This document shows positions 1 through 64,000 of a stretch of 64,000 nucleotides of DNA, in pieces. Position numbers and translations under genes: made by a program. The stretch covers positions 62,642 to 126,641 of the forward strand of contig DASRDX010000009.1 of the NCBI GenBank assembly GCA_035652395.1, given 5' to 3'. This DNA is from Minisyncoccota bacterium (GTDB taxonomy: Bacteria > Patescibacteriota > Minisyncoccia > Phycocordibacterales > CAJBRS01). The notes under the pieces are model-generated. The model made no database searches and was not told the origin of the DNA. It saw nothing but the letters and a program-made list of their open reading frames with translations. Numbering within the stretch: the stretch's first letter is position 1; the number at the start of each line of letters is the position of its first letter.

Positions 1-681
1 AATACGACACCAGGCCATGATGGGGCGGTTTTAATTGAGAACAAGAAAATCAAAACTTTCGGACTTCATCTGCCTTTGGCCGAGGATTTTCGCGGTTTTA
101 AAAATATGGGCACCCGTCATCGAGCGGCCCTAGGTTTGGCGGAAAGATCGGATGCTTTAGTCATCGTTGTTTCCGAAGAACGCGGCATTGTATCAGTGGC
201 TGAAAATGGAGCCTTGCGAACAGTGACGGACGCCCCAAGCCTGCAGGGTATCGTCCGAAATTTTATGAAAGAGAATGTGCAGGAGAATCAGAGTTTTTGG
301 TATTACATTTTAGTCAATAACTTTTTTATCAAAATTCTGTCAGTTCTAATTTCTTTCGCTTTGTGGGTGCTTCTCGTATTTCAGGCCAATGTCGTAACTG
401 AAAGCTTGATTATTCCTCTTGAATTCAGTCACATTCCCTCAAACCTGATCGTTTCAAAAGTAATTCCGGCAGATGTTAATCTCTCCATCAGCGGCAATTC
501 ATCGGATCTCCATAATCTTAATCAGAATTCGGTGCGGATTGTAATTGACCTTACAAACGCTGCCGCCGGCACCAAGCAGGTGATCATTACCGGCGACAAT
601 ATTTCCATGCCTTCTTACATTACTTTGAACAACATTACGCCGAACAAGGTGTTGATTGGATTGCAGAAAGCGGGACCATAA
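1..681 (+). CDS. cdaA: Diadenylate cyclase (DAC domain) fused to a transmembrane segment and YbbR-like (CdaR-type) domain; 5' end lies outside the window
   Basis: Frame 1 is open from base 1. Translation HDGAVLIENKKIKTFGLHLPLAEDF...GTRHRAALGLAERSDALVIVVSEERGIVSVAENG matches the DAC signature (DGA, GTRHRAA, VVSEE-G). A hydrophobic helix and a beta-rich segment resembling a YbbR repeat follow. Confidence 0.75.
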   Translation, partial: NTTPGHDGAVLIENKKIKTFGLHLPLAEDFRGFKNMGTRHRAALGLAERSDALVIVVSEERGIVSVAENGALRTVTDAPSLQGIVRNFMKENVQENQSFWYYILVNNFFIKILSVLISFALWVLLVFQANVVTESLIIPLEFSHIPSNLIVSKVIPADVNLSISGNSSDLHNLNQNSVRIVIDLTNAAAGTKQVIITGDNISMPSYITLNNITPNKVLIGLQKAGP

Positions 682-790
682 AGAGACACTCCGATAAATT
701 TACTCTTTTAAAAGTCCTCGGATCTCCCGCTCCGTCATTTAAGGTGGTCCAGACTATTTAAAAGAGTAAATTTATCTTCGTTTAGGTGGG
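682..790. repeat. Conserved structured intergenic element, copy A (24-bp near-perfect stem 693-716/752-776 around a conserved 35-nt core)
   Basis: About 75% identical to 31273-31375. The core CTCGGATCTCCCGCTCCGTCATTTAAGGTGGTCCAGAC is conserved. The stem arms differ between copies but stay complementary. Both copies start directly after a plus-strand stop codon. Confidence 0.55.
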
Positions 791-798
791 AATCAAAT

Positions 799-1983
799 CT
801 ATTTTGTGTCTTTCAAAAGAAAGGCGTAACGCAAACCTACCAGCATGATTAAGCCAAGAACTAGAAAGACATACTGAAAATCAAAGAAAACTAACACAAG
901 TGAAGCAATAGCAGGTACAAAAATATACGGTAGATTTTTAGTCATACGAAAGAGGCCGATTAGATGAATGTTGGCGACACTGACCTGTTTGAAGAAATAA
1001 GATTCAGCCGATATTTCAATGAAGCTCGCCCCAATACGGGTAACAAATAAGAGGATGGTCCAGATGAGGAAATTAGCTTGACTGATGTAGGGAATCAGAA
1101 TGGTAGAGATAGCCACAATGATAAAACCCATAATCAGAATTTCTTGCTCGCCGTATTTTCTATCTTCGAGCCGCCCAAGCGGAATCTGGAAGAGGATAAA
1201 AGGCAGCAACATAATGCTGAACATTATGCCAATCTGCGGCCAGCTGAAACCAACATACTGGTGAAGATAAATAGGCATGTAAATACTCATCCAGGCGTAG
1301 AAGAAGTTCAGCAAAAAGTTATCGAATAATATATCGTAGACATTCGGATTATCCGTTAACTCCCGAGCTAGATTTTTGGAATTGGTTTCGTGATACACCT
1401 GATCCTTAAATTTGCGGAAATTTGCCGAGATAACATATAGAAGAGGAATGAGAAAGGCTGCACCGGCCAGATAGACTTTCCAGTATTCTGAATTAGTTAA
1501 AATCAGGCCGGCCACAAAAGGCACGACAATTGGCGGCAAATTAGTCATGGTCAGAAATATGCCGCGAATATTGCCGGTCTCTTCGTTACGAGAATAATTT
1601 TCCAGAAAAATGTCCAGATTAAAAATTAAGATTGGGTTAAGGGCTTGAGAAATAATGAACATGACCGCTATTAGATAAATATTTTGCCCATAGGCTAGCC
1701 CAATTAAACACAGAGCTTCAAGGAGAATTAAACCGATCATCAAGCGATAATTGCCGGTTCGGTTGAGAATCTTACCGATATTAAGAAAGATAAAAAGATT
1801 GGCGAAAGCGCCCAGACTATAAAGTAATCCCACCAGAGCTGTACTGCCGAAGTAGCTGACTAAATAAGCGGAATTAATGAAGTAAATAAAAAAGAAGTGA
1901 ATGGAGTAGAGGAGAGCGGAGACATAGATAAGCATGAAGATGCGAATGGTTTTGGGTTGATATACAACAGGTTCTTGGTCCAT
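799..1983 (-). CDS. MFS-type transporter (about 12 predicted TM helices)
   Basis: 394-aa ORF that is hydrophobic throughout, with repeated helix-loop pattern and charged loops (GRLEDRK) typical of major facilitator proteins. Confidence 0.65.
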   Translation of the reverse strand: MDQEPVVYQPKTIRIFMLIYVSALLYSIHFFFIYFINSAYLVSYFGSTALVGLLYSLGAFANLFIFLNIGKILNRTGNYRLMIGLILLEALCLIGLAYGQNIYLIAVMFIISQALNPILIFNLDIFLENYSRNEETGNIRGIFLTMTNLPPIVVPFVAGLILTNSEYWKVYLAGAAFLIPLLYVISANFRKFKDQVYHETNSKNLARELTDNPNVYDILFDNFLLNFFYAWMSIYMPIYLHQYVGFSWPQIGIMFSIMLLPFILFQIPLGRLEDRKYGEQEILIMGFIIVAISTILIPYISQANFLIWTILLFVTRIGASFIEISAESYFFKQVSVANIHLIGLFRMTKNLPYIFVPAIASLVLVFFDFQYVFLVLGLIMLVGLRYAFLLKDTK

Positions 1984-1996
1984 GAAATTATTTTAA

Positions 1997-2082
1997 CACG
2001 CCAGAGCTCTCACTTTGTTTGAGACCGCTCCAGGGGCGCTTGCCCGAGTCTTAGTCTCAAACAAAGTGAGAGCTCTGGCGTG
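1997..2082. repeat. Perfect 29-bp inverted repeat (arms 1997-2025 and 2054-2082, 28-nt spacer) between RNase J stop and MFS start
   Basis: CACGCCAGAGCTCTCACTTTGTTTGAGAC ... GTCTCAAACAAAGTGAGAGCTCTGGCGTG read directly. It sits 13 nt upstream of the MFS ATG on the minus strand. No clear U-tract follows on either strand. Confidence 0.6.
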
Positions 2083-2144
2083 CCCCACACCTTATGTCTC
2101 CAAAGAGGGAGGAGGGAGGAGGTTGCGCCTGCGGCGCAACCGCT

Positions 2145-4064
2145 CTAAACTCCCAAAAGTACCGGAATGACAATCGGCCGTTTAGCCGTTTTCTGAAAGA
2201 GAAATTTGCCGACCGCATCAGCGACGTTGTTTTTGACGTACTCGAAATTAATCGGATGCATGCCAGCAGTGTTTTCTTCAATAGTTTTTTTAATGACGAA
2301 ACGAGCTTGTCTTAATAAGTCTTGGGATTCACGCAGGTAAACAAAACCGCGAGAAATAATATCGGGAGATTTTTTCAATTTACCGGTTTGGGAATTAACG
2401 ATGGCAAAGACGATAAACATCCCATCCTGCGCCAGCATCTGCCGGTCGCGGATGACAACGTCCTGCATATCTCCAATGGCGAAACCGTCTACCATCACCG
2501 TTCCCGACGGCGCTTTTTCTTTTAAGGCCACAATCTTTTGACCCTTATCCTGAATTTCTACTACGGTACCATCATCCGGCACGATAATATTATTTTTTGG
2601 AATGCCCAGATTCTCCGCCACTTCAGCATGTAGTTTCAAGCGGTAATGGTTACCGTGAATAGGGATAAAGAATTTTGGACGGAGCTTCCGATGAAGCCAT
2701 TCAATTTCTCCACGATTGCCGTGACCGGTCGAGTGAATGTAGACGTCCGAAGTCTGAATGGAAATTATCTTGGCCCCGAGACGCGCCAGATTATCCTTTA
2801 ACTTTTCCACCGACCTTTCGTTGCCCGGCACAATGGAAGAGGATAGTAAGACGGTATCGCGTTCATTAATATGGAAGTGCTTGTGAGTTTTGGTGCCCAT
2901 GCGCATCAGAGCGGCAAATTCGTCGCCTTGAGCGCCGGTGGCCAGAACCACAATCTTATCCGGCGGATAATCGCCCATGTTTTGAGAGGAAATAACTGTG
3001 CCTTTTTTAATTTCCAGCATTTTAGCCTGCTCCAGAATATCAATATTATTTTTCATACTGCGGCCCTCAATTACCAGTTTTTTGCCATATTTCTCACAGG
3101 CTTCTATTACTTTCATCATGCGCAAAATATGAGAGGCAAACATTCCGATAATTAGACGCCCTTTAATAGTGCGGATGATTTCGTCCAGATTTTTATGGAC
3201 TTCTTCTTCCGGCGTAGAAAAACCCGGATTCTCAATATTGGTTGATTCGCCCAGAAAAAGCAGCACTTTTTCTTTGGCAAGTTCCGAATACTCTCGATCT
3301 TCCTCTTCTACCGGCTCTCCGTCTTTATGAGTTAATTTAAAATCTCCGGGGTTCACAATGAGACCATAAGGTGTTTCCACCACTACGCCCATTGAGTCGG
3401 GAATACTGTGAGTGACTCCGAAAAATCTCACAGACATGTTGCCGATTTTAATCCGGTCATTTTTTTCTACAATCTTGTAGTCAATGGGGGCTAAATGCGG
3501 AAACTCGGCCTGCCTTTTCTTAATCATGAAGGCGGTGAGGTTTCGAGTATAAAGTGGAGGATTGCCAATTTTGTCCATGATGTAGGGAATGCCGCCGATA
3601 TGATCGAGGTGACCGTGAGTAATGATGACGGCCCGAACTTTTTCCTTTCGCTCCTCCAGATATTTGGTGTTGGGCAGAATGTAATCAATGCCCGGAGTAT
3701 CTTCCTCCTTGAATTTAAAGCCGATATCAATGACGATAATGTCGCCATTAATTTCAATAACCGTCATGTTCTTGCCGATTTCTTCTACTCCGCCAAGCGG
3801 AATAATCCGGATATTTTCGCCGACAGGCGGAATTTTACCGGTTTCTTTTCGGCGTTCCATTTCAAGGGTGGGGCGCGTCGGCGCGAAGCGCCGACGCGGC
3901 ATTGATCTTTTTTTCTTGGCCATAGGTGCCTCCGGCACGGCATGATAGGTGCGAGAACGCCGTCGCGAAGAATGAGCATGATGCTCACCTGGGGCGACCT
4001 GTTTTTCCTGAACTTCTTTGATAGCTTCTTTCAGACTGTCTTTTTTTTCTTTTTCTTCTTTCAT
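2145..4064 (-). CDS. rnj: Ribonuclease J (beta-CASP metallo-beta-lactamase RNase) with a basic low-complexity N-terminal extension
   Basis: IRIIPLGGVEEIGKNMTVIEINGDIIVIDIG...HGHLDHIGGIPY matches the RNase J / MBL HxHxDH motif. An alternative later start is possible (MAKKKR or MERRKETG). Confidence 0.85.
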   Translation of the reverse strand: MKEEKEKKDSLKEAIKEVQEKQVAPGEHHAHSSRRRSRTYHAVPEAPMAKKKRSMPRRRFAPTRPTLEMERRKETGKIPPVGENIRIIPLGGVEEIGKNMTVIEINGDIIVIDIGFKFKEEDTPGIDYILPNTKYLEERKEKVRAVIITHGHLDHIGGIPYIMDKIGNPPLYTRNLTAFMIKKRQAEFPHLAPIDYKIVEKNDRIKIGNMSVRFFGVTHSIPDSMGVVVETPYGLIVNPGDFKLTHKDGEPVEEEDREYSELAKEKVLLFLGESTNIENPGFSTPEEEVHKNLDEIIRTIKGRLIIGMFASHILRMMKVIEACEKYGKKLVIEGRSMKNNIDILEQAKMLEIKKGTVISSQNMGDYPPDKIVVLATGAQGDEFAALMRMGTKTHKHFHINERDTVLLSSSIVPGNERSVEKLKDNLARLGAKIISIQTSDVYIHSTGHGNRGEIEWLHRKLRPKFFIPIHGNHYRLKLHAEVAENLGIPKNNIIVPDDGTVVEIQDKGQKIVALKEKAPSGTVMVDGFAIGDMQDVVIRDRQMLAQDGMFIVFAIVNSQTGKLKKSPDIISRGFVYLRESQDLLRQARFVIKKTIEENTAGMHPINFEYVKNNVADAVGKFLFQKTAKRPIVIPVLLGV

Positions 4065-4173
4065 TGTTAATACTGTAATAAATATTGAGTAATAAGATTA
4101 TATCGATAGGTAAAAAATAATTTGATAACGCAATGATCGGATTTTATATCATTAGGCATTACCTCATTACTTG

Positions 4174-5946
4174 TTATTTGTTAAAAATTTTCCAAACTCT
4201 TTCTTTTTCCAGATACCAATTTTCAATGCCCAAGAATCGGTCTGAAGAGTTGGTAATATTACCCACCTCGAAACCTCCAAGAGCTTTTGGCACCACGTAA
4301 ATAAAATCGGGAGTGTAAAGGAAAACTGCCGGCACATCTTTATCTATTTCCGTTTCAAATTTCTGATAATTGGTGACGGTCGTAGCCGGGTCAGAAGCCG
4401 CTCTGGCTGCCTCAAGCAACTTATCTACTCGGCTGTTGGTGTAAAGGGCGATATTTAACCCCGGTGCATTTCGTTCAGCCGAATCCCAGAAGCTGTAGAC
4501 ATCGAGGCCCGGTGGAATAATCTCTCCGAAAAGTAAGGCGTCATATTTGCGCGGCTGAATAACGTTTTGATTAAGATCGGCGGCCTCATAAATCTTAATA
4601 TCAACACTGGCTCCGAGATCCTGCCACATTTTCTGAACCAGATTAGCAGTTTTAACTAAATCTGGCGTATCAATAGTGGAGATAGTTAACTGGAGACGCT
4701 CTGTTTTCTTATTAGCGCTCTTCTGTAAGACGCCGTCTGTACCAGTGGCCCAACCATTGGAAGCGAGAAGTTTGCGGGCCTCCGCTAAGCCGCCACTTGA
4801 AACCGACGAGGAAGCGCTATCTGAAGTAGAGCTAGTAGCGGCCGGGAGCAGACTTGTTGGAATCGGTTCAGTTAGAGGTTCGGCGTAACCGTTAAAAACT
4901 TCTTTGACAATTTCCTCTCGATCAACTGACAGGCTCAGGGCTTTGCGAACTTCCTGATGTAACAGGACCGGATTTTGACTCTGGTTGAAAAAGATGCCGA
5001 AAACTCGCGGCAGAGTAGAGGTAGCGATAGCAGTTTTTCCGGAATGGATATAAGCGGCCTGATCTGGAGAAATACTGTTAATGTCCTGCACCTCGTTATT
5101 GTTGAAAGCGGTCAGCAAGTTGTTTTGATTGGTATAAATTCTGACAATGATGTCCTTAATGAAGGGCGCGCCACCAGCGTAATTTTTAAACGGCACTAAA
5201 TGATAATATTCTGGCAGACCTGAAGAATCAGTCTTAATGCTTTTAATCATGTATGGGCCGGAGCCGATCGGAGTGCGGTTGAGATCACTTAGAGTAAAAG
5301 AGTCGGCATCACCAGCTTCATTCCAGAGATGTTTCGGCAAGATGCCCAAAGTAGTATTTTGAAGAAAAGGCCCATAGGGTTTCTTTAAAGTAAATTTAAT
5401 TTCTTTCGGATTAATTACCTGAACCGTCACACCCTGCCAATTAGCTTCTCGAGGACTTTTAATGGTGGGATCTTCCACTTTTAAAACCGTAAATTGCACA
5501 TCGTCAGCGGTGACGGCTACGCCGTCCTGAAAAGTGGCATCTTTTCTCAAAATAAAATCGTAAGTCAGGCCGTCCGGAGAGACACTGTAGCTTTCGGCTA
5601 AATCAGGTACTAATTCGCCCGAAGCGGTGCGCTTCATTAAGCCCGAATAGATAAGTTGAGTCAGATCTCGCCCCGAATCATTGATGGCCAGAACCGGATT
5701 GATATAACGCGGATAGCCGACAACACCCTCTTCTAAAGTACCGCCTTTAGCTGGAATCTCTACCATAAAGGCGTTATTCACTTCATTCAAAAGTAGTAAG
5801 GCTGACAAGGCAAAGAGTCCGAAAAACGTATAAAAAACCAGTTTTTCCGCCAAACCAAAGGACTTAATGGCCAGACGCAATTTTTCCGTCTTGGGGATAC
5901 GCCACTTGTGAGGGCCGATTTTTTGAAAGGAGGTTTTTAAATTCAC
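4174..5946 (-). CDS. ABC transporter substrate-binding protein, family 5 (peptide/nickel type), membrane-anchored
   Basis: N-terminal TM anchor followed by EIPAKGGTLEEGVVGYPRYINP...DLAESYSVSPDGLTYDFILRKDATFQDG, resembling SBP_bac_5. Confidence 0.7.
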   Translation of the reverse strand: MNLKTSFQKIGPHKWRIPKTEKLRLAIKSFGLAEKLVFYTFFGLFALSALLLLNEVNNAFMVEIPAKGGTLEEGVVGYPRYINPVLAINDSGRDLTQLIYSGLMKRTASGELVPDLAESYSVSPDGLTYDFILRKDATFQDGVAVTADDVQFTVLKVEDPTIKSPREANWQGVTVQVINPKEIKFTLKKPYGPFLQNTTLGILPKHLWNEAGDADSFTLSDLNRTPIGSGPYMIKSIKTDSSGLPEYYHLVPFKNYAGGAPFIKDIIVRIYTNQNNLLTAFNNNEVQDINSISPDQAAYIHSGKTAIATSTLPRVFGIFFNQSQNPVLLHQEVRKALSLSVDREEIVKEVFNGYAEPLTEPIPTSLLPAATSSTSDSASSSVSSGGLAEARKLLASNGWATGTDGVLQKSANKKTERLQLTISTIDTPDLVKTANLVQKMWQDLGASVDIKIYEAADLNQNVIQPRKYDALLFGEIIPPGLDVYSFWDSAERNAPGLNIALYTNSRVDKLLEAARAASDPATTVTNYQKFETEIDKDVPAVFLYTPDFIYVVPKALGGFEVGNITNSSDRFLGIENWYLEKERVWKIFNK

Positions 5947-6010
5947 AACAAAAGATTAACTGAAAATAGAATAGACTTCCGGCTTGATGGGTTAAGTCGT
6001 TAAAGACTAA

Positions 6011-6241
6011 TTAAACAACCAAGGCCAGGAAGGCCGATAAAGCGAATAGAATAGATATGACAATAGTTGATATAAATAAAGTTCTCTCAAAACCGCGACG
6101 CGTGCGATGAACGGAACTGAAGTTATCACCACCAAAAGCGGCTCCGACGGAAGCGTCCGACTGTTGCAGCAAAATAGCGACGATTAACAGAATCGACAAA
6201 ACGATCTCAATATAGGGCAATATTCCGGAGAGAAACTGCAT
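6011..6241 (-). CDS. secG: Preprotein translocase subunit SecG
   Basis: 76 aa with two TM helices and the LLQQSDASVGAAFGG motif typical of SecG. Confidence 0.7.
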   Translation of the reverse strand: MQFLSGILPYIEIVLSILLIVAILLQQSDASVGAAFGGDNFSSVHRTRRGFERTLFISTIVISILFALSAFLALVV

Positions 6242-6278
6242 TTAAGCCAGTATACCAAGATCCGACCGATATGGCAAG

Positions 6279-6307
6279 TTGAAAATTAGTCCTAAATCTT
6301 CTATATT
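6279..6307 (+). promoter_or_regulatory. Sigma-70-like promoter for groES-groEL (TTGAAA-17-TATATT)
   Basis: TTGAAA at 6279-6284 and TATATT at 6302-6307 with a 17-nt spacer. The six-frame track used the -35 TTG as a start codon, so the 6279 start is unlikely. Confidence 0.5.
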
Positions 6308-6392
6308 AAAAAACTACTCAGACTGTTCGAATTCGGGCCAGAAGCTTAAGGCCCGCAAATTATTCTATTATCAATTTATTTCGCTAGAAAAT

Positions 6393-6737
6393 ATGCCAAA
6401 AGAAAAGAATCGAAAAAATGGAAATAACAGAGGAGAAAATTCCGTTAGAATCAAACCGCTTGGCGATAAGATTTTACTGCGCCCGATTAGTACCGAAGAA
6501 AAAAAATCCTCTTTCGGAATTATTATCCCCGAGACTGTCAGCAAGGAAAAACCGGAGCAGGGAAAAGTAGTGGCTGTCGGAGAAGGTAAATTTGATGAGA
6601 GCGGCAAGCTTATTTCGGTGCGGGTGAAAGTGGGCGACAGAGTCCTCTTCTCCAAATACGGTTATGATGAAATCAAGATCGACGATGAGGAGTATCTAAT
6701 TGTTTCAGAGAATCAGATTTTAGCAGTCATTAAGTAA
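6393..6737 (+). CDS. groES: Co-chaperonin GroES
   Basis: IKPLGDKILLRP...GKVVAVGEG...VGDRVLFSKYG...IVSENQILAVI is canonical GroES. The internal ATG at 6393 is downstream of the promoter. Confidence 0.9.
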   Translation: MPKEKNRKNGNNRGENSVRIKPLGDKILLRPISTEEKKSSFGIIIPETVSKEKPEQGKVVAVGEGKFDESGKLISVRVKVGDRVLFSKYGYDEIKIDDEEYLIVSENQILAVIK

Positions 6738-6748
6738 TCATTTAAAAT

Positions 6749-8401
6749 ATGGCCAAAAGAATTATATACAATGAGGAAGCTCGAAAACTTTTAAAAAATG
6801 GCGTTGATGCAGTAGCTAACGCCGTCAAAATTACTATTGGCCCGCGTGGCCGTAATGTGGTGTTGGACAAAGGTTACGGAGCGCCAACTATTACTAATGA
6901 TGGGGTTTCAATCGCCAAGGAGATCACTTTGGAAGATAAATTTGAAAACATGGGGGCGGAGATTATTAAAGAAGTGGCTACTAAAACTAACGAAACAGCC
7001 GGAGACGGTACCACCACTTCAGTTATTTTGGCCCAGTCTATTATTAATGAAGGAATGAGGCATACCACCATGGGAGTAAATGCCATGGCTCTTCGCTCCG
7101 GTATTGAGAAGGCGACTGCCGATGTGGTTAAGGCCCTCCAAAGCATTGCCAAACCGATTAAAAATAAGGAGGAAATCAGACAAGTTGCCACTATTTCCGC
7201 CGAATCAGCTGAAATTGGCAAGTACATTGCCGACACTATTGATAAGGTAGGGAAGGACGGAGTGGTAACGGTGGAAGAATCTCAGACTATTGGTATCGAT
7301 TCGGAAGTGGTGGAAGGTTTGGAATTTGATAAAGGTTATGTTTCGCCGTACCTCATCACTAATACCGAAAGAATGGAGGCGGAATATCGGGATCCAGCCA
7401 TTTTAATTACTGACAAGAAAATTTCTACGGTTAAGGAAATTTTACCGCTTCTCGAAAAACTGGCCCAGAGCGGTAAGAAAGATCTTGTTATTATTGCTGA
7501 AGACGTTGATGGTGAAGCACTGGCCACCTTCATTGTTAATAAACTGCGGGGCGGTTTCAATGTCTTGGCTGTTAAAGCGCCGGGGTATGGCGATCGTAAA
7601 AAAGAGCAGCTTGCTGACATTGCCATTACTGTCGGTGCGCAGGTGATTTCAGAGGAGCTTGGAGTAAAACTTGAAAATGCCGAGCTCAATATGCTTGGCC
7701 GCGCTAATCGAGTGGTAGCTACTAAAGATAATACGATTATTGTCGGCGGCAAAGGTAAGAAAGCTGATATTGAAAAGCGAGTTTCATCACTGAAGAAACA
7801 GCGCGAAGCCAGTGATTCCAGTTTTGATAAAGAGAAGCTCGAAGAGAGAATTGCCAAACTTTCCGGCGGGGTGGCTGTTATTCGAGTGGGGGCGGCCACG
7901 GAGACGGAAATGAAATATTTGAAATTGAAAATTGAAGATGCCGTCAACGCCACCAAAGCGGCCATCGCTGAAGGAATTGTGGCCGGAGGTGGAAGCGCTT
8001 TGGTGCGTGTGGCCGAGATGATTGGTCGCGGCCACAAAACCAACAGAGCGGCCGCGGCCTCAAACGCCGAAGCCGATCTAGGCTACAGCATTGTTATCCG
8101 AGCTCTCGAGGAGCCGCTTCGACAAATTGCTCTAAACTCTGGCAAGGACGACGGCTCGGTGATCGTGGAAAAAGTAAAAAGCGGCAAAGGTAATGCCGGC
8201 TACGATGCCATGAAGGATGAAATCGTGACCGATATGATAGCGGCCGGAATTATTGATCCGGTAAAGGTGACTCGAAGCGGTATTCAGAATGCCGCCAGTG
8301 CTGCCGCCATTCTCTTAACTACGGAAGTGGCCATAGCTGATCTGCCGGAAGAGAAGAAACCTGCCGCAGGGATGGGCGAGATGGGAGGAATGGGATACTA
8401 A
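6749..8401 (+). CDS. groEL: Chaperonin GroEL
   Basis: MAKRIIYNEEARKLLKNGVDAVANAVKITIGPRGRNVVL...AEGIVAGGG..., with a C-terminal GGMGY tail. Confidence 0.97.
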   Translation: MAKRIIYNEEARKLLKNGVDAVANAVKITIGPRGRNVVLDKGYGAPTITNDGVSIAKEITLEDKFENMGAEIIKEVATKTNETAGDGTTTSVILAQSIINEGMRHTTMGVNAMALRSGIEKATADVVKALQSIAKPIKNKEEIRQVATISAESAEIGKYIADTIDKVGKDGVVTVEESQTIGIDSEVVEGLEFDKGYVSPYLITNTERMEAEYRDPAILITDKKISTVKEILPLLEKLAQSGKKDLVIIAEDVDGEALATFIVNKLRGGFNVLAVKAPGYGDRKKEQLADIAITVGAQVISEELGVKLENAELNMLGRANRVVATKDNTIIVGGKGKKADIEKRVSSLKKQREASDSSFDKEKLEERIAKLSGGVAVIRVGAATETEMKYLKLKIEDAVNATKAAIAEGIVAGGGSALVRVAEMIGRGHKTNRAAAASNAEADLGYSIVIRALEEPLRQIALNSGKDDGSVIVEKVKSGKGNAGYDAMKDEIVTDMIAAGIIDPVKVTRSGIQNAASAAAILLTTEVAIADLPEEKKPAAGMGEMGGMGY

Positions 8402-8417
8402 AAGATTAAGAGGGAGA

Positions 8418-8450
8418 TTTAAAAGGGCCGCCGAAGGCGGCCCTTTTAAT
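8418..8450 (+). terminator. Intrinsic terminator after groEL
   Basis: GGGCCGCCGAAGGCGGCCC hairpin followed by TTTTAAT. Confidence 0.7.
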
Positions 8451-8489
8451 AACTCTCCATTCTCATAAAAATGCTATAATGACTTTCTT

Positions 8490-9140
8490 ATGAAAGAGGG
8501 AAGAAGCGGCTTTATGAGCATGGCCATTGGCCTAGTTCTCATCCTTATCGGATTCTCACTTTGGGAATACGTCGCTTTTACTTTGCAATCTAAGACTCCT
8601 TCTCTTACTGCCTCTTCCACTTCTTCAACTACCTCAAATCAAATTCAGATTGCCGGCTGGAAAACCTATCAGGATAATCAGGCTGGGTTTTCCATTCAGT
8701 ATCCGCCAGATTTTTCTTTGACCGAGGAACCGGGTCAGAGTGTTTCACTAGTAGCCCCAATCAAAAATTATTTTCATACAGTACTTGCGAATGAAGCCAG
8801 CCTGACTATCTTTGATGCCAGCTCCACCTGCCCGAAGCTTGAGGAAGAAACATATTCTTCTCCTACTAAATCAACCGTTTCTTCTCCCGCCGGCACATTT
8901 AGTAGAAGCAGCTGGGCCGGTGTGGGCGCTGGTCAACTCTACGATTCTGTTCACTACACCTTAATCAAGAACAACACCTGTTATTCAATGCTTCTCTTAA
9001 TTCATAGCACTAATGGCGCCGGTTTCTATTATTCGGACCCCGATCAAATTGCCGAAGTAGACGCTCAAGAAGCTAAAGATAAAAGTGCCTTTATGCAGAT
9101 TATGGATCGAGTCGTTTCAACTTTTTCCTTTACTAAATAA
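8490..9140 (+). CDS. Hypothetical membrane-anchored protein (N-terminal TM, Ser/Thr-rich linker, extracytoplasmic domain)
   Basis: ORF with TM helix MSMAIGLVLILIGFSL and an S/T-rich linker. It shares the motif W/YKxYQNxxxGFSxQYPxDFxLxE with the protein at 22900-23997. Confidence 0.5.
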   Translation: MKEGRSGFMSMAIGLVLILIGFSLWEYVAFTLQSKTPSLTASSTSSTTSNQIQIAGWKTYQDNQAGFSIQYPPDFSLTEEPGQSVSLVAPIKNYFHTVLANEASLTIFDASSTCPKLEEETYSSPTKSTVSSPAGTFSRSSWAGVGAGQLYDSVHYTLIKNNTCYSMLLLIHSTNGAGFYYSDPDQIAEVDAQEAKDKSAFMQIMDRVVSTFSFTK

Positions 9141-9149
9141 TCTTTAAAT

Positions 9150-9716
9150 ATGCTCACCATCATCATTATCGTTCTTGCCATTTTACTCGGCTGGTTCATT
9201 GCCAGTTACAACGGTTTTATCCGACTGACCCAACGAGCTCGAGAAGCTTGGGCAGACATTGATGTTCAGCTCAAGCGCCGTCACGATCTTATTCCCAATT
9301 TGGTTAATACAGTTAAAGGCTACGCTTCTCATGAGGCCGGCGTTTTTGATCAAGTAAGCACTGCGAGAAGTGCCGCCATTAATGCCACTAACACCGGGCT
9401 GGCCGCTCGAGCGGCGGCCGAGGGCGAATTATCAGCCGCCCTCGGCCGCCTCTTTGCCGTCGCCGAAGCCTATCCAGACTTAAAAGCCAACCAGAACTTT
9501 CTGGAACTTCAGCGCGAACTTGAAGACACTGAAAACAAAATTCAGGCCGCTCGACGTTTTTACAATACCAACGTACGCGACCTTTCTATCAAGCTTTCCA
9601 CCTTCCCTTCAAATCTTATTGCCAGCCTCTTTCACTTTAAGGGGATGGATTACTTCCAGCTCGGAGATTCACCGGAAGATAAAGCTGCACGCGAGCCGGT
9701 AGAAGTGAAATTTTAA
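9150..9716 (+). CDS. lemA: LemA family protein
   Basis: N-terminal TM followed by YNGFIRLTQRAREAWADIDVQLKRRHDLIPNLV, a LemA signature. Confidence 0.85.
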   Translation: MLTIIIIVLAILLGWFIASYNGFIRLTQRAREAWADIDVQLKRRHDLIPNLVNTVKGYASHEAGVFDQVSTARSAAINATNTGLAARAAAEGELSAALGRLFAVAEAYPDLKANQNFLELQRELEDTENKIQAARRFYNTNVRDLSIKLSTFPSNLIASLFHFKGMDYFQLGDSPEDKAAREPVEVKF

Positions 9717-9738
9717 TAGGAATATCTCGCCTCAACGA

Positions 9739-10227
9739 ATGGCTTCTGAAGACAAATCTAAAGAGCTTCATCGCATTGCCGTTACCGCCATTATTTATAA
9801 AGACGGCAAATACTTAATCACTAAACGGGCGCCGACAGAAAACGCCTTTCCCAATATGTGGACGGTTCCCGGAGGTGGTCTCTCAACCGATGATTATATG
9901 AGTACTCCAGAAACTCATCCAAACCAGTGGTATTACGCCCTGGAAAAAAGTTTACGAAACGAGATTCGTGAGGAAGTTAATTTGGAAATTGAAAAACCGG
10001 AATATTTACTGGATTTAACCCTGGTCCGGCCGGATAAAACTCCGGTCTTAGTCTTGAGTTTCTTCGCCGCTTATAAATCTGGAGAGGTGAAACTCAATGA
10101 AGACTCCACCGACTTTGCCTGGGTTAGCTTTGAAGAAGCGAAAAAGTACGATCTTATCCCAGGGATTTTGGAGGAAATTGAACTGGCTGACAAACGTCTT
10201 TTTAAACATCCTCTCCCTTCAGAATAA
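9739..10227 (+). CDS. NUDIX hydrolase
   Basis: Nudix box GGGLS...SLRNEIREEVNLEIE (GX5EX7REUXEEXGU pattern). Confidence 0.8.
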   Translation: MASEDKSKELHRIAVTAIIYKDGKYLITKRAPTENAFPNMWTVPGGGLSTDDYMSTPETHPNQWYYALEKSLRNEIREEVNLEIEKPEYLLDLTLVRPDKTPVLVLSFFAAYKSGEVKLNEDSTDFAWVSFEEAKKYDLIPGILEEIELADKRLFKHPLPSE

Positions 10228-10230
10228 AAT

Positions 10231-11166
10231 TTGGAGGAAGGCACCGGACCGAACAATTTTATGGCCTCACTCTACACTCAACAAGATTCAAACATCGCCA
10301 AAACCTGGATTTTAATGATTATCTTTTTGATAGTGCTTCTAGGCATTGGTTATTTCTTCAGCTACTACTATCAAAGTCCAAGTATTTTATATTTCGCTTT
10401 TATTTTTAGCCTGATCATGAATATCGGCAGTTACTGGTTTTCGGACAAGATCGTGCTCGGTATTTCCCGCGCTAAGCAAGTAACTAAGGCTGAAGCCCCC
10501 GATCTTTATAATGTGGTGGAAAACCTTTCAATCACCGCCGGTCTTCCAATGCCGAAAATTTACATTATCAATGATCCGGCGCCGAATGCTTTTGCTACTG
10601 GCCGCAATAAGGATCACGCCGCCGTGGCTGTTACTTCGGGCCTGCTTCAAATGATGAACAAAACGGAACTTGAAGGAGTAATTGCTCATGAGCTTTCGCA
10701 TATTGGCAACCGGGATATTTTGCTTTCTACGGTGGTAGTAGTGCTGGTGGGCTTAATTACTTTGCTGTCTGATTTTTTTCTGCGGCTGTCGTTTTTTGGA
10801 GGCAACCGTAGTCGGGATAGGGAAGGCGGCGGCGCTATTCTGGCACTGATTGGTGTCGTGCTGGCCATTTTAACTCCGATAATTGCCACCTTGCTTCAGT
10901 TAGCCATCTCGCGCCGCCGCGAATCCCTTGCTGACACCAGTGGAGCCTTGCTCACACGCTACCCTGAAGGTTTGGCTTCGGCCTTGGAAAAAATTGCCGC
11001 CTATAAAGTGCCAATGAAGCACGCTAATAATGCCACCGCTCATCTTTATATATCGAATCCTTTTGGACCGGATAGCCGCCGGCTTAGCGGTATCTCCCGC
11101 CTTTTCATGACTCATCCGCCTATTGAAGAAAGAATTGCCGCCCTTCGCCAAAGCGAACAATCTTGA
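10231..11166 (+). CDS. htpX: HtpX-like zinc metalloprotease (peptidase M48)
   Basis: HELSHIGNRD (HExxH) with flanking TM helices. The LemA-HtpX pairing is common. The gene ends with TGA, which shows TGA is a stop codon here. Confidence 0.85.
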   Translation: MEEGTGPNNFMASLYTQQDSNIAKTWILMIIFLIVLLGIGYFFSYYYQSPSILYFAFIFSLIMNIGSYWFSDKIVLGISRAKQVTKAEAPDLYNVVENLSITAGLPMPKIYIINDPAPNAFATGRNKDHAAVAVTSGLLQMMNKTELEGVIAHELSHIGNRDILLSTVVVVLVGLITLLSDFFLRLSFFGGNRSRDREGGGAILALIGVVLAILTPIIATLLQLAISRRRESLADTSGALLTRYPEGLASALEKIAAYKVPMKHANNATAHLYISNPFGPDSRRLSGISRLFMTHPPIEERIAALRQSEQS

Positions 11167-11212
11167 TTTTTATTGAACCACGAAAGGCAAGATGAGATAA
11201 TAAGAGAGGATT

Positions 11213-11443
11213 ATGAGAGAAGACCCTCCAGAACTATCCAGAAAACTTCAAAAAGCTGTTCGAATGATGAAAGAGGACGGCGAGATCGAATCTATTGAAA
11301 TTGAGGGAACGGATATTACCCTTTGGCCAATAGAATCAAAGAGAGCTCAAGAGTTAAGAAATGATTCTCGTTTTCTCTCTAGCTACTATAGTTTTGAAAA
11401 TAAAACCGTTTTGCGAATTGAAGGGAAAACAGAGTTTGACTAA
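11213..11443 (+). CDS. Hypothetical small protein
   Basis: 76-aa ORF with no recognisable motif. Confidence 0.35.
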   Translation: MREDPPELSRKLQKAVRMMKEDGEIESIEIEGTDITLWPIESKRAQELRNDSRFLSSYYSFENKTVLRIEGKTEFD

Positions 11444-11528
11444 CTATCTGTCAGAAGGCAGGTAGTTTTTATATAGACGAATAAATAAAATCGCCGCATC
11501 TTTAGATAATGCGGCGAAAAAGTCAGGA

Positions 11529-11741
11529 TTAAGGTGGCGAGACAAGAACTTGCCGATCGACAAACTTGATTTGAACGTTACAACGACGCTTGAAAACTCG
11601 CTTGACCACTTTTTGAAAGAGAAGATCGGCTTTCTCGTCTTCCAGCTGTATACAAAAAATCTTTCTTACACGGTCAAACCGATTACGTAAGTCTTTGAGT
11701 TCGTTTCCGAAAATGATGTCTTCTGGTTTTGCTGTGTTCAT
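11529..11741 (-). CDS. Hypothetical small protein
   Basis: 70-aa ORF followed on the minus strand by hairpin CGCCGCATTATCTAAAGATGCGGCG plus a T-rich tract. Confidence 0.4.
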   Translation of the reverse strand: MNTAKPEDIIFGNELKDLRNRFDRVRKIFCIQLEDEKADLLFQKVVKRVFKRRCNVQIKFVDRQVLVSPP

Positions 11742-11812
11742 CTACACTCTCATTACCACAGCTATTTAAAATGTCAAGGCTAACCCTGGTTCAATTTTGC
11801 TAAGATATCTTT

Positions 11813-12124
11813 ATGACCACAAAAAATATTGCCGGAGGCACCGTTCATAAATTACCGACGGACTTGCGAAAATCTATTATTTCTTCGCCGAAGGCTCTTT
11901 CTGCTTGGCAATCTCTAACGCCTATTGCTCGAAACGAGTGGATCTGTTGGACCATATCTCCCAAAAAGTCAGAAACCCGGGAGGAGCATGTTCGACGAGT
12001 TCGTTCCGAGCTTATCGAAGGCATGCGCCGCCCTTGTTGCTGGCTCGGCTGTATTCACCGCAAAGATAAAAAAATTAGCCGATCAGTACAGTGGGTACTT
12101 GATAAGAAAAAGAAGGGGAGGTAA
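11813..12124 (+). CDS. YdeI/OmpD-associated (OmdA-like) family protein
   Basis: LPTDLRKSI...ALSAWQSLTPIARNEWICWTISPKKSETREEHVRRV matches the OmdA domain pattern (P-DL..AL....F..L....R..Y..WI..AK..ETR..RI). Confidence 0.65.
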   Translation: MTTKNIAGGTVHKLPTDLRKSIISSPKALSAWQSLTPIARNEWICWTISPKKSETREEHVRRVRSELIEGMRRPCCWLGCIHRKDKKISRSVQWVLDKKKKGR

Positions 12125-12305
12125 TTTGTTTAAAAATCCGAGGGGATTCGCCCGCGAGTAAATTTTTGCTACCCGCAAAAATTTCTCTGGGCACCGGCTC
12201 GCGGCCTCGCGTGCTCGCTCGGCATCCGCTCCGCCATTCGAATCCCTCCCTCTCAGAGTCAGACGCCTTGCCGCAGAGTGATGCAGATCACTCTTTGCAA
12301 GTCGT

Positions 12306-12394
12306 TGCGGAGAGGGAGGGATTCGAACCCTCGGTACCCTTACGAGCACACAGACTTTCCAGGTCTGCCCATTCAACCACTCTGGCACCTCTCC
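12306..12394 (-). tRNA. tRNA-Ser (anticodon GGA), type II with long variable arm
   Basis: The reverse complement reads GGAGAGGTGCCAGAGTGGTTGAATGGGCAGACCTGGAAAGTCTG...GGTTCGAATCCCTCCCTCTCCG. Anticodon stem CAGAC/GTCTG, loop CTGGAAA. Confidence 0.85.
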
Positions 12395-12492
12395 AATTAA
12401 GAATTCACTAACTTAAGCTATTTTGACACTAAATTCAACAGATTGAAAATATTTTCTCTTCATGTCAGTATCAAATCAGACAGAAAGACAAA

Positions 12493-13614
12493 ATGTATCT
12501 ATTCAATCTCGGAGCGAACCTTTACATTCTGGTTCTGACAGGCGGCCCTTGCGGTGGTAAAACCTCAGGTTTGCCCTACATCATTTCTAAACTCTCGGCT
12601 CGCGGCTATAAAGTGCTAGTGGTCTCTGAAGTGGCCACCAAATTCTTTTCTAGCGGCGTCGGTATTGGCGAACACGATCTCACTAGTTTGGAATTTCAGG
12701 AAGCAGTCCTTCGAAATATTCTTTCCGAAGAAGCGGCTGTTATTGAAATAGCTAAAATCTATCGAGATAGAGGTCAGAAAGTGGTAGTTCTCTGTGACCG
12801 AGGCACGATGGACGGAGAGGCTTATATCGGAGCCGAAGCTTATCAAAAACTCATCCTGAAAATCGGGGAAACTCCGCGGAATCTTTGCGAAGGACGCTAT
12901 CACGGCGTTTTTCATCTTCGCACGGCGGCCGATGGCGCGGAGGAGTTCTATACTTGCGAGAACAATGAAACTCGTCGCGAAAACGTCGATGAAGCTCGCA
13001 TATTGGACATGAAAACTCTCAATGCTTGGAGCCGCCATTTTCGGCCGCGAGTAATCGATAACAGTACTGATTTTCAGGGCAAAATGAAAAGGCTGCTTCA
13101 GGAAATCTGCTGTTGTATTGGTGAGCCAGTCCCTTCGGGAGTGGAGAAGAAGTTTCTGATTAAGAATTTTGATCAGAATCTTCTAAAAAAGCTGAATGTG
13201 CCACTCCACCGAACGGAGATTACTCAGACCTATCTTCTCTCTGACCTGCCGGAAAATTCCAGACGGGTTAGAAAACGCGGTACAGCGGAAGAAGGTTTTC
13301 TCTACTTCTTTACTTTGAAGAAAGAAGAACCCGATGCCAGCCGCTTGAGTCATGAGAGGATAATTGACCGGAGAGAGTACGAAACCCTGTTGGAATTTAG
13401 CGATTTCTCTCGAAGAGTCATTCGAAAAACTCGAAACTGCTTCTTCTGGCGCAATCAGTTCTTTGAACTTGATTTGTTCTCAGACGGTCTCGTCATTCTT
13501 GAGGTCGAGCTGACTGAAGAGAAGGAGGAGATGGAGCTGCCGCCACTCGGAGTCTTGGAAGATGTCACGCATAATCCAAGATATCGGAATAGTCAGCTGG
13601 CCAGAAAAGTTTAG
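12493..13614 (+). CDS. P-loop NTPase (AAA_28/NadR-kinase-like) fused to a C-terminal CYTH (triphosphate tunnel) domain
   Basis: Walker A LVLTGGPCGGKTSG followed by CDRGTMDGEAY. The C-terminal region VEKKFLIK...ILEVELTEEKEEMELPP...EDVTHNPRYRNSQLA resembles the CYTH EVE/ExE...RY.N..LA pattern. Confidence 0.6.
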   Translation: MYLFNLGANLYILVLTGGPCGGKTSGLPYIISKLSARGYKVLVVSEVATKFFSSGVGIGEHDLTSLEFQEAVLRNILSEEAAVIEIAKIYRDRGQKVVVLCDRGTMDGEAYIGAEAYQKLILKIGETPRNLCEGRYHGVFHLRTAADGAEEFYTCENNETRRENVDEARILDMKTLNAWSRHFRPRVIDNSTDFQGKMKRLLQEICCCIGEPVPSGVEKKFLIKNFDQNLLKKLNVPLHRTEITQTYLLSDLPENSRRVRKRGTAEEGFLYFFTLKKEEPDASRLSHERIIDRREYETLLEFSDFSRRVIRKTRNCFFWRNQFFELDLFSDGLVILEVELTEEKEEMELPPLGVLEDVTHNPRYRNSQLARKV

Positions 13615-13621
13615 AGAGCCG

Positions 13622-13652
13622 GGCGCCCTTTCAGGCGGCGCCCGGCCTTTTA
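13622..13652 (+). terminator. Intrinsic terminator
   Basis: GCCGGGCGCCCTTTCAGGCGGCGCCCGGC hairpin followed by CTTTTAATTTT. Confidence 0.7.
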
Positions 13653-13700
13653 ATTTTAGTATTGCAATCTCGGCCGCAGACGTTAAAATATCAGCGGAAA

Positions 13701-13960
13701 TGAAAGACGACGACCAAGCTAAAGAACTTTATGAGCGAACCCGCCAAAATTTGGCAGAGCTTCTTAACACCCGAGGAATTACTACTCTCGAGCAGCTAGC
13801 TCCATATAGGGAATCGGAACCAGCCACTTACAATAAAATTATTCAACTTTTCGGCCAAGTAACCGCTTGTCAAAGGCTTTTGCAAATGGACGAAGCCGAG
13901 AAGAGAGAGTCAATTAAAAAATCCGGTATCCCTATCGGACTGCTAATGGCCGCATCGTAG
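13701..13960 (+). CDS. Hypothetical small protein
   Basis: 86-aa ORF (MKDDDQAKELYERTRQ...) downstream of a terminator and followed by the GCCGCATCGTAGATGCGGC+T hairpin. Confidence 0.4.
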
Positions 13961-14000
13961 ATGCGGCATTTTATTTAAATAAAATGAGCGTCGACGACGC

Positions 14001-14561
14001 TCAGGGAATTCTGATAAAAACCGGTCCAATGCGAAACTTTTCTTTTGGCAATGGTTCGGAATGGAAGTCTTCCTTTTTAGTGAGCCAATAAATACCATTG
14101 GGTTCGAGGATGTACTCGCCAGATTTTTCCGGTTTGAAGAAGACTGTCAAACAGAAGGTGATCTCTTCTCCTGCCCGAATTTTCATCAGACCACTTTCAG
14201 AATTTGGAGAAGTGATGTTCCACGCGCTTTCCGCCTCGCCCGTTTCAATTAATTTCCCCTTGGGATCTCGTATGGAGTACGAAAGACCTTTCAAGCTCGA
14301 CTGAAGAAGCCCCGCTGATCTTGTAGCTCCTACCGGTACCCAGACATCTTCCGGCATCGGTCCGAGTTGATAATTTAAGGTAAAGATAACTGCTTCGAAA
14401 TTACTGTCTACTACTTTCCCGGTCCGGTTCCAAATCCAGCTCATTAGTTTGATTGGAAGAGGTTCTGATACCGAAGCCGTGGACAAGGGTGTAGGAGAAG
14501 GGAAAATCAAAGGGCTGGCTAAGAAGAGGGCCAAAGCAATCTGCAGATTGAGTTTGTTCAT
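14001..14561 (-). CDS. Hypothetical secreted protein (N-terminal signal peptide)
   Basis: MNKLNLQIALALFLASPLIFPS signal-like N-terminus. A bidirectional terminator hairpin GAGCGTCGACGACGCTC lies at 13986-14003. Confidence 0.5.
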   Translation of the reverse strand: MNKLNLQIALALFLASPLIFPSPTPLSTASVSEPLPIKLMSWIWNRTGKVVDSNFEAVIFTLNYQLGPMPEDVWVPVGATRSAGLLQSSLKGLSYSIRDPKGKLIETGEAESAWNITSPNSESGLMKIRAGEEITFCLTVFFKPEKSGEYILEPNGIYWLTKKEDFHSEPLPKEKFRIGPVFIRIP

Positions 14562-14617
14562 TTCTAATTCTATGTAACCACCTTTTAAAAGGAAGTCAAA
14601 TACGAGATAATCAGATC

Positions 14618-15214
14618 ATGAACATTCGAGAGCTTTTCAAGATCCTCTTGCCGCAAACCCACCTCAATCGGAGTCTTCGCATTTTGATAATTGTTAACAC
14701 TTTCATGGTTTTTGTTATTGGTCTATTTGCGCCGTTTTACGCCATTTTTGTGGTGGGGCTAGGGGGCAATATTGCTTTCGCTGGCTTTTCTTGGGCCTTG
14801 TTTTCAATAGTTTGTGGTATTTTGATTTTGCTTTTTACGCGATGGGAGCTCCAGATTAAGGAACAAGAATTGCTTCTTGCGCTCGGCTATCTTTTAAGAG
14901 GATTGGTTTTTCTTAGTTACGCTTTCATGGGAAGCATGTTTCAACTGATCATTACCCAAGTGCTTTGGGGAATAGCAGCCGCTATCGGCACTCCAGCTTT
15001 TGATGCCGTTTATCAAACTCACACTACCCAAGCCGAATCGATCGTACAGTGGGGCGGTTGGGAAGGCATTGCCGCCATAGCTACCGGTTTAGCCGCTTTG
15101 ATTGGAGGCATTCTTATTCAATCTTTCGGATATGCCTCCATCTTTTTATCAATGTCCATCATTTCTTTTGCTCTTGGAATTTATATTTGGCGCTTACCGA
15201 GGGAAATACTGTAG
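14618..15214 (+). CDS. Membrane protein, half-size MFS-like (about 6 TM helices)
   Basis: 198 aa, hydrophobic with MFS-like loop LPQTHLNRSLR, but only half the usual transporter length. Confidence 0.45.
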   Translation: MNIRELFKILLPQTHLNRSLRILIIVNTFMVFVIGLFAPFYAIFVVGLGGNIAFAGFSWALFSIVCGILILLFTRWELQIKEQELLLALGYLLRGLVFLSYAFMGSMFQLIITQVLWGIAAAIGTPAFDAVYQTHTTQAESIVQWGGWEGIAAIATGLAALIGGILIQSFGYASIFLSMSIISFALGIYIWRLPREIL

Positions 15215-15263
15215 AAGTCTTAATATTGACAGAATTCCCGCTTTGGCAGAATATCAGCACTAG

Positions 15264-15920
15264 ATGAACCTTAAACAGGAATCCTTTTTGCTTCGAAAAG
15301 TTAAGACGGATGAAGAGGGGAAAGAAGGCATTCTGAAACTCTCTTGGTTAACTAATGCGGTCCGACGAACGGTCATTGTAGAGATGGGAGAAATGACGGG
15401 CTGTGGATCCATTATTAATCGTTCTGTTATTATCTCGGGTCTTTTCGGCGATCAAATTAAAAGTGCCGTTTCCTTCCAACTTTATCTTCGGCCTATTGTT
15501 TCCCAGTTCTATCCCGAAGAGGTTAGTTCGCCGGTAGAAGTGAACTGGGGTTTTGACGAAAATCTAAAGCTTTGTCTGGTCGTCCCCGGACACCGTCCAA
15601 TCGCTCCAAGTTTTTTGGAATGTCGTCCTGATGTTGGCGAGTATCTGCTTTTGGTTAGCGGTTGCAGAGAGCCTTTGGTGCTCGAACTCTCCGAAATTAT
15701 CAAAAGTTCTTACTCCAGTTTCGCTAAAAAACTTTCATTGATGCACATAGATGTAGAATCGGGAATCCCAGCAAGCCTTCTTTATCGTATGAATGGTGAC
15801 GTAGCGGGCATAGCCATTACCTCCACCAGTGATGATAAAGTTCTGGCCATACCGGCTTATGAGGTCCTGAATTTTTATCATCACCATGCCGGTTTCTTGC
15901 GAGAAACTAAAACGGTTTGA
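15264..15920 (+). CDS. Hypothetical protein, possibly a degenerate trypsin-like fold
   Basis: Segments GCGSIINRSVIISGLF and RMNGDVAGIAITSTSDDKVLAIPAYEV resemble the positions of S1 protease motifs (GSGFVI..., GNSGGP...GINT...FAIP) but lack catalytic His and Ser. This is weak. Confidence 0.45.
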   Translation: MNLKQESFLLRKVKTDEEGKEGILKLSWLTNAVRRTVIVEMGEMTGCGSIINRSVIISGLFGDQIKSAVSFQLYLRPIVSQFYPEEVSSPVEVNWGFDENLKLCLVVPGHRPIAPSFLECRPDVGEYLLLVSGCREPLVLELSEIIKSSYSSFAKKLSLMHIDVESGIPASLLYRMNGDVAGIAITSTSDDKVLAIPAYEVLNFYHHHAGFLRETKTV

Positions 15921-16006
15921 TTCTTGGCGGCGCTTTTAAAAGATTGCGCCGCTTTTTATTTATATTTGCTAAATTCTTGATCTCTATTAATATCGACAGA
16001 AGGTCT

Positions 16007-16279
16007 ATGATCCGTCTTGAAGATCTTTCTTTTGAAGAAAAGCAATGTTTAGCTTACCTTGCTTACGTTAGAACCCATGGTCACCAAATGCTTCGAAATG
16101 TTTTTTACAAATCCAGCGATGAAAAAATCATTCTTCGCATTGATTTGGAACTTGATGTTTCCTCGCGTTTACTTTCCATACCCGAGTGGGTTAGACAAAA
16201 TTTGCCTGACCCAAAGGAGCACTGGGTCAAAGAATACCTACTTAACCGCTTTGCTCCCGATTCTCCAGCGGCGCCTTAA
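16007..16279 (+). CDS. Hypothetical small protein (the six-frame ORF starts at 15917; the internal ATG 16007 is preceded by GAAGG)
   Basis: ORF with a plausible RBS/ATG at 16007 and a terminator hairpin AGCGTTCGCCGTAGGCGAACGCT at 16306-16328. Confidence 0.35.
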   Translation: MIRLEDLSFEEKQCLAYLAYVRTHGHQMLRNVFYKSSDEKIILRIDLELDVSSRLLSIPEWVRQNLPDPKEHWVKEYLLNRFAPDSPAAP

Positions 16280-16331
16280 ATCCGGCGCCGTCTTTTATTT
16301 AAAAAGCGTTCGCCGTAGGCGAACGCTGAAA

Positions 16332-16928
16332 TCAATCTCCACCGAGGCGGAGCCGGCGATTGATGGTATAACCTCCCACCTCCAAGGCGTCAAGATTATA
16401 ACCAGATTCTTTATCACAATCGTCTCGCAGAATCGGTTTTGCTGTTTCGTAAGGAGTATGAAGCCAGATTTTATGTTTACGACTCAATTCTTCCAGCTCC
16501 TCGGCGAATTTCTTTGCTCGATTTAAGAAACTGTTTTCGGGCCAACATAATTCTGGCCACGCGAGTTCAGCTATTTCTGTTGCGGAGGCAAGGTTAAACT
16601 CAAGAAGCTCATTTTCCGTCAGCTTGGGCAGCCGCAGTAAATCTTCCTCTTTTATTTTTCTTAAAACCGGTTCTTGAATATTGAACGGTGTTCCGATTTC
16701 GGATCCACTTACCCAGCCGCGGGCGTCAAAATAAGAGACGGCACCTTCCGGCTGAAGTAATGCATGCCGAATAACTTCATTTACCATTAGGCCAACAATT
16801 GGCCAGCCCAAAGCTCGGTGAAGGGCGATGGCAAAGATGTAACACGCGCCGTCGAGATAAGCTGTCAAGATACGCTGATGAGTTCTCTCCTTCTCTCTGC
16901 CTGTCAAAGGTTGAAACTGAATAGACAT
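16332..16928 (-). CDS. Hypothetical protein
   Basis: 198-aa ORF convergent with the previous gene, sharing a bidirectional terminator. No motif recognised. Confidence 0.5.
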   Translation of the reverse strand: MSIQFQPLTGREKERTHQRILTAYLDGACYIFAIALHRALGWPIVGLMVNEVIRHALLQPEGAVSYFDARGWVSGSEIGTPFNIQEPVLRKIKEEDLLRLPKLTENELLEFNLASATEIAELAWPELCWPENSFLNRAKKFAEELEELSRKHKIWLHTPYETAKPILRDDCDKESGYNLDALEVGGYTINRRLRLGGD

Positions 16929-17032
16929 ATAGATCTTTCTAAAATTAAATTAGCTTTAAATTAGGAAAAGTCAATCCTGGATTTGATATTGAAAAATCCT
17001 CCAATAAATGCCAATCTTAATTCAGAAAACAA

Positions 17033-17458
17033 ATGAACCTTACGAATATTCTGGAAAAACCTCACGCTATTGGTGAGCGCTGTAAAGGCTGCGAGGAAGC
17101 CGATTATCGACATCCCACCGCGACCTGTTCGGACTTTCAATCTAAGATGTTGGCCATTGTCAGAGAAGCGGATCAACATCTTCAATTTGAAGTGGCTGTT
17201 CTCAATTACATCTCAGAAAACCTCGAAACTTTTTCTGAAGCCGAGATTTCTCCAAAGGGCCTGTTGGCTCACTTCAATTTTAAAATCCCTCTTACGCAAG
17301 AGTTCAGCTTAATTGAATACGGGAAAGAGATCCGGGAATGGGTAAAAACGCGACTGCCCACAAAATCCAGCAGCACTCTCGGTAAGTTCTTAATAAAGAA
17401 GGGTCTCATCCAGCCTCACGAGCTTTACTTCAACATTCATCCACCGCATAGCGCTTAG
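17033..17458 (+). CDS. Hypothetical protein (CxxC...C near N-terminus)
   Basis: 141-aa ORF containing CKGCEEADYRHPTATC. Confidence 0.4.
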   Translation: MNLTNILEKPHAIGERCKGCEEADYRHPTATCSDFQSKMLAIVREADQHLQFEVAVLNYISENLETFSEAEISPKGLLAHFNFKIPLTQEFSLIEYGKEIREWVKTRLPTKSSSTLGKFLIKKGLIQPHELYFNIHPPHSA

Positions 17459-17626
17459 CCTTCGTTCCGAAACTCTATAGTTGAAGAGGTGAAGGTCAGA
17501 GAGATCAGTCGTGCTCGTCGGCGGCAAAAGCGCCTAATCCTTCGAAGTCGCAAACCAAGAGCCGCTGTGCAGGTGTCACCTTCACAGCGATTTTTATTAA
17601 ATCAGAAGACTTGTTAGAATTAATAT

Positions 17627-18130
17627 ATGGCCGAGGAAGAGCAATATTTAAAGGAATTTACTAAACCAGCGGAAGAGCTGACTGAGACAGATCTTTTTAA
17701 TAAAAGATTTGTGGAAGCAGCTGATCATCTTTATATTGCTAGACCGAGAGTAGATACATTTCAGGAGTTTGAGCAGGGCATTGTGAATCTCAATAATCTG
17801 ATTGAGAAATATGAAAATGAACTCTTGCCTCAGATTCAGAAAGTAAAGAATCCCATAATCAGCGACCATTTTTTACAATCTCTAGTGGACGCCGATAGTT
17901 TCTTGCAGATCCTTCTGGCGGAAGCCATGATTCCACTAGAGACTCTGGATAGACTTGATGAAGAAGATTTGAAATCTTTAAGAAATCTCCATGATTATGT
18001 TTCAAATAGAATAATTCCTCGGGCTCGGGCGGAAACTATTAATACGTTAGCCGAGAACACTCGAGCACTTTTAGATAAGATAGAATTAGCATTAGCTCTG
18101 GAAGAGGGTAGTCCTGAGGTGAAAGAATAG
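17627..18130 (+). CDS. Hypothetical acidic protein
   Basis: 167-aa ORF rich in Glu/Asp/Leu. Confidence 0.45.
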   Translation: MAEEEQYLKEFTKPAEELTETDLFNKRFVEAADHLYIARPRVDTFQEFEQGIVNLNNLIEKYENELLPQIQKVKNPIISDHFLQSLVDADSFLQILLAEAMIPLETLDRLDEEDLKSLRNLHDYVSNRIIPRARAETINTLAENTRALLDKIELALALEEGSPEVKE

Positions 18131-18186
18131 AATGCAGCGAAGCTGCCGTTTTAAAGTTTCTTGACAACTTGCTCCTTTGAAGTAAG

Positions 18187-18582
18187 TTGGAGGCAGAAAT
18201 GAATAATTGGGGAACCATTTTCCAAGAAACTCACCTGGTCATTACAGACAATGCGACATCGAAACTTTTGGCAGATTGGAGGAAGCTTTATGGAGTATTA
18301 CACCCTGATCCAGTCCTCCAGATTAAAAGATTTCTAAGAAATCCAGCTCTGGAGAAACTCCCTGCTCGCTATCAAGATCGGCGGCAGGCTAGTAACGGTC
18401 AGGTAAAAGCTGACTATTATCGTTTCGGTGAATGGCGCCTGGTGATCATCAAAGACGAAGAGGCTAAGACTTCGACCGTTGTCACCGTTGAGGCAGTACC
18501 CGATATCTCGCATCTAAGAAGGCGGAGACGACGGTGGAGAAGAAGGCCGAAGGGGAAGAGGCCGCGCCGTAGGCGGGGCTAG
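18187..18582 (+). CDS. Hypothetical protein with RelE/ParE-like core pattern and a C-terminal poly-Arg tail
   Basis: ADYYRFGEWRLVIIKDEEAKTSTVVTVEAV resembles the GDYRIIYRIDDE..TVYIL(R)IGHR pattern of RelE/ParE. The tail RRRRRRWRRRPKGKRPRRRRG is unusual. Confidence 0.4.
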   Translation: MEAEMNNWGTIFQETHLVITDNATSKLLADWRKLYGVLHPDPVLQIKRFLRNPALEKLPARYQDRRQASNGQVKADYYRFGEWRLVIIKDEEAKTSTVVTVEAVPDISHLRRRRRRWRRRPKGKRPRRRRG

Positions 18583-18584
18583 AG

Positions 18585-18650
18585 AACCTCGTCGTGAGAC
18601 GAGGATTTTATTTGAGAGGTTCGGCGCCTTGCGCGCCGAACCTCTGCTAT
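18585..18650 (+). terminator. Tandem intrinsic terminators
   Basis: CCTCGTCGTGAGACGAGG+TTTTATTT, then GAGGTTCGGCGCCTTGCGCGCCGAACCTC. Confidence 0.65.
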
Positions 18651-18686
18651 AATTAATAGATATTATTACTAGCTAATTTTAGACTT

Positions 18687-19106
18687 ATGCCTATTAATTA
18701 TTTAGCGGTGTTGGTCTGTGGAATTGCAGCCATGATTCTTGGTTATCTTTGGTACGGTCCATTTTTTGGTAAAACTTGGATGCGGGAGATGGGAGTTTCT
18801 GTGGAGACGATGTCTCCGGAGCAGACGAAAGGAATGGGTAAGAGATACTTTTTGATGTTTATTGGTGCCCTAGTGATGGCTTGGGTTTTGGCTCATTCTA
18901 TTATTACGGCAGCTCTCTATACCGGCCTTACTGGAGTTGGCTTGGGGTTATTAATCGGCTTCATGAGCTGGTTAGGTTTTGTTGCTCCCGTCACTCTCGG
19001 TTCCGTACTTTGGGAAAATAAAAGTTGGAAACTCTGGTGGATCAACAACAGCTATTACATTGTTGATCTCGTTATCATGGGCATAATTTTAGCCCTCTGG
19101 GTGTAG
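18687..19106 (+). CDS. DUF1761-like small membrane protein
   Basis: LAVLVCGIAAMILGYLWYGPFFGKTWMREMG and four TM helices, recalled as the DUF1761 pattern. Confidence 0.55.
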   Translation: MPINYLAVLVCGIAAMILGYLWYGPFFGKTWMREMGVSVETMSPEQTKGMGKRYFLMFIGALVMAWVLAHSIITAALYTGLTGVGLGLLIGFMSWLGFVAPVTLGSVLWENKSWKLWWINNSYYIVDLVIMGIILALWV

Positions 19107-19475
19107 ATGAAACCTAAAACTGTAGATGAATACATTAGGATGGCCGCGCCGAAGGCGCGGCCACATCTCCGAACTCTCCGTCAGATTATCAAAAAAGAGG
19201 TACCGGAAGTAAAAGAGAAAATCGGCTATAGCATGCCATATTACAATTACCTCGGGATGTTTACCGGCTTCGCTGCTTTCCCAAATCATATTGGGCTTTA
19301 TACGTTGAACATGCATATTAAAGGAGATCTGAAAAAACGAGCGGACAAATACGTTACCAGCAAAGGGACAATGCAGTTTTCTTATGACAAAGCTCTCCCC
19401 GCAAATTTAATTAGAAAATTGGTTAGAGAAAAAGGCCGAAGAATGGAGAAAAAGAAAAAAAATTATGAAAAATAA
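19107..19475 (+). CDS. DUF1801 (YdhG-like) domain protein
   Basis: MKPKTVDEYIRMAAPKARPHLRTLRQIIKKEVPEVKEKIGYSMPYY resembles DUF1801. Start is adjacent to the stop of the previous gene. Confidence 0.55.
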   Translation: MKPKTVDEYIRMAAPKARPHLRTLRQIIKKEVPEVKEKIGYSMPYYNYLGMFTGFAAFPNHIGLYTLNMHIKGDLKKRADKYVTSKGTMQFSYDKALPANLIRKLVREKGRRMEKKKKNYEK

Positions 19476-19971
19476 ATATTTAATTACCCTCTTTATAATT
19501 TGCGTGGTAATTCTCGTAATTGTCTTCAAACTGCCCGCTCCTAAATCTACCACTTCCTCCTCATCTACAAACAATACACCGGTTTCTTCTGATCTGGCAG
19601 ATGTTGGCAGTGCAGTAACCGATTTTGGCAGTAAGTTGAAAAATGTTTCGCTCCTTGCTCCAACTTCTACTTTAAAGGCGGACATAGCTAGATATTACGG
19701 ACCTTACATAACCGTTGAGCTTCTCGCAGAGTGGCAAAACAATCCATCGCTCGCTCCTGGTCGACTAACCTCTAGTCCTTGGCCAGATCACATTGATATT
19801 CTTTCTATTAATCAAATAGACTCCACCCATTATCAAGTGCAAGGTGAAATCGTGGAAATGACCAGCCAAGAAGTAGTCGCCGGCGGTGATTCTGGTAGGG
19901 AAGAAGTAAAAATCACTCTTACTAAAGTAAAGAACAAATGGCTAATTAGTCAGTTTGGGTCAGGAAAATAA
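19465..19971 (+). CDS. Hypothetical membrane-anchored protein
   Basis: N-terminal TM helix. Followed by terminator GGCGCCGAAGGCGCC at 19977-19995. Confidence 0.5.
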   Translation: MKNKYLITLFIICVVILVIVFKLPAPKSTTSSSSTNNTPVSSDLADVGSAVTDFGSKLKNVSLLAPTSTLKADIARYYGPYITVELLAEWQNNPSLAPGRLTSSPWPDHIDILSINQIDSTHYQVQGEIVEMTSQEVVAGGDSGREEVKITLTKVKNKWLISQFGSGK

Positions 19972-20038
19972 AGAAAGGCGCCGAAGGCGCCTTTCTCATG
20001 CTATGATAAAAATCTTAATAATTAATTCTATTTAAATT

Positions 20039-20440
20039 ATGAATCCAGTTGTTCACTTTCAATTGCCATATGAAGATGGCAAACGCATCAGCAAGTTCTA
20101 TCAGCAGGCTTTTGGCTGGGTTACTAATGAGACTGGTCCGGAAATGGGTAACTATATTAATGTCGGTACTACTGAAACTGATCAGAAGACTATGCGGCCA
20201 ACTACTCCCGGCACTATTAACGGTGGATTTTACAAAAGAGGAGATGATCTTCCCAGTCAGATCCCGAATGTAGTTATTGCCGTAGAAGATATAAACGCGG
20301 CCTTAAAAAAAGTGGAGGAAGCCGGTGGTAAGATTAACAGCCAGCCACAGGGTATTCCGGGAGTAGGTATATTTTCTACTATCATTGATACGGAAGGCAA
20401 TCACATGGTGCTGTTGGAACCCGGTCCTCAAAACCAATAA
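20039..20440 (+). CDS. VOC/glyoxalase family protein
   Basis: 133 aa with VVHFQLPYEDGKRISKFYQQAFGW...GNHMVLLEP, a glyoxalase-like beta-alpha-beta-beta-beta pattern. Confidence 0.7.
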   Translation: MNPVVHFQLPYEDGKRISKFYQQAFGWVTNETGPEMGNYINVGTTETDQKTMRPTTPGTINGGFYKRGDDLPSQIPNVVIAVEDINAALKKVEEAGGKINSQPQGIPGVGIFSTIIDTEGNHMVLLEPGPQNQ

Positions 20441-20454
20441 GATCGTGGAATTAA

Positions 20455-20487
20455 AAAGAAAGGGCCGCCGTCGGCGGCCCTTTCTTT
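20455..20487. terminator. Bidirectional terminator
   Basis: AAAGAAAGGGCCGCCGTCGGCGGCCCTTTCTTTTT between convergent genes. Confidence 0.7.
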
Positions 20488-20492
20488 TTCCC

Positions 20493-21041
20493 TTATTCCT
20501 CCTCTTCTATCTCAATCGCCCTCTCATTAATTTTGTGAGTAGCCAACTCCGTCAAATTAGTATCGGCTGCTTTCTCCTCGTCTAAAGTTTCTTCCAGGAT
20601 GTCGGCTACTTCATCGCGGCCCACCTGTCGTGCCCAAGCTATCGCCGAACCATATCCAGCTATTTCATAATGCTCGATATATTGAAGAGCGGCCACCAGA
20701 TTAGTATCCTTGGCCTCCGGTCCCTCAATATTTTTAATTACCCACTCGGCATCTTTAATCAATCCGCTGATGGCTTCACCTTCCAGACGCTTCGGATTTT
20801 CATCGAGGAGCTCAAAACACTGCTCCAGTCTATTCACATGATTAATAGTTTCTTCAAAATGATCTTCCAGAACCGCTTTCAATTCACTGCTCGCAACAGC
20901 CTCGCTCACCTTCGGTAAATTTTTTACTAAATTCTGCTCTACGTCATAGAGCACCTGCATTTTTGTAATCAGCAGATCATAAAGGGTTTTTGTATGGGTT
21001 TTCCTCCCAATAACTCTTCTAGGCCTAGCTTTAGTTGGCAT
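20493..21041 (-). CDS. Ferritin-like DUF892 (YciE/YciF-type) protein
   Basis: LYDVEQNLVKNLPKVSEAV...LEDHFEETINHVNRLEQCFELL matches the YciF pattern (DLYDAEKQL.KALPKM...HLEET..QVERLE). Confidence 0.7.
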   Translation of the reverse strand: MPTKARPRRVIGRKTHTKTLYDLLITKMQVLYDVEQNLVKNLPKVSEAVASSELKAVLEDHFEETINHVNRLEQCFELLDENPKRLEGEAISGLIKDAEWVIKNIEGPEAKDTNLVAALQYIEHYEIAGYGSAIAWARQVGRDEVADILEETLDEEKAADTNLTELATHKINERAIEIEEEE

Positions 21042-21131
21042 TCTATTGAAATTTTAACGAATAAGTCCCTCTAGACCCGTGGACGTGGAGCCTCAAAAAT
21101 TCTGACAGATGTCCTCTAACTCTGTTAAAAT

Positions 21132-21812
21132 GTGAGGATGAAAGAGTTATTCTATAGACTGCCAGAAAATATCCTTTCTTGTTTTAAAGGCCGTAATTTA
21201 CTTTGGCAGCTTCTGGCTTTTCTATTGACTTATTTACTGATAATCACCGGAGCGGATTGGGCTTACTTCCAATACTTTGCTCGGCACACAGAAACCCGTA
21301 CCATTCTTTTCGGCGCTGCCATCCTCGGCTTTTTCGTACCGGTCTTTTTGCCTCTTGTACTGTTCTGTTGGGGGCAGATTAAAAGGGATTTTAAAACTCT
21401 TCGAGTCAGTTTTGCCATTACTCAAGCTGAAATTTTAGGATGGATGCTTTCCAGTTTTTATAAAATTTTTACGGGCCGCGCTCATCCCGATCTTAGTGGC
21501 CAAACCGACATCAGTCACGTTTTTCATTTCGGTTTCTGGCAAGGCGGAATTTTCTGGGGCTGGCCATCTTCTCATACGGCCGTCGCTTTTGCCTTGGCGG
21601 GTACTATCTTCGCTCTATTTCCCAGAAAAAGATTTCTAAAAATTCTAATTGGTTTTTACGCTCTATATATTGGTATTGGAGTAGGGGCTACCATTCACTG
21701 GTTTTCCGACTTTGTAGCCGGAGCCATTTTAGGTCTCATTATTGGTTCGGCAGTCGGTCGCAGCTTTCATTCACTCTTAAATAATGGTCAAAGCTTTTCA
21801 AAAACTGACTGA
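21132..21812 (+). CDS. PAP2-family phosphatase (membrane)
   Basis: WPSSHTAVAF (PSGH-like) and HWFSDFVAGAILG (SRxxxxxHxxxD-like) with TM helices. Confidence 0.6.
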   Translation: MRMKELFYRLPENILSCFKGRNLLWQLLAFLLTYLLIITGADWAYFQYFARHTETRTILFGAAILGFFVPVFLPLVLFCWGQIKRDFKTLRVSFAITQAEILGWMLSSFYKIFTGRAHPDLSGQTDISHVFHFGFWQGGIFWGWPSSHTAVAFALAGTIFALFPRKRFLKILIGFYALYIGIGVGATIHWFSDFVAGAILGLIIGSAVGRSFHSLLNNGQSFSKTD

Positions 21813-22884
21813 ATGGTATTGGAAATACGAGCGACCACTTTCTTCGCTCGGTCTAATTGGCGGTTTTCTTTTTGATATCTTCACTCTGACGAGAGTGGAT
21901 GAGCTCCTGGAAAATATCTGGGTCGGTTTTCATTTGATTGTAGCGGCCGTTGGGATTCTGATGTTGAATTTATATGAAGAGGGAAGACTGAAAGAAAAAG
22001 TGCCGGGACGGGCTCACTTCTGGTGGACTTTTGTTATCCAGTTTGCTTTCGGCGGCCTCTTCAGTGTCTACCTAGTCTTTTATTCTCGCAGCGCTAACTT
22101 TTTTGCCAGCTGGCCGTTTTTGGTAGTACTTGCTTTAAACTTTCTAGCGAATGAGCGGCTTCGCGAACGCTATCGACGAGCCGGTTTTCAGATGGCTATG
22201 CTTTTTCTCGGCATCTTCTTTTACTGTCTTTACATTGTGCCAATTATCGTCGGCCAGATTTCCAGTCAAATTTTTATTTTAAGCGGCCTTATTAGTCTCG
22301 CAGCTATGGCTCTTTTCCTTCTGATTCTTTTTGCCATCTCACCAAAAAGAATGAAACAGGAGAAATGGTTGATCATGCCAGCTGTGGCCCTCTCTTATCT
22401 TTTAATTAATTTTCTCTATTTCGCTCACGTTATTCCGCCCATCCCGTTATCTCTAAAAGCAGCCGGCGTTTATCACTCAATTTCGCGCGATCCGACCACG
22501 GGCAACTACTTTGTAACAGAGGAAACAAACAGCAATCCGTGGTATCAATATTTTTTAATTCGGCCAACTATCCATCTGGTTTCCGGGGAGCCGGCGTACG
22601 TCTTCAGCTCGGTTTTTGCCCCTGCCCGTTTTGCCACCGGCATCGTTCATCGCTGGCAATATTATGATCAAGTGCGAAAAGAATGGTTAACAGAGAGTGT
22701 TATTCGGCTTGGAATTGTCGGAGGAAGAGAAAGCGGCTACCGAACCTTTTCTTTAAAGGCCGGTCTTGCGGCCGGTCGCTGGCGAGTGAGTGTAGAAACA
22801 CCGGAAGGGCAGGTGATTGGCCGGCTCGACTTTAATGTCGAGCCGGCCGCAACCACTCCACTTTTGCAGGAGAAGTGGCAGTAA
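21784..22884 (+). CDS. Polytopic membrane protein with C-terminal soluble domain
   Basis: 366-aa ORF with about 8 hydrophobic helices followed by a beta-rich tail. Overlaps the previous gene by 29 nt. Confidence 0.5.
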   Translation: MVKAFQKLTEWYWKYERPLSSLGLIGGFLFDIFTLTRVDELLENIWVGFHLIVAAVGILMLNLYEEGRLKEKVPGRAHFWWTFVIQFAFGGLFSVYLVFYSRSANFFASWPFLVVLALNFLANERLRERYRRAGFQMAMLFLGIFFYCLYIVPIIVGQISSQIFILSGLISLAAMALFLLILFAISPKRMKQEKWLIMPAVALSYLLINFLYFAHVIPPIPLSLKAAGVYHSISRDPTTGNYFVTEETNSNPWYQYFLIRPTIHLVSGEPAYVFSSVFAPARFATGIVHRWQYYDQVRKEWLTESVIRLGIVGGRESGYRTFSLKAGLAAGRWRVSVETPEGQVIGRLDFNVEPAATTPLLQEKWQ

Positions 22885-22899
22885 TGCTATTCTATAAAA

Positions 22900-23997
22900 A
22901 TGAAGAAACCCGGTGAGCTCTTAATCATTCTCATAATTATTTTATGTATTGTCGGTCTTGGCATCTGGCATGTGGTAGCCGAGTGGCATGACAAGTCTCT
23001 GACCCTCCATTCCTTTCAGGCGACTTCTCAAAAGAATCTGAAAGATTATCAAAATTCAGAATTTGGTTTTAATTTTTCTTATCCTGCCGATTACGTTCTT
23101 TCGGAAAGCACCACTCAAAACGCCAGCAGCTCATATCAGACCGCCTTAGTTCGAACGGAGGATAACCTTCAGCCACCAGTTGGCGAAGGACCTCGGGCCA
23201 TTACGGTTGAAGTCTTTAAAAATCAATCCGATATTTTTAAATGGCTGAATACTAATCCCGCTTCAAATTGGCAGATCAGTAATCATACCTACGCCTCCGC
23301 CACCGTTGATAGTTCTGTGGCCATTCAGTATAGCTGGCAGGGTTTATACAATGGCCGGACGACAGTTTTTGAACACCTTGGAAACATAATTGCCCTTTCT
23401 GTTACCTATGATGCTCCAACTGATGCCATTCTTCTCGACTATAACGACCTTTTAAATACCATTAAACTTTCTGAAAGAACCTTGACTAAAGATGAGGCTG
23501 TTGAGATGGTGGCCGCTAAATATCCGGAAGTGAAAAAATTTCTAGAAACATCATTGCCACCAACTTCGGTTGAAGTCATTCCGTATAATGACGGCATTCA
23601 TTCGGCTGTGATTTTTAAAACGAGTGGAAGCGGAGTTCCTTATCTCTTGTCCGCTAAATGTTTTGATATCTCAACTAATGGTCAAGTCAGTCTGACCGGG
23701 GAGTATAAAATTAATCCGAAAGATGCTTATAAGCCAAAGAATGTTTCTGCTCGTGGTTGTTTACCTTTGGGGATAGAGGTGACAAAATACATCAGTGACC
23801 ATATTAACGATCTCTCTCCCATCAAGGCTTCCTTGGGTGGCAAATTTTATGCTACTAATATTGAGCTAGCTGAGAGCGGTGAGGCGGGTCAAATCTCTTA
23901 TGAAGACGGGCACAATGTTTACAGAGCCTCTTTTAATTATTCAAGTGATCCGAATTATCAAAATATTAAAATTACTAATTTCAAACTCCTGCCGTGA
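22900..23997 (+). CDS. Hypothetical membrane-anchored extracytoplasmic protein
   Basis: N-terminal TM. Shares the YQNxEFGFNFSYPADY motif with the protein at 8490-9140. Confidence 0.5.
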   Translation: MKKPGELLIILIIILCIVGLGIWHVVAEWHDKSLTLHSFQATSQKNLKDYQNSEFGFNFSYPADYVLSESTTQNASSSYQTALVRTEDNLQPPVGEGPRAITVEVFKNQSDIFKWLNTNPASNWQISNHTYASATVDSSVAIQYSWQGLYNGRTTVFEHLGNIIALSVTYDAPTDAILLDYNDLLNTIKLSERTLTKDEAVEMVAAKYPEVKKFLETSLPPTSVEVIPYNDGIHSAVIFKTSGSGVPYLLSAKCFDISTNGQVSLTGEYKINPKDAYKPKNVSARGCLPLGIEVTKYISDHINDLSPIKASLGGKFYATNIELAESGEAGQISYEDGHNVYRASFNYSSDPNYQNIKITNFKLLP

Positions 23998-24395
23998 ATA
24001 AAACATTTCCTACAGACGAAGAATTGAAGAAAAAAGATCCAGAACTTTATCGCATAGCTCGGGAGAAGGGAACCGAGATGCCGGGAACCGGTCAATATCT
24101 CCACTCAAAAGAAAAGGGGATGTTTAAATGCGCCGTTTGCGGAGCAGCTCTTTTTCCTTCGGATGTTAAATTCGATTCGGGTAGTGGTTGGCCGAGCTTC
24201 TATGACGCTTTGCCTAACGCCGTTAAACTGGAGGAAGACAATAGTTTAGGAATGCATCGCACCGAAGTCAGCTGTGCTAACTGCGGTGCACATCTCGGCC
24301 ATCTTTTCAATGATGCCCCTCAAACCCCAACAGGTGCCCGCTACTGCATTAACGGGGTTTGTCTTGATTTAGAAAAAGAAAATGAAAATCACTAA
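23994..24395 (+). CDS. msrB: Peptide methionine sulfoxide reductase MsrB
   Basis: CAVCGAALF...GWPSF...CANCGAHLGHLF, the two CxxC pairs and RxCxN-type SelR motifs. Confidence 0.9.
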   Translation: MNKTFPTDEELKKKDPELYRIAREKGTEMPGTGQYLHSKEKGMFKCAVCGAALFPSDVKFDSGSGWPSFYDALPNAVKLEEDNSLGMHRTEVSCANCGAHLGHLFNDAPQTPTGARYCINGVCLDLEKENENH

Positions 24396-25020
24396 ACTCG
24401 GACATTGCTGTTTGATAATTGAAGAGAAAGGATTAAAGATCTTGACCGATCCGGGCAACTATACTCACAAACAAAATGAAGTAACGGGGATTGATATTGT
24501 CCTAATCAGTCACGAACATTCCGATCACTATCACTTGGATTCAGTCAAAGCTTTGATGAAGAATAATCCGACAGCTCGACTGATTAGCAATGGCGCCGTC
24601 GGAAGCCTTCTGGAAAAAGAAGGTTTTAAATATGAAAAAGTGGGAGATGGAGAGAAGATAGAAATCGGCGGAGTATTAATCGAGGGATTTGGTAAAGATC
24701 ATGCGCCGATTTATAAAGACTTGATGCTGGTAGAAAACACCGGATATCTGATCAATTCATATTTGTATATTCCGGGAGATGCTTTTCATGCGCCATCCAA
24801 AGGAGTTTTAGTGTTGGCTTTGCCGGTAGCCGGTCCTTGGGTGAAGATTTCCGATTCGATTGATTATGCCTTAGAAGTGAAACCCAAAAAGACTTTTCCC
24901 GTTCACGATGCCAATCTTAGAATTCTCGGCGGAGCGCCGTATTATGTTTCCAAAGAAATTTTAGAGAAAAACAACATTGAGTTTCTGCCGCTTGAATTAG
25001 ACAAGCCAACAGAGATATAA
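24382..25020 (+). CDS. MBL-fold metallo-hydrolase
   Basis: ISHEHSDHYHLD (HxHxDH) metallo-beta-lactamase motif. Confidence 0.7.
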   Translation: MKITKLGHCCLIIEEKGLKILTDPGNYTHKQNEVTGIDIVLISHEHSDHYHLDSVKALMKNNPTARLISNGAVGSLLEKEGFKYEKVGDGEKIEIGGVLIEGFGKDHAPIYKDLMLVENTGYLINSYLYIPGDAFHAPSKGVLVLALPVAGPWVKISDSIDYALEVKPKKTFPVHDANLRILGGAPYYVSKEILEKNNIEFLPLELDKPTEI

Positions 25021-25027
25021 TTGATTT

Positions 25028-25330
25028 ATGGAAACTATCTTTGCCTATGGAACACTGAAAGATCCGAAAGTTCAGCAAGAAGTGATTGGTCGGGAAATTG
25101 AAGGAGCGGCCGATCATCTGGATGGCTGCATTAAATCTCATTTTCAGCATGGCGATCGAAAGACTTATCCGGTTATTATTTGTCCGATTGAAGGCCATGG
25201 CGTAGACGGAATCACCTTTGATGTTACGCCGGAAGAATTAACAAAAATCGATCAATACGAAGAAGATTTCTATAAACGCCAAAGAGTAAGATTAAAAAGC
25301 GGCAGGGAAGCCTGGACGTATACGAAATAG
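25028..25330 (+). CDS. Gamma-glutamyl cyclotransferase-like (AIG2/GGCT fold) protein
   Basis: IFAYGTLKDPKVQQEV N-terminus (YGTL motif). About 100 aa. Confidence 0.65.
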   Translation: METIFAYGTLKDPKVQQEVIGREIEGAADHLDGCIKSHFQHGDRKTYPVIICPIEGHGVDGITFDVTPEELTKIDQYEEDFYKRQRVRLKSGREAWTYTK

Positions 25331-25365
25331 GTTATAAAGGAGCAAGTTTATAAAGTTGTAATCAG

Positions 25366-25396
25366 GATTAAAGGCGCCGGCAAAGCCGGCGCCTTT
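25366..25396 (+). terminator. Intrinsic terminator
   Basis: AAAGGCGCCGGCAAAGCCGGCGCCTTTAAT. Confidence 0.7.
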
Positions 25397-25719
25397 AATA
25401 TAAAAATATAAAAGGAAACGACCGCGGCCCAGAGGCAGCGGTCGTTTGTTTCGAAGTGGTTGCAATGTCTGGTCAGCGGGTCGACCTCAGAAAACACGAT
25501 AGTAATACACTGGATTACTGCCTACTCGTTATCCTTAGTTGATCGGCATCTCGAGACAAGTTGTGCGAAACGTCCTTTGCTTCGAACATTGGTCTAGACA
25601 AGGTCTAGACCGTCGGATCGTGGCAATGGAGCATTGGTCTAAATAGATATTCTACAGAGGAATAAGATTTTTACTAGCCAGTTTTCCACACCATCACTTT
25701 TCTTTGCTATAATCGATTT

Positions 25720-26559
25720 ATGAAAGGTATCGTCTTCGATGCTCAAAAAAGGGCCTTCATTCCACTCGAAAAAGCGGCCGTGCCAATCACCGACATTGCT
25801 TTTCAGCGAGCGGCTGGAGTTTTCGAAACCCTCCTCTCTTACAACGGCAAGCCATTCCATCTAAGGGAACATTTAAAACGATTACAAGTTTCCGCCAAGC
25901 TCCTCGGCATCAAGGAACACTATCTCCTTTCATATCTCGAAGAAAAAGTCAGGCTAGGCTTAGGCAAGATAAAAGCTCCAATTGTTTCCGTCAAAATCAT
26001 TATTACCGGCGGCGACAGCTCCTATCTTTCTCTAGAAAATGACCCCCGGCTCTATATCATCTTCAATCCTTTTAATCCGGAGAAATTCTGGCCAAAATAC
26101 GCCTTTGAAAAAGGAGTTTCGCTTCTCACTACACCCATTCTAAGGACCCTGCCCTCGGTGAAATCTCTCAATTATGTCGGAGCGGTAGTTTCAAATCAGA
26201 CAGCCGTGCGCAAGAAATATTATGATTCACTTTACGCCACCAAAGATCATATTTTAGAAGGCACGACCTTTAACTTTGCCATCATTATTAAAAATAATCT
26301 GATTACACCTGCTGATCAGGTCCTCGACGGTATTACCATGCAGGTTGCCATGAAGCTGGCTAAAAAGATCGGGCTAAATGTTTTTGAAAAGAATATTACT
26401 TTCAAAGAACTCCGACAGGCCGAGGAAGCCTTTCTAACTTCTTCTTATCGGGAAGTAATGCCAGTAGTTAGAGTTGATAACATTAAAATTGGCAGCGGCC
26501 GACCCGGTCCGTACAGCCAAAGACTAGAGGAACTCTATCGGGCGGAAACCCAAAAATAG
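25720..26559 (+). CDS. Class IV (fold type IV) PLP aminotransferase (branched-chain/D-amino-acid aminotransferase family)
   Basis: AFQRAAGVFETL...GKPFHLREHLKRL, typical of the class IV aminotransferase N-terminus. TATAAT at 25703-25708 lies immediately upstream of the ATG. Confidence 0.7.
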   Translation: MKGIVFDAQKRAFIPLEKAAVPITDIAFQRAAGVFETLLSYNGKPFHLREHLKRLQVSAKLLGIKEHYLLSYLEEKVRLGLGKIKAPIVSVKIIITGGDSSYLSLENDPRLYIIFNPFNPEKFWPKYAFEKGVSLLTTPILRTLPSVKSLNYVGAVVSNQTAVRKKYYDSLYATKDHILEGTTFNFAIIIKNNLITPADQVLDGITMQVAMKLAKKIGLNVFEKNITFKELRQAEEAFLTSSYREVMPVVRVDNIKIGSGRPGPYSQRLEELYRAETQK

Positions 26560-26581
26560 TCAATACTTCTGTCAAGACTAC

Positions 26582-27304
26582 TTAACTTCGATAATCCCAA
26601 GTCCAAAGATGGATTCTAATCAGCAGAACTTCAAAAAACATTCTAATCATTCCTTTGAAGTTCATACCGCTTCGCTCATCATTAACCCAGACAATCGGTA
26701 CTTCCTTGATTCTAAATCCAAATCTCTTAGCTAGAGCCAAAATCTCCACATCAAAAGCCCAGTAAAAAGATGTTTGATGGCGGAAAATTTTTTCGGCTGC
26801 ACGTTGGGAAAAAAGTTTAAAACCATCTTGAGTGTCCGCAATTTCAAGTGGTATTAAAAGACGCACTATCCACTGAAAAAGATTTCCCAGAAAAATCCGT
26901 AATGGTGGTTGAGGGGAAATAATTTCGGAGCCGGTAATCTTCCGAGAACCTATCACCACATCAAAACCGGCGCGAGCAAAAGACAGAAGCTGGGGCAGTT
27001 GCTTGATATCGGTAGAATTATCAGCATCAGTAAAAAGACGGTATTTGCCGGAAGCGTTTACCATACCTTCGCGAACGGCATAACCCTTGCCATGACTGTG
27101 CCGCTCTAAAAGCCTTAAATTCGTGACTCTACCTTCAAACTGCCTAATAATTTCTCGGCTTCGGTCAATTGAGCCATTATCTACTACGATTATTTCAGTT
27201 TCGTATTCTTGCTCTCCTAAAAACCTGCCGATGGCCTCTAAAGTAGAGCCAATTCGGGCTTCTTCGTTGAAACAGGGGATAATAATAGAGAGAAAAAGAG
27301 GCAT
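26582..27304 (-). CDS. Family 2 glycosyltransferase (polyprenol-phosphate sugar transferase type)
   Basis: IIIPCFNEE...VVDNGSIDRS...DAD, the GT2 DxD-type motifs. Confidence 0.8.
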   Translation of the reverse strand: MPLFLSIIIPCFNEEARIGSTLEAIGRFLGEQEYETEIIVVDNGSIDRSREIIRQFEGRVTNLRLLERHSHGKGYAVREGMVNASGKYRLFTDADNSTDIKQLPQLLSFARAGFDVVIGSRKITGSEIISPQPPLRIFLGNLFQWIVRLLIPLEIADTQDGFKLFSQRAAEKIFRHQTSFYWAFDVEILALAKRFGFRIKEVPIVWVNDERSGMNFKGMIRMFFEVLLIRIHLWTWDYRS

Positions 27305-27355
27305 ACAGTAGGTTATAAAGTTATATAGTTCTTAAAGTTTATAAAGTAAGGCATT

Positions 27356-27796
27356 TTAGACATTTTTAAAGACCCAAAATCGAGCAAAAAGGAAATTCCA
27401 AAACAAGGTACTGAAAGAGGCGGTCAAAAGCGCTAGAATATCGGGAAAATTCAGATAAGTACGGGTCAGAAAATGAATCAAGACATTTAAAAACACACCG
27501 CTGCCAACCGTTGCATAAAAACGCAAGGCTTCGTTCCAATTGACACGACTTTTTCGATTAAAAGTAAAAGAACGATTGGTAAAAAAACTAAAAGTGACGG
27601 CAGTCAAAAAAGAAATTGTCTTTGCCAGACTTAAGTGATAAGTAAAATAAAAAGTCCAGTGTTTTAAATCAAAATAGACAGATATATCTATTAAGGTGTT
27701 AACAATTCCCACTAACGAGAATTTTATAAACTGCCGGAAAGCAATTGATTTGGGGAGACGATTAAAAATTTTTTCCTTCATATTTATTTCCATCAT
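27356..27796 (-). CDS. GtrA-like membrane protein
   Basis: FIKFSLVGIVNTLIDISVYF with four TM helices. Upstream of the GT2 gene in the same orientation. Confidence 0.7.
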   Translation of the reverse strand: MMEINMKEKIFNRLPKSIAFRQFIKFSLVGIVNTLIDISVYFDLKHWTFYFTYHLSLAKTISFLTAVTFSFFTNRSFTFNRKSRVNWNEALRFYATVGSGVFLNVLIHFLTRTYLNFPDILALLTASFSTLFWNFLFARFWVFKNV

Positions 27797-27873
27797 ATAT
27801 CATTTTGAAAAATTCTTAGAAACCGATGTGAAAAAATTTAGACGTCAGATTGGATTTTTAATATAATAGAGAA

Positions 27874-28359
27874 ATGAGAAACACCACTAAAATTTTATTA
27901 ATCGGTTTTCTAATTTTAATTATTGTACTATGTCTTTTACATTTTTGGCCTAAAGGACAAGTACAGGCTCCTGCTATCAATGCTATAAAGGACACAAATA
28001 ATTACGCTACCACCAGTCTTTCTATAGGACAGGATCACATTACGGTAGAAATAGCCGACACTGAAGAGAAGCGAACCCTAGGTTTAGGTAATCGTTCGAG
28101 CCTTCCTCTAAACACTGGCATGCTTTTTATTTTTGATCACCCTGATCATTATGGTTTCTGGATGAAGGACACTAAAATTGCTCTTGATATGATTTGGATT
28201 AGTGAAGATAAAAAAATTGTTGACATTAAAAGTGACGTTTTGCCCGAAACTTATCCGATGGTTTTTCGTCCCCAATCGCTTGCTCTATATGTTCTCGAAT
28301 TACCGGCTGGTTACGCTAAAATCCATCAAATAAAAACAGGTGAGCAGGTAAATTTCTAA
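27874..28359 (+). CDS. DUF192 domain protein
   Basis: EIADTEEKRTLGLGNRSSLPLNTGMLFIFD...FWMKDTKIALDMIWI matches DUF192. Confidence 0.7.
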   Translation: MRNTTKILLIGFLILIIVLCLLHFWPKGQVQAPAINAIKDTNNYATTSLSIGQDHITVEIADTEEKRTLGLGNRSSLPLNTGMLFIFDHPDHYGFWMKDTKIALDMIWISEDKKIVDIKSDVLPETYPMVFRPQSLALYVLELPAGYAKIHQIKTGEQVNF

Positions 28360-28530
28360 AGAAAGCTCCTAAAAAAGTATATTTTCTGGTCTATTTTAGG
28401 GGGCGATTTTACATCTCTAGTTTTTTATTTTCATATGCAAGAATCCTTGCTCCAGAACTGGTCTTTCTCTCCATTTCCGAGTAAAATTAAGTGAAATATT
28501 TAGTAAAATAATTCTCAAAATATAAAGAAC

Positions 28531-31272
28531 ATGAGCCTTTCAATCACCAAGCATGACGGTAGCCGCGAACCTTTTAATGCCGATCAAATTAATCGATCCA
28601 TTGAAAGAGCTTGTCGCGGACTGATGGATCCGATTGCGATGGTTACTCAAATTGCTACTGAAACGCGACTGACTCTTTATGATGGAATCACTACCAAAGA
28701 ACTTGATCAGGCTACCATCAATGCTTCTCTTCAAAATGTTAAAGATGACCCTTCATACGACAAGGTAGCTACTCGTATTCTTCTGAAAACCATTTATCGT
28801 GAGGTTTTGGGAGATTACGATAAGGATAGTGAAGCGGAATTAATTAAAAAACATCGCGACGGTTTCATTAACTTCATTAAAAAGGGAGTGGAAGAGGGTA
28901 AGCTCGATTCACGAATGGAAGAAAAATTTAATCTGCGTGAACTTTCCAAAACTTTAGATATTGAACGAGATGAATTATTTCAGTACGCCGGTCTTTCCAC
29001 TTTTCTCAATCGTTATGCTCTGAAGAATTTAGATCAAAGTCCGCGCGAAACGCCGCAATATTTTTTCATGCGAGTGGCCATGGGACTTTCATTCAACGAA
29101 AACAAACCAACGGAGTGGGCCAAGAAGTTTTACAACAAGATGAGCAAATTTGAATACATTGGTGGCGGTTCCACCAATCTCGGCGCCGGAACAACTCACC
29201 CGGCACTTTCAAATTGTTTCCTGATGGAAGTGCAGGACGACATGGCGCACATTGCCAAGAGTGTGGCGGATGTGATGATGCTCTCTAAAGCTTCAGGCGG
29301 CCTGGGTGTTTCCGTTTCAAAATTACGAGCGGCCGGCTCACCTCTAAAATCAAACAATGGAGTTTCCACTGGTCCTACTCCTTTTGCCAAGATTATGGAC
29401 ACGGCCATTCGGGCTATTCAGCGAGGCGGCAAGAAAAAGGGGGCTCTCTGCTTCTATTTAGAGAATTGGCACATTGATTTTCCAGAATTTATTGACTGGA
29501 AGCACAACGCCGGCGATGACTACATGAGAATGAGAACCGCCAATACGGCCGCTTATCTTTCGGATGAATTCATGAAACGAGTCAGAAAAGCCGAGATGTG
29601 GTACATGTTTGATCCGGCTGAAACGGCTGACTTGGGAGAATTATACGGAGAAGCGTTCAGCAAGCGCTACAACAAGTACGTGGAGTTGGCTGATCAGGGT
29701 AAATTAAAGATGGCCAAGAAAATGCCAGCCGTAGAACTTTATCGTAAGATGCTCGTCTCTCTGCAGACCACCGGACACCCATGGCAGATTTTTAAAGACA
29801 CCATTAATCTGCGAGCTCTCAACAACAACACCGGCACCATTCACATGTCTAATCTCTGCACGGAAATCTGTTTACCACAGGATAAGGATAATATTGCTGT
29901 CTGTAATCTGGCTTCACTTAACTTAGCCGTGCATGTCATTAATAAGGAAGTTAACTGGGGCAAATTGGAAGAGTCAGTACGATTAGCCATTCGGCAGCTT
30001 GACAACCTTATTGACATTAACGTTCTGCCGGTAGCCGAGGCGGAGCGAGCGGATAAAGAGAATCGGGCCGTCGGACTCGGAGTAATGGGCTTTGCCGATG
30101 CTCTGGAGAAAATGGGCTTGGCATATGATAGTCAGCCGGCATACGATTTTGCCGATCGAATTTTTGAATTCATTAGTTATATGGCTATTGATGAGAGCGC
30201 CCGATTGGCCGATGAGCGCGGAGCGTACAAAAACTTCGCCGGCTCCGAATGGTCAAAAGGTCACGTGCCATTCGACACTATTTCTAAAATCGAAAAAGAG
30301 AGAGGTGTTCCGGTTTCCGTCACTCTTGAGAGCAAACACAAAGGTCTTAACTGGGATATCTTGCGGGAGAAAGTTAAGAAGGGAATTAGAAACGCCACTC
30401 TGATGGCTATTGCTCCGAACGCCAATATCGGCTTAATTGCCGCTACTACGCCGGGAGTAGACCCACGTTTTGCTCAAGTTTTTTCTCGCAACAAGATTTC
30501 CGGCAAATATCTCGATATCAACCATAATCTAGTGAAGGATTTGAAGAACCTTGGGGTTTGGGAAAAGGTAAAAGATTTAATCATTGAATATCAAGGTGAC
30601 ATTTCCAACATTGCCGAGATTCCCGAACACATCAAGGCAGTTTATAAGACTTCATTTACCACTTCACCCTATGGCTTTATTGAAGTAGTAGCTCGGGCCC
30701 AGAAATGGATGGATCAGGCTATTTCGCGCAACATGTATCTGCGCACCCGTGACATTGATGAGACGATGAAGATTTATATGAGCGCTTGGGAGAAAGGATT
30801 AAAGAGTACTTACTATCTACACATGGAACCAAGACACACAGCCGAGCAAAGTACCGTCTCCGTCAATAAGTCGCAGAAGATGGGCCGGGTGGGCTTCGGC
30901 GGTCTTCGAAAGAGTACCGTAGCGGCTGCGGTGGTAGAGGAAAAGACCACCGATGAATCGGAACTTCTGGCAGACAGTGCTCCCGCTACCATGATTGTGG
31001 AACCGGTGGTTAGTCCGATTAAAGAAGAAGACATGGTTGAGCCGGTAATGGTAGCGAAGATAGAGAAAAACATCGTCGAGACTGACAAAGCCGTGAGAAC
31101 TGTTGAGAGTGTCTCGAAAACTCCTAAAGTAGAAACTTCTGACGTTGCTCCAGCCGCCGTTACTCCCGCTGATCCAATTGCTCAATCTAAAAAGCCGAAC
31201 GTTCGTTTTATCGGCGCCAAGACTTGCCCAACGGATCCGGCTGAATTAAATCAGTGCGATAGTTGTCAATAA
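28531..31272 (+). CDS. nrdA: Ribonucleotide reductase class I alpha subunit with N-terminal ATP-cone and a C-terminal low-complexity extension
   Basis: ATP-cone ITKHDGSREPFNADQINRSIERAC. NxCxE region NLCTEICL. C-terminal Cys pair CPTDPAELNQCDSCQ. About 913 aa. Confidence 0.95.
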   Translation: MSLSITKHDGSREPFNADQINRSIERACRGLMDPIAMVTQIATETRLTLYDGITTKELDQATINASLQNVKDDPSYDKVATRILLKTIYREVLGDYDKDSEAELIKKHRDGFINFIKKGVEEGKLDSRMEEKFNLRELSKTLDIERDELFQYAGLSTFLNRYALKNLDQSPRETPQYFFMRVAMGLSFNENKPTEWAKKFYNKMSKFEYIGGGSTNLGAGTTHPALSNCFLMEVQDDMAHIAKSVADVMMLSKASGGLGVSVSKLRAAGSPLKSNNGVSTGPTPFAKIMDTAIRAIQRGGKKKGALCFYLENWHIDFPEFIDWKHNAGDDYMRMRTANTAAYLSDEFMKRVRKAEMWYMFDPAETADLGELYGEAFSKRYNKYVELADQGKLKMAKKMPAVELYRKMLVSLQTTGHPWQIFKDTINLRALNNNTGTIHMSNLCTEICLPQDKDNIAVCNLASLNLAVHVINKEVNWGKLEESVRLAIRQLDNLIDINVLPVAEAERADKENRAVGLGVMGFADALEKMGLAYDSQPAYDFADRIFEFISYMAIDESARLADERGAYKNFAGSEWSKGHVPFDTISKIEKERGVPVSVTLESKHKGLNWDILREKVKKGIRNATLMAIAPNANIGLIAATTPGVDPRFAQVFSRNKISGKYLDINHNLVKDLKNLGVWEKVKDLIIEYQGDISNIAEIPEHIKAVYKTSFTTSPYGFIEVVARAQKWMDQAISRNMYLRTRDIDETMKIYMSAWEKGLKSTYYLHMEPRHTAEQSTVSVNKSQKMGRVGFGGLRKSTVAAAVVEEKTTDESELLADSAPATMIVEPVVSPIKEEDMVEPVMVAKIEKNIVETDKAVRTVESVSKTPKVETSDVAPAAVTPADPIAQSKKPNVRFIGAKTCPTDPAELNQCDSCQ

Positions 31273-31375
31273 AAGGACGCTCCACAAAATCTTATTTTAA
31301 AGGTCCTCGGATCTCCGGCTTTGTCTAATTAAGGTCGGCCAGACCATTTAAAATAAGATTTTGCTTCGCTTAAGA
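31273..31375. repeat. Conserved structured intergenic element, copy B (stem 31285-31305/31342-31363)
   Basis: Same architecture and core as 682-790. Stem arms are changed in a compensatory way (GGTC/GACC versus AGTC/GACT). Confidence 0.55.
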
Positions 31376-31385
31376 GTTCTAATAA

Positions 31386-31414
31386 TTAGAGCGCCGGCGA
31401 AGCCGGCGCTCTAC
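31386..31414 (+). terminator. Hairpin between nrdA and nrdB
   Basis: AGAGCGCCGGCGAAGCCGGCGCTCT. Confidence 0.5.
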
Positions 31415-31496
31415 ATATCCATTTGCGTCATATTTACTTTCCATTACAATAGTAATCACTTACTTTAAAAACCTTATAAACTTTAAGAACCAACCC

Positions 31497-32504
31497 ATGC
31501 CCCTCATCGGAAAAGCCTCACCGGAAGATATGAATCTACACCCACTGCGATATCAGTGGGCTTATGATCTCTACAATCAGGCCGTGCGCAATACTTGGTT
31601 TCCGCACGAAATTGCCCTGAAAGAAGACCTGGATGACTGGGAGAAAATGACGGAGGACGAGAGACACGCGGTAAAATTCTTAATGGCTTTCTTCAATCCG
31701 GCCGAACTGATTGTCAATCGCTCCATTGCTCTCGGTATTTATCCATATCTGAAGGCGCCGGAAGCTCACCTCTATCTCGCCAAGGTGATGTGGGAGGAAG
31801 CTAATCATTGCGTTTCTTTTGAATACGTACTTGAAACCTTCCCCCTTGATCGAGAAAAGATTTTTGGTATCCATCTTCAGACTCCTTCGATGATAGCCAA
31901 GGAAGAATTTATTTTTCGGTATTTAAGGAGAATGACGGAAGAGACTCTGGATATTGAATCGCCGGAAGGGAAGAAGGATTTCATCCGCAACCTTGTGGCC
32001 ACCAATATTGTAATGGAGGGTACTTGGTTTTATTCAGGTTTCATGGTGGCTCTGTCTTTTCGACAGCGAAATCAGTTGCGCAATTTCGGCTCAATGATTA
32101 ATTGGGTCTTGCGGGATGAATCGCTTCACTTGAAATTCGGCATCAATCTAGTCCACACCATTCTTGAGGAGAATTCCGAACTTGTAACCGAAGAATTTGC
32201 TAATGAAATCCGCAACATCGTCATTGAAGGGGTGGATAAGGAGGTAGCCTACAACAAAGATCTCTTTCCAAACGGCATTCTTGGTTTGAACGCTGATTAT
32301 GTCAATCAATATGTGCAGTATGTGGCGGATAGACGTTTGGAAGAATTGGGTCTGGAGAAACACTATAATGCCACCAATCCGGCCAAATGGATGAGCACTG
32401 CCACTGACGTTTTTGAGCTGGTGAATTTCTTTGAAGCTCAAAATACTAGCTACGAAGTGGATGTGCAGGCGCATTCATCGGAGAAGAAGGAACCGACGAA
32501 ATAA
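31497..32504 (+). CDS. nrdB: Ribonucleotide reductase class I beta subunit
   Basis: Di-iron ligand pattern EEANHCVSFEY...ESLH, ferritin-like R2. Confidence 0.9.
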   Translation: MPLIGKASPEDMNLHPLRYQWAYDLYNQAVRNTWFPHEIALKEDLDDWEKMTEDERHAVKFLMAFFNPAELIVNRSIALGIYPYLKAPEAHLYLAKVMWEEANHCVSFEYVLETFPLDREKIFGIHLQTPSMIAKEEFIFRYLRRMTEETLDIESPEGKKDFIRNLVATNIVMEGTWFYSGFMVALSFRQRNQLRNFGSMINWVLRDESLHLKFGINLVHTILEENSELVTEEFANEIRNIVIEGVDKEVAYNKDLFPNGILGLNADYVNQYVQYVADRRLEELGLEKHYNATNPAKWMSTATDVFELVNFFEAQNTSYEVDVQAHSSEKKEPTK

Positions 32505-32511
32505 TTTATGT

Positions 32512-32546
32512 TTGCAGCAAAAAGGCGGCCGTGAGGCCGCCTTTTT
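32512..32546. terminator. Bidirectional terminator shared by nrdB (+) and RNase P RNA (-)
   Basis: AAAAAGGCGGCCGTGAGGCCGCCTTTTTGA, a hairpin with A/T runs on both sides. Confidence 0.75.
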
Positions 32547-32552
32547 GATTTG

Positions 32553-32962
32553 TTTCTCTTTGGATCTGTAAGCCGAATTCTGTGCGAGATAGGCGAAGTC
32601 GCTTTTCTCGTGACAATTATTTATCTGGGCCAGCTGTTACCAGCCGGCTCTAGCGGCACCCCCAGCCGTAGTTTTGAGATTTTAAAACAAAACTACGGTT
32701 GGGTACGGCCTTGCACAGGGGTAAGGATTTTGCCGTTTCACTCCCGAAATTACTTTCGGGCTTCGCCCTACAGACCATTCGCCTGTAGAGCGGCGGTTTT
32801 CTTTCGAAAACCGCCGTTTCTGTTCGCACCTCTTGGATTGCTCCAGACGGGCGTTACCCGCCACCTTTTCAAATTAATGAACTGTGTTCGGACTTTCCTC
32901 CCAATCATTTCTGACCGAGCAATTGTCCAATTCAAAGAGGCTAGAAGTATAATATAGGCCGT
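32553..32962 (-). ncRNA. rnpB: RNase P RNA, bacterial type A
   Basis: The minus strand carries GGGAGGAAAGUCCG (P4 5' strand, rc of 32889-32902), GGUAACGCC, GUGCGAACAGAAACGGCGG, and a 3' region CUGGCCCAGAUAAAUAAUUGUCACGA...CACAGAAUUCGGCUUACAG matching E. coli M1 RNA CUGGCCUAGAUGAAUGACUGUCCACGACAGAACCCGGCUUA. The region contains many nested hairpins. Exact ends are uncertain. Confidence 0.8.
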
Positions 32963-33022
32963 TTGCGAAGGCAAGGGGATCAAGTTATAATGAGGGAATA
33001 TTATTTATAGTTCATTATTCGC

Positions 33023-33421
33023 ATGGAAAAAATCAGCATTAATGTTCAGAAGGAAAGAAGCAGCAACCTTCTAGAAAAAATTGTTTATATTTTACTGGTT
33101 GGTCTAATTTTTCTTTTACCCTTATTTTTCATTCCCTCCGCGGTAATTTCCTTTGCCTACAGCAAGGTTATTCTCCTTTTTTTAATCACTCTGCTTTCTC
33201 TATTTATCTGGGCAATTGCCTCCTTTAAAAGCGGAGAGTTAGTTCTTCCATATAACTGGCTCTCGCTCGCCGCCATCGCTATTCCGGTGGTCTTTCTATT
33301 ATCTTCACTTTTTTCTCCGACCAAAAATCTTTCTTTAATCGGTGGTGGTTTTGAACTGGGGACCTTCAGTACCATATTTCTTTTAACTGTCTTGATGTTT
33401 CTGGTTTCTATTTTTGTCTGA
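33023..33421 (+). CDS. N-terminal fragment (4 TM helices) of a large membrane/TPR protein; ends at an in-frame TGA
   Basis: Same frame as 33461-35428. Hydrophobic helices run continuously into the next ORF. Confidence 0.5.
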   Translation: MEKISINVQKERSSNLLEKIVYILLVGLIFLLPLFFIPSAVISFAYSKVILLFLITLLSLFIWAIASFKSGELVLPYNWLSLAAIAIPVVFLLSSLFSPTKNLSLIGGGFELGTFSTIFLLTVLMFLVSIFV

Positions 33422-33460
33422 AGCAAGGAAAAAATCTTTTATTGCTATCTTTCATTTGGA

Positions 33461-35428
33461 GTGGCTTTTTTAGTCCTGGCTCTCTACCAAATTCTTCATT
33501 TAATTGCCGGGCCAAGCAGCTTCCTTTCTTTTAAATATTTTCTGGATGTGACAGCAAATCCCATCGGCAAGTGGAACGACTTGGGAGTCTTTTCCGGCGT
33601 AGCCGTTCTGCTTTCCCTAATTAGTCTGGAACTTCTGGCTCTTAGTCGCGGATTTAAAATTCTCTCCTACATTGTTTTGGTGGTCGGTCTGTTTTTGCTG
33701 GCCCTCACCAACTTTACTGTTATCTGGAATACTCCGATCACCATCGTTACCATTATCGGTTTCTTTGCTCTTGTATTTTTTGTTTACTTTATCTCTTCCA
33801 ACAATGCAGAGATTCAGACCGCTGAAGGAACAACTCTCGCCAGGAGCCGCAAGCTGCCACTCCCTTCGTTAATTGTTCTGGTCTTTGCCGTTATCTTTAC
33901 TTTGGCCGTAACTCCTTTATCTAATTTTTTCAATAATTACTTTCACATCAACGTTACGGACGTCGAACCAACTTGGCAATCCACTCTAGTTGTATCTAAA
34001 GGAGCCCTTTCTCACAACGCTCTCTTGGGTGTCGGACCAAATCGTTTTGACAGCCAATGGTTTCTGTCAAAGCCTGACGGTGTCAATCAAACGGATTTTT
34101 GGGATACGGCATTTAACTATGGCGTTGGTCTCATTCCAACTTTTCTCGTCACCACCGGTATTCTGGGAATTCTCGCCTGGCTGGCTTTCTTAGGCTTATT
34201 TGTCTATCTTGGTATTCGAGCCCTGTTCTCACGGGTTAAAGACCGATTTTCGCTTTATTTAATGGTTTCTTCCTTCTTTATCGCTCTTTATCTCTGGATT
34301 ATTCACATTCTATATGTTCCGAGTCTCGTTACCTTATCAATGGCTTTCATCTTCACCGGACTTTTTCTAGCCTCTCTATTTCGGGAAGGAATTCTCGGCG
34401 AAAAACGCATTCATTATGTTCAGGACTCGCGTAAAGGATTTGCCGTCATTCTACTGCTCGTCCTTGTCATTATTGGCATTCTGACTTGGGGTTACTTTAT
34501 TTCCAACAAAATAATGGCTTCCGTCTATGCCAATAAAGGAGTGATTGCCGTAAACAACAATAATATTACTGCCGCTGAAACCGACATGCTCCGAGCAGGC
34601 TCCCTCGATCGAAATCCGATTTATTATCGTCTGCTGGCGCAAGTGGAACTGACTCGCCTGAATGATTTGCTCTCGCAAAATAATCTGACCGCCAATTTAA
34701 TCCAGACTCAATTTCAATCAATTCTAAGTAATGCCGTCTCGGCTGCCACTGTTTCCACCCAGCTTGATCCAACCGATTATCGCAACTGGATGGCTCTGGG
34801 ATCGGTTTACCAGAGCGTGGTGCCTCTTGGGGTGAAGGATGCCGATACTAGCGCTGAAAGCGCCTATCAAGAAGCTCTGAAGCGCGATCCGCGAGATCCG
34901 GACATTTATCTTGCCCTGGCCCAATTAGAAGTAGCCCGCCGAAATGCCGATAAAGCAAAAGAAAATATTGTCAGTGCCTTGAAATTAAAAAATAATGATC
35001 TTCAGGCAATTTATCTCTTAGCTCAGATTCAGTTAGCTCAAAATGATTCGAATGGAGCAGTTCAGACAATGCTTGCCGCCACCACCGTTGCTCCGAACAA
35101 TGCCAGTGTCTATTATCAGTTGGGTCTTTTGGAATATGGTTTGGGAAATTATGCTGATGCCGTGACCGTCTTTAATCAAGCGGTGGCTCTTATTCCAAAT
35201 TATGCTGATGCCCGATATTATCTTGGCCTAAGCTTTTACAAGACTGGTCAAACCGCCGACGCCATTAACCAATTTCAGTACCTAGCTGACAATAATCCTG
35301 ATAATTCGGTAGTTACTGCCATTCTCGCCAATCTGAAAGCCGGCCGCGACCCATTTAGTGGCTTAAATACTTCAAACGCTAATCAACCCTCTCAAAGCGC
35401 CAGTTCTACCAAAAAAACGGCTCAATAA
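33461..35428 (+). CDS. Polytopic membrane protein with C-terminal TPR repeats (O-antigen-ligase/Wzy_C-like architecture)
   Basis: More than 8 TM helices, then TPR-like repeats (AYQEALKRDPRDPDIYLALAQLE..., YYQLGLLEYGLGNYADAVTVFNQAVALIPNYADARYYLGLSFYKTGQ). Confidence 0.6.
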   Translation: MAFLVLALYQILHLIAGPSSFLSFKYFLDVTANPIGKWNDLGVFSGVAVLLSLISLELLALSRGFKILSYIVLVVGLFLLALTNFTVIWNTPITIVTIIGFFALVFFVYFISSNNAEIQTAEGTTLARSRKLPLPSLIVLVFAVIFTLAVTPLSNFFNNYFHINVTDVEPTWQSTLVVSKGALSHNALLGVGPNRFDSQWFLSKPDGVNQTDFWDTAFNYGVGLIPTFLVTTGILGILAWLAFLGLFVYLGIRALFSRVKDRFSLYLMVSSFFIALYLWIIHILYVPSLVTLSMAFIFTGLFLASLFREGILGEKRIHYVQDSRKGFAVILLLVLVIIGILTWGYFISNKIMASVYANKGVIAVNNNNITAAETDMLRAGSLDRNPIYYRLLAQVELTRLNDLLSQNNLTANLIQTQFQSILSNAVSAATVSTQLDPTDYRNWMALGSVYQSVVPLGVKDADTSAESAYQEALKRDPRDPDIYLALAQLEVARRNADKAKENIVSALKLKNNDLQAIYLLAQIQLAQNDSNGAVQTMLAATTVAPNNASVYYQLGLLEYGLGNYADAVTVFNQAVALIPNYADARYYLGLSFYKTGQTADAINQFQYLADNNPDNSVVTAILANLKAGRDPFSGLNTSNANQPSQSASSTKKTAQ

Positions 35429-35443
35429 GGCCGTTTAGCCCTG

Positions 35444-37132
35444 ATGGTTCGCAAGTTTCTGAATATCTTTAATAAGGAGATAGGCGGCGTTCATGAGGCC
35501 GCCTATCTCCTCGGTTTTTTCGCCATTCTTTCCCAGCTTCTGGCCCTGATTCGTGATCGCTTGTTGGCCTACTATTTCGGGGCTGGTCAGACTCTCGATG
35601 TTTATTATGCCGCTTTTAGAATTCCGGATTTTATTTTTGCTTCCATTGCCTCACTCGTTTCCATTTCCGTGCTGATTCCATTTTTAGTGGAGCGGCTTGA
35701 TCGAGACAAGGAAGAATCAAAAATTTTTCTCAATACCATTTTCACCGCCTTCTCGTTAGTAATGATTGTGGTATGTGTGGCGGCTTTCTTCTTAATTCCT
35801 TATCTTCTGAAAATTATTCTGCCGGCCCTGGCTAATGGCCCTCAACGCGACGAACTGATTACTTTATCAAGATTACTGCTTCTCTCGCCAATCTTTTTAG
35901 GCATTTCCAACTTTCTTGGTTCCATTACACAGACTTTTCGCCGATTCTTTCTTTACGCTACCAGTCCGATTATTTATAACGCCGCTATCATTTTCGGCAT
36001 CATTTTTCTGCGGCCGCATTTTGGTTTGCGCGGCATTGTCTTCGGAGTAATTATCGGAGCATTTCTCCATTTCTTTATTCAGATTCCGTTTGTTAGAGGA
36101 CAGGGGATGCTGCCTCACTTTATCGGTCGGCTGGACTGGAAAAAGGTGAAGCAAGTTATTTTTCTGTCACTGCCGCGTACCATCGCCTTATCGGCGGACA
36201 GCTTTTCTTTGCTCTGTGTCACCGCTTTTGCCGGACTAATGTTAAGCGGCTCGATCGCTATTTTTAATTTCGCTCTGAATCTTCAGTCGGTGCCACTGGC
36301 CATCATTGGAACGAGTTACACTTTGGCCGCTTTTCCAACCTTGGCCAAGCTTTATTCGCGCGGCGAAAAGAGTCAGTTTGTGGAACAGGTAGTAACGGCC
36401 GCTCGTCACATTATTTTTCTCTCTATTCCGATCACCGCTCTCTTCATTGTCTTACGGGCCCAGATTGTCCGATCTATTTTGGGGGCAGGGCATTTCAGCT
36501 GGGATGACACTCGCTTGGTGGCGGCGGCCCTTTCAATGTTCACTATCTCCCTTTTTGCCCAAGGGCTCACTCTACTTTTTGTCCGCGGCTATTACGCCGC
36601 CGGTAATACCAAAAAACCCTTAATTATCAACCTTTTAACCACTTTGGGGGACATTTTCTTTCCGTTTCTTCTCTGGCAGGCTTTTGTCCATTTTCCAATG
36701 TTTCAGTATTTTATTGAAAGCTTATTTAAGGTAAGTGATGTGGCGGGAACGGAAGTGTTGATGCTGCCGCTCGGCTATTCGATCGGCGTTCTGCTCAATG
36801 TTCTGATCTTCTTTATTGCCTTTGAGCGGGATTTCAAAAATGTGGCTGCTCACCTCTGGCGCACTTTTCGCCAGAGTTTCTCGGCAGCCATCCTGATGGG
36901 TTTTGTCGCTTACATTTCCTTAAATGTTTTTGACAAGGTTTTTGATCTCTCCACCACTATCGGCATCTTCCTCCAAGGATTGTGTTCCGGAGTGATTGGT
37001 ATTTTGTTCGGTCTTCTCATTTTGAAATTAATCAACAATCAAGAAATCGGGGAAATTTGGCAAACGCTGCACCGCCGCATCTTCCGAACCAAGGAAGTGG
37101 TGGTGGCCGAGCAGACGAAGATTGAAGTGTAA
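35444..37132 (+). CDS. murJ: Lipid II flippase MurJ (MviN family)
   Basis: AILSQLLALIRDRLLAYYFGAGQTLDVYYAAFRIPDFIFASIA matches the MurJ N-terminal signature. About 14 TM helices. Confidence 0.8.
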   Translation: MVRKFLNIFNKEIGGVHEAAYLLGFFAILSQLLALIRDRLLAYYFGAGQTLDVYYAAFRIPDFIFASIASLVSISVLIPFLVERLDRDKEESKIFLNTIFTAFSLVMIVVCVAAFFLIPYLLKIILPALANGPQRDELITLSRLLLLSPIFLGISNFLGSITQTFRRFFLYATSPIIYNAAIIFGIIFLRPHFGLRGIVFGVIIGAFLHFFIQIPFVRGQGMLPHFIGRLDWKKVKQVIFLSLPRTIALSADSFSLLCVTAFAGLMLSGSIAIFNFALNLQSVPLAIIGTSYTLAAFPTLAKLYSRGEKSQFVEQVVTAARHIIFLSIPITALFIVLRAQIVRSILGAGHFSWDDTRLVAAALSMFTISLFAQGLTLLFVRGYYAAGNTKKPLIINLLTTLGDIFFPFLLWQAFVHFPMFQYFIESLFKVSDVAGTEVLMLPLGYSIGVLLNVLIFFIAFERDFKNVAAHLWRTFRQSFSAAILMGFVAYISLNVFDKVFDLSTTIGIFLQGLCSGVIGILFGLLILKLINNQEIGEIWQTLHRRIFRTKEVVVAEQTKIEV

Positions 37133-37134
37133 TA

Positions 37135-37500
37135 TTGTTTTTTTTCTTGTCTTTTGGTAATCTCTCAAGAGATATGAATACAATCATTCCTTTAATCAAG
37201 GTCTTTGTCTGTTTCCTTTTTCTGGGTTTTTTAGGTCTTTGGGTCTACCTCACTGTCATCGAAAGGAATATCGTACGCCGTAATTTTGCTAGGATTGAAG
37301 TCAGGACAAAAAACCTGATTATCCAGATGGGGTCTTACTGTATCCTTTATTCAGTAATCTTTGTCTTTTGGCAATGGAGCTTGCCTCAACCATGGGGAAT
37401 TCTCGCAACCATACTTGGCACTTCAATTGGTGTACGGCTTGGCTATAAAATTTTCAAATTGCGAATTCACTCAATGCGCCGGCGGCTATTTCTCGAATAG
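37135..37500 (+). CDS. Hypothetical small membrane protein
   Basis: 121 aa with three hydrophobic helices. Confidence 0.4.
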   Translation: MFFFLSFGNLSRDMNTIIPLIKVFVCFLFLGFLGLWVYLTVIERNIVRRNFARIEVRTKNLIIQMGSYCILYSVIFVFWQWSLPQPWGILATILGTSIGVRLGYKIFKLRIHSMRRRLFLE

Positions 37501-37575
37501 ATACCGAGTTGCTTTTAAGCAACTCTTTTAATTTAAGCTGAAATATTGAATACTTTCTGTTACTATTGAGACTCA

Positions 37576-39405
37576 ATGGAAAATATTAGGAACTTTTCTA
37601 TCATCGCCCATATTGATCACGGCAAGTCGACGCTGGCTGATAGGATGTTGGAGATTACCCATACGATTGAGAAACGGAAGATGAAAGAACAGGTATTGGA
37701 TGATATGGAACTGGAGCGGGAAAAGGGCATTACCATTAAAATGCGGCCGGTCAGGATGGAATATAAAAATCCAGCCGACGGGCAAGCCTACGTTTTAAAT
37801 CTCATAGATACGCCTGGACATATAGATTTCTCCTATGAAGTCTCCCGAGCTCTAAAGGCGGTAGAGGGCTCTATTCTATTAGTAGACGCTACCCAGGGGG
37901 TACAAGCCCAGACTCTTACTACTTTGGGCATGGCTAGAAATTCAGGCCTGACTATTATCCCCGTTTTATCCAAAGTAGATTCGCCTTTAGCTCGTATTCC
38001 GGAAGTGAAGGAAGAAGTGGCCAAATTGTTAGATTGTCCGATTGAAAGCATTTTAGAAACCTCGGGAAAAACAGGGGAGGGGGTGGAGAAGCTTTTGGAA
38101 GAGATTGTTAAAAGAGTGCCGCCGCCAAGCACTTTTGATTCGCCGGTAAACGAAGGCGATTCAAAAGTGCGTGGCGGTCCAAAAGAGAGCTTTCGCTCCC
38201 TCGTCTTTGACTTCCAATATTCAAATCACAAAGGAGTAATCGTCTACGTTCGCGTCTTTGAAGGAAAAGTGGCAAAAGGAGAAGAATTACTTTTCCGTAT
38301 TGCCGAAGAGAAGTTTTTTGCGCTCGAGGTCGGAGTTTTTAAACCCGAAGAAGCGCCCGCGCCATCTTTAGGCGCGGGCGAAATCGGCTACATCGTCACC
38401 GGTATTAAAAAACCCGGTATTGCCTCCGTTGGAGATACTGTTACTTTACTGAAGCGGCCGGCCGAAGCTCTTCCCGGTTACGAAAGGCCCTCACCTGTAG
38501 TTTGGGCCTCCATTTACCCTGAAGATGCCGATGATTTCGACTTACTTCGACAGGCCCTTGGAAGATTGCGCCTCTCCGATTCGTCCTTTTCATACGAGGA
38601 AGAATCTTCAGGATCGCTGGGGCGCGGTTTCAGATGTGGTTTCTTGGGTTTACTTCACCTTGAAATTATTACTGAAAGATTGAAACGTGAATTTCGCTTG
38701 AAATTAATTATTGCCACCCCCTCTATCACCTACGAAATTAAATATAAAAATGGAAAAACGGCTACTATTTATTCACCCTCGCTTTTTCCCGAGCAAAATG
38801 AAATTGAAAGTATTCTCGAGCCGTGGATGAGACTGCAAATTATTTCGCCGTCTGAATACTTGGGTAAAATTACCCAACTACTCTATGAGCACGAAGCCGA
38901 TCTGGATCACTCCGAAACTTTCGGGGATAACCGAACCAACTTAACGGTGCTGATACCGCTGCGGGAACTGATGCGTAACTTTTTTGATGAATTAAAAAGC
39001 GTCTCTTCAGGCTTCGCCTCTCTTTCATATGAATTTGAGGAAATGCGACCAGCCGAAGTGGCTCGTTTGGATATTTTAGTGGCGGATGAGCCGGTGGAAG
39101 CTTTTACCCGAGTGGTTTCCACTCGGCGGGTTCAGGAGGAAGCGGAAAAAGCCGTGGAAAAACTTTACGGGGTTTTGCCGCGCCAGCTATTCGTTACTAA
39201 AATTCAAGGCAGAGCTTTAGGTAGAATCCTTTCCTCAAGAACTCTTTCGGCCTTACGCAAAGACGTTACCGGCTATCTATACGGCGGAGATATCACTCGA
39301 AAGATGAAGCTCTTGGAAAAGCAGAAGAAAGGCAAAAAGAAAATGAAGGAGCGCGGTAAAGTAAATATTCCGCACGAAACCTTCTTAAAGATGATGAAAA
39401 GTTAG
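37576..39405 (+). CDS. lepA: Elongation factor 4 (LepA)
   Basis: IRNFSIIAHIDHGKSTLADRMLE, DTPGHIDF, NKVD-like SKVD, and the LepA-specific C-terminal domain ...GGDITRKMKLLEKQKKGKKKMK. Confidence 0.92.
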   Translation: MENIRNFSIIAHIDHGKSTLADRMLEITHTIEKRKMKEQVLDDMELEREKGITIKMRPVRMEYKNPADGQAYVLNLIDTPGHIDFSYEVSRALKAVEGSILLVDATQGVQAQTLTTLGMARNSGLTIIPVLSKVDSPLARIPEVKEEVAKLLDCPIESILETSGKTGEGVEKLLEEIVKRVPPPSTFDSPVNEGDSKVRGGPKESFRSLVFDFQYSNHKGVIVYVRVFEGKVAKGEELLFRIAEEKFFALEVGVFKPEEAPAPSLGAGEIGYIVTGIKKPGIASVGDTVTLLKRPAEALPGYERPSPVVWASIYPEDADDFDLLRQALGRLRLSDSSFSYEEESSGSLGRGFRCGFLGLLHLEIITERLKREFRLKLIIATPSITYEIKYKNGKTATIYSPSLFPEQNEIESILEPWMRLQIISPSEYLGKITQLLYEHEADLDHSETFGDNRTNLTVLIPLRELMRNFFDELKSVSSGFASLSYEFEEMRPAEVARLDILVADEPVEAFTRVVSTRRVQEEAEKAVEKLYGVLPRQLFVTKIQGRALGRILSSRTLSALRKDVTGYLYGGDITRKMKLLEKQKKGKKKMKERGKVNIPHETFLKMMKS

Positions 39406-39587
39406 GCGGCTGGCAGTCGTCTCAGGCAATAGGAAAAGAGTTATTGAAAAGCTGGAAAGTAGAGCATAATCATGCCTAAAATCATGATCGCCGCTACGAT
39501 AGTCATTATAATCTGCAGAGTCTTTCTATGTTTTGGGTTAAAAAACATCTCTTTTAGGTTTAAGAAATTCATTATATCATACGGATA

Positions 39588-39980
39588 ATGCGGGAATTTC
39601 GAGAACGTAAAAAAATTAAGAAGCGCATCTATTCCAAGACAGTGGTAATAATTTTAGCTATTTTACTTGCTCTTTTAATTGAAGGGACCTGGAAAGTTTT
39701 CCAAAAAGAACGGGAGAGTGCGGCCAACTTGTGGCGAGTTAATAACCAGCTTTCGGAACTTCAGGCTCGAAATACCGCCCTGTCAGATGATGTGGCGGCC
39801 CTCCAGACTGATCAGGGGATTGAGAGTGAGATTCGCAGCAAATATCAGGTGGCCAAGTCAGGGGAGCAGGTCATAGTCATTGTGGACAAGGATAATACAG
39901 CTAGTTCAACTCCTCCCGGTAATTTCTTAGTCCGCTGGTGGGATAATTTTCTTAGTCTTTTTAAAAGAAAGACTAAATAG
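39588..39980 (+). CDS. ftsB: Septum formation initiator family protein (FtsB/DivIC-like)
   Basis: Single N-terminal TM then coiled coil NQLSELQARNTALSDDVAALQTDQGIESEIRSKY. Confidence 0.6.
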   Translation: MREFRERKKIKKRIYSKTVVIILAILLALLIEGTWKVFQKERESAANLWRVNNQLSELQARNTALSDDVAALQTDQGIESEIRSKYQVAKSGEQVIVIVDKDNTASSTPPGNFLVRWWDNFLSLFKRKTK

Positions 39981-40024
39981 CGAGATTAGTTCAATGGTAG
40001 AACACATGCTTCCCACCCCGACAG
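39980..40024 (+). pseudogene. Truncated 5' half of a tRNA-Gly-like gene (acceptor, D-arm, anticodon 5' stem and loop only)
   Basis: GCGAGATTAGTTCAATGGTAGAACACATGCTTCCCAC, then a non-tRNA sequence. Parallel to the intact tRNA-Gly 8 nt downstream. Confidence 0.6.
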
Positions 40025-40031
40025 TAAAATT

Positions 40032-40102
40032 GCGAGTGTCGTATAGTGGTAATACGTCTGCTTCCCAAGCAGATAACGCGAGTTCGATTCTCGCCACTCG
40101 CA
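40032..40102 (+). tRNA. tRNA-Gly (anticodon CCC)
   Basis: GCGAGTGTCGTATAGTGGTAATACGTCTGCTTCCCAAGCAGATAACGCGAGTTCGATTCTCGCCACTCGCA, a cloverleaf with T-loop TTCGATT. Confidence 0.85.
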
Positions 40103-40139
40103 CTAATGTTAGATTCGCAATTTACCACAGGATAAGAGC

Positions 40140-40315
40140 ATGAAATTGGTTCAATAATTCTATGGCAATAAGCCTAACACTCGAATATTCGGACTATGAG
40201 AAATGTTTTTCCCGTATCTCGCACTTTACAGAGTTCGATAATTCTATGGCACCGAGCCCCAATATACGAATATTCGGACGATGAGAGATATTTTTCTCGC
40301 CACTCGCACTAATTA
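40140..40315 (+). repeat. Two degenerate tRNA-derived repeat units (about 87 nt each) containing TAATTCTATGGCA and CGAATATTCGGAC; unit 2 ends with a 19-nt copy of the tRNA-Gly 3' end
   Basis: 40151-40195 and 40231-40280 share GTTCGATAATTCTATGGCA...CGAATATTCGGAC. 40296-40314 TCTCGCCACTCGCACTAAT is identical to 40090-40108. Confidence 0.6.
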
Positions 40316-40369
40316 CGATTTTAATTTTTATTTAAGGTTTTTTCATGCTCGATAGTTTAGAATCGGCGC

Positions 40370-40879
40370 ATGAAAAAATTATTTATTCGGGCGCCGGCCT
40401 GCGGCCGGCGCCTCAGGAATTATCAGATATCCCACGCCGGCTTCACCCTGATCGAAATTCTGGTGGTCATTGGCATTATTGCCATTCTGGCGGCCGTCGT
40501 GCTGGTGGCTATTAATCCGGCGCGGCAATTTAAACTGGCTCGGGACTCCCAACGCCAGAGTAACGTCACCGCTATCCTAAACGCCGTCGGCCAGAATCTG
40601 GCCGAAAACAAAGGCATTTTTACTTGCGGTAGCGCCTCTACTTCCATTCCCAACACCAAGACTCTTATGAAAAGCAGCGGCGGTTTTGATGTTGGACCTT
40701 GTTTAGTGCCGACTTACATTTCTACCTTACCGTTTGATCCGAGTGCCACTGGCGCACATTATAGCAGTAATAGTGATTACGATACCGGCTACACCATTGC
40801 TACCGACTCAGACGGACGCATTACCATTAGCGCACCAGCCACTGAAGTAGCCAGCCAGGAAATTTCAGTGACTAGATAA
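40370..40879 (+). CDS. Type IV pilin / pseudopilin-like protein (prepilin-type N-terminal cleavage/methylation motif)
   Basis: GFTLIEILVVIGIIAILAAVVLVAI, the class III signal peptide and hydrophobic helix of type IV pilins. The start codon is uncertain because the leader is long. Confidence 0.7.
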   Translation: MKKLFIRAPACGRRLRNYQISHAGFTLIEILVVIGIIAILAAVVLVAINPARQFKLARDSQRQSNVTAILNAVGQNLAENKGIFTCGSASTSIPNTKTLMKSSGGFDVGPCLVPTYISTLPFDPSATGAHYSSNSDYDTGYTIATDSDGRITISAPATEVASQEISVTR

Positions 40880-40940
40880 ATATAAATTTCCTGCGTCGCA
40901 AATAAAAATGACGGAAGAAATTCTTCCGCCACTATCCGAA

Positions 40941-41198
40941 TTAGTATCGACAGCCGCAATCCCTATAAATAATCACGGGCTCGGGTTGCATCCACTGCCA
41001 ACCACCGCCGATGAAAATCCAGCGAGGTTGAGGATAAAAAACCCGGAAATCTCTGTGCGATCCCCCATGATACCCATAACCTCCTTGTGAGTGGTCAAAA
41101 TTTCGGTAGTACATTCTACCGCGCCGACCTTGTGAGTTCCCTGAACTAGGCACAAAAGTCAAAGTCAGGGCCAAGATAACCATCATTAGTCTATTCAT
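40941..41198 (-). CDS. Hypothetical small secreted Gly/Tyr/Arg-rich protein
   Basis: Signal-like MNRLMMVILALTLTFVPSSG, then GYGYHGG. Confidence 0.4.
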   Translation of the reverse strand: MNRLMMVILALTLTFVPSSGNSQGRRGRMYYRNFDHSQGGYGYHGGSHRDFRVFYPQPRWIFIGGGWQWMQPEPVIIYRDCGCRY

Positions 41199-41249
41199 TA
41201 TGTCTCCTTCTAAACAGACTTTAGCACTTCAGGATTGAGGAGGCAAGGC

Positions 41250-41678
41250 TCAATAAGATTGGTCAGTTTCAAAATTATCGTACATATTTTCCTCAGCCAT
41301 TTTGTTGATTTCCGGTAGGGAAGTCTCGTCTTCTTTAAGTGGGGCACTTTTATCGCGGTCAACAAAAGTAAAAGATAAAAATTCGCTACCCTTTACGACA
41401 TCGTTGTTACATCGAAAGGTCAGACGATCCGCCTCAAAAATATCAAAAAATTCTTCCCAGCCAATAGGTTCGGCATTCTCGGAATTATCTCCAAAGATTA
41501 TACGTAAGATGCCTTTACCACTCCCGTCTTCCGAATCTCCGCCGATAGCCGGAGTGCCGCCCCACTTTAGAATCCAATTTTTAATTACTTCATGATCGGT
41601 GGTTGCCTGCATATTGTCAAAAATTAGTTTATTAAGACGTACATAAAACCTGACGCTTTGGTGCCCGGAATCTTTCAA
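41250..41678 (-). CDS. Hypothetical protein
   Basis: 142-aa ORF with no motif recognised. Confidence 0.45.
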   Translation of the reverse strand: MKDSGHQSVRFYVRLNKLIFDNMQATTDHEVIKNWILKWGGTPAIGGDSEDGSGKGILRIIFGDNSENAEPIGWEEFFDIFEADRLTFRCNNDVVKGSEFLSFTFVDRDKSAPLKEDETSLPEINKMAEENMYDNFETDQSY

Positions 41679-41747
41679 GGATCCTTATTTTAAGCCATAT
41701 TTTTGAAATATTGCTACCCATTTTAAAGGTTGATATACTTAAGCCCT

Positions 41748-41981
41748 ATGAAAAACGTATCAATTTACACCACCGATACTTGCACCTATTGCAAGATGGC
41801 TAAGGAGCTCTTTAAGGAGCACAATATTAAATATAATGAATATAACGTCGGAACTGATTTAGAGAAGCGACAGGAAATGATTGATAAGAGCGGACAGCTA
41901 GGCGTGCCTGTAATCGTCATTGATGATGAAGTGATGGTGGGTTTTGATGCAGATACTTTAAAGCAAACTCTCGGCGTATAA
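41748..41981 (+). CDS. Glutaredoxin-like protein (NrdH/YruB type)
   Basis: IYTTDTCTYCKMAKELF (CxxC) ...GVPVIVIDDEVMVGF thioredoxin fold. Internal ATG at 41748. Terminator at 42003-42037. Confidence 0.75.
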   Translation: MKNVSIYTTDTCTYCKMAKELFKEHNIKYNEYNVGTDLEKRQEMIDKSGQLGVPVIVIDDEVMVGFDADTLKQTLGV

Positions 41982-42065
41982 AGTTAAATGGGAATCTAAA
42001 CGAACAACAAAGCGGCTGCCAAAGGCAGCCGCTTTGTTGTAGTATGTATGATGTCCTTCTTATCC

Positions 42066-42110
42066 GCCCTCGTAGTTCAATGGAGAACAACACCCCGCCT
42101 AAGGGTATAA
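42066..42110 (+). pseudogene. Truncated 5' half of a tRNA-Arg-like gene
   Basis: CCCTCGTAGTTCAATGGAGAACAACACCCCGCCTAAGGGT parallels positions 1-45 of the adjacent tRNA-Arg but lacks the T-arm. Confidence 0.55.
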
Positions 42111-42116
42111 TTATTT

Positions 42117-42189
42117 GCTCCTGTAGTTCAACGGATAGAACGGATCCGTCCTAAGGATTTAATGTAGGTTCAATTCCTACCAGGAGCAC
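42117..42189 (+). tRNA. tRNA-Arg (anticodon CCT)
   Basis: GCTCCTGTAGTTCAACGGATAGAACGGATCCGTCCTAAGGATTTAATGTAGGTTCAATTCCTACCAGGAGCA. Confidence 0.8.
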
Positions 42190-42218
42190 AAGCCAGAAAT
42201 CTGAACCCCAATAATAAT

Positions 42219-43094
42219 ATGATTTTAACTACTAAAGCATCAAAAGATTACGAACTTCTTGATAGTGGAGAAGGAGAAAAGCTGGAGCGGTATGGCCAAT
42301 ATATTTTAGTCCGTCCCGATCCACAAGCTCTTTGGCCGAAAAATCTTTCGGTAAAAGAATGGGAAAAGGCCGTCGGTCGCTTCGCGACCGACGGCCACAG
42401 CAAAGGCTCTTGGAAATTCAAATCCAAGATTCCGGAAAGCTGGCATATTGAGCTCGGCACTCTGAATTTCATCATTAAACCAACGCCGTTCAAACATGTA
42501 GGTATTTTTCCAGAGCAACTTTCAAACTGGCAGTGGATTGAAGAAAAAGTAAAAGCGGCTGCCAAGACCACAGGGCAGCCGCCCGCCATTCTTAACCTCT
42601 TCGGTTATACCGGCGGTGCCACTTTAGCCGCGGCTCAAGCCGGCGCTTCGGTTACTCACCTCGACAGCTCAAGAAGCACTATTAATTGGGCTAAACAAAA
42701 TGCCGAAATTTCCAACCTTAAGGAAAAACCCATCCGCTGGATTTTAGATGATGTTCGGAAATTTCTAAAAAGGGAAGTGAAGCGGGCTGTTAAATACGAC
42801 GGCATCATTATGGATCCACCGGCTTTTGGCCGTGGTCCGAACGGAGAAGTCTGGAAAATCGAAGAGCATTTTGTGGAGCTTTTGGATTTAGCTTTCCTCA
42901 CTCTTTCCAAAAAACCAATATTTTTCTTAATAAACGGTTATGCTTCGGGTTATTCTGCTATTGCTTATGAAAATAATCTCCAAACGCTTGCTTCCAAATT
43001 TGGCGGCCAAATTGAAAAAGGAGAATTAACTATCGAAGAATCCCAAAGCAAACGACTTTTACCGTCCGGGATTTTTGCAAGATGGATTATATAA
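42219..43094 (+). CDS. Class I SAM-dependent methyltransferase (RlmI/COG1092-like)
   Basis: LNLFGYTGGATLAAAQAGASVTHLDSS (motif I) and IIMDPPAFG (motif IV). Confidence 0.65.
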   Translation: MILTTKASKDYELLDSGEGEKLERYGQYILVRPDPQALWPKNLSVKEWEKAVGRFATDGHSKGSWKFKSKIPESWHIELGTLNFIIKPTPFKHVGIFPEQLSNWQWIEEKVKAAAKTTGQPPAILNLFGYTGGATLAAAQAGASVTHLDSSRSTINWAKQNAEISNLKEKPIRWILDDVRKFLKREVKRAVKYDGIIMDPPAFGRGPNGEVWKIEEHFVELLDLAFLTLSKKPIFFLINGYASGYSAIAYENNLQTLASKFGGQIEKGELTIEESQSKRLLPSGIFARWII

Positions 43095-43383
43095 AAAAAG
43101 AGAGCCCAATGATTTAAAAATTATCATTGAGCTCTCAGCATGACAAGACCGGTAAAACGCTAAACCGTGAAAACGCGAAAATGCGAAACGAGGGAGCACT
43201 GCTCAACCAGAGACGTTACCCGCCTTACGGTGCACCATAGGCCTCACGCATAGTTAAGTGGACCAACTCCTGGCTTTCCCGTTCATTTCTGAACAGTTGG
43301 GCTTGTTTGATGATCCCGTATCCGTTCTTATCCTATCTAAATTTTAATGTCTGTCAAATTTATGATATAAATTAAGCTTCTAT
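43095..43383 (-). ncRNA. Candidate small RNA locus (minus-strand terminator hairpin at 43098-43140 plus T-tract; 8-nt tandem repeats)
   Basis: There is no ORF. On the minus strand the hairpin GAGAGCTCAATGATAATTTTTAAATCATTGGGCTCTC is followed by TTTTTTT. 43157-43200 holds five tandem GAAAACGC-like units. Confidence 0.35.
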
Positions 43384-43456
43384 GCCGAGGTAGCTCAGTT
43401 GGTAGAGCATTTGCCTGAAGAGCAAGGGGTCGCCGGTTCGAGCCCGGCCCTCGGCA
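43384..43456 (+). tRNA. tRNA-Phe (anticodon GAA)
   Basis: GCCGAGGTAGCTCAGTTGGTAGAGCATTTGCCTGAAGAGCAAGGGGTCGCCGGTTCGAGCCCGGCCCTCGGCA. Confidence 0.9.
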
Positions 43457-43500
43457 CTAAAATAATAACCGCCAATTCTAATTGGCGGTTATTATTTTAG
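43457..43500. terminator. 21-bp perfect palindrome after tRNA-Phe (bidirectional terminator-like)
   Basis: CTAAAATAATAACCGCCAATT CT AATTGGCGGTTATTATTTTAG. Confidence 0.6.
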
Positions 43501-43607
43501 TGCCGTAAAGTCCGTATAGCTTAAGCAATTATGTGGCAAGAAGCTATTAACCTCCAAAATTCAAACAATGAGAAGTATTTTCCGGCCCTCGACTTTGTAT
43601 AATTGAT

Positions 43608-43862
43608 CTACTTTCCGAAGAAATTGCCAACCGTGGGCAATTGGTGGCCTGTTAAAAAGACGTAAGAAGCAGACAGCCGATCAATAACCGGCTTCAAATA
43701 ATAGAAAGCGCCGATAGCTAAACCAATGATAATTGCCCACCTAATAATTGAAAAAACAGTAGACCAGCGGGCCGATCGGTACATATATCGAAGCATTCGG
43801 TTATTTTCCTCTCCCAATTTAATATTTTCCCGAAGCAGATTTTTTAATTCCGGATCATCCAT
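43608..43862 (-). CDS. Hypothetical small membrane protein
   Basis: 84 aa with two hydrophobic helices. Confidence 0.45.
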   Translation of the reverse strand: MDDPELKNLLRENIKLGEENNRMLRYMYRSARWSTVFSIIRWAIIIGLAIGAFYYLKPVIDRLSASYVFLTGHQLPTVGNFFGK

Positions 43863-44182
43863 GCCTCAATTATAACAAACTCTGAAACTAGACCAAATTT
43901 TATTGATATGATAATCTCGGGGAAATGTTCAAAAAAATTCTATTTACGCTTTTCTGCGCCGCTCTGTTTGCAGAGATTCTAGCCAAGCAGCCTTTATCAC
44001 CAACCTATCTCACTTTAAAGATTCTCTGCTCTGCAGCTTTAATCCGTAGTTTAGTAGTTTGGCTCCAGCGCCATCCAGAAGAACAGGCCTCATCAAGAGT
44101 TATTTTTCGAGCTCACTGGCTCTCTTAGGTCTGTGGGTTCGAATCAAACCCGACATCTATATGTCGGGTCTTTTATTTTAAA

Positions 44183-44677
44183 TTATGATGCTCTTACTCG
44201 TAGTTTTGCTTGCCTTTCCTTGTCTACCTTCGGCAGCTTAACGGTCAAAAGTCCTTGATTTTCTATAGCCTCCGCACCCTCTATTTCAATTTCATGCGGC
44301 AAAAGCACGGTCCGAGAGAAAGCTCCCCAATAAAGCTCTTTATGAAAGTAATCCTGCTCCGAAATACCCGGCTCTTCGTTGCGACGGCCCTTAATGGTGA
44401 CCATGTCTCGGGTAATAGAAATATCCAAATCTTCCCGCCGTACGCCGGCTACCATTGTTCTAATCACAATTTCGCGAGGCGTCTGATAAACATCTACTGA
44501 AAGCTCACCCTCGCCGGTGTCTTCTTCCAGCCAGTTACTGGTGGCTTTTTCCCGATTAGTAATAGGGTTGAAACTTCTCTCCGGTGCGGAATTTGCATCC
44601 TCTGATTCATCTTCATATTCATCCACGTTGATACTGCCGGTTAGTCGCTCAAAAAATGATTTTTTATCTTTGGCCAT
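44183..44677 (-). CDS. Hsp20/alpha-crystallin family small heat-shock protein
   Basis: VDVYQTPREIVIRTMVAGV...ELYWGAFSRTVLLP...LLTVKLPK, an alpha-crystallin domain pattern. Confidence 0.85.
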   Translation of the reverse strand: MAKDKKSFFERLTGSINVDEYEDESEDANSAPERSFNPITNREKATSNWLEEDTGEGELSVDVYQTPREIVIRTMVAGVRREDLDISITRDMVTIKGRRNEEPGISEQDYFHKELYWGAFSRTVLLPHEIEIEGAEAIENQGLLTVKLPKVDKERQAKLRVRAS

Positions 44678-44687
44678 AAATAATTAT

Positions 44688-45452
44688 TTAAGAAGTTCGT
44701 TTAATAGTTTTAACTTTTTCAAATACAAGAATGAGAAGAATCACGCAAAGCCAGACAGCGCCGAAAATTAGAAATAAATCCCCTCCCGCCTTAATTATAA
44801 AGAAATTAAAGAGTCCATGCAACACAACAGCCAAGACTAGGCCAATAATTAAATACAGTCTTCTTTGCCAAGGTGGTTTATAAAAGGCAAAAGCAATAAA
44901 AATACCGATAGTAGCTGAAGAGATAACATGGAGCAGGTTAGCTCCCAAAAATCGCAAATTACCAGTTACCACGCTATTGAAGAGATTATTTTGAAGGATA
45001 GGAGTATTTAGAAAGAAGATATTTTCCAGCGCCGCGAATCCCAGCGCGGCGCTGATAAGGTAAATTGCCGGATCAATCGGTTCATCGTTGTAAGGCGTAT
45101 TGATGCAGCTAAAATAGGCTGCCCAATATTTGAAAATTTCTTCCACCAGAGCAAAAATAAAGAATATCAACAGAGTAGCTTGAGTAGGATCCGGTTGAAT
45201 TAGATGCTCAAGACCCACCGCAATTAAAACGGCGATGATTCCGGCCCCGAAAGAACGCCAGATGATTTTTTTTGGTTCGGGATGCAGGCGATCTTCCTGA
45301 ATCCAGAAAAAGAGCCAAACGCAAGAAGGAACCACTCCTCCCAGGATGGCCCATACGGCCACCTGCGGATGAACAGATGTGAAGATCAGAGCTGCTATTA
45401 AAATCCGCAGAGGGTAAATCAGGAGCGAAATGATAATTAAAATTAATCTCAT
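44688..45452 (-). CDS. PrsW-like intramembrane protease family protein
   Basis: VEEIFKYWA (EExxK), LHVISSA (FxxxH-like) and HGLFNF motifs within a polytopic membrane protein. Confidence 0.55.
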   Translation of the reverse strand: MRLILIIISLLIYPLRILIAALIFTSVHPQVAVWAILGGVVPSCVWLFFWIQEDRLHPEPKKIIWRSFGAGIIAVLIAVGLEHLIQPDPTQATLLIFFIFALVEEIFKYWAAYFSCINTPYNDEPIDPAIYLISAALGFAALENIFFLNTPILQNNLFNSVVTGNLRFLGANLLHVISSATIGIFIAFAFYKPPWQRRLYLIIGLVLAVVLHGLFNFFIIKAGGDLFLIFGAVWLCVILLILVFEKVKTIKRTS

Positions 45453-47581
45453 TTAGAATTGCTTGGCCAACTTGCTACCATTAGCAGATCACTCTGGGCG
45501 GTTTCTTTTGGCAAAAATGACCATATTTCTTCCGTAATGAAAGGCATGAATGGATGGAGAAGTGCTAAGGATTTTTTTAAAAGGTGGCGTAGAAACCATT
45601 GTGTCCCTAGGGGGTTTTCTTTTAAGGTAGTCTTGCTTTCCTCGATTATTTTATCAGCAAAAGTGTGCCAGATATAGTGGTAGATATTTTCAGCGGCTAA
45701 ATGAAATTGAAAATTTTCAAAATAATTTGTCACCTCCTTCAGCAGTTTATTAAACTCCGTCAATTGTTTCTGTTGAAGTTCACTTAATTTAAGCTCCCCG
45801 GATTCTTGATAGTTTTCTGAGTTAGTTAAAACAAATCGGGCGATATTCCAGATTTTATTGGCAAAGTTCTTATAGCCGCGAATTTTATTTTCGTCTAATG
45901 ACATGTCACTGCCCGGAGGATTACCAACGATCAAAGCCATTCGCAAAGCATCCGTACCGTACTTTTCAATTAGCTCGAGCGGACTGACGACGTTGCCTTT
46001 ACTCTTGGACATTTTCTTACCCTTAGAATCATTAACTAATCCGTGAAGATAAACATGTTGAAAGGGGACTTCTTTAGCGAGATAGAGTCCGAAGATCACC
46101 ATTCGCGGAATCCACTTAAAGATTAAATCATAACCGGATTCCATTACCGAGGTAGGGTAAAAAGTCTTAAAATCAGACTGATCGGGGAAACCTAAAGTAA
46201 TGAGTGGCCATTGTCCGGAAGAAAACCAAGTATCGAATGTATCGGTGTCGGCAACCATGGCGCCACCACATTTTGGGCATTTCCGAATAGAATCATCCAA
46301 ATCGGGAAAAGCTTCTCCGCATTCCTGACAAATTTTGGCCGGAATGGGGATGCCCCAGACAATCTGGCGGGAAATATTCCAGTCAATAGTGTTCTCCATC
46401 CAGTAAGTAAAAATCTTCTTATAATTTTCAGGATGAAAAATTACTCGGTTTTCTTCAGCCGCTTTTAAAGCCAAATCGGCCAAGGGTTTCATTTTCACAA
46501 ACCATTGGGGCAATTCTCGAGGTTCAATAATCGTCTCGCATTTATAACAGACGGGAACAGGGTGGGTGTAGTCTTCGATTTTTTCAATTAAATGCATGGA
46601 TTCAAGATCAGCCACTACCTGTTTGCGAGCCTCCAGCACTTTAAGACCTTTATACTTGCCAGTCTTTTCGTTTAGTCGGCCAAACTGATCAATGACTTCC
46701 TTTTTCGGCAAATTATGTCGAGCGGCAATTTCAAAATCATTTTTATCGTGCGAAGGAGTAATTTTTAAAGCGCCTGTGCCAAATTCCATTTCTACGGCTG
46801 CGTCTGCAACTACTGGAAGATCCATCTGACCAATCGGTGTTTCTACCGTAATGTTTTGACCGATATATTTTTGATATCTGGAATCTTCCGGATTAACCGC
46901 TATCGCCCCATCTCCGAACATTGTCTCCGGTCTAACCGTGGCAACTACCAACGGTCCATATTTTAGATAATAGAGTTTATCCGTCATTTCTTTGGAGACC
47001 GTTTCTACGTCGGAGAGGGAAGTCTGATGTTTCGTGCACCAGTTTACCAGCCGACTGGCACGGTAAATCAAACCATCGTCAAACATTTTTTTAAAAGTCT
47101 GGTGGACAGTTTTGATGACGTCGGGATCGAGGGTAAATTTTTCACGTGACCAGTCGCAGGAAGCCCCCAGAGCGCGGATTTCACTCTCCATTTTTTTCTT
47201 GTTTTCCTGAGTAAAGTTATAGATTTCCTGATAAAGCTCTTTTGGATCCATCTTGAACCGGGATCGGCCTTCCTTTTCCAGCTTTTTCTCATAAACAATC
47301 TGGGTTTCAAAACCGGCGTGATCGGCGCCAGGAAGCCAGAGAGTTTTAAAGCCTTGCATTCGTTTGTATCGGATCATCAGGTCTTCCAGTGTCGTGCCTA
47401 AAGCATGACCGGCGTGAAGATGGCCGTTGGCGTTAGGTGGCGGCATGATGATAGTGAAGGGCTCTTTTCGATCATTTGGAAGCTTGTCGGGATTAAAAAA
47501 ACCGCTCGCTTCCCAGATTTGGTAAATGCGAGACTCTGTTTCTTTTGGATTGTAGGGCTTTAGGAGTTTCTCGGGGATCAT
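45449..47581 (-). CDS. valS: Valyl-tRNA synthetase (short form lacking the C-terminal coiled coil)
   Basis: PPPNANGHLHAGHA (HIGH), KMSKSKGN (KMSKS), an editing-domain segment, and zinc-knuckle CxxC pairs. Confidence 0.85.
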   Translation of the reverse strand: MIPEKLLKPYNPKETESRIYQIWEASGFFNPDKLPNDRKEPFTIIMPPPNANGHLHAGHALGTTLEDLMIRYKRMQGFKTLWLPGADHAGFETQIVYEKKLEKEGRSRFKMDPKELYQEIYNFTQENKKKMESEIRALGASCDWSREKFTLDPDVIKTVHQTFKKMFDDGLIYRASRLVNWCTKHQTSLSDVETVSKEMTDKLYYLKYGPLVVATVRPETMFGDGAIAVNPEDSRYQKYIGQNITVETPIGQMDLPVVADAAVEMEFGTGALKITPSHDKNDFEIAARHNLPKKEVIDQFGRLNEKTGKYKGLKVLEARKQVVADLESMHLIEKIEDYTHPVPVCYKCETIIEPRELPQWFVKMKPLADLALKAAEENRVIFHPENYKKIFTYWMENTIDWNISRQIVWGIPIPAKICQECGEAFPDLDDSIRKCPKCGGAMVADTDTFDTWFSSGQWPLITLGFPDQSDFKTFYPTSVMESGYDLIFKWIPRMVIFGLYLAKEVPFQHVYLHGLVNDSKGKKMSKSKGNVVSPLELIEKYGTDALRMALIVGNPPGSDMSLDENKIRGYKNFANKIWNIARFVLTNSENYQESGELKLSELQQKQLTEFNKLLKEVTNYFENFQFHLAAENIYHYIWHTFADKIIEESKTTLKENPLGTQWFLRHLLKKSLALLHPFMPFITEEIWSFLPKETAQSDLLMVASWPSNSK

Positions 47582-48165
47582 TAGGAAAATTCTAGCAAAA
47601 ATAAGGGTTTTTTGGAATTGGGAGGGCGGCGAGCTTCGCTCGCCGCCCTTTATATAAAAGAAAAGAGCCGCATAATTTCATTTGTCAATCATGAAATTAT
47701 GCGGCTCGGCAAGTTGGTAAGTCTATCGAGCACTTCAACCAACTGCAGCGGTCCGTGGTGCGAAAACCATCTGTGACTCAGAGCTTGCGCCGGGGCGATA
47801 AGCGAAGGCGCTAAAAAGTCGACTCGGAGTCACAGCAAGAGAAATCCCGTCCCCGCGTCGCCAAGTTAGTCGATGCCAGCGATGGTCTGCTAGCCGGCGA
47901 CGCGGGGTTGCATTCCTCTGCGATAAGTCAGGGCCAGATCTAATCGGCTGGCACAAGGTCATCAACAAGACTAATCGCAGGTATCGATGCCGACTAAATG
48001 TCGGCGAAAATGTTGCGAGGGTTCTACGTCGCCAAGGTTAAGATGGTTGCGATAGTAAATAGTAAACAAATTAGCACCCTTTTCCTAACCCGAACCCTCG
48101 CCGATGAGAAATCGTCAAAGTCCAAATTCTCCTATAGTATAGCACATTCTAAAAAATAGTCAAGA
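47582..48165 (-). promoter_or_regulatory. Long structured leader/ncRNA between tsaD and valS with promoter TTGACT-16-TATACT (48163-48136) and an intrinsic terminator (47715-47665, 17-bp stem plus UUUUCUUUU)
   Basis: There is no ORF. Multiple long-range inverted repeats occur, e.g. CCCCGCGTCGCC/GGCGACGCGGGG, GCGAGGGTTC/GAACCCTCGC, TGTGACTC/GAGTCACA. The terminator is immediately upstream of valS. Confidence 0.45.
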
Positions 48166-48177
48166 GGGGCGCCGGCC

Positions 48178-49364
48178 TTATTTTAAAGCCAGATTTCCAG
48201 TTGCTTTGAAATCCAAGGAAGCCGATTTTTTGTTCAAATAATTGAAATATCCGGCTACGGCAATCATGACGGCGTTATCAGTAGAGAGAGATGAATGAGG
48301 AATTAAGAGTTCGGAATCAGGAAAGTCTAAAATCAGGGCCTGAAAAGCTTCCCGAATATGTTTATTGGCAATAACTCCACCTCCAACAATTAAAGTTTTG
48401 GCGCCAAATTCTTCCAGCGCCCGTTTAGTTTTTGAGACCAAGACTTCAGTTACGGCTTCTTCGAACTCTCTGGCCAGTTGAACTTTCCAGTTTGGGTTTT
48501 CTTTTTCAGTATTTGTCATACTGCGTAGACGATAAAGAACTGCCGTTTTTAATCCGGCGAAAGAGAAATCATAATCTTTGGATTTGATCATCGGTCGCGG
48601 CAAGTTGGCAATTGAACCGCCACCGTGCCGCGCCCGTGCTTCTTCTGCCAATTTTGAAATCTCCGGCCCGCCAGGATAGGGCAGTTCCATCATTCGAGCC
48701 ACCTTGTCAAAAGCTTCGCCCACGGCATCATCTCGGGTCTGTCCGAGAATTTCGTATTTCTGCCAGTCTTTCATCAAAACCAGTTCCGTATGACCGCCGC
48801 TGATAAGAAGAGCAACTGCTGGAAATTTAAAACTCTCAACTTTTAACTTTGAATTCTCCGATTTTGTCAGATCGGATTCTAAAAGAACTGACAGAATGTG
48901 TCCTTCCATATGATTGACGGCCACCACTGGCAAATCCCAGACTATCCCTAAGACCTTGGCAAAATTGATTCCTACCCAGAGAGCCGGTTCCAAGCCCGGG
49001 CCAACAGTAACGGCGATCGCTTCAAGGTCAGGTTTTGGTAGAGCCGGAAGTGCTGCTAGAAACTGTCGCAGCAATTCCGGCTCTCTTTCTAGAATTTTTT
49101 CAATCTCTTCTTGATTGAATTCTACTTTCAACTTTTGACTTTTAACTTCTGACTGGTCAAAAATCTTCTTTAAAAGAGGGATGAGATTTTTAGCATGCTC
49201 TCTCTTGGCCATCATCGGAAACACGCCTCCATATTTTTCATGGATTTTTGTTTGAGAATTAAGAGCTTCGGCCAAGATCTTGAAATGCGGCTTCGCGCCT
49301 CCTTCCGCTTCCACAATCGCCAAAGCCGTCTCATCACAGCTAGTTTCAATACCAAGAATTTTCA
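48178..49364 (-). CDS. tsaD: tRNA N6-threonylcarbamoyladenosine synthase TsaD (Kae1/YgjD family) with an internal ~40-aa insertion
   Basis: MKILGIETSCDETALAIV and HMEGH... signatures. The true start is the ATG at 49364, because the longer six-frame ORF overlaps tRNA-Val. Confidence 0.85.
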
Positions 49365-49366
49365 TT

Positions 49367-49439
49367 GTGCGCGGTGAGGGATTCGAACCCCCGGCATCAA
49401 CAACGTCAATGTTGCGCTCTACCAACTGAGCTAACCGCG
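49367..49439 (-). tRNA. tRNA-Val (anticodon GAC)
   Basis: rc: GCGCGGTTAGCTCAGTTGGTAGAGCGCAACATTGACGTTGTTGATGCCGGGGGTTCGAATCCCTCACCGCGCA. Confidence 0.85.
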
Positions 49440-49524
49440 CCTTTTATGAAATTTACCATTTTTCGGCGATAGAGGAAAAAGTTTTACCACAGTTTGCCAC
49501 ATACCTTGGAGTATCGGGCCTTCT

Positions 49525-49598
49525 TGCCATAGAATTACTCTTCACCTCTAACATCAACCACGTCAATGTTGCGCTCTACCAATTGAGCTAATCGCCCT
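49525..49598 (-). pseudogene. Truncated tRNA-Val 5' half followed by TAATTCTATGGCA-containing sequence
   Basis: rc of 49549-49598 is GGGCGATTAGCTCAATTGGTAGAGCGCAACATTGACGTGGTTGATG, then TTAGAGGTGAAGAGTAATTCTATGGCAAGAAGGCC. There is no T-arm. Confidence 0.6.
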
Positions 49599-49643
49599 TC
49601 TTTTGAATAATAAAGTCTTCCGAGCTTTTGGGCAAGAATCTGT

Positions 49644-50414
49644 TCAATGAATCTTTTTGTAATGTTTCAAGTAAGCCACGATGATGAAGCTGATTATAAC
49701 CATCAAAAACCAAGAGGTGATTTTGTTGGTAGAAACGACATTCCATACATGAACTTGATCGGGATATTGCCAGGCGCCCCAAAAAGTTGAAAGATTTTCG
49801 GCAACCCAAAGAAAGAAGGCGATGAGACAGAAGCCTAAAGCAAGCGGCATGGAGCGACGTCTTTCCGTAACTGTAAAGAAGACTTGAGTGCGGGCAAATA
49901 GAAGAAATACTGCCGGAATAAGTAGAATACGAAGATCCGGAATAAAGTGATTGGTGAAAAAGTTAAGGTAAATTAAAACTCCCAGCACTAACATGGCCGG
50001 ATAATTTGGTGGCTCTTCCAGTTCAAGTTTCAGTATTCTCCAAGCTTGAGCAATGTAGCTTCCTACAGAGGCGTACATAAAACCGGCAAAGAGCGGCACG
50101 GTAGCGATTTTAAAGATAGCCGCTTCGGGATAACTCCATGAGCCGATAGCTGGATTAGTCTTGAAAACTTCCAAAAGAGTTCCAATAAGGTGAAAGAGAA
50201 AAATAGTTTTGATCTCATCCCATGTCTCGATTTTTGTCAGAAATAGAATAATCTGCAAAAGAACCGCCGATAAAAAGAGAAAATCGTATCTCGCCAAACC
50301 AAAAAGGGGAATGTGATTTGAAAGAAATAAAAGAGCAAAAAATGAGCCCGCAAAAATGCAGGCACGGGCTTCTTTTATGATGAAGATCATGAATTCTCGA
50401 GCAAGTTTTTTCAT
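49644..50414 (-). CDS. DUF817 family membrane protein
   Basis: 256 aa, polytopic. IKEARACIFAGSFFALLFLS...FHLIGTLLEVFKT resembles DUF817. Confidence 0.6.
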   Translation of the reverse strand: MKKLAREFMIFIIKEARACIFAGSFFALLFLSNHIPLFGLARYDFLFLSAVLLQIILFLTKIETWDEIKTIFLFHLIGTLLEVFKTNPAIGSWSYPEAAIFKIATVPLFAGFMYASVGSYIAQAWRILKLELEEPPNYPAMLVLGVLIYLNFFTNHFIPDLRILLIPAVFLLFARTQVFFTVTERRRSMPLALGFCLIAFFLWVAENLSTFWGAWQYPDQVHVWNVVSTNKITSWFLMVIISFIIVAYLKHYKKIH

Positions 50415-50423
50415 GAAATATTG

Positions 50424-50495
50424 TGACCCTACCGGGAATCGAACCCGGATTACCAGCTTGAAAAGCTGATGTCCTAACCGTTAGACGATAGGGCC
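50424..50495 (-). tRNA. tRNA-Glu (anticodon TTC)
   Basis: rc: GGCCCTATCGTCTAACGGTTAGGACATCAGCTTTTCAAGCTGGTAATCCGGGTTCGATTCCCGGTAGGGTCA. Confidence 0.85.
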
Positions 50496-50562
50496 GTAAA
50501 AATAGCTTTTAAAATATAGCATTTTTTGTTCAAACGACAAAAAATGCTACGATTTTCAGACT

Positions 50563-50649
50563 GGAGGAGTGGCTGAGTGGTTGAAGGCACCAGTTTCGAA
50601 AACTGGCATGTGGGAAACCGCATCAGAGGTTCGAATCCTCTCTCCTCCG
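50563..50649 (+). tRNA. tRNA-Ser (anticodon CGA), type II
   Basis: GGAGGAGTGGCTGAGTGGTTGAAGGCACCAGTTTCGAAAACTGG, long variable arm, GAGGTTCGAATCCTCTCTCCTCCG. Confidence 0.85.
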
Positions 50650-50714
50650 CATCGTCGAGATAGGTCACCCCGCACGAGGAGCGTCATTTTGATTTACTCT
50701 GATACAATTTAACC

Positions 50715-51527
50715 ATGATCAAGGGGAATGAAGTTACATGGTATTCCAAATTAGCGGCTATCATTTTCTTTATTGGAGTATTACCAACTCTGACTTTTTA
50801 TGTGGGGACACAATTTGAATTAACTCAATCAACTTTAAAAAGTGAAAAGTCTTCTATCCCGGATTCTGCTACGCCCAGTTTTTTAAGTAATAAGTTTTTA
50901 ACTAGTGACAATAATTGCAATGTTCTACCTCCTAAAGAAAGCACCTCATCTCTAGAAGGTTATTTACAAAGATATCCAAATATTACAGGGGGAATGGTCT
51001 GTAAATATTCAATCTTCCCTAATCAATCCCCATATACATTCAATTTGTTGGGAAGTGAGTACGACACGATCATAGGAATCGATGTCATAAAAGATGGAAA
51101 GAAGATCCAACATATTGCTATGGATAACAAAGCAGAGGGACCGTATATGTTTGAGCCGTCATACTCTACCGACTTTTTTCATAGTGCCGACATTAATTTC
51201 GATGGATACAATGATATAGAAATGGACACTTGTTTTGGAGCAACCGGAAATGTTTGTAGAACTTATTTCTTATTTAATCCTCAAACCAGTCAATTTGACT
51301 ACAGCGAGGATTTTAGCAAAATGTCCGGATTGCCCGATCCTGTGACTAAAACTATCTTAACTCACGGAAACAGTTGCGCAGACTGTAACTACGATGCTGA
51401 ATATAAAGTAGTAAATAACAAACCAGTTCTCGTAAAAGGCGTTGATAGTGAGCATGGAGTTGTTGTGACGACCGAACTAAAAAATGGAGTCTATGTCACT
51501 TCTACCTCTACAGAAAAAACCAATTAA
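50715..51527 (+). CDS. Hypothetical membrane-anchored, Cys-containing protein encoded in a visibly lower-GC segment
   Basis: N-terminal TM. AT-rich codon usage compared with neighbouring genes. Sits immediately after the tRNA cluster. Confidence 0.5.
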   Translation: MIKGNEVTWYSKLAAIIFFIGVLPTLTFYVGTQFELTQSTLKSEKSSIPDSATPSFLSNKFLTSDNNCNVLPPKESTSSLEGYLQRYPNITGGMVCKYSIFPNQSPYTFNLLGSEYDTIIGIDVIKDGKKIQHIAMDNKAEGPYMFEPSYSTDFFHSADINFDGYNDIEMDTCFGATGNVCRTYFLFNPQTSQFDYSEDFSKMSGLPDPVTKTILTHGNSCADCNYDAEYKVVNNKPVLVKGVDSEHGVVVTTELKNGVYVTSTSTEKTN

Positions 51528-51660
51528 AATTAGCTCGAGGTCCGTCGAAGAATCTAAAATTAAAATGCTAAAATAACCTTACTGGGCTTGACCGATAAAA
51601 GTTCTAAGTCGAGATAGCCCGCCTTGACTTTCCCAGGCTTTTGACTAATGTGGTTTTAGT

Positions 51661-52044
51661 ATGCACCTTTATATTGAAATGACTTTGATTGCTGGCTCGT
51701 TGATCTTGTTTATAACTGGCCGTCGGTTTCCGACCTATCGGAAGCAGTACGAAATTAAGACCCAAACTACACGCGACTTGCTCAGGTTCTGGTACGGAAA
51801 TCCTAAGAGAACATGGAAGTGTACTCGTACATTTGTTGAACCTCACGGCGGTCCTTTTGGGCGGCCCGAAAACATGATCATTCTTAACGACCAATCGGAA
51901 AGAGTTATTCTTTGCGCTGATCCAACGAAGATACCCGAAGGAGCCTTGGTTAAATTGCGTCTACGGAGAAAGGATGAATCCCGATATTCTAGTCGGGTTG
52001 CTAGTCTCGTGGACGAGTTTATGGTTCCTGAAGTAGTTTCTTAA
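51661..52044 (+). CDS. Hypothetical protein (uncertain; an overlapping minus-strand ORF 51604-51894 is the alternative)
   Basis: 127-aa ORF with no motif. Which strand codes is not resolved. Confidence 0.3.
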   Translation: MHLYIEMTLIAGSLILFITGRRFPTYRKQYEIKTQTTRDLLRFWYGNPKRTWKCTRTFVEPHGGPFGRPENMIILNDQSERVILCADPTKIPEGALVKLRLRRKDESRYSSRVASLVDEFMVPEVVS

Positions 52045-52090
52045 TTCGATCATTCTTGCGGCGCGTGTCCAAAATATGCGCCCGTTTTAT

Positions 52091-53011
52091 TTATTTCGTG
52101 TGCAAATGGACGTAGATGTCCTCCAACGCTTTGACGGCGTCGCCGGCGGCGATGTTGTTTTGGTGATAGAGACCGTCGGTGCAGTCGCCGGCGGCCCAAA
52201 TGCCGGCGACTGAAGTTTGCTGGGTTTGGTGATCAACTACAATGTGCCCGTACACGTCCTTCTTTAAAAGCTCGCCAATAAAATCGGTGGAAGGGATGAG
52301 CCCGATTTCCACGAAAACACCGGCTACGGGGATTTCGGTGTTTTCGCCGGTTTCATTGTTTTTATAGATCACTCCTTTCACAAATTTATCTCCCTTTACT
52401 TCTACTAATTCGGCATTTAAAACCGCGTGCATTTTCGGATTTGAAAGAACTTTCTTGACGGTGACTGGATCGGCGCGAAACTCTTCGCCACGATTCAGCA
52501 GGGTAACGCTTTTACAATAGGCGAGTAATTGAGCGGCCGTTTCAAAAGCGGCGTTACCCCCGCCAATAACTACGACATCCTGGCTGGCAAAAAGAGGACC
52601 ATCGCAGGTGGCGCAATAAGTAATACCTTTATTTTCAAATTCGGTGGCGCCCGGCACCGCAATTTTCCGCCGCGTGCTGCCGACTGTCACTAGAACGGTT
52701 TTAGTTTCAAAATCACCGCCCGTGGTTTTAACCACAAAACCATTCCCACTTTTTTCAATAGATTTAACTAAAATTCCTTCTTTCAAATCCACCACATCTT
52801 CGGCGTAAGCCAGCAGATGTTTGCGAAAAGAGGTGGCCAGATCAATGCCACTAATGGAAACGGTACCAATCCAGTTTTGAATGTCGCCGGAGACGTTTGA
52901 CTGACCGCCAATTTCTTTGGCGATCAGAACGGTTTTGAGGCGTTTACGCGCAGCGTAAACGCCGGCGGCTACACCAGCCGGACCGCCTCCGATGATTGCT
53001 AAGTCGTACAT
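52091..53011 (-). CDS. trxB: Thioredoxin reductase
   Basis: IIGGGPAGVAAGVYAAR (FAD), CATCDG redox-active disulfide, VIGGGNAAFE (NADPH). Confidence 0.9.
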   Translation of the reverse strand: MYDLAIIGGGPAGVAAGVYAARKRLKTVLIAKEIGGQSNVSGDIQNWIGTVSISGIDLATSFRKHLLAYAEDVVDLKEGILVKSIEKSGNGFVVKTTGGDFETKTVLVTVGSTRRKIAVPGATEFENKGITYCATCDGPLFASQDVVVIGGGNAAFETAAQLLAYCKSVTLLNRGEEFRADPVTVKKVLSNPKMHAVLNAELVEVKGDKFVKGVIYKNNETGENTEIPVAGVFVEIGLIPSTDFIGELLKKDVYGHIVVDHQTQQTSVAGIWAAGDCTDGLYHQNNIAAGDAVKALEDIYVHLHTK

Positions 53012-53026
53012 ATTAAACCCAAATGA

Positions 53027-54169
53027 CTACTTTAATTTAGATCTCCTAAGAAAAGCCGGAACCGCACCCCAGTCTTCATCGTCTCCGACGGTTTCTAATT
53101 TCTTATCGTCAGTTTTAGGACTCTCTGATTTGCCGTTGCTAATGGTGTTGTAAATCTTTCCTTTATCAGCTTTTAAATCAAATTCTGATTGCAGAGCCGG
53201 TCTTCGAGCGGCTCCATCCGGGAAACCGGAAGCGATAACAGTTACTTTAATTTCTCCTTTCTTTAAGCGGTCATCTTTAATGGTACCGAAGATAACTTTG
53301 GCACCAGGATCAATGGATTCGGTGATAATTTTAGCCGCATCCTGAATTTCGTGAAGAGTAACATCCTCACCGCCGGCAATCGAGAACAGCACGCCTTTAG
53401 CTCCCTGAATAGAAGTATCAAGTAGGGGAGAATTAATGGCCATTTTAGCTGCCTCAACAGCTCGGTTCTCGCCACTAGCCATACCGATACCCATGAGGGC
53501 CGATCCGGCGTTAGCCATAACTGCCCGAATATCGGCGAAGTCAATATTAATGAAACCGGGAGTGGTAATAAGATCGGAAATTCCTTCCACTGCCTGCTTA
53601 AGCACTTCGTCACACATGGCAAAAGCATTCTTGGCCGTAGTTTCTTTAGTAACGGTGCTTAAGAGACGATCGTTTGGGATTACTACCAGAGCGTCCACTT
53701 CTTTAGATAGTTCGGCTAGGGCTTCTTCGGCTAGTCTCATACGCTGTTGTCCTTCAAAAAAGAAAGGCTTAGTTACTACTCCAACAGTTAGAGCCCCGAG
53801 TTCTTTGGTAGTCTTGGCCAGAATTGGCGAAGCACCGCTGCCAGTACCACCACCCAAACCGCAAGTAATGAAAACCATGTCAGCCGATTTCACCGCTTCC
53901 TGGATTTCTTCCTTTGTTTCTTCAATGGCGCGTTTGCCCATTTCTGGATTCATGCCGGTGCCAAGACCTTTCGTTAAATTTTTTCCAATATGAATTTTTT
54001 TCTTGGCTAATGAATGATGTAAATCCTGCGCGTCAGTATTGACAGCGATAAAATCAACTCCTTTTACTTTGGAATTGACCATATGATTTAAAGCATTTTT
54101 ACCTGAGCCGCCGACACCAATAACTTTGATGCGAGCAAATGTTTCAACTTCCGGTTTTAATTGTGGCAT
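53027..54169 (-). CDS. ftsZ: Cell division GTPase FtsZ
   Basis: GGGTGSGASPILAKTTKELGALTVGVVTKPFFFEG tubulin signature. Confidence 0.95.
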   Translation of the reverse strand: MPQLKPEVETFARIKVIGVGGSGKNALNHMVNSKVKGVDFIAVNTDAQDLHHSLAKKKIHIGKNLTKGLGTGMNPEMGKRAIEETKEEIQEAVKSADMVFITCGLGGGTGSGASPILAKTTKELGALTVGVVTKPFFFEGQQRMRLAEEALAELSKEVDALVVIPNDRLLSTVTKETTAKNAFAMCDEVLKQAVEGISDLITTPGFINIDFADIRAVMANAGSALMGIGMASGENRAVEAAKMAINSPLLDTSIQGAKGVLFSIAGGEDVTLHEIQDAAKIITESIDPGAKVIFGTIKDDRLKKGEIKVTVIASGFPDGAARRPALQSEFDLKADKGKIYNTISNGKSESPKTDDKKLETVGDDEDWGAVPAFLRRSKLK

Positions 54170-54333
54170 ATGTGAATAGGAGTTAGGGGTTGAGAATTAG
54201 GATGTAAATAATCCTAAAATCCCAAGGCCTCTGTCCTGAAAATAAGAATCCCTCTTGTAATGTTTCAATAATACATAAGGAGAATGAAAAATGCAAAAGG
54301 CCAGCTCGCGAAGCGAGCCGGCCTTTTAAGTCT

Positions 54334-55521
54334 TTACGGCAACAACTTTTTCACCCATCTCCAAAGTCTGCTTGGCGTATCTTTAATACCGGAAAGACCT
54401 AAGTCAGTAATAAGGTTATCTTCGGCCGAAGTCAGCCCCAAAACGCAAAGGCCGTAAGCCACAGCCCATTCCGAGCCTTTAATAATTCCTTTAATATTGC
54501 CCTCAAATTTCAGATCGGAACGCTTGGAAGGGAGTTTCAAGGCCGCCTTAGCCATATCTTCAATGGTCGCTACTCCCGAGCCTCCACCGGTAATAATGAT
54601 GCCGGCTGGAAGAAGACCATTGCGCCCGATTTTTCGTAGGTGGGCCTCAACTAATTCAAAAATATCTGACAGACGAGCGATCACAATTTCATCTAACTTC
54701 TTTTTGGAAAATTTATCGTTTTGACTGGCGCCGAGTTTTACCCGCTCCGCTTCATCAATTGGAATTTTTAGACCGAGCGCGATGTCGTTAGTAATGTCAT
54801 TTGATCCGATCGGAAAAACTTCCAATGAAATCGGGATGTCATTTTCAAAAACGACGATGGAAACAGTCTCGGAACCGATGTTGGTCAAAACACATCCGGC
54901 AATTTTTTGAGTTTTACTAAGTGTTACCAAACTGGCGGCAAGCGGTGCCGCCATGACATCTTCCACTTCCACGCCGGCTTTTTCTACGGCGCTGATAATG
55001 TCATTGAGATGATGTGAAAGCGAAGTAACAAAAAGAGTGCGTACTTCAAGTTTGGCGCCTTTCATTCCTTGCGGCCGGCCCAGAACAATTTTACCGTCAA
55101 CTTTATATTGAAGAGGAATAGTATGAAGAACCGTGCGATTGAGAGAAAGAGAATTTGGAATTTCATTTTCGCTAATCTCCACTACTCTCTTAACATCATT
55201 TTCGGAAATTTCTGAATCAGCTCTGGTGGTGATTAATGAACCTACCGAAATGAAGGCGGAAAGTCCGATTCCGCCAAAAGCTAAATAAGCCTTGCTAATT
55301 CGAACACCGGCCGTCTTTTCGGCCTGACGGACAGCGGAAGAGACGCTTTTGGCCGCTTCTTCCACGTTAATAACGTAACCATGGCGTAGTCCCTTGGTTT
55401 CAGCAGAGCCGGACCCAATAATGCGAGGCCCAGCCTTAGGATTGTCGGAAGAGGCTTCAGCCACCACGACTTTGATTTGGTAACTTCCTATGTCTATGCC
55501 GGCTGCAATTTGACGGGCCAT
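54334..55521 (-). CDS. ftsA: Cell division protein FtsA
   Basis: Actin-like ATPase with AAGIDIGSYQIKVVVAE N-terminus and GGGSGVATIEDMAKAAL. Immediately upstream of ftsZ. Confidence 0.9.
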   Translation of the reverse strand: MARQIAAGIDIGSYQIKVVVAEASSDNPKAGPRIIGSGSAETKGLRHGYVINVEEAAKSVSSAVRQAEKTAGVRISKAYLAFGGIGLSAFISVGSLITTRADSEISENDVKRVVEISENEIPNSLSLNRTVLHTIPLQYKVDGKIVLGRPQGMKGAKLEVRTLFVTSLSHHLNDIISAVEKAGVEVEDVMAAPLAASLVTLSKTQKIAGCVLTNIGSETVSIVVFENDIPISLEVFPIGSNDITNDIALGLKIPIDEAERVKLGASQNDKFSKKKLDEIVIARLSDIFELVEAHLRKIGRNGLLPAGIIITGGGSGVATIEDMAKAALKLPSKRSDLKFEGNIKGIIKGSEWAVAYGLCVLGLTSAEDNLITDLGLSGIKDTPSRLWRWVKKLLP

Positions 55522-55551
55522 TTAGAGGGGTTAAAAGTTAAAAGTAAAAGG

Positions 55552-55977
55552 TTAAAAGTTGCTAGATTTGATTTTGAAAAATTGACGGTATTTTTTTTCC
55601 TCACTTTCCATTTTACTACCATGTCGGAAGCCTTTCAAATGACAAAGCCCGTGAATGAAGAGGGTAGTCGTCGCGGCAGTGACGGCGGATTTGGATTTCG
55701 GCTGCTTGGGATTTGCCCAAGCAGCCGGCGAAATAAAAATTTCTCCCTCATTTTTTGAAATTGGAAAACTCAAAATGTTGGCGGGCTTTCTTTTTTGGCG
55801 GTATTTCCGGTTAAGTTTCTGGCTGTGAGAGAGGGAAGTAAAGACCAGACTTAATTGATATTTTCGTCCCAGAACTTTGTCTTTAATTCGAAGGAGAAGC
55901 GCCCCGCCTATAGGCGGGGCGCTTCCAATCAACTTCGTCACACTAAAATTAGGAGAATAGAAAACCGTTTTAGCCAT
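55552..55977 (-). CDS. ybeY: rRNA maturation RNase YbeY
   Basis: HGLCHLKGFRH (HxxxHxxGxxH zinc motif), KLNRKYRQKRKPANILSFP. Confidence 0.75.
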   Translation of the reverse strand: MAKTVFYSPNFSVTKLIGSAPPIGGALLLRIKDKVLGRKYQLSLVFTSLSHSQKLNRKYRQKRKPANILSFPISKNEGEIFISPAAWANPKQPKSKSAVTAATTTLFIHGLCHLKGFRHGSKMESEEKKYRQFFKIKSSNF

Positions 55978-56228
55978 TATCTTCCGGAACCCATGTGAGT
56001 TTCTCGCGGTCTGATCTTGCCGAGTTTAATCATTTCGTTAATTTCCTCTCGTTTTCTGAGACTCTTTAAAGCCTTCTTTTTTCGGACATATGGAGAAGTG
56101 GTGCGCTGACTGTAACGAAGGGAACGCACTCGATTTAAAATGCCAGCCTCCTGCACCCGGCGGGTGAACTTCCGGATTAAGGTAGCGTTATTTTCATTAT
56201 TATTTCGGCTGACTTCAACGTTAATCAT
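55977..56228 (-). CDS. rpsU: 30S ribosomal protein bS21
   Basis: MINVEVSRNNNENNATLIRKFTRRVQEAGILNRVRSLRYSQRTTSPYVRKKKA has the same length and basic pattern as S21 (FKRSCEKAG...R...EKP). Confidence 0.6.
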   Translation of the reverse strand: MINVEVSRNNNENNATLIRKFTRRVQEAGILNRVRSLRYSQRTTSPYVRKKKALKSLRKREEINEMIKLGKIRPRETHMGSGR

Positions 56229-56256
56229 GGTTCATTAGAATAGCACGGCTCTTTCA

Positions 56257-57501
56257 CTATTTCAACTTTTTCAAATATTTCACCAGGTCTTCAATCATGA
56301 TAGTTTCCTGAGAACGGTTGCTCATGTTGCGAACTACCGCGCTGCCCTCCAGAGCCTCTTTTTGTCCCATAATAATAACGTAAGGAATATTCATTTTCTC
56401 TGCCGTGCCAATTTGCACCGTTAATTTGTCTTTACTTAAGGATTGATGCATTGGAATCTTGGCCTGTCGGAGCATTTCCATGATTTTCAAACTCTGCAGT
56501 TTAGCGTCAAAACCAAATTGAATGAAATAAAATTTTGGTGCCACCTCCCGATGTCGTCTATTTTGTTTCAAATGATCCGGATGAATTAAGATGGCCACTC
56601 CAACTGACGGCACATCTTTTTTGTTCCAAATTTTTTTGGCCAGCCCGTTGTAACGCTCTCCAATGGCGTAAGTATTTTCCTCCTTGGTTTTTTTATTAGT
56701 ACCGCGAATTTCAAAAATGGTACCACTGCAGAAACTTCGACTACCCACCAATGAATGCTCAATGTTATAAGGCAAACCAAGAGACTCCAGATACTCCAGA
56801 ACCTCTTTAAAGTGAACTCGGCTTGGTTCGGAGAGAAAACTCATAGCCTTTGGCGCCGCCTCCTGTAGGGCCAAACACTCTTCTTCCCTGCAGTGAAGAA
56901 TTTCAAAAATATCTTTCTTAAAAGTGGCCCGGCAATGGGCAGGCAGACTACTCCAGTTTTTACGATAATAAGCTGTTAATTCTCGGGTAAAACGGGCAAT
57001 TGATTCTTTATCCCCAATACTATTGATGCCAATGGATAACTCTTCCTCCGGATACTGATCTTTCAAGATGACAAAAGCCGTCTCAATAATCATGGCGTCA
57101 GCAATGCTTTTAGAATTGCTCAAGATTTCCATATTAAAAGTCTTTTCTCTTTTAATACGGGGAATATGTGGGTTGCCAGCAATCGGCCCTTCATAATAAA
57201 TCGGCGCCGGAATACCTAAGTGCGCCATATTTTTTTCCAGAAAATTTCGAAGAATGCAGATCTTCTCTTCTAAAAATCCGGAGAATTTAAATTCATCCTC
57301 CCGAAAAGGATGAACTTCTTTCGTATGAGAATCCTTAAAAGTTTTGGCTTTGATTAAATCTTCTCTTTCAATCTCCAGATATGGCGCCTGACAAAAACCA
57401 TAATATTTGGCTGTCTCTGTCGCTCGTTCATATTCTCGACTGATTCTCTTTGGTGGACGAACGCGTCTGATCTTTTTCTTTAGATTAGTTTTAGTAGCCA
57501 T
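56257..57501 (-). CDS. hisS: Histidyl-tRNA synthetase (divergent, with basic N-terminal extension)
   Basis: Class II motif 3-like AIGERYNGL, HisRS HisA-like GSRSFCSGTIFEI (compare RGLDYYTGTVFE), and a C-terminal anticodon-binding fold PYVIIMGQKEALEGSAVVRNM. Confidence 0.65.
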   Translation of the reverse strand: MATKTNLKKKIRRVRPPKRISREYERATETAKYYGFCQAPYLEIEREDLIKAKTFKDSHTKEVHPFREDEFKFSGFLEEKICILRNFLEKNMAHLGIPAPIYYEGPIAGNPHIPRIKREKTFNMEILSNSKSIADAMIIETAFVILKDQYPEEELSIGINSIGDKESIARFTRELTAYYRKNWSSLPAHCRATFKKDIFEILHCREEECLALQEAAPKAMSFLSEPSRVHFKEVLEYLESLGLPYNIEHSLVGSRSFCSGTIFEIRGTNKKTKEENTYAIGERYNGLAKKIWNKKDVPSVGVAILIHPDHLKQNRRHREVAPKFYFIQFGFDAKLQSLKIMEMLRQAKIPMHQSLSKDKLTVQIGTAEKMNIPYVIIMGQKEALEGSAVVRNMSNRSQETIMIEDLVKYLKKLK

Positions 57502-57502
57502 C

Positions 57503-58228
57503 TTAATTCGTAGGTTTTTCTTTTACAGCTCCTGGCATGAAGCTGACTCGATCAATGGGCAGAAGTCTCAAGAAAGCTCGACCAACAATTTCATCACGGG
57601 AGAGGGGTCCCCAAGCACGCGAATCAAAACTGACGGGCCGATTATCGCCAAGAACAAAATATTGATCCGGACCAAGAGTGATAGTTTCATTTTTTTCTCC
57701 GGAATATTTAACGTAAGGTTCATCCAAAACAAAACCATTTGGATGTTCCTGATTTTTAATAATGATTTGGTTGTCTTGAATGACAATAGTCTCATTTGGA
57801 AGACCGATGATGCGTTTGATGTAATAGATACCGCTTTGAGGTTTTATTCCCTGATCGGTGAAAGCTTGTCGGGGCGGATGGAAAATAATTACATCGCCGC
57901 GCGAAGGATTTCCAAGATGATATGAAAGTTCGTCAACGATTAGATACTCACCGCCGGAGAAGGTTGGCTCCATAGAAGTTCCAACTACAATGAAGGGCTG
58001 AGCCACGAAGACTCGCAAGGGTACCAAGATGATTAAAATAAAAAAGACAAACTTGACTAATTCCTTGAAAAAACCGCCCTTTTTAGCCGTATTTTCAGAA
58101 GATGAAAGATTTTGAGGCGAGGTATTCTCGTCTGACATGGGCACATCATATAGGCAAAGCTTATTTGACACAAGCGTCGTGTCAGCTTTGGCGTTCGCTG
58201 TTTCGTTTCTCTTCACCTTTTGTGGCAT
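57503..58228 (-). CDS. lepB: Signal peptidase I
   Basis: GTSMEPTF (catalytic Ser box), YIKRIIGLPNETI (Lys box), LGDNRPVSFDSRAWG. Confidence 0.8.
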   Translation of the reverse strand: MPQKVKRNETANAKADTTLVSNKLCLYDVPMSDENTSPQNLSSSENTAKKGGFFKELVKFVFFILIILVPLRVFVAQPFIVVGTSMEPTFSGGEYLIVDELSYHLGNPSRGDVIIFHPPRQAFTDQGIKPQSGIYYIKRIIGLPNETIVIQDNQIIIKNQEHPNGFVLDEPYVKYSGEKNETITLGPDQYFVLGDNRPVSFDSRAWGPLSRDEIVGRAFLRLLPIDRVSFMPGAVKEKPTN

Positions 58229-58287
58229 TGTCGGCGTTTAGGACTGGTTGTGGTAGCACCTAACACTCTTAAAAATGAAATGCTAGA

Positions 58288-58920
58288 ATGATTTTTATGT
58301 TTTATATTGTGGGATTGGGCAATCCTGGAGAGGAATATCAAAATACTCGACATAATGTCGGACGAATGATGGTTGTAAATTTTATAAAACAAAATTTACC
58401 ATCTACAGCTTTTGCTTTTAATAAGAAATTACAGGCTCTGATAACCGAAGGAAAAGTCGGCTCGCCTCGCTTGCGTGCAGGCGAAGCGGGTCGCGAGCGC
58501 GCCACCCTGATCCTGCCCGAAACTTTCATGAATAAATCCGGTCAATCTGTTAAACCACTAATTACCAGCAAGAAAAAAGCCGAATCACTGATCGTCATAA
58601 ATGATGATTTGGATTTACCACTAGGAAGATTCAAAATTACCTTCAATCGTGGTTCCGGTGGCCACAAAGGAGTGGAGTCAATTATTCGGGCCATTAAAAC
58701 TGAAGCTTTCATCCGAATCAAAGTCGGAATTTCCCCGGCCACTCCATCCGGGAAAATTCGAAAGCCGGATCATAAAAAGATTTTAGATTTCATTATCGGT
58801 CCATTTAAAAAATCTGAACTGGACATTTTAAAAAAAGTTTCAAAAAAAGTCTCCGCAGCAATTGAAATGATAATAATGGAAGGAAAAGAAAAAGCGATGG
58901 GCGAATTTAATAGTCTATAA
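58288..58920 (+). CDS. pth: Peptidyl-tRNA hydrolase
   Basis: IVGLGNPGEEYQNTRHNVG and NDDLDLPLGRFKI...GGHKGVESI. Confidence 0.85.
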   Translation: MIFMFYIVGLGNPGEEYQNTRHNVGRMMVVNFIKQNLPSTAFAFNKKLQALITEGKVGSPRLRAGEAGRERATLILPETFMNKSGQSVKPLITSKKKAESLIVINDDLDLPLGRFKITFNRGSGGHKGVESIIRAIKTEAFIRIKVGISPATPSGKIRKPDHKKILDFIIGPFKKSELDILKKVSKKVSAAIEMIIMEGKEKAMGEFNSL

Positions 58921-58926
58921 AAAAGA

Positions 58927-58962
58927 ATGCCGGGTTGCGCGAAGCGTAACCCGGCATTAGAT
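58927..58962. terminator. Bidirectional terminator
   Basis: ATGCCGGGTTGCGCGAAGCGTAACCCGGCAT. Confidence 0.7.
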
Positions 58963-58977
58963 TGATCCTTTTTGAAG

Positions 58978-59268
58978 CTAATTGGTGAGGAATATTACTA
59001 TTCCCCCAAGAACTAATCCACCAACCATGCAGACGATACCCATGGTCGTGATAGAGCTAGGGATTTCCTTCTCCCAACTCCTTACTTCTTCCCCCAGTCT
59101 TTCAATCTCCTGTTGGAGAGGGAGCTGACTCCGCTCCAGGATTTTCTCATGAAGTACGGCCTCCGTAGCTTGTATGTGTCGACGAGCTTCCTTTGCTCGG
59201 GGCGTATACAGACTGCACAAAGTCAGAATCACTCCGCCCAAACAAACAGCTGCACTCATACTCAACAA
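58978..59268 (-). CDS. Hypothetical small membrane protein
   Basis: 96 aa, hydrophobic at both ends with a central coiled region. Confidence 0.4.
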   Translation of the reverse strand: MLSMSAAVCLGGVILTLCSLYTPRAKEARRHIQATEAVLHEKILERSQLPLQQEIERLGEEVRSWEKEIPSSITTMGIVCMVGGLVLGGIVIFLTN

Positions 59269-59343
59269 TATCTTTTGATTTTTTTTCGTATGTTTACCTC
59301 CTTTTTAGAATATTGGTATTTTATTAGAAATTGTCAAGGTGAA

Positions 59344-60459
59344 TTATATATGCTCTACAAAAGACAATGCCATCTTTTGTTCCTTTGGATCGAAGAGAGT
59401 AATGCGGAAAGTATAGCTTTTGCCAAGTTCCAATTTCTGACGAAGTTTTTCCTCACTGCCAAATTCGCTGATGTGAACCAGACCCGCTACTCCTTCCTCA
59501 ATGGAGGCTAGAGCACCGTGTTTGTTGTATTTAATGACGACACCCTGAACGACATCATCCTTCTTGTATTTGGCCTCGGCCGCCTTCCAAGGATTTTCTT
59601 TCAGCGCTTTGATAGAGAGAGAAATCTTCCCATCTTTAATTTCAATAATTTTCACTTTTACTTTCTCGCCGATATGAAAACGAGTGCGCGGGTCTTCCAC
59701 CAACGACCAGTCAATTTCTGAAATGTGAACTAGTCCTTCCAACCCCTCTTCTACTTTGACGAAGACGCCGAAATCGACAATGCCGGTTACTTCACCATCA
59801 AGATCATCACCGACAGTATATTTGCCGATAATCTTTTCTTTGTCTTTTAATTCCGGATTTTTTTCCGAGAAGATTAATTTGCCTTCCTTAGGCAGAGCGG
59901 AAATAATTGCCACGGAAATTTTCTGGCCGATTAATTTTTTCAACTCTTCTAGAATTTTATCTTTATCGCCATCAAGAACACGCGGGTAATGTTCGGTTTT
60001 AAGTTGAGAAGCCGGCAAAAATCCCTGAATGCCTTGCCAGGTCAGAATCAGCCCACCCTTATTAGCCTCCACTACCGGCAAATCAAGAATGCGTTTATCC
60101 CGGATAGCCGCTTCAGCCTCGCTCCAGATGAGCGCTTGCTTAGCTTCTTTTAGTGAAAGTTCAATGTAGCCTTCAGCACTATTTAAATCAACAATCTTAG
60201 CTGCTACTGTATCCCCAACATTGATTCTTTTAATAATATCGCGGGCGGCAATGTATTCTCGGCCATAGATAATACCGGTGCCGAAAGGAGACAAATTAAC
60301 AAAGACTCCATTCTTATCAATGGCTAAAACCGCCCCTTCTATTAAATCGCCGGTTGAGGGCGGTGTAGGGGAATCGGACAAGTATTTGGACATGATGCTG
60401 TCCTTCTTGGACTTAACTTCCTTTTCAACTTCCGGACTTTTGGTGGCTATGCGTGGCAT
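59344..60459 (-). CDS. rpsA: 30S ribosomal protein S1 (four S1 domains)
   Basis: Repeated S1-domain pattern (GDLIEGAVLAIDKNGVFV..., GDTVAAKIVDLN..., GKYTVGDDLDGEVTGIVDFGVFVKV..., DDVVQGVVIKYNKHGALASI...). Confidence 0.85.
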   Translation of the reverse strand: MPRIATKSPEVEKEVKSKKDSIMSKYLSDSPTPPSTGDLIEGAVLAIDKNGVFVNLSPFGTGIIYGREYIAARDIIKRINVGDTVAAKIVDLNSAEGYIELSLKEAKQALIWSEAEAAIRDKRILDLPVVEANKGGLILTWQGIQGFLPASQLKTEHYPRVLDGDKDKILEELKKLIGQKISVAIISALPKEGKLIFSEKNPELKDKEKIIGKYTVGDDLDGEVTGIVDFGVFVKVEEGLEGLVHISEIDWSLVEDPRTRFHIGEKVKVKIIEIKDGKISLSIKALKENPWKAAEAKYKKDDVVQGVVIKYNKHGALASIEEGVAGLVHISEFGSEEKLRQKLELGKSYTFRITLFDPKEQKMALSFVEHI

Positions 60460-60638
60460 AAATTATGTAACAAAAATATCCCGACGTTCACCCCGCGAAG
60501 CTATCGTGACAAAAAGGTGGATTACGTCCGTGGATCGATTCGATTAATATATTTAGTATACACAGGAAATCTCCCAGTGCAAGGCAATTCGTCGTTATTC
60601 TCATTCGTAATTCTCTCAAAATCTGGTAAGATTTTTTT

Positions 60639-61244
60639 ATGGTCATTACCTATCACGGTTTGGAATTTTTCAAGATGCAACTGGGCGACTTAACAGTGGC
60701 TTTTAATCCGCCTTCCAAGAAATCTCCTTTTAAAGCTCCTCGATTTGGCGCTGATATTGTTTTGGTTTCCATGAACAATGTTGATATGAATGGCGCTGAG
60801 GAATTAAAACACGGAGAAAGAGTGCCGTTTATCATTTCCGGTCCGGGCGAGTATGAAGTGAAAGAAGTTTTTATTCGCGGTTTAGATATGTTGCCGGTAA
60901 CTATCTACACTTTGAATTTGGATAACATCAATCTTTGTTTCCTGGGACCTCTCGAATCGAAAGACTTGCCACCTAATATTGTGGAGGCTTTGGACGATAT
61001 TGATATTTTATTTGTGCCAATCGGGGGACACGGTGTGTTAACGCCGGCTGATGCCAATAAACTAGCAGTTAACCTTGAGCCGAAGCTAGTTATCCCGATG
61101 CATTATGTTGAACAGGACAAGAGTTCACTAAAAACTTTTCTGAAAGAAGCTGGGGAAGAGGTGAAGGCGATTGATAAGCTGACAATCAAAAAGAAAGATT
61201 TGGAAGGAAAGGAGGGTGATGTGGTGGTCTTAAGTATTGTTTAG
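60639..61244 (+). CDS. MBL-fold metal-dependent hydrolase (UPF0173-like)
   Basis: ITYHGLEFFKMQLGDLTVAFNP...ADIVLVS...LFVPIGGHGVLTPADANKL, the pattern of small Zn-dependent hydrolases. Confidence 0.6.
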   Translation: MVITYHGLEFFKMQLGDLTVAFNPPSKKSPFKAPRFGADIVLVSMNNVDMNGAEELKHGERVPFIISGPGEYEVKEVFIRGLDMLPVTIYTLNLDNINLCFLGPLESKDLPPNIVEALDDIDILFVPIGGHGVLTPADANKLAVNLEPKLVIPMHYVEQDKSSLKTFLKEAGEEVKAIDKLTIKKKDLEGKEGDVVVLSIV

Positions 61245-61275
61245 AAGAGGTGACCGGCAATTATAAAAAGTAAGC

Positions 61276-61587
61276 ATGTTCAAACTAATTCAAAGACTTC
61301 AGCAAAAACCGGAGAATGAGCGCCGCCGCATTTTAATTGTCAGCACTTTTTCCATAACGCTCGTTATTTTTTTAGTTTGGCTAGCGAGCTTTACTCATGA
61401 ATTAATGTTTAAATCAAATAATTCAAAAACGGTGGAAATTAATCCAATTACTCTTTTACAAAACAATCTGGGTAATGCTTCTACGGGTCTAAATCATTTT
61501 ATGGAAGCAAGTTCAAGTAATATCCAAAATCTGCCAGCCTCAAGCTCATCTTCCTCTACTCTAAATGCCACCACATCCACCGAGTAA
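61276..61587 (+). CDS. Hypothetical membrane-anchored protein with Ser-rich tail
   Basis: N-terminal TM RRRILIVSTFSITLVIFLVWL. Confidence 0.4.
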   Translation: MFKLIQRLQQKPENERRRILIVSTFSITLVIFLVWLASFTHELMFKSNNSKTVEINPITLLQNNLGNASTGLNHFMEASSSNIQNLPASSSSSSTLNATTSTE

Positions 61588-61630
61588 AATCAATGGAAAA
61601 TGGCTTAAAATCGTGTTAAAATAGCAATAT

Positions 61631-64000
61631 ATGGCTCCAAAAGAAAACCCTAAAAATAAGGAAGAAAAGCCCATCGCCGGCGAAAATCGCCCCAATATTG
61701 TTCCGCGAAGTCTGGTGACCGAGATGAAAGAGTCGTATCTCGACTACGCCATGTCCGTTATTACGGCGCGAGCTTTGCCTGACATTCGTGATGGACTGAA
61801 GCCGGTGCATCGCCGCATTCTCTATGCCATGAACGAACTTGGTTTAACCGCCGGTGCCAAAACTCGAAAGTCAGCCAAGATTACCGGAGACGTTACAGGT
61901 AATTATCATCCGCACGGAGATGCGGCTGTTTATGAATCGCTGGTAAAGATGGCACAGGATTTTTCCATGCGCTACCCGCTCATTATTGGGCAGGGGAATT
62001 TCGGATCAATTGATGGCGACGGCGCGGCTGCCCCGCGTTACACTGAAGCTAAAATGTCGCGCATTGCCAGCGAACTTCTACGCGATCTGGAAAAAGGCAC
62101 GGTGGAATTCCGGCCAAATTATGAAGGCACTCGTCGTGAGCCGGTAGTTTTGCCGACGGCCGTGCCAAATCTTCTATTGAATGGAACATTAGGGATCGCT
62201 GTTGGTATGGCCTCAAACATTCCTCCTCACAACCTCGGAGAAGTAATAGACGCCACTATTCATTTAATTGATAATCCGGAAGCCGGCAATCCCGAACTGA
62301 CACAATTTATCAAAGGACCGGATTTTCCGACCGGCGGAATTATTTACGGTGAGAAAGATATTCATCACGCTTACGCCAACGGCAAAGGTCCGGTAGTAGT
62401 GCGGGGAGAAGCCGAGATTGTGGAAGAGAAGGCTGGCCGCTCCCAAATTATCGTCACTTCCATTCCATTTAGAGTGAACAAAGCCGATCTCATCACTCAT
62501 ATTGCTGATCTAGTGCGCGACAAGAAACTTGAAGGCATTAAGGACATTCGCGATGAATCAACCAAAGATATTCGCATTGTCATTGATCTTAAAAACGGTG
62601 CCTATCCGCAGAATGTTTTAAATTATCTTTACAAACACACACAACTCGAAGAAACTTTCCACTTTAACAATGTAGCCTTGGTAGATGGAGTGCCTCAAAC
62701 TCTGGCTCTCAAGGGCTTTTTAGAAGAGTTCATTAGCCACCGAAAGGTTGTTATTCGACGGCGCACTGAATTCGATCTGGCTCGAGCCGAAGAGAAAGAA
62801 CACATTTTGCTCGGCTTAAAGAAGGCTCTGGACCACATCGATCGCATCATTAAATTGATACGAGCGGCCAAAGACGTCACCACTGCTCATGGCGACTTGC
62901 GCAAGGAATTTAAATTCTCGGATAAGCAAGCTACTGCTATTTTGGAAATGCGGCTGCAGAAGCTTGCCGGGCTCGAGCGCAAGAAGATAGAAGATGATTT
63001 AAAAGAAACTCAAACTCTCATTAAAGATCTCAAAGAAATTTTGGCCAGCTCAAAGCGCATTCAAACGATTATTAAAAACGAACTGAAGGAAATCCGAGAG
63101 AAATATGCGGACGAACGCAAAACCAAGATCATCAAACACGGTGCCAAAGCTTTTTCTATTGAAGATGTTATTCCGGATGAGGAATCCGTACTGGTTCTGA
63201 CGGCTGGAGGCTACATCAAGCGCACCAATCCCGACGAATATCGACGTCAGAAACGTGGCGGAGTCGGAGTAGTTGATCTTGATACTAAGGAAGAAGATTT
63301 TATTACTAAATTCTTGACCACTAGCAGTCACAGCGACTTGCTTTTCTTTACCGATAAAGGCAAGGCATATCAAATCAAGATGTATGACATTCCGGAAGGA
63401 CGTCGGGCTACTCGCGGCAAATCAATTATGAATTTTCTGTCACTTGGCTCAGACGAGAAAGTCACCTCCATTTTACCGATGCCGAAAGTGGTGAAGAATA
63501 ATCCGGTTTCTCTTCTTATGGTAACCAAAGGTGGGACGGCCAAAAAAGTCAAAGCCGAAAATTTTCATGATGTTAGACGCAGCGGTTTGATCGCCATTCG
63601 GCTGGAGGCGGGAGATGAATTAATTTCAGCCTCTTTTGTGGAAAAGGGAGATGAGGTCAGTGTTGTCTCGTCCGATGGACAATCCATTCGATTTAGGGAA
63701 TCAGACGTGAGAGAAATGGGCAGAAGCGCCGGCGGAGTTCGGGTCATGAAATTAGCTAAAAAGGCCGAAGTTGTGGGGGCGGATGTCATCAAGAAAAGCT
63801 ATAGTAATCCGGAAATTCTGGTGGTGATGAAGAATGGTTATGGCAAGAAGACTGATCTGAAAGAATACAAAACTCAAAAACGAGGGGGAAGCGGCATTAA
63901 GACGGCCAAAGTAACTTCCAAAACTGGCGATCTGATCGCTTCCAAAGTTATTTCCGGAGCCGAAACGGAAGTAGTAGCTATTTCCAAAAAGAGTCAGGTC
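61631..64000 (+). CDS. gyrA: DNA gyrase subunit A (3' end beyond window)
   Basis: [29 protein letters not shown]...[22 protein letters not shown]...GNFGSIDGD. It is missing from the ORF track because no stop codon falls inside the window. Confidence 0.95.

What the first reader, a model, noticed from the sequence alone, without database searches (positions are those of the whole stretch)
39980..40320. tRNA-Gly locus littered with tRNA fragments and a recurring TAATTCTATGGCA element
A truncated 5' half of a tRNA-Gly-like gene (39980-40024) sits 8 nt upstream of the intact tRNA-Gly(CCC). Downstream are two degenerate ~87-nt units that each contain GTTCGATAATTCTATGGCA and CGAATATTCGGAC. In unit 2 the tRNA T-arm sequence GAGTTCGAT is interrupted by 56 nt and then resumes with TTCTCGCCACTCGCACTAAT, a 19-nt exact copy of the tRNA-Gly 3' end.

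The same 13-mer, TAATTCTATGGCA, is found again at the tRNA-Val fragment at 49525-49537. That makes three occurrences, all at tRNA-fragment junctions, which is unlikely by chance. This looks like scars of repeated site-specific integration and excision at tRNA genes, or a small tRNA-targeting non-autonomous element. A type IV pilin-like gene starts immediately after it.
Basis: seen in the sequence. Interest (0 to 1): 0.7.

Follow-up and report, generated by a model that had tools for sequence, protein, structure and literature searches.

The report
Mini insertion element in tRNA T-loops
A 55-62 bp selfish-looking DNA element, so far seen only in this Paceibacteria genome and one close relative, sits in the T-loop of spare or dead tRNA gene copies next to working tRNA genes. 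It marks unusually fast turnover of tRNA loci rather than a new cellular function.

Summary
TAATTCTATGGCA occurs exactly three times (none expected by chance), always inside a tRNA T-arm.

The 13-mer is the 5' end of one repeat family, which I call TLI (T-loop insert). It is 55-62 bp in the window and up to about 66 bp in the relative. It has a conserved 20-nt head and a T-run tail.

- **Copies:** The closest relative (GCA_038215155.1) holds four more, at Val, Ser, Phe and an island edge.
- **Position:** every copy splits a T-loop, leaving T-stem 3' and acceptor 3' sequence downstream.
- **Val "fragment":** this is a full-length tRNA-Val with TLI in its T-loop.
- **Gly locus:** the ancestral tRNA-Gly(CCC) is split at position 37/38 by 121 bp that carry the working tRNA-Gly. 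Its T-loop holds TLI. A 28-nt copy of the working gene's 3' end holds another TLI.

Species-representative and metagenome scans found the family nowhere else. It has no conserved RNA fold, no BHB motif, no inverted ends and no target duplication, and the window has no recombinase.

Best reading: a lineage-restricted, non-autonomous, T-loop-targeting insertion element that survives only in redundant tRNA copies. The enzyme that moves it is unknown.

The parts
39980..40015 (+). 5' part (positions 1-37) of the ancestral tRNA-Gly(CCC), here called A. It has acceptor GCGAGAT, a D arm, anticodon stem CATGC and loop TTCCCA. It abuts the DivIC-like stop codon, as in relatives.
   Evidence: D2, I1. The ortholog in L121 is GCGAGAT...ATCTCGCA directly after DivIC, and L124 has the same type.
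40016..40136 (+). A 121-bp insertion at tRNA position 37/38 of A. It consists of a 16-nt left flank, the intact tRNA-Gly(CCC) called B, and a 33-nt right flank.
   Evidence: One search gives the coordinates and sequence. Removing this segment and TLI-1 in silico yields a tRNA-Gly(CCC) call by ARAGORN at default thresholds. Rfam finds no group I intron or other family here.
40032..40103 (+). The intact, presumably functional tRNA-Gly(CCC), called B. Its acceptor is GCGAGTG/CACTCGC. It is not the ortholog of the relatives' gene at this locus.
   Evidence: ARAGORN and Rfam at 70.8 bits.
40137..40154 (+). Continuation of A: A38, anticodon-stem 3' strand GCATG, variable region, and a decayed T-stem 5' strand and T-loop (TGGTTCAA).
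   Evidence: Compare L121 ...GCATGAAACGCGAGTTCGATT....
40155..40210 (+). TLI copy 1 (56 nt, short subfamily), inserted in the T-loop of A.
   Evidence: (nhmmer E = 1e-13).
40211..40223 (+). T-stem 3' strand (CCCGT), acceptor 3' strand (ATCTCGC) and discriminator A of A. The following CTTTA flank resembles the flank after L123's tRNA-Gly.
   Evidence: (I1: 13 nt, 85% complementary to 39974-39986).
40231..40238 (+). B-type T-arm 5' fragment GAGTTCGA, the start of a partial second copy of B's 3' end.
   Evidence: It is identical to 40080-40087 in B.
40239..40293 (+). TLI copy 2 (55 nt, short subfamily, 81% identical to copy 1). It is a clean insertion between T-loop positions 58 and 59 of the B fragment, with the junction ambiguous by one T.
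   Evidence: (E = 7e-13).
40294..40313 (+). Exact 20-nt copy of B's 3' end plus 5 nt of its downstream flank (TTCTCGCCACTCGCACTAAT).
   Evidence: D4, 100% identity with 40088-40107.
49463..49597 (-). Full-length tRNA-Val(GAC)-like pseudogene, called alpha*. Stems are acceptor GGGCGAT/ATCGCCG and T stem AGAGG/CCTCT. Its T-loop holds TLI copy 3. It has disruptive changes: a 1-72 G-G mismatch, a 31-39 A-G mismatch, and T-loop TGAAGAG.
   Evidence: Rfam gives a sub-threshold partial tRNA hit of 16.6 bits at 49529-49592. ARAGORN calls tRNA-Val only after in-silico excision and only in pseudogene mode.
49476..49537 (-). TLI copy 3 (62 nt, long subfamily).
   Evidence: (E = 9e-17).
49367..49440 (-). 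Intact tRNA-Val(GAC), called beta. Its acceptor is GCGCGGT. It abuts the TsaD start, as in L124, so this is the ancestral position.
43526..43581 (+). TLI copy 4, degenerate (head CAATTATGTGGCA), short subfamily. It lies downstream of tRNA-Phe and its hairpin. It is positionally orthologous to a copy in L121.
   Evidence: (E = 1e-11).
43582..43593 (+). tRNA-Phe 3' fragment CCGGCCCTCGAC, following TLI copy 4. Compare the tRNA-Phe 3' end CCGGCCCTCGGCA.
43384..43457 (+). Intact tRNA-Phe(GAA), upstream of TLI copy 4.

Best explanation
TLI is a lineage-restricted, non-autonomous insertion element of 55-62 bp in the window (up to about 66 bp in the relative) that targets the 3' side of the tRNA T-loop (positions 58-60).

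**Anatomy.** It has a conserved 20-nt head, YAATTCTRTGGY-A-nnRAG-CC, which includes a 3-bp mini-hairpin GGC/GCC. The body is variable apart from a CTCSAA block, and the tail is a T-run.

**Proposed mechanism.** A recombinase or transposase encoded elsewhere, still unidentified, recognises the head and tail. It inserts the element without inverted ends and without a target duplication. Insertion destroys the T-arm, so copies persist only in tRNA genes or fragments that are redundant. Redundancy arises when a second isoacceptor gene lies beside the hit copy, or when the fragment is an att-type 3' duplicate.

**History of the Gly locus.**
1. The ancestral tRNA-Gly(CCC) A was split at 37/38 by 121 bp that brought in a foreign, working tRNA-Gly(CCC) B.
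2. A then became a pseudogene and acquired TLI.
3. A 28-nt duplicate of B's 3' end also acquired TLI.

**What is shown.** The family membership, the T-loop position, the differences in presence and absence between sister genomes, the decay of the host tRNAs, and the narrow distribution.

**What is inferred.** Mobility itself, action in trans, the survivorship explanation, and the order of events.
For: - **One family.** Eight copies align end to end (A1). An HMM built from them finds exactly these eight at E <= 1e-11 in 150 kb, and the next hit is at E = 0.05 (re-finds the orphan copy and nothing new in L185/L186).
- **Always in a T-arm.** Every copy is followed by T-stem 3' plus acceptor 3' sequence of a tRNA: Gly-A, Gly-B, Val-alpha, Val-beta, Ser, Phe twice, and one unknown. 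Each is preceded by T-loop 5' sequence. In B the insert is a clean 55-nt interruption of an otherwise exact 28-nt copy.
- **Association with tRNA genes.** Seven of the eight copies lie within about 130 nt of an intact isoacceptor gene.
- **Presence and absence differ between sisters.** The Gly locus is clean in L121, L123 and L124. The Ser locus is clean in the window but filled in L121. The Phe copy is absent in L123.
- **Excision restores a tRNA.** In-silico removal restores ARAGORN tRNA calls.
- **The hosts are pseudogenes.** They carry pair-breaking substitutions and deletions.
- **The ends are conserved more than the body.** Column identity is 93% for the head and the tail, against 43-52% for the most variable body blocks (75% and 88% in two others). 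Two subfamilies occur in both genomes. The positionally orthologous Phe copies have a decayed head. So the host does not preserve the head; the exact 13-mers mark younger copies.
- **Narrow distribution.** Among 185,579 species genomes only GCA_038215155.1 has family hits. There are none in 241 million metagenome records or in viral contigs.
Against: - No mobilising enzyme was found. No integrase, transposase or recombinase appears among 40 window ORFs of 140 aa or more.
- No full-length autonomous copy was seen.
- There are only eight copies in two genomes, and no polymorphic empty and filled allele of the same gene within one population. Mobility is inferred, not observed.
- The two Val copies share an odd T-loop 5' part (TGAGAA and TGAAGAG instead of TTCGAA) while sitting in different tRNA backbones. 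A simple independent-insertion model does not predict this.
- The insert-bearing tRNA pieces are usually a different allele from the adjacent intact gene. Five of the eight start at the T-stem/T-loop, as integrase attR fragments do. This hints at a link with integrative elements that I could not resolve.
- The left hairpin is only 3-4 bp, which is weak for a known HUH-type end.
Confidence: 0.55

Rival explanations
1. TLI is not an independent element. It is the leftover arm (attP-derived integrase binding region) of a family of tRNA-integrating plasmids or prophages. On this reading the units are attR-type scars left after the element bodies were deleted.
For: - Five of the eight copies are tRNA 3' fragments that begin at the T-stem/T-loop, the classical T-loop att sublocation (my knowledge: Williams 2002).
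- B and its partial copy form a direct repeat of 8 + 20 nt that extends 5 nt past the tRNA end.
- The A 3' half begins exactly at the anticodon loop, the other classical sublocation.
- The orphan copy in L126 lies at the edge of a block encoding a Recombinase-domain protein, an HTH_17 excisionase-like protein and unknown proteins.
- The tRNA pieces are foreign alleles.
Against: - TLI lies between the T-loop 5' part and the T-stem 3' part, which are contiguous in the tRNA. An att core would be uninterrupted.
- Two copies sit inside complete tRNA-Val genes with matching stems on both sides.
- All copies have the same unit length, which independent deletions would not give.
- The widespread island family next to the orphan copy has no TLI in another genome (L186).
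- No recombinase gene lies near the window copies.
Confidence: 0.2
2. The copies arose only by local duplication and gene conversion among tRNA pseudogenes. On this reading there is one ancient insertion that spread by recombination between conserved T-arms, and no transposition activity.
For: - Copies 1 and 2 are adjacent and 81% identical.
- T-arms give short shared flanks. A and B had identical 17-nt T-arms.
- The Phe copies are positionally orthologous and old.
Against: - The copies lie at four loci in the window spread over 9.6 kb, and at four loci on two contigs in the relative, in tRNAs of different specificity.
- Flanking homology is only 5-10 nt, too short for RecA-type conversion (my knowledge).
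- Each subfamily occurs in both genomes at non-orthologous sites.
Confidence: 0.12
3. TLI is a functional RNA feature. It could be a T-loop intron removed from pre-tRNA, or an expansion that turns the tRNA into a structured small RNA.
For: - The position is precise and inside a tRNA.
- Removing it in silico restores a cloverleaf.
- Patescibacteria are already known to carry many tRNA introns, specifically group I introns in anticodon loops (PMC13011429).
- A full-length insert-bearing tRNA-Val precedes the intact tRNA-Val in both genomes.
Against: - The only conserved pairing is a 3-bp hairpin (RNAalifold). Folding z-scores range from -1.8 to +0.6.
- No consistent bulge-helix-bulge motif exists.
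- No Rfam family hits, including group I introns and ribozymes.
- The host tRNAs carry pair-breaking mutations and most lack a 5' half.
- An intact isoacceptor gene is always present.
- The head decays in the old Phe copies.
Confidence: 0.05

Closest known systems
Non-autonomous miniature insertion elements of bacteria (MITEs; IS200/IS605-derived palindrome-associated elements; Rickettsia palindromic elements)
   Same: - Short (under 100 bp), non-coding and multi-copy.
- Lineage-specific, with ends conserved more than the interior.
- Subfamilies exist.
- Insertion into genes, including RNA genes.
- Like HUH-type elements, there are no inverted ends and no target duplication, and insertion occurs next to a short preferred motif (TTCRA in four of eight copies).
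   Different: - It is much shorter than typical MITEs.
- It lacks the terminal inverted repeats of DDE-type MITEs, and it lacks strong subterminal hairpins.
- To my knowledge, exclusive targeting of the tRNA T-loop has not been described for bacterial elements.
- No parent IS is known.
tRNA-gene att sites of integrative elements (anticodon-loop and T-loop sublocations; Williams 2002, from my knowledge)
   Same: - tRNA 3' fragments lie beside intact tRNA genes, with break points at the anticodon loop and the T-loop.
- There is a direct repeat of the tRNA 3' end that runs past the gene end.
- The alleles are foreign.
- One copy sits at an island edge.
   Different: - The repeated core is itself interrupted by the 55-62 bp insert.
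- No integrase and no island lie between the repeats.
- Complete tRNA genes carry the insert.
- At the Gly locus the incoming DNA brought a whole tRNA gene, not a restoring 3' half.
Archaeal non-canonical tRNA introns (bulge-helix-bulge type, including T-loop positions) and group I introns in Patescibacteria tRNA genes (PMC13011429)
   Same: An intervening sequence sits at a fixed position inside a tRNA gene. The second interruption, at 37/38, is at the canonical intron site.
   Different: - No BHB motif.
- No group I core, and the size is too small.
- The host tRNAs are decayed.
- The organism is bacterial.
- The known Patescibacteria introns are in anticodon loops, not T-loops.

Membership tests
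Classical MITE (DDE transposase-derived) | Terminal inverted repeats | tested here: not met
   The best match between the first 16 nt and the reverse complement of the last 16 nt is 7-9 of 16 positions, and it is not consistent across copies.
Classical MITE (DDE transposase-derived) | Target-site duplication of fixed length | tested here: not met
   Comparing B with its insert-bearing copy shows a clean 55-nt insertion with at most one ambiguous T.
Classical MITE (DDE transposase-derived) | Related autonomous IS with the same ends in the genome | not testable with these tools
   Only 64 kb of this genome and about 40 kb of the relative could be read. No transposase is present in the window.
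IS200/IS605-type (HUH, single-strand) miniature derivative | No inverted ends and no target duplication | tested here: met
IS200/IS605-type (HUH, single-strand) miniature derivative | Subterminal hairpins at both ends | tested here: inconclusive
   Only a 3-4 bp hairpin (GGC-loop-GCC) near the left end is conserved. The short subfamily has a CGAATATTCG palindrome near the right half, but the long subfamily does not.
IS200/IS605-type (HUH, single-strand) miniature derivative | Insertion 3' of a fixed 4-5 nt target | tested here: inconclusive
   The left flank is TTCGA(A), TTCAA or GTCGA in five copies, but GAGAA, AAGAG, TTAAG and TTTAG in the others.
Integrase att scar at a tRNA gene | Direct repeat of an uninterrupted tRNA 3' segment flanking an island | tested here: not met
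   The repeat exists (8 + 20 nt), but the downstream copy is interrupted by TLI, and only 123 bp of non-island sequence lie between the repeats.
Integrase att scar at a tRNA gene | Integrase or recombinase gene next to the site | tested here: not met
   None is present in the window. The one exception is the orphan copy in L126, which lies 2.6 kb from a Recombinase-domain ORF.
Archaeal-type BHB tRNA intron | Bulge-helix-bulge motif at both junctions | tested here: not met
   A relaxed BHB search found hits in 2 of 8 copies, at non-homologous positions.
Archaeal-type BHB tRNA intron | Excision yields a functional tRNA | tested here: inconclusive
   ARAGORN calls tRNA-Gly after double excision at default thresholds. 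It calls tRNA-Val only in pseudogene mode. Stems carry mismatches.
Group I intron in tRNA (Patescibacteria) | Group I catalytic core, and location in the anticodon loop | tested here: not met
   No Intron_gpI hit at gathering threshold or at E-value up to 10. TLI is 55-62 nt and lies in the T-loop. The 121-nt insert at 37/38 is mostly a tRNA gene.

The most novel reading that the evidence does not exclude
TLI may be the disabling part of a tRNA-gene replacement system. In this reading, incoming DNA that carries its own tRNA gene (B at the Gly locus, alpha at the relative's Val locus) spreads because a T-loop-specific insertion activity knocks out the resident isoacceptor gene. The cell then depends on the incoming copy, which would be a form of addiction built on tRNA genes.

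A weaker variant is that TLI is a T-loop intron removed by an unknown bacterial pathway.
Probability: 0.07. Interest if true: 0.8.

Novelty: new variant of a known kind. Interest (0 to 1): 0.45.

Why it matters
If TLI is truly mobile, it would be a bacterial element whose only known target is the most conserved loop of tRNA. It shows that even about 1-Mb Patescibacteria genomes, with single-copy tRNA genes, tolerate repeated tRNA-gene replacement and pseudogene formation.

It also has a practical consequence. tRNA finders miss these interrupted copies, and annotators may mistake the working gene for the ancestral one.

The nested arrangement, a working tRNA inside the anticodon loop of its dead predecessor, is a clear and datable record of tRNA gene turnover. 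The element's conserved 20-nt head is a handle for finding the enzyme that recognises T-arms in DNA.

Tried and rejected
- **Viral contig scan with the 13-mer.** More than 120 hits, at a level I judged consistent with chance. The multi-hit contigs I opened were repeat-protein genes, so this was uninformative.
- **Species-genome and metagenome scans with the 20-nt head pattern.** Only the sister MAG matched. All other hits lack tRNA context.
- **Further viral scans.** I searched for the long-subfamily pattern and for the foreign tRNA alleles B and alpha. Nothing was found, so no phage donor was identified.
- **Exact look-up of two window proteins.** Neither is on record.
- **RNA structure.** No conserved fold, so the structured-RNA idea was rejected.
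- **Rfam at permissive thresholds.** No ribozyme, intron or other family. A hammerhead-like CUGAUGAG resemblance in copy 2 is not conserved across copies.
- **BHB intron and terminal-inverted-repeat tests.** Both negative.
- **Promoter and terminator scan.** Nothing above shuffle expectation. TLI is not an obvious terminator.
- **The island next to the orphan copy.** It belongs to a very widespread Patescibacteria element family with serine recombinases. A second member has no TLI, and the sister MAG's contig ends inside the island, so its other boundary could not be seen. The link was left open.
- **Serine-recombinase "attP-only" mini-element and Campbell-type models.** I could not make the junction sequences fit either one.
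- **Order of events at the Val locus.** I could not reconstruct one history that explains why the insert-bearing and intact tRNA-Val types are swapped between the two genomes.
Full report
**What is in the sequence**

The 13-mer TAATTCTATGGCA is present exactly three times, at 40155(+), 40239(+) and 49525-49537(-). None of 100 dinucleotide-preserving shuffles produced a single match. ARAGORN and Rfam report seven normal tRNA genes in the window. They include tRNA-Gly(CCC) at 40032-40103 and tRNA-Val(GAC) at 49367-49440 on the minus strand. The repeat finder confirms three things:
- the two downstream units, with 84-85 nt spacing;
- the exact 20-nt copy of the tRNA-Gly 3' end (40088-40107 = 40294-40313);
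- a 41-nt similarity between the upstream half-tRNA and the intact gene.

**Re-reading the Val site**

On the minus strand, 49597-49463 is not a fragment. It is a complete tRNA-Val-like gene. It has acceptor GGGCGAT/ATCGCCG, a D arm, anticodon loop TTGACGT and T stem AGAGG/CCTCT. Its T-loop is replaced by 62 nt that begin TAATTCTATGGCA and end in TTTTT. It lies 22 nt upstream of the intact tRNA-Val. Rfam gives its 5' part a sub-threshold tRNA score of 16.6 bits.

**Re-reading the Gly site**

- The upstream half (39980-40015) has acceptor GCGAGAT and anticodon stem CATGC.
- Its partners are downstream: GCATG at 40138-40142 and ATCTCGCA at 40216-40223, the 3' end of unit 1 (I1).
- So one tRNA-Gly(CCC), which I call A, is interrupted twice. 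The first interruption is 121 bp at position 37/38, and it contains the intact tRNA-Gly(CCC) B. The second is unit 1's 56-nt insert in the T-loop.
- Deleting both in silico gives a tRNA-Gly(CCC) that ARAGORN calls at default thresholds. It has perfect acceptor, D and anticodon stems and a decayed T stem.
- Unit 2 is GAGTTCGA, then 55 nt, then TTCTCGCCACTCGCACTAAT. That is a 28-nt copy of B's 3' end cleanly split between T-loop positions 58 and 59.

**Organism and relatives**

LepA places the window in Patescibacteria/Paceibacteria. The closest genome has 87% LepA identity: GCA_038215155.1, loci L121 and L126. Others are at 83% (L123) and 75-76% (L124, L125). Gene order around both loci is conserved.
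- In L121, L123 and L124 the Gly locus holds one clean tRNA-Gly. L121 and L124 carry the A type, with L121's directly after the DivIC-like gene. A is therefore ancestral and B is a newcomer.
- In L124 and in the window, a GCGCGGT-type tRNA-Val (beta) abuts the TsaD start, so this is the ancestral state.
- In L121 the beta-type gene carries a T-loop insert, and an intact GGGCGAT-type gene (alpha) follows 7 nt later. The window has the reverse: alpha carries the insert and beta is intact.

**One repeat family**

A fuzzy search and then an HMM found further copies.
- In L121 there is one after tRNA-Ser(CGA) (TGGTTCGAA | insert | CCTCCCGCCTCCGCA) and one after tRNA-Phe.
- An orphan copy lies in L126.
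- A fourth, degenerate window copy lies at 43526-43581, after tRNA-Phe and its hairpin. It is followed by a tRNA-Phe 3' fragment.

All eight copies align over their full length (A1). nhmmer finds exactly these eight at E <= 1e-11 across the window and five relatives' loci, and the next hit is at E = 0.05.

Column identity is highest at the two ends:

| Region | Column identity |
|---|---|
| Head (first 12 nt) | 93% |
| CTCSAA block | 88% |
| T-run tail | 93% |
| Most variable body blocks | 43-52% |

There are two subfamilies, and both occur in both genomes. The short one comprises Gly copies 1 and 2 and both Phe copies. The long one comprises both Val copies, the Ser copy and the orphan copy.

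In every copy the insert is preceded by T-loop 5' sequence and followed by T-stem 3' plus acceptor 3' sequence of some tRNA. I call the family TLI, for T-loop insert.

**Evidence for gain and loss**
- Gly is filled in the window and empty in three relatives.
- Ser is filled in L121 and empty in the window.
- Phe is filled in the window and L121 at corresponding positions, but empty in L123.
- The Phe copies share derived head changes (C at position 1, G at position 8). They are the most decayed, as expected for old neutral copies.
- The other copies keep a perfect 12-13-nt head. The host therefore does not preserve the head. Its perfection elsewhere marks younger copies derived from active sources.

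**What TLI is not**
- **Not a structured RNA.** RNAalifold finds only a 3-bp hairpin, and single-sequence z-scores are unremarkable.
- **Not a known RNA family.** Rfam gives nothing but tRNAs and RNase P, even at E up to 10.
- **Not an archaeal-type intron.** There is no consistent bulge-helix-bulge motif.
- **Not a group I intron.** It is far too small. The described Patescibacteria tRNA introns are group I introns in the anticodon loop (PMC13011429).
- **Not a classical MITE.** It has no terminal inverted repeats and no target duplication.
- **Not hosted by functional tRNAs.** Alpha* has 1-72 and 31-39 mismatches, beta* has lost 3 nt around the variable region, and A has a 2-nt shorter T-stem strand.

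**Distribution**

The 20-nt head pattern matched only GCA_038215155.1 among 185,579 species-representative genomes. The other 22 hits lack any tRNA context. It matched nothing convincing among 241 million metagenome records or in viral contigs. The family is confined, as far as these collections show, to one narrow Paceibacteria lineage.

**Search for the mobilising enzyme**

Pfam scans of 40 window ORFs of 140 aa or more found only housekeeping functions. The orphan copy in L126 lies at the edge of an island-like block. That block holds a Recombinase-domain protein, HARE-HTH, an HTH_17 excisionase-like protein and unknown proteins. The island's 366-aa protein has 931 homologues at E <= 1e-5, and the best 120 are 76-100% identical. 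They come from several named Patescibacteria groups. In another genome it lies among restriction-modification genes and large serine recombinases. That second island has no TLI and no tRNA within 21 kb. The sister MAG's contig ends inside the island, so the link is unproven.

**Interpretation**

The most economical reading is a small, non-autonomous, site-specific insertion element that targets the 3' side of the T-loop.
- Because the T-arm is essential, insertions can persist only in redundant copies.
- Those copies exist because tRNA loci in this lineage turn over. Foreign alleles arrive (B, alpha), old genes are split (A at the anticodon loop), and 3' fragments are duplicated (B's 28 nt; the Ser and Phe fragments).
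- These are the classical break points of integrative elements, at the anticodon loop and the T-loop.

The main rival is that TLI is itself an attP arm remnant. That fits the attR-like fragments and the island-edge copy. It does not fit the interruption of otherwise contiguous T-loops, the full-length insert-bearing tRNA-Val genes, or the uniform unit size.

**Unexplained**
- Why the insert-bearing and intact tRNA-Val types are swapped between the two genomes.
- Why both Val copies share a TGAGAA-like T-loop remnant.
- Why five of the eight host fragments begin precisely at the T-stem/T-loop.
- How a whole tRNA gene came to lie in the anticodon loop of its predecessor.

These leave room for a coupled replacement-and-inactivation mechanism, to which I give a low probability.

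**Verdict**

This is a new variant of a known kind: a miniature insertion element with an unusual target. It is of moderate interest, and its mechanism is inferred rather than shown.

Noticed in passing
window 43452-43503; also L121 about 15095-15050 (minus), L124 14268-14350, and L121 about 20500-20420 (minus): Long, near-perfect hairpins (21 bp in the window) whose 5' arm begins inside the 3' end of the tRNA gene. They occur at tRNA-Phe in three genomes and at tRNA-Val alpha in L121, where the hairpin is an inverted copy of the tRNA 3' end. They may be terminators or processing signals that reuse the acceptor 3' strand.
   Followed up: partly
window 43384-43593 versus L121 14957-15158: The block made of tRNA-Phe, hairpin, TLI and Phe 3' fragment is inverted between the two sister genomes relative to the flanking methyltransferase gene and 84-aa ORF.
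   Followed up: partly
L126 1-3951 / L185 8758-12648; L186 8435-15052: An island module ([342-357 aa][about 50 aa][366-372 aa][166-174-aa Recombinase-domain protein][HTH_17]). Its 366-aa protein has 931 homologues at E <= 1e-5, and the best 120 are 76-100% identical. They come from several named Patescibacteria groups (Magasanikbacteria, Nomurabacteria). In L186 the module lies next to restriction-modification genes and two large serine recombinases. This is a very widespread, unusually conserved mobile element of the phylum.
   Followed up: partly
window 49644-50414 (minus): A 256-aa membrane-protein gene lies between tRNA-Glu and the tRNA-Val pair in the window. It is absent from the same interval in L121, which has about 490 bp with no called gene instead.
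   Followed up: no
window 14000-20000: A run of eight ORFs of 140-220 aa (seven with no Pfam match, one with only a sub-threshold MFS_1 hit), in an otherwise housekeeping window. This may be a variable or lineage-specific region.
   Followed up: no
window 32553-32938 (minus): A bacterial type A RNase P RNA (142.7 bits) sits between the ribonucleotide reductase small subunit gene and a TPR protein gene.
   Followed up: no
L121 12515-12820 and L123 12518-12877: In the relatives, the interval between tRNA-Gly and the next conserved gene holds different small ORFs (101 aa on the plus strand in L121, 119 aa on the minus strand in L123). The DNA just downstream of tRNA-Gly is therefore variable in all three genomes.
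   Followed up: no

What the first reader, a model, noticed from the sequence alone, without database searches (positions are those of the whole stretch)
42066..42190. Third case of a tRNA 5'-half pseudogene directly upstream of its intact parent (tRNA-Arg CCT)
42066-42110 parallels the acceptor, D-arm and anticodon arm of the tRNA-Arg 6 nt downstream (CCCTCGTAGTTCAATGGAGAACA...CCGCCTAAGG versus CTCCTGTAGTTCAACGGATAGAACGGATCCGTCCTAAGG) but has no T-arm. The same architecture in three of seven tRNA loci suggests a systematic process, not random decay. Candidate explanations are integration-site duplication or a tandem-duplication bias.
Basis: seen in the sequence. Interest (0 to 1): 0.5.

Follow-up and report, generated by a model that had tools for sequence, protein, structure and literature searches.

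The report
Relic tRNA-Arg piece beside replacement gene
The 42-base stretch is a real but decaying front half of a second tRNA-Arg gene sitting just before the working one, and following it up uncovered a widespread habit in these tiny (Patescibacteria) bacteria of tRNA genes being invaded by small DNA inserts that carry their own complete copy of the same tRNA.

Summary
Window 42066-42107 is a tRNA-Arg(CCU) 5' part: acceptor strand, D-arm and anticodon arm, no T-arm. It lies 9 nt before the intact tRNA-Arg (42117-42189). It matches a family HMM at E=3e-4, and 1 of 2000 shuffles reached its alignment score.

The neighbour is not its parent. The two are different alleles, differing in acceptor strand and anticodon stem. 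The fragment carries four indels, so it is a decaying relic.

The other two "cases" are not bare halves. The sister-type tRNA-Gly is present in three pieces, split by an insert that carries the intact tRNA-Gly and by a 54-nt T-loop insert. The sister-type tRNA-Val is complete apart from a 67-nt T-loop insert.

A metagenome scan found 66 distinct cases of a 5' fragment directly upstream of an intact tRNA of the same type. In 43 of them the inner tRNA is flanked by complementary GC-rich arms, nested in a loop of an outer tRNA. In L133, close relatives carry the outer gene uninterrupted, so the insert came second.

Best reading: the fragment is the relic of a resident gene displaced by a tRNA-carrying insert. 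For Arg this is inferred, because arms and the 3' part are missing. I found no description of such nested tRNAs in the searched literature.

The parts
42066..42107 (+). Relic 5' part of a tRNA-Arg(CCU) gene: acceptor 5' strand, D-arm lacking 2 nt of the D-loop, and anticodon arm with CCT. No variable loop, T-arm or acceptor 3' strand.
   Evidence: Over positions 8-45 it equals the L074-type tRNA-Arg sequence apart from four indels and no substitutions; this is my by-eye comparison of the sequences printed.
42108..42116 (+). AT-rich linker between relic and intact gene. The junction forms a TATAAT hexamer at 42106-42111.
   Evidence: No full sigma-70-type site was scored here. The same 'fragment + AT-rich linker + intact tRNA' layout occurs in L138, L140, L146 and L147.
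42117..42189 (+). Intact tRNA-Arg(CCU), presumably the functional gene. Its acceptor (GCTCCTG/CAGGAGC) and T-arm differ from those of the syntenic tRNA-Arg of both sister genomes.
   Evidence: (Rfam tRNA 64 bits)
42190..42218 (+). Spacer before the methyltransferase start codon (42219). No detectable remnant of a T-arm or acceptor 3' part of the relic gene.
   Evidence: best score 6 against shuffle mean 6.2. The sisters have only 4-8 nt here.
42008..42041 (+). Terminator-like hairpin after the glutaredoxin-like gene. It lies in an 84-nt stretch upstream of the relic that has no counterpart in the sister genomes, where that gap is 13-16 nt.
39980..40013 (+). tRNA-Gly(CCC) piece 1 (positions 1 to about 35) of the sister-type resident gene. 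It starts on the stop codon of the upstream DivIC-like gene, exactly as in sister L001.
40014..40133 (+). Insert in the anticodon loop of the resident tRNA-Gly. It carries the intact, foreign-type tRNA-Gly(CCC) at 40032-40103, and its left end reads CACCCCGACAG.
   Evidence: L030 shows the clean equivalent, with both resident halves intact.
40134..40224 (+). Resident tRNA-Gly pieces 2 (40134-40155) and 3 (40210-40224), separated by a 54-nt T-loop insert that starts AATTCTATGGC (40156-40209). The three pieces together match L001's tRNA-Gly at 57 of 69 nt. I read the T-stem as broken, so the gene is decaying.
40231..40309 (+). Extra T-arm and 3'-end piece of the foreign-type tRNA-Gly, with a second copy of the AATTCTATGGC insert (40240-40294). 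Its last 15-16 nt repeat the 3' end of the intact gene exactly.
49464..49597 (-). Sister-type tRNA-Val(GAC), complete but interrupted. Piece 1 is 49544-49597, a 67-nt insert replaces part of the T-loop at 49477-49543, and piece 2 is 49464-49476. There are mismatches at 31-39 and 1-72.
49367..49440 (-). Intact tRNA-Val(GAC) of the other allele type (GCGCGGT/ACCGCGC). In sister L001/L009 this type is the interrupted copy and the GGGCGAT type is intact.

Best explanation
42066-42107 is a non-functional, decaying 5' remnant of a second tRNA-Arg(CCU) gene. It was not copied from the intact gene beside it. The two are different alleles.

The most likely history is that a short non-coding DNA segment carrying a complete tRNA-Arg(CCU) was inserted into, or recombined into, a resident tRNA-Arg gene just after its anticodon arm. 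That left the resident's 5' part stranded upstream. The resident's 3' part was lost at the same time or later. The cell now uses the incoming copy. The relic is at most transcribed as leader and removed by RNase P.

This appears to be the local trace of a process common in Patescibacteria. Small cassettes consisting of arm, complete tRNA and complementary arm land in a loop of the resident gene for the same isoacceptor (D-loop 21/22, anticodon loop 35/36 or 37/38). They compensate for the damage with their own tRNA.

Shown:
- The fragment is tRNA-Arg-derived, truncated and indel-ridden.
- The neighbour is a different allele.
- The window's Gly locus is nested.
- In L133 the nested cassette interrupts a tRNA gene that close relatives carry uninterrupted.

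Inferred:
- The Arg relic arose by the same process.
- Which Arg copy is the vertically inherited one.
- What machinery moves the cassettes.
For: Fragment identity and truncation:
-.

Different allele:
- The fragment's acceptor strand GCCCTCG is identical to the syntenic tRNA-Arg of both sister genomes. The intact gene has GCTCCTG/CAGGAGC and a different T-arm.
- The fragment's anticodon stem is of the ACCCC/GGGGT type seen in L074, L012 and L031. The only differences are indels (sequences, read by eye).

Same theme at Gly and Val:
- There the broken copy is the sister type and the intact copy is foreign.

Orientation rule across 83 loci:
- 5' fragments always lie upstream on the same strand; 3' fragments always lie downstream on the same strand.

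Clean nested examples:
- In L030 a tRNA-Gly is split at 35/36 by an insert of about 250 nt that carries an intact second tRNA-Gly.
- There are 66 non-redundant metagenome cases, 43 with complementary arms.
- Removing the insert restores a valid outer tRNA of the same anticodon in at least 16 cases.

Polarity:
- Relatives of L133 with 82-89% identical RmuC carry the outer tRNA-Arg uninterrupted at the same locus.

Decay series:
- Both arms with the outer 3' part, then left arm only (L097, L132, L143), then no arms with an AT-rich linker (L138, L140, L146, L147, window).

Repeated self-nesting:
- L139, L171 and L100.
Against: - The Arg locus lacks the hallmarks of the nested cassettes. There are no GC-rich arms, no CCCG...CGGG termini and no outer 3' part. 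Its break point (about position 45) is rare in the set: only L121 shares it.
- No genome closer than 72% protein identity was available. The event therefore cannot be dated, and an empty site cannot be shown for Arg.
- Which Arg copy is vertical is ambiguous. The intact gene's positions 8-44 are identical to sister L003, while the fragment's acceptor and D-arm are identical to sister L001.
- The cassette flanks of the foreign-type tRNA-Gly in the window, L030, L010 and L037 show no similarity to one another by eye.
- No transposase or recombinase is linked to the cassettes.
- I could not retrieve an independent assembly of this genome.
Confidence: 0.6

Rival explanations
1. One-sided homologous recombination with foreign DNA. 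These bacteria take up DNA, and tRNA genes are islands of near-identity between diverged genomes. An incoming piece carrying tRNA-Arg and its downstream flank recombined homologously on one side and joined illegitimately inside the resident tRNA on the other. That left the resident 5' part next to the foreign gene. No dedicated mobile cassette is needed.
For: - No arms, no terminal repeats and no outer 3' part at the Arg locus.
- The two Arg copies look mosaic relative to the sisters.
- Type IV pilin-like genes lie nearby.
- The AT-linker class also occurs in a human-gut contig, whose upstream TAnnTTTG-like motif I read as Bacteroidetes-like; no taxonomy was run (L147, with the similar L140).
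Against: - It does not explain the strict loop positions, or the conserved complementary arms seen in 43 of 66 related cases.
- It does not explain the nested Gly locus 2 kb away in the same window.
- The methyltransferase downstream looks orthologous to the sisters', with the same start.
Confidence: 0.2
2. In-place tandem duplication of the resident tRNA-Arg, followed by truncation and decay of the upstream copy. The downstream copy then diverged or underwent gene conversion.
For: - The two lie 9 nt apart on the same strand.
- They share 35 matching positions.
- In other genomes the fragment is identical to the neighbour, for example L069 over about 33 nt, and L121 35 of 35.
Against: - The intact copy differs from both sisters by three fully compensated acceptor pairs and about two T-stem pairs (my count). 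The two sisters are almost identical to each other over a comparable divergence.
- The fragment's anticodon stem is a different, still-paired type.
- At Gly and Val the two copies are clearly different allele types, each with relatives elsewhere.
Confidence: 0.08
3. Scar of a classical integrase-mediated integration (att-site duplication) into the tRNA gene, with the element since lost.
For: - tRNA genes are the classic targets.
- Break points in the anticodon and T-loops are classic crossover sites (my knowledge; Williams 2002, recalled, not read here).
- A 16-nt exact repeat of the tRNA-Gly 3' end lies 190 nt downstream of that gene.
- A large serine recombinase sits next to a related tRNA locus in L215.
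Against: - Known elements duplicate the 3' part, at the far end of an element several kb long.
- Here a 5' part lies 9 nt upstream.
- No integrase-like gene stands out near the loci; I inspected the ORF translations over 38-46 kb by eye, did not run family scans, and for the rest of the window listed ORF coordinates only.
- Integrase excision would restore the gene rather than leave a half.
Confidence: 0.05
4. The fragment is functional: a tRNA-like 5' leader that helps processing or regulates the downstream tRNA. Alternatively, it is the first exon of a gene whose insert is removed at RNA level.
For: - The layout recurs in many genomes.
- Many outer tRNAs remain perfectly foldable once the insert is removed.
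Against: - In this window the fragment has four indels, a weakened anticodon stem and G instead of U at position 33.
- It has no 3' partner strand.
- The window's Gly and Val outer copies carry stem mismatches.
- Sister genomes have no such leader.
Confidence: 0.04
5. Metagenome assembly artefact that joined two strain variants at a conserved tRNA sequence.
For: - The genome is a metagenome-assembled genome.
- I could not fetch an independent assembly.
Against: - The fragment differs from any simple variant by four indels.
- Comparable architectures appear in many contigs from different samples and data sources (JGI, ENA and NCBI records). These include identical nested loci in L103, L142 and L202.
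- The contig is 462 kb long.
Confidence: 0.03

Closest known systems
tRNA-gene-targeting integrative elements (prophages, genomic islands; crossover in the anticodon loop, T-loop or 3' end)
   Same: A tRNA gene is the target. The incoming DNA carries tRNA sequence, so that a working gene survives. A partial tRNA copy is left behind as a scar, and break points fall in tRNA loops.
   Different: Those elements carry only the 3' portion and an integrase, and they leave a 3' fragment kilobases away. Here a complete tRNA is brought in, the stranded piece is the 5' part a few nt upstream, the insert is 80-300 nt, and it has no gene other than the tRNA. The features of the known class are from my own knowledge, not from a paper read here.
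Archaeal disrupted tRNA genes (non-canonical bulge-helix-bulge introns, split tRNAs of Nanoarchaeum, permuted tRNAs)
   Same: Disruption occurs at 37/38, in the D-loop and in the T-loop. GC-rich complementary sequences flank the break. Related inserts occur at the same position in different tRNAs. Some genes are multiply interrupted.
   Different: These are bacteria: RNase P class A is present and the neighbours are bacterial. By my reading, no bulge-helix-bulge geometry is evident, because the arms pair right up to the junctions. The insert contains a whole tRNA. No splicing endonuclease was looked for or found. In this window the outer copies are decaying.
Group I introns in Patescibacteria tRNA genes, including the 35/36 site (Nakagawa et al. 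2026, PMC13011429)
   Same: The same phylum. Some of the inserts here also sit at 35/36 (L030 Gly; L094 and L141 Arg-UCU; L198 Arg-CCG). The interrupted outer genes are missed by the standard tRNA finder used here (ARAGORN).
   Different: The inserts seen here are short (the arms are 12-22 nt each side of the inner tRNA) and carry a tRNA. No Rfam family matched in the window's Gly and Val regions or in the L021 three-way-junction element. The base before the insert is C, not the U that group I splicing uses (my knowledge). The paper does not mention pseudogenes, duplicates or T-loop inserts.
Intervening sequences of bacterial 23S rRNA (extended stem-loops cut out by RNase III without religation)
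   Same: A long helix is inserted into a structured RNA gene. It is a possible route by which the inner tRNA is released from the outer transcript.
   Different: This is an analogy from my own knowledge only; nothing here tests it. A tRNA nicked in its anticodon loop would not decode.

Membership tests
Truncated tRNA pseudogene | Significant similarity to a tRNA family over part of its length | tested here: met
   nhmmer E=3.2e-4, model positions 1-47. Only 1 of 2000 shuffles reached the alignment score.
Truncated tRNA pseudogene | Cannot form a cloverleaf: missing arms, not called by tRNA finders | tested here: met
   No ARAGORN or Rfam tRNA call on 42066-42116. No T-arm or acceptor 3' strand in the next 150 nt apart from the intact gene.
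Truncated tRNA pseudogene | Signs of decay relative to functional relatives | tested here: met
   2-nt D-loop deletion, 2-nt insertion, loss of U33 and of one stem G relative to L074-type genes (sequences; alignment).
Tandem duplicate of the adjacent gene ('parent') | Fragment closest to its neighbour among all family members | tested here: not met
   By the alignment it matches the neighbour in 35 columns and sister L001/L009 in 38. By the separate measure it scores 38 of 42 to L031/L033 and 36 to L009. The acceptor strand and anticodon stem are of different types.
Integrase att-site duplication | Repeat is the 3' part of the tRNA, in direct orientation at the far end of an element | tested here: not met
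   The repeat is the 5' part, 9 nt upstream.
Integrase att-site duplication | Integrase or recombinase gene within the bounded segment or next to it | tested here: inconclusive
   By eye, no integrase-like protein stands out among the ORF translations of 38-46 kb. For the rest of the window only ORF coordinates were listed. I did not run protein-family scans on all window ORFs.
Intron-containing tRNA (group I) | Both exons present and joined into a valid tRNA; insert has a group I fold | tested here: not met
   Arg has no 3' exon. No Rfam intron hit in the Gly or Val regions.
Archaeal-type bulge-helix-bulge intron or split tRNA | Bulge-helix-bulge motif at the exon-insert junctions and a splicing endonuclease in the genome | not tested
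   By eye the arms pair flush to the junctions in L094 and L133. No formal motif scan and no endonuclease search were run.
Nested tRNA cassette (described here from metagenome loci) | Inner complete tRNA of the same anticodon directly downstream of an outer 5' part on the same strand | tested here: met
Nested tRNA cassette (described here from metagenome loci) | Complementary arms flanking the inner tRNA | tested here: not met
   Linker TATTT. Duplex energy +0.4 kcal/mol, against -12 or lower in 43 of 66 cases.
Nested tRNA cassette (described here from metagenome loci) | Outer 3' part downstream that completes the outer tRNA | tested here: not met
   This feature is met at the window's Gly locus.

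The most novel reading that the evidence does not exclude
The nested arrangement may not be only a DNA parasite's scar. It could be a bacterial way of encoding two tRNAs in one transcript. RNase P and RNase Z would release the inner tRNA. The long arm helix would then be cut away, and the outer halves would either be rejoined or work as a non-covalent split tRNA. That would mean protein-dependent tRNA splicing, or split tRNAs, in Bacteria. In that reading the window's fragments are dead examples of a system that is alive elsewhere in the phylum.
Probability: 0.12. Interest if true: 0.92.

Novelty: new variant of a known kind. Interest (0 to 1): 0.6.

Why it matters
Taken alone, the fragment is a pseudogene relic. 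It matters for three reasons.

- **A new kind of insert.** It led to a recurrent pattern that is undescribed in the literature I could search. In Patescibacteria, tRNA genes are invaded in their loops by tiny non-coding inserts that bring a complete tRNA of the same anticodon. These are sometimes nested several layers deep. Such an insert cannot be lost without harm once the resident copy decays. That would make it a minimal addictive selfish element, and a route by which tRNA alleles replace one another horizontally in genomes that have only one gene per isoacceptor.
- **Annotation.** The outer genes, fragments and interrupted copies are invisible to tRNA finders.
- **Open question.** It is not known whether any of these inserts are removed at RNA level.

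Tried and rejected
- **Rfam at permissive threshold** on the Arg, Gly and Val regions and on an L021 element. Only the intact tRNAs and terminator-like noise were found.
- **Sigma-70 scan.** No full promoter in the fragment, only a lone TATAAT.
- **Remnant of the relic's 3' part** in 42190-42218. None found.
- **Inverted repeats around the intact tRNA-Arg.** Only a short AT-rich match, which I judged to be chance (by eye; one search gives +0.4 kcal/mol).
- **GC-arm motifs** CCYGCCCG and CGGGCRGG in the window. Four left-arm (CCYGCCCG) matches, none near a tRNA and all apparently inside ORFs by my reading; no right-arm match.
- **Independent assemblies of this genome.** The exact-protein look-ups found nothing.
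- **Closer relatives.** The next-best methyltransferase is 72% identical, so the fragment's conservation could not be tested.
- **First brute-force attempts to rebuild outer tRNAs.** These gave spurious solutions or wrong boundaries and were replaced (then 68).
- **Strand asymmetry of arm pairing**, to tell an RNA helix from DNA inverted repeats. No difference was found.
- **Half of the metagenome pattern hits** were unrelated tandem repeats and were set aside.
- **Hammerhead, HDV-like and group II domain V readings** of the three-way-junction element. I considered and dropped these by eye; nothing supports them.
- **The idea that the GATCC anticodon stem marks the window's clade**, and so the vertical copy. 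I dropped it after seeing the same stem in unrelated metagenome alleles.

Full report
**1. The observation**

The window is bacterial, with 43.5% G+C and a class A RNase P RNA. The methyltransferase gene next to the finding is 100% identical to a protein of a 'Candidatus Paceibacterota' metagenome-assembled genome, on a 462-kb contig.

ARAGORN and Rfam agree on seven tRNAs, including tRNA-Arg(CCT) at 42117-42189.

Directly upstream, 42066-42107 reads GCCCTCG TA GTTC AATGGA GAAC AA (C)ACCC CGCCTAA GGGT(A). That is an acceptor 5' strand, a D-arm, and an anticodon arm with CCT in the anticodon position. AT-rich linker follows. There is no T-arm.

The resemblance is not chance:
- Alignment to the neighbour scores 19, against 7.4 +/- 1.5 for shuffles; 1 of 2000 shuffles reached it.
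- A profile of 38 Paceibacteria tRNA-Arg(CCT) genes finds 42066-42111 over model positions 1-47 at E=3.2e-4 in 1.3 Mb of related DNA.
- Rfam's tRNA model does not report it, as expected for a half.

**2. It is not a copy of its neighbour**

Two syntenic sister genomes were recovered. L001/L009 is GCA_038215155 and L003 is GCA_017881075; their methyltransferases are 72% and 68% identical to the window's. Gene order matches the window: MurJ, LepA, DivIC, pilin, glutaredoxin, methyltransferase, HSP20, PrsW, ValRS, TsaD.

Each sister has a single tRNA-Arg(CCT) between glutaredoxin and methyltransferase. Its acceptor is GCCCTCG/CGAGGGC (CGGGGGC in L003).
- The fragment has that acceptor strand exactly. 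Its first 19 nt equal L001's.
- The window's intact gene has GCTCCTG/CAGGAGC and a different T-arm.
- The fragment's anticodon stem (ACCC/GGGT) is a different type from the neighbour's GATCC/GGATT, and it still pairs.
- Compared by eye with L074-type genes (sequences), positions 8-45 differ only by four indels.
- By the alignment the fragment matches the neighbour in 35 columns and sister L001/L009 in 38. By the separate measure it scores 38 of 42 to L031/L033.

So it is a decaying relic of a different allele.

Which of the two Arg copies is the vertically inherited one cannot be settled. The intact gene's positions 8-44 equal L003, and the fragment's positions 1-25 equal L001 apart from a 2-nt deletion. 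The GATCC stem also occurs in unrelated alleles.

**3. The other two 'cases' are different, and more informative**

*Gly.*
- The fragment at 39980-40013 has the sisters' acceptor (GCGAGAT). It starts on the stop codon of the DivIC-like gene, exactly as in L001.
- The rest of that gene lies downstream: 40134-40155 and 40210-40224. The three pieces together match L001's tRNA-Gly at 57 of 69 nt.
- Between pieces 1 and 2 sits an insert carrying the intact tRNA-Gly (40032-40103). This is a different allele (GCGAGTG/CACTCGC), shared with L037, L010 and L030.
- Between pieces 2 and 3 sits a 54-nt insert that starts AATTCTATGGC.
- L030 shows the same architecture undamaged. A resident tRNA-Gly is split between positions 35 and 36 by an insert of about 250 nt containing the GCGAGTG-type tRNA-Gly. 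Joining the halves gives a perfect tRNA.

*Val.*
- The 'fragment' is a complete sister-type gene: 49544-49597 plus 49464-49476.
- A 67-nt insert of the same AATTCTATGGC family sits in its T-loop.
- The intact gene beside it is the other allele type.
- In L001/L009 the roles are swapped.

Both interrupted copies show stem defects, so they are decaying.

**4. How unusual is this?**

In 83 loci with 256 tRNAs, profile searches found partial tRNAs next to an intact gene of the same anticodon at nine tRNA loci. Three of those are in this window: 3 of 6 testable window tRNAs against 6 of 247 elsewhere, p=6e-4.

All 5' pieces lie upstream on the same strand. All 3' pieces lie downstream on the same strand. 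That is what nesting predicts.

**5. A widespread nested architecture**

I scanned metagenome contigs for two tRNA-Arg D-arm motifs 20-50 nt apart. About half of the hits are unrelated tandem repeats.

The rest give 66 non-redundant cases of a 5' fragment directly upstream of an intact tRNA of the same type. These are mostly Arg-CCU, but also Arg-UCU, Arg-CCG, Arg-GCG, Gly-UCC, Met and Ile.

In 43 of the 66, the inner tRNA is flanked by complementary arms. One example is CCCGCCCGACTCGCCTGAC ... TAGACGAGTCAGGCGGGCGGG. The remainder of the outer tRNA follows the second arm.

Break points sit in loops: 21/22, 35/36 and 37/38. Removing arm, inner tRNA and arm restores an ARAGORN-valid outer tRNA of the same anticodon in at least 16 cases. 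Others contain further small inserts or several layers (L100, L171). L139 has at least four identical units of 5' part plus arm in a row.

L133's neighbours are Patescibacteria-like. Relatives with 82-89% identical RmuC carry, at the same locus, an uninterrupted tRNA-Arg whose body equals L133's outer gene. So the cassette was inserted into a resident gene in one lineage.

The inserts have no gene other than the tRNA. Arm pairing is equally good on both strands. I therefore cannot tell a DNA inverted repeat from an RNA helix.

**6. Reading of the Arg fragment**

The set contains a decay series:
- both arms with the outer 3' part present;
- left arm only (L097, L132, L143);
- no arms, with an AT-rich linker (L138, L140, L146, L147).

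The window's Arg locus belongs to the last class. Its break is near position 45, as in L121. The 29-nt spacer before the methyltransferase holds no detectable 3' remnant.

I therefore rate it a relic of a displaced tRNA-Arg gene. The cassette mechanism is inferred from the neighbouring Gly locus and from the wider pattern.

The rivals are ranked in the report sections: one-sided recombination with foreign DNA, tandem duplication, an integrase scar, a functional leader, and an assembly artefact.

**7. Comparison with the known**

- Integrative elements also target tRNA genes and carry tRNA sequence. They duplicate the 3' part and encode an integrase.
- Archaeal disrupted tRNAs share the positions and the GC-rich flanks. 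They depend on a bulge-helix-bulge endonuclease that is not known in bacteria.
- Group I introns occur at 35/36 in Patescibacteria tRNAs (PMC13011429). They are ribozymes, not tRNA carriers, and that paper mentions no such duplicates.
- Five literature searches found no description of nested or split tRNAs in this phylum. The library is incomplete, so this is absence of evidence only.

**8. Verdict**

The fragment itself is an ordinary relic. The process behind it looks like a new variant of tRNA-gene invasion. Its most novel possible reading, RNA-level removal, remains open.

Noticed in passing
L009, L010, L011, L019, L021, L025, L037, L038, L045, L051, L063 (coordinates): A conserved GC-rich element of about 75-105 nt, usually sitting in the T-loop (D-loop in L063) of relic tRNA pieces or in a hairpin built from an inverted copy of a tRNA 3' end. 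Its core reads CGGAG, hairpin, GAGnCGGGGUCGC, hairpin, GUGACCGA. It folds as a three-way junction; 14 of 22 pairs show compensatory changes, and one G.U pair is invariant in all 11 copies. There is no Rfam match. It looks like an undescribed structured RNA or mobile mini-element.
   Followed up: partly
window 12137-12262 (- strand), downstream of tRNA-Ser(GGA): A related element. An inverted copy of the tRNA-Ser T-arm and acceptor 3' strand (GAGAGGGAGGGATTCGAA) is followed by GGCGGAG, hairpin, CGAGCCGGTGCCCAGAG, hairpin, ACTCGCGGGC, then GAATCCCCTCGG. It resembles the element next to tRNA-Ser in L018.
   Followed up: partly
window 40156-40209, 40240-40294, 49477-49543(-); L001 12465-12529(-): A family of 54-67-nt AT-rich inserts starting (T)AATTCTATGGC and ending in a T-run. 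They always sit in or just after a tRNA T-loop (Gly twice, Val). The exact motif occurs only in this genome and its nearest sister; one further exact match, in L032, shows no tRNA-like flank.
   Followed up: partly
window 40089-40103 and 40295-40309: An exact 15-16-nt direct repeat of the tRNA-Gly 3' end plus the following TAAT, 190 nt apart. It looks like an att-type duplication layered on the nested Gly locus.
   Followed up: partly
window 43453-43505: The last bases of tRNA-Phe form part of a near-perfect palindrome of about 50 nt (GGCACTAAAATAATAACCGCC ... GGCGGTTATTATTTTAGTGCC). It is probably a bidirectional terminator that overlaps the tRNA 3' end.
   Followed up: no
L024 7916-7951 and 8262-8306: The two halves of a tRNA-Glu(UUC) lie about 310 nt apart, with no intact tRNA-Glu in the locus. 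This is probably an intron-containing gene of the kind reported for Patescibacteria.
   Followed up: no
L139 (whole 1.4-kb contig), L171, L100: Russian-doll arrays. Several identical or similar units of 5' part plus arm lie in a row before one inner tRNA-Arg, with matching arm plus 3' part units after it. This suggests repeated insertion of a cassette into its own tRNA.
   Followed up: partly
L130 and L092 (downstream of inner tRNA), L129: Short inserts without a tRNA (about 19-36 nt, for example CCTGTCCGCTTCTGGCAGA) sit at position 37/38 of outer tRNA-Arg genes. They carry the same arm-like motif as the tRNA-bearing cassettes.
   Followed up: no
L215 1-1203; L209 213-587: A large serine recombinase gene lies next to the tRNA-Arg/tRNA-Ala locus in one relative of L133, and a LAGLIDADG endonuclease gene lies near it in another. 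No link to the cassettes was tested.
   Followed up: no
L101 (about 2300-2500, - strand): An inner tRNA-Arg(UCU) of a nested pair itself carries a hairpin insert (CCCCGTCATACGACGGGG...) in its T-loop, so no uninterrupted copy is visible at that locus.
   Followed up: no

What the first reader, a model, noticed from the sequence alone, without database searches (positions are those of the whole stretch)
47582..48165. ~500-nt highly structured transcribed region with its own promoter ending in an intrinsic terminator immediately upstream of valS
On the minus strand, tsaD ends at 48178. It is followed by a near-consensus promoter, TTGACT-16-TATACT (48163-48136), and about 470 nt of ORF-free sequence full of long-range inverted repeats. 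The stems include 12 bp CCCCGCGTCGCC/GGCGACGCGGGG, 10 bp GCGAGGGTTC/GAACCCTCGC, GCCGAC/GTCGGC and TGTGACTC/GAGTCACA.

A strong terminator, GAGCCGCATAATTTCATgattgacaaATGAAATTATGCGGCTC plus TTTTCTTTT (47715-47665), then a second hairpin (47650-47625), lie about 45 nt before the valS ATG. This is the layout of a transcription-attenuation leader for an aminoacyl-tRNA synthetase (T-box-like logic). I could not find the canonical T-box motif AGGGUGGNACCGCG. It could instead be an independent ~480-nt ncRNA. I found no tmRNA hallmarks (5' GGGG acceptor, 3' T-arm/CCA).
Basis: partly seen in the sequence, partly recalled or inferred. Interest (0 to 1): 0.6.

Follow-up and report, generated by a model that had tools for sequence, protein, structure and literature searches.

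The report
Orphan structured RNA gene beside valS
Between tsaD and valS in an uncultured Paceibacteria (CPR) genome sits a self-contained unit of strong promoter, about 470 nt of hairpin-dense non-coding sequence and a strong terminator; it looks like a lineage-specific RNA gene of unknown function, not a T-box-type control leader for valS.

Summary
On the minus strand the region has a near-consensus promoter (TTGACT-16-TGc-TATACT, 48163-48136). About 470 nt follow with no credible ORF, raised GC (0.55-0.585 against 0.435) and dense hairpins (MFE -214 kcal/mol, z = -8). It ends in a 17-bp terminator with a U-tract (47707-47656), followed by a second 12-bp hairpin.

The T-box/attenuator reading fails:
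- No Rfam family matches, even at E<=10, and the T-box motif is absent.
- The terminator has no competing antiterminator (21 kcal/mol gap).
- valS has its own extended -10 (TGCTAGAAT) 7 nt before its ATG. The same leaderless layout occurs in 86 of 134 related valS loci (2.8 expected).
- Most relatives have only 10-60 nt between tsaD and valS. Others carry unrelated protein genes there.

One relative (L081, ValRS 70% identical) has a comparable promoter, structured RNA (z = -9.7) and terminator at the same site, with no sequence similarity. No homolog of the window's RNA was found, so covariation cannot be tested.

Best reading: an independent, probably strongly expressed, orphan structured ncRNA gene in a variable genomic slot. 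Its function is unknown. A non-functional hairpin-rich insertion remnant is the main rival. Interest is moderate to low.

The parts
48136..48163 (-). Promoter of the RNA unit: -35 TTGACT, 16-nt spacer ending in TGTGC (extended -10), -10 TATACT. The inferred transcription start is near 48129.
   Evidence: 10 of 12 matches, TG present. (the only such full promoter in 64 kb). The start site is inferred from the usual 7-nt distance after the -10.
47656..48129 (-). Predicted RNA body of about 470 nt: ORF-free, GC 0.51, a string of six hairpin domains plus the terminator.
   Evidence: fold, z = -8. (GC 0.51, against 0.49 for RNase P RNA and 0.435 for the window). (no credible ORF). (no Rfam family).
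48015..48101 (-). Domain 1: an 87-nt hairpin with a 10-bp perfect base (GCGAGGGUUC/GAACCCUCGC), a 9-bp second helix with two G-U pairs, and a 10-nt internal loop on the 3' side (UGGCGACGUA).
   Evidence: (I8).
47989..48005 (-). Domain 2: a small hairpin, GCCGAC-AUUUA-GUCGGC.
47918..47980 (-). Domain 3: a hairpin CUGCGAUUAGUC/GACUUAUCGCAG (11 of 12 pairs) enclosing an inner GCCAG/CUGGC hairpin.
   Evidence: (I7).
47838..47919 (-). Domain 4: an 82-nt rod made of an 8-bp base (AGAGGAAU/AUUUCUCU), a 13-bp GC-rich helix (CCCCGCGUCGCCG/UGGCGACGCGGGG) and a 6-bp tip.
   Evidence: (I5).
47771..47835 (-). Domain 5: a hairpin CUGUGACUC/GAGUCACAG with further inner helices.
   Evidence: (I4).
47709..47746 (-). 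Domain 6: a hairpin GUUGGU../..ACCAAC immediately before the terminator.
47656..47707 (-). Intrinsic terminator: a 17-bp perfect stem, a 9-nt loop, then UUUUCUUUU. It is constitutive, with no competing antiterminator.
   Evidence: I1. (dG -27.2 kcal/mol; the best alternative is 21.4 kcal/mol worse; pair probability 0.99).
47623..47649 (-). Second GC-rich hairpin (12 bp, GAA loop) between the terminator and the valS promoter. It resembles this genome's usual terminator hairpins, and its T-rich tail lies on the plus strand. It is probably an insulator or bidirectional terminator. Whether it belongs to the RNA is uncertain.
   Evidence: I2. (dG -26.3 kcal/mol). (many similar GC-stem, 3-nt-loop hairpins at gene ends in the window).
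47589..47597 (-). valS's own extended -10 promoter, TGCTAGAAT, 7 nt upstream of the valS ATG (47581). It implies a leaderless valS mRNA. It is not part of the RNA unit but sets its downstream limit.
   Evidence: the same element 3-12 nt before the ATG in 86 of 134 related loci against 2.8 expected; the commonest distance is 6-7 nt.

Best explanation
The tsaD-valS spacer holds a self-contained transcription unit on the minus strand. A near-consensus housekeeping-type promoter (48163-48136) drives an ORF-free, GC-enriched RNA of about 470 nt made of six hairpin domains. The RNA ends at a constitutive intrinsic terminator (47707-47656).

valS is transcribed separately, from its own extended -10 placed 7 nt before its ATG, as a leaderless mRNA. 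The structured RNA is therefore not its 5' leader. tsaD has no terminator of its own, so tsaD transcripts probably also run through the element and stop at the same terminator.

The unit sits in a variable slot of an otherwise conserved block (ftsA-ftsZ-trxB ... tsaD-[X]-valS-prsW-hsp20). X is empty in most relatives, holds unrelated small protein genes in some, and holds a different structured RNA cassette in at least one.

I read it as a stand-alone, lineage-specific (orphan) structured ncRNA gene that is probably abundantly expressed. It probably acts in trans, by binding protein or RNA, rather than controlling valS in cis.

Shown: the sequence elements, the excess of structure, the absence of known families, the absence of an antiterminator, the clade-wide valS promoter, and the variability of the slot.

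Inferred: that the unit is transcribed, the transcript ends, the strand, and any function.

The confidence of 0.5 is for a functional stand-alone ncRNA gene. The narrower claim, an independent unit that is not a valS leader, I put at about 0.8.
For: - Promoter: and it is unique in 64 kb. It matches the consensus better than the RNase P RNA promoter I read by eye (TTGCCT-17-TATACT) in the sequence.
- Terminator.
- Structure: z = -8 with the centroid close to the MFE.
- Composition: GC 0.51-0.585 in a 0.435 genome, like RNase P RNA at 0.49. This is the highest GC of all spacers of at least 200 nt in the window. Long, GC-rich spacers in AT-rich genomes are the established search criterion for structured ncRNAs (GC-IGR approach, PMC6429828, PMC8632094).
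- Non-coding: no credible ORF or protein family.
- valS independence: the valS leaderless promoter is a clade-wide feature.
- Positional analog L081: TTGACA-16-TGc-TACACT overlapping the end of tsaD, a 430-nt ORF-free RNA with z = -9.7, a terminator, then the valS promoter. Decayed or coding fillers of the same slot in other relatives have z between about -4 and +2.6.
- Distant relative L034: a third cassette with promoter, structure and terminator.
Against: - No homolog was found anywhere. The nearest genomes are only about 70% identical in ValRS, and nothing matched in 175 related loci by blastn or nhmmer. Phage and plasmid records gave only short chance-level matches. Two stem patterns gave no match in viral contigs. 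There is therefore no covariation and no evidence of selection on structure.
- The stems are almost all perfect Watson-Crick (8 G-U among 138 pairs). The antisense strand folds as well. This pattern also fits young or DNA-level palindromes.
- The window as a whole is rich in perfect hairpins (85 against 15 expected).
- The three positional analogs share no sequence or motif.
- No expression data are available.
Confidence: 0.5

Rival explanations
1. A non-functional insertion remnant. The slot between tsaD and valS repeatedly takes up foreign cargo. Here the cargo has decayed or was never functional, leaving hairpin-rich, GC-richer DNA with a leftover promoter and terminator.
For: - The slot holds unrelated cargo in relatives: a 145-aa protein in L169, a 219-aa secreted protein in L174, various ORFs on either strand elsewhere, and nothing in most.
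- The element is an orphan.
- The stems are near-perfect, with few G-U pairs and no strand asymmetry.
- Nested short inverted repeats flank the whole spacer: AAAATAAGG/CCTTATTTT and TTTTTTAGAAT/ATTCCAAAAAA (I11 and I9).
Against: - Decayed or coding fillers of this slot are not unusually structured (z about -4 to +2.6), whereas this one has z = -8 to -10.
- The best promoter in 64 kb and a 17-bp terminator are both intact.
- By my own knowledge, CPR genomes are small and gene-dense, so about 600 nt of junk is unusual.
- There are no extra copies in the window and no similarity beyond short chance-level matches to phage or plasmid records.
- Flanking inverted repeats of 9-11 nt, AT-rich, are about what chance gives in 640 nt.
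Confidence: 0.25
2. A transcription-attenuation leader (T-box-like or other riboswitch) that controls valS by regulated read-through of the terminator.
For: - The layout is promoter, long structured region, terminator, then an aminoacyl-tRNA synthetase gene on the same strand.
- A GUA triplet lies in the 10-nt internal loop of domain 1.
- tRNA-Val(GAC) is encoded just upstream of tsaD.
Against: - No T-box or riboswitch model matches, even at E<=10.
- The T-box 14-mer is absent.
- No antiterminator exists: the terminator wins by 21 kcal/mol.
- A second strong hairpin follows the terminator.
- valS has its own promoter 7 nt from its ATG, as in 86 of 134 relatives, including 30 of 37 where tsaD ends no more than 60 nt upstream.
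- The element is absent from almost all orthologous loci.
- A GUN triplet in a 10-nt loop is expected about 40% of the time.
Confidence: 0.04
3. A highly structured mRNA for a small membrane peptide, type I toxin-like. The ORF at 48125-48024 (TTG start) encodes the 33-aa peptide MDFDDFSSARVRVRKRVLICLLFTIATILTLAT, preceded by AGGAG. The remaining structure would control its translation and stability.
For: - The ORF has a 17-residue hydrophobic C-terminus, and an AGGAG lies 3 nt upstream.
- The fold pairs the 5' end (AUAGGAGAA) with the terminator tail. This recalls the 5'-3' fold-back of hok-type mRNAs (own knowledge).
Against: - The predicted start site (about 48129) falls inside the AGGAG, so the promoter's own transcript lacks it.
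- The start codon is TTG, with only 3 nt of spacing.
- No analogous peptide occurs in L081.
- No antisense promoter was detected.
- No family match.
Confidence: 0.06
4. Chiefly a long structured 3' UTR of tsaD (and a source of 3'-derived RNA) rather than a gene with its own promoter.
For: - There is no terminator between the tsaD stop (48178) and the element.
- The first terminator after tsaD is at 47707-47656.
Against: - The near-consensus promoter sits directly after the tsaD stop.
- In L081 it overlaps the end of tsaD.
- Most relatives have no such 3' extension.
- This reading is compatible with, rather than exclusive of, the best explanation.
Confidence: 0.1

Closest known systems
Orphan or rare large structured ncRNA candidates found as long GC-rich intergenic regions in AT-rich bacterial genomes (GC-IGR approach; PMC6429828, PMC8632094, PMC11109978)
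   Same: A long (596 nt) spacer with the highest GC of the window's spacers, a strong predicted structure, its own promoter and terminator, no ORF and no known family.
   Different: Those candidates are accepted on conservation and covariation across many representatives. This one has a single representative and none of that support.
T-box riboswitch leaders of aminoacyl-tRNA synthetase genes (Rfam RF00230)
   Same: A position upstream of valS on the same strand, and a structured region ending in an intrinsic terminator.
   Different: - No model match and no T-box sequence.
- No antiterminator.
- About twice the usual length.
- valS has its own promoter and no leader.
- Not conserved at orthologous loci.
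Multi-hairpin trans-acting regulatory RNAs such as Staphylococcus aureus RNAIII (514 nt, 14 hairpins) (own knowledge)
   Same: Its size, its beads-on-a-string hairpin architecture, a strong dedicated promoter, a Rho-independent terminator and a narrow phylogenetic range.
   Different: - No sequence or model similarity.
- No recurrent loop motif such as C-rich anti-SD loops.
- No regulator or target is known.
- The resemblance is in form only.
Housekeeping stable RNAs (tmRNA, 6S, SRP RNA, RNase P RNA)
   Same: A strong promoter, GC enrichment and dense structure. The size is near that of tmRNA or RNase P RNA.
   Different: - No covariance-model or ARAGORN match.
- RNase P RNA is elsewhere in the window (32553-32938).
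- These RNAs are conserved across relatives, and this one is not.

Membership tests
T-box riboswitch leader (RF00230) | Match to the family covariance model (Stem I with K-turn and distal loops, Stem III, antiterminator) | tested here: not met
   No hit at gathering score over the whole window. No hit even at E<=10 on 47400-48400 with relaxed filters.
T-box riboswitch leader (RF00230) | Conserved 14-nt T-box sequence (AGGGUGGNACCGCG) forming the antiterminator bulge | tested here: not met
   With up to 3 mismatches the window has 6 matches (7.3 expected). None lies in 47582-48177.
T-box riboswitch leader (RF00230) | Mutually exclusive terminator and antiterminator helices | tested here: not met
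   The terminator is -27.2 kcal/mol. The best fold with its 3' arm blocked is 21.4 kcal/mol worse and uses only a few pairs of the 5' arm. Pair probability is 0.99.
T-box riboswitch leader (RF00230) | Specifier codon for the cognate amino acid (GUN) displayed in a Stem I internal loop | tested here: inconclusive
   GUA occurs in the 10-nt internal loop on the 3' side of domain 1. A GUN in such a loop is expected about 40% of the time, and no other Stem I feature is present.
T-box riboswitch leader (RF00230) | The element is the 5' leader of the regulated mRNA | tested here: not met
   valS has an extended -10 (TGCTAGAAT) 7 nt before its ATG. The same arrangement occurs in 86 of 134 related loci against 2.8 expected. 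This rests on promoter consensus, not on mapped transcripts.
T-box riboswitch leader (RF00230) | Conservation upstream of orthologous genes | tested here: not met
   Most relatives have 10-60 nt between tsaD and valS. No blastn or nhmmer match in the related loci held at the time (80; 168).
tmRNA | tRNA-like acceptor/T-arm ends plus a tag reading frame (ARAGORN; Rfam tmRNA models) | tested here: not met
   ARAGORN finds no tmRNA in the window. No Rfam tmRNA hit at E<=10.
6S RNA / SRP RNA / RNase P RNA | Match to the family covariance model | tested here: not met
   RNase P RNA is at 32553-32938 (142.7 bits).
Stand-alone bacterial ncRNA gene (operational definition) | Own promoter and own intrinsic terminator flanking an ORF-free segment | tested here: met
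   (promoter). (terminator). (no credible ORF).
Stand-alone bacterial ncRNA gene (operational definition) | Predicted structure beyond chance | tested here: met
   z = -8.0, 0 of 100 shuffles as stable. The antisense strand is equally stable.
Stand-alone bacterial ncRNA gene (operational definition) | Conservation with covariation of base pairs | tested here: inconclusive
   No homolog exists in the data reachable, so covariation could not be assessed.
Stand-alone bacterial ncRNA gene (operational definition) | Detected transcript with defined ends | not testable with these tools
   No transcriptome data are available.
Csr/Rsm-type protein-sponge RNA | Many repeated GGA (or other) motifs displayed in hairpin loops | tested here: not met
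   The k-mer analysis shows no GGA enrichment. The only mild excess is UAUCGC, 3 times.
Type I toxin-antitoxin locus | A translatable small hydrophobic ORF plus an antisense RNA | tested here: inconclusive
   A 33-aa ORF with a hydrophobic tail exists. Against it: a TTG start, an SD cut by the predicted start site, no antisense promoter and no analog in L081.
Repeated mobile element (MITE/REP-like) | Multiple copies in the genome and terminal inverted repeats | tested here: not met
   No second copy in the 64-kb window. The flanking 9-11-nt inverted repeats are at chance level. The rest of the genome could not be searched.

The most novel reading that the evidence does not exclude
The tsaD|valS junction of Paceibacteria may be a hotspot that hosts interchangeable, strongly promoted, fast-evolving large structured RNAs. 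The window, L081 and L034 each carry a different one. Together they would form a previously unrecognised class of lineage-specific large ncRNAs in CPR bacteria, with sequence turnover that hints at a role in conflict or in host-symbiont interaction.
Probability: 0.12. Interest if true: 0.7.

Novelty: new member of a known kind. Interest (0 to 1): 0.35.

Why it matters
CPR/Patescibacteria have tiny, gene-dense genomes, and almost nothing is known about their non-coding RNAs. An RNA of about 470 nt driven by the best promoter in 64 kb would be a significant investment for such a cell. It would also be a candidate new RNA family.

The negative result matters too. valS in this clade appears to be a leaderless gene with its promoter abutting the start codon. 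T-box-style control of this synthetase is therefore unlikely here.

With a single representative and no expression data, the practical value is as a lead for transcriptomics rather than as a finding in itself.

Tried and rejected
- **T-box or other riboswitch, tmRNA, 6S, SRP, introns.** Rfam gave nothing at gathering score or at E<=10. ARAGORN and the T-box motif search were also negative.
- **Antiterminator.** A constrained fold shows none.
- **Protein-coding gene or pseudogene.** ORF listing, Pfam at E<=1, stop-codon recoding, and tblastn of relatives' slot ORFs against the element found nothing.
- **Extra copies or a mobile element.** Self-blast of the window found none. Phage and plasmid records gave only short chance-level matches. 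Two two-arm stem patterns gave zero hits in viral contigs.
- **Homologs in relatives.** blastn and nhmmer found none in the related loci held at the time, 80 and 168; the seven loci fetched later (L169-L175) were checked only at the slot. The loci came from one GTDB scan, one metagenome scan and contig look-ups. The protein database shows no genome closer than about 70% ValRS identity.
- **Source contig.** Exact look-ups of the window's own ValRS and TsaD found no record, so population variants of the same species could not be obtained.
- **Homology among the positional analogs.** MAFFT, local alignment, shared k-mers and three-way motif searches matched only the promoter.
- **sRNA pairing with valS.** The 9-nt complement UUAGGAAAA/UUUUCCUAA lies upstream of the inferred leaderless valS start and inside a helix of domain 1, so I rejected it.
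- **Csr-like repeated loop motifs.** None.
- **attC-like sites.** The core sites do not fit (read from the sequence).
- **Strand discrimination by G-U content or energy.** Uninformative.

Full report
**Source and context.** The window comes from a Paceibacteria (Parcubacteria, CPR/Patescibacteria) genome. Its ValRS is 100% identical to a protein named 'MAG TPA: valine--tRNA ligase [Candidatus Paceibacterota bacterium]' on a 462,702-nt contig. The next best of 5.8 billion clustered proteins is only 70-71% identical. The organism therefore has no close sequenced relative, which limits every comparative test below.

The genes around the finding, all on the minus strand, are:
- tRNA-Val(GAC), 49440-49367
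- tsaD, 49365-48178
- the 596-nt spacer, 48177-47582
- valS, 47581-45449
- a PrsW-family protease gene, 45452-44688
- an HSP20 gene, 44677-44183

.

**Checking the observation.**
- Promoter: the scan reports TTGACT-16-TATACT at 48163-48136 with TG before the -10. A regular-expression search of both strands shows it is the only TTGAC-spacer-TGnTAnnnT promoter in the 64 kb. It matches the consensus better than the promoter I read upstream of the RNase P RNA gene (TTGCCT-17-TATACT).
- Stems: the named stems are confirmed.
- Terminator: a 17-bp perfect stem at 47707-47665 with a 9-nt loop, -27.2 kcal/mol, followed by UUUUCUUUU.
- Second hairpin: 12 bp at 47649-47623, -26.3 kcal/mol.
- Fold: the 516 nt from 48135 to 47620 fold to -214 kcal/mol against -157 +/- 7 for dinucleotide shuffles (z = -8.0). 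The centroid is close to the MFE.
- Hairpin density: five of the window's 85 perfect hairpins of at least 9 bp lie in this 0.9% of the sequence.
- Composition: GC reaches 0.55-0.585 against 0.435 for the window. This is the highest of all spacers of at least 200 nt. The RNA body at 0.51 resembles RNase P RNA at 0.49.
- Coding: the longest ORF is a 77-aa, Arg-rich reading frame with a TTG start. No ORF matches Pfam at E<=1, and recoding a stop codon does not open a gene-sized frame.

One caveat applies. The antisense strand folds as well (z = -8.9), and only 8 of 138 predicted pairs are G-U. Thermodynamics therefore does not choose the strand. The minus strand is chosen because the promoter and the U-tract are on it.

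**Is it a valS leader?** Five independent lines say no.
1. Rfam 15 finds nothing here at gathering scores. At E<=10 on a 1-kb slice it finds only chance matches to the two terminal hairpins. There is no T-box, riboswitch, tmRNA, 6S or SRP hit. ARAGORN finds no tmRNA.
2. The T-box 14-mer is absent from the region even with three mismatches.
3. The terminator has no competitor. With its 3' arm blocked the best fold is 21.4 kcal/mol worse, and its pairing probability is 0.99. A second strong hairpin follows it.
4. valS has its own promoter. TGCTAGAAT (47597-47589) ends 7 nt before the ATG and there is no Shine-Dalgarno sequence, which is the layout of a leaderless mRNA. This is a clade-wide feature. 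Among 134 non-redundant related valS loci, 86 have TGnTAnnnT 3-12 nt before the ATG, most often at 6-7 nt, against 2.8 expected from shuffled upstream sequences. That includes 30 of the 37 loci where tsaD ends no more than 60 nt upstream.
5. The element is not conserved. tsaD-valS adjacency is common in relatives, but the gap is usually 10-60 nt. Neither blastn nor nhmmer finds the sequence in the related loci held at the time of the searches, 80 and then 168.

**What occupies this position in relatives.** The window shares a long syntenic block with several genomes whose ValRS is about 70% identical: ftsA, ftsZ, thioredoxin reductase ... tsaD, X, valS, prsW, hsp20. X varies:
- L169: a 145-aa protein gene with a GGAGG ribosome-binding site and its own terminator.
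- L174: a 219-aa secreted protein.
- More distant genomes: assorted unrelated ORFs on either strand.
- Most genomes: nothing.
- L081-L083, three contigs from different samples with identical sequence: a cassette built like the window's. It has TTGACA-16-TGc-TACACT overlapping the end of tsaD, about 430 nt with no credible ORF, a fold of -178.7 kcal/mol with z = -9.7, a terminator with seven U's, then the valS extended -10.
- L034, a Taylorbacteria genome: a third cassette with TTGACA-17-TATATT, about 240 nt and a 14-bp terminator.

Slot fillers that are coding or look decayed have z between about -4 and +2.6. The extreme structure is therefore specific to these cassettes.

The three RNAs share nothing detectable beyond promoter consensus, and Rfam knows none of them. 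They may be independent acquisitions or descendants diverged beyond recognition. I cannot tell which.

**Best explanation.** This is a stand-alone transcription unit for an orphan structured RNA of about 470 nt, with six hairpin domains (coordinates in 'parts'). It sits in a variable slot and is insulated from the leaderless valS promoter by a strong terminator and a second hairpin. tsaD lacks its own terminator, so its transcripts probably end at the same site.

The anatomy of the unit is shown. Its transcription, transcript ends and any function are inferred. The strong promoter, the GC enrichment and the extreme fold in a streamlined genome make a functional, abundant, trans-acting RNA the most likely reading. 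I put that at about 0.5. I put 'an independent unit, not a valS leader' at about 0.8. I cannot name a partner or target. There is no reverse transcriptase, Cas, IscB/TnpB or transposase gene among the neighbours scanned, no repeated loop motif and no convincing complementarity to valS.

**Rivals.** The main rival (0.25) is a non-functional hairpin-rich insertion remnant. It is favoured by the orphan status, the near-perfect stems without strand asymmetry and the turnover of the slot. It is disfavoured by the intact best-in-window promoter and terminator and by the contrast in z-score with other slot fillers.

A type I toxin-like structured mRNA for the 33-aa peptide with a hydrophobic tail (48125-48024) is possible but weak (0.06). 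A pure tsaD 3' UTR (0.1) is compatible with the main reading. The attenuator reading is at 0.04.

**Novelty and interest.** The element matches no described RNA family, so it would found a new family if real. With one representative it is best filed as a new, unvalidated member of the familiar kind 'stand-alone bacterial structured ncRNA gene'. Interest is moderate to low (0.35). It would rise if transcriptomics showed an abundant RNA, or if the slot proved to be a general home for fast-evolving large RNAs in CPR bacteria (novel case, probability about 0.12).

Noticed in passing
window 47581-47597; loci L001-L168 upstream of valS: valS in Paceibacteria looks leaderless. An extended -10 (TGnTAnnnT) ends 6-7 nt before the ATG in 86 of 134 non-redundant loci (2.8 expected), even where the promoter must lie inside the 3' end of tsaD. 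In the window, 24 of 124 such motifs have an ATG 4-10 nt downstream.
   Followed up: yes
window 49365-49440: The tsaD ATG (49365) starts 2 nt after the 3' end of tRNA-Val(GAC) (49440-49367, minus strand). tRNA 3' processing would leave tsaD as an essentially leaderless mRNA.
   Followed up: partly
window about 49550-49597 (minus strand): A partial, slightly diverged copy of the 5' two-thirds of tRNA-Val(GAC) (GGGCGATTAGCTCAATTGGTAGAGCGCAACATTGACGTGGTTGATG...) lies about 110 nt upstream of the intact gene. It is a decayed duplicate or an integration scar.
   Followed up: no
window 1997-2082 and 2121-2141: A 29-bp perfect inverted repeat with a 28-nt loop, followed by a 9-bp GC hairpin, lies in the roughly 160-nt spacer between two minus-strand genes. 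This is the most over-structured 240-nt stretch of the window (residual z = -4.7).
   Followed up: partly
window 12237-12254 / 12310-12327 and 43452-43505: Long perfect hairpins involve the 3' ends of tRNA genes. One is an 18-nt inverted copy of the tRNA-Ser(GGA) T-arm/acceptor end, 55 nt away. The other is a 25-bp hairpin that starts inside the 3' end of tRNA-Phe.
   Followed up: no
whole window: There are 85 perfect hairpins of at least 9 bp against 15 in shuffles. Many are GC-rich stems with 3-nt loops flanked by A- and T-tracts at gene ends (for example 20453-20489, 8419-8449, 25367-25399, and 32518-32547 just after RNase P RNA). They appear to be this genome's standard, often bidirectional, terminators.
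   Followed up: partly
L081 9506-9967; L034 2217-2490: Two other Paceibacteria carry different cassettes of strong promoter, highly structured ORF-free RNA and terminator between tsaD and valS (z = -9.7 and about -16.6 for the whole gap). Neither matches any Rfam family or the other.
   Followed up: partly
window 48024-48125 (minus strand): A 33-aa ORF (TTG start, AGGAG 3 nt upstream) encodes a peptide with a 17-residue hydrophobic C-terminus, inside domain 1 of the RNA.
   Followed up: partly
L081 20348-20467: A SAM-I riboswitch (45.2 bits, just above the gathering score) lies upstream of a Cys/Met-metabolism PLP enzyme and ATP-sulfurylase operon in a CPR genome.
   Followed up: no
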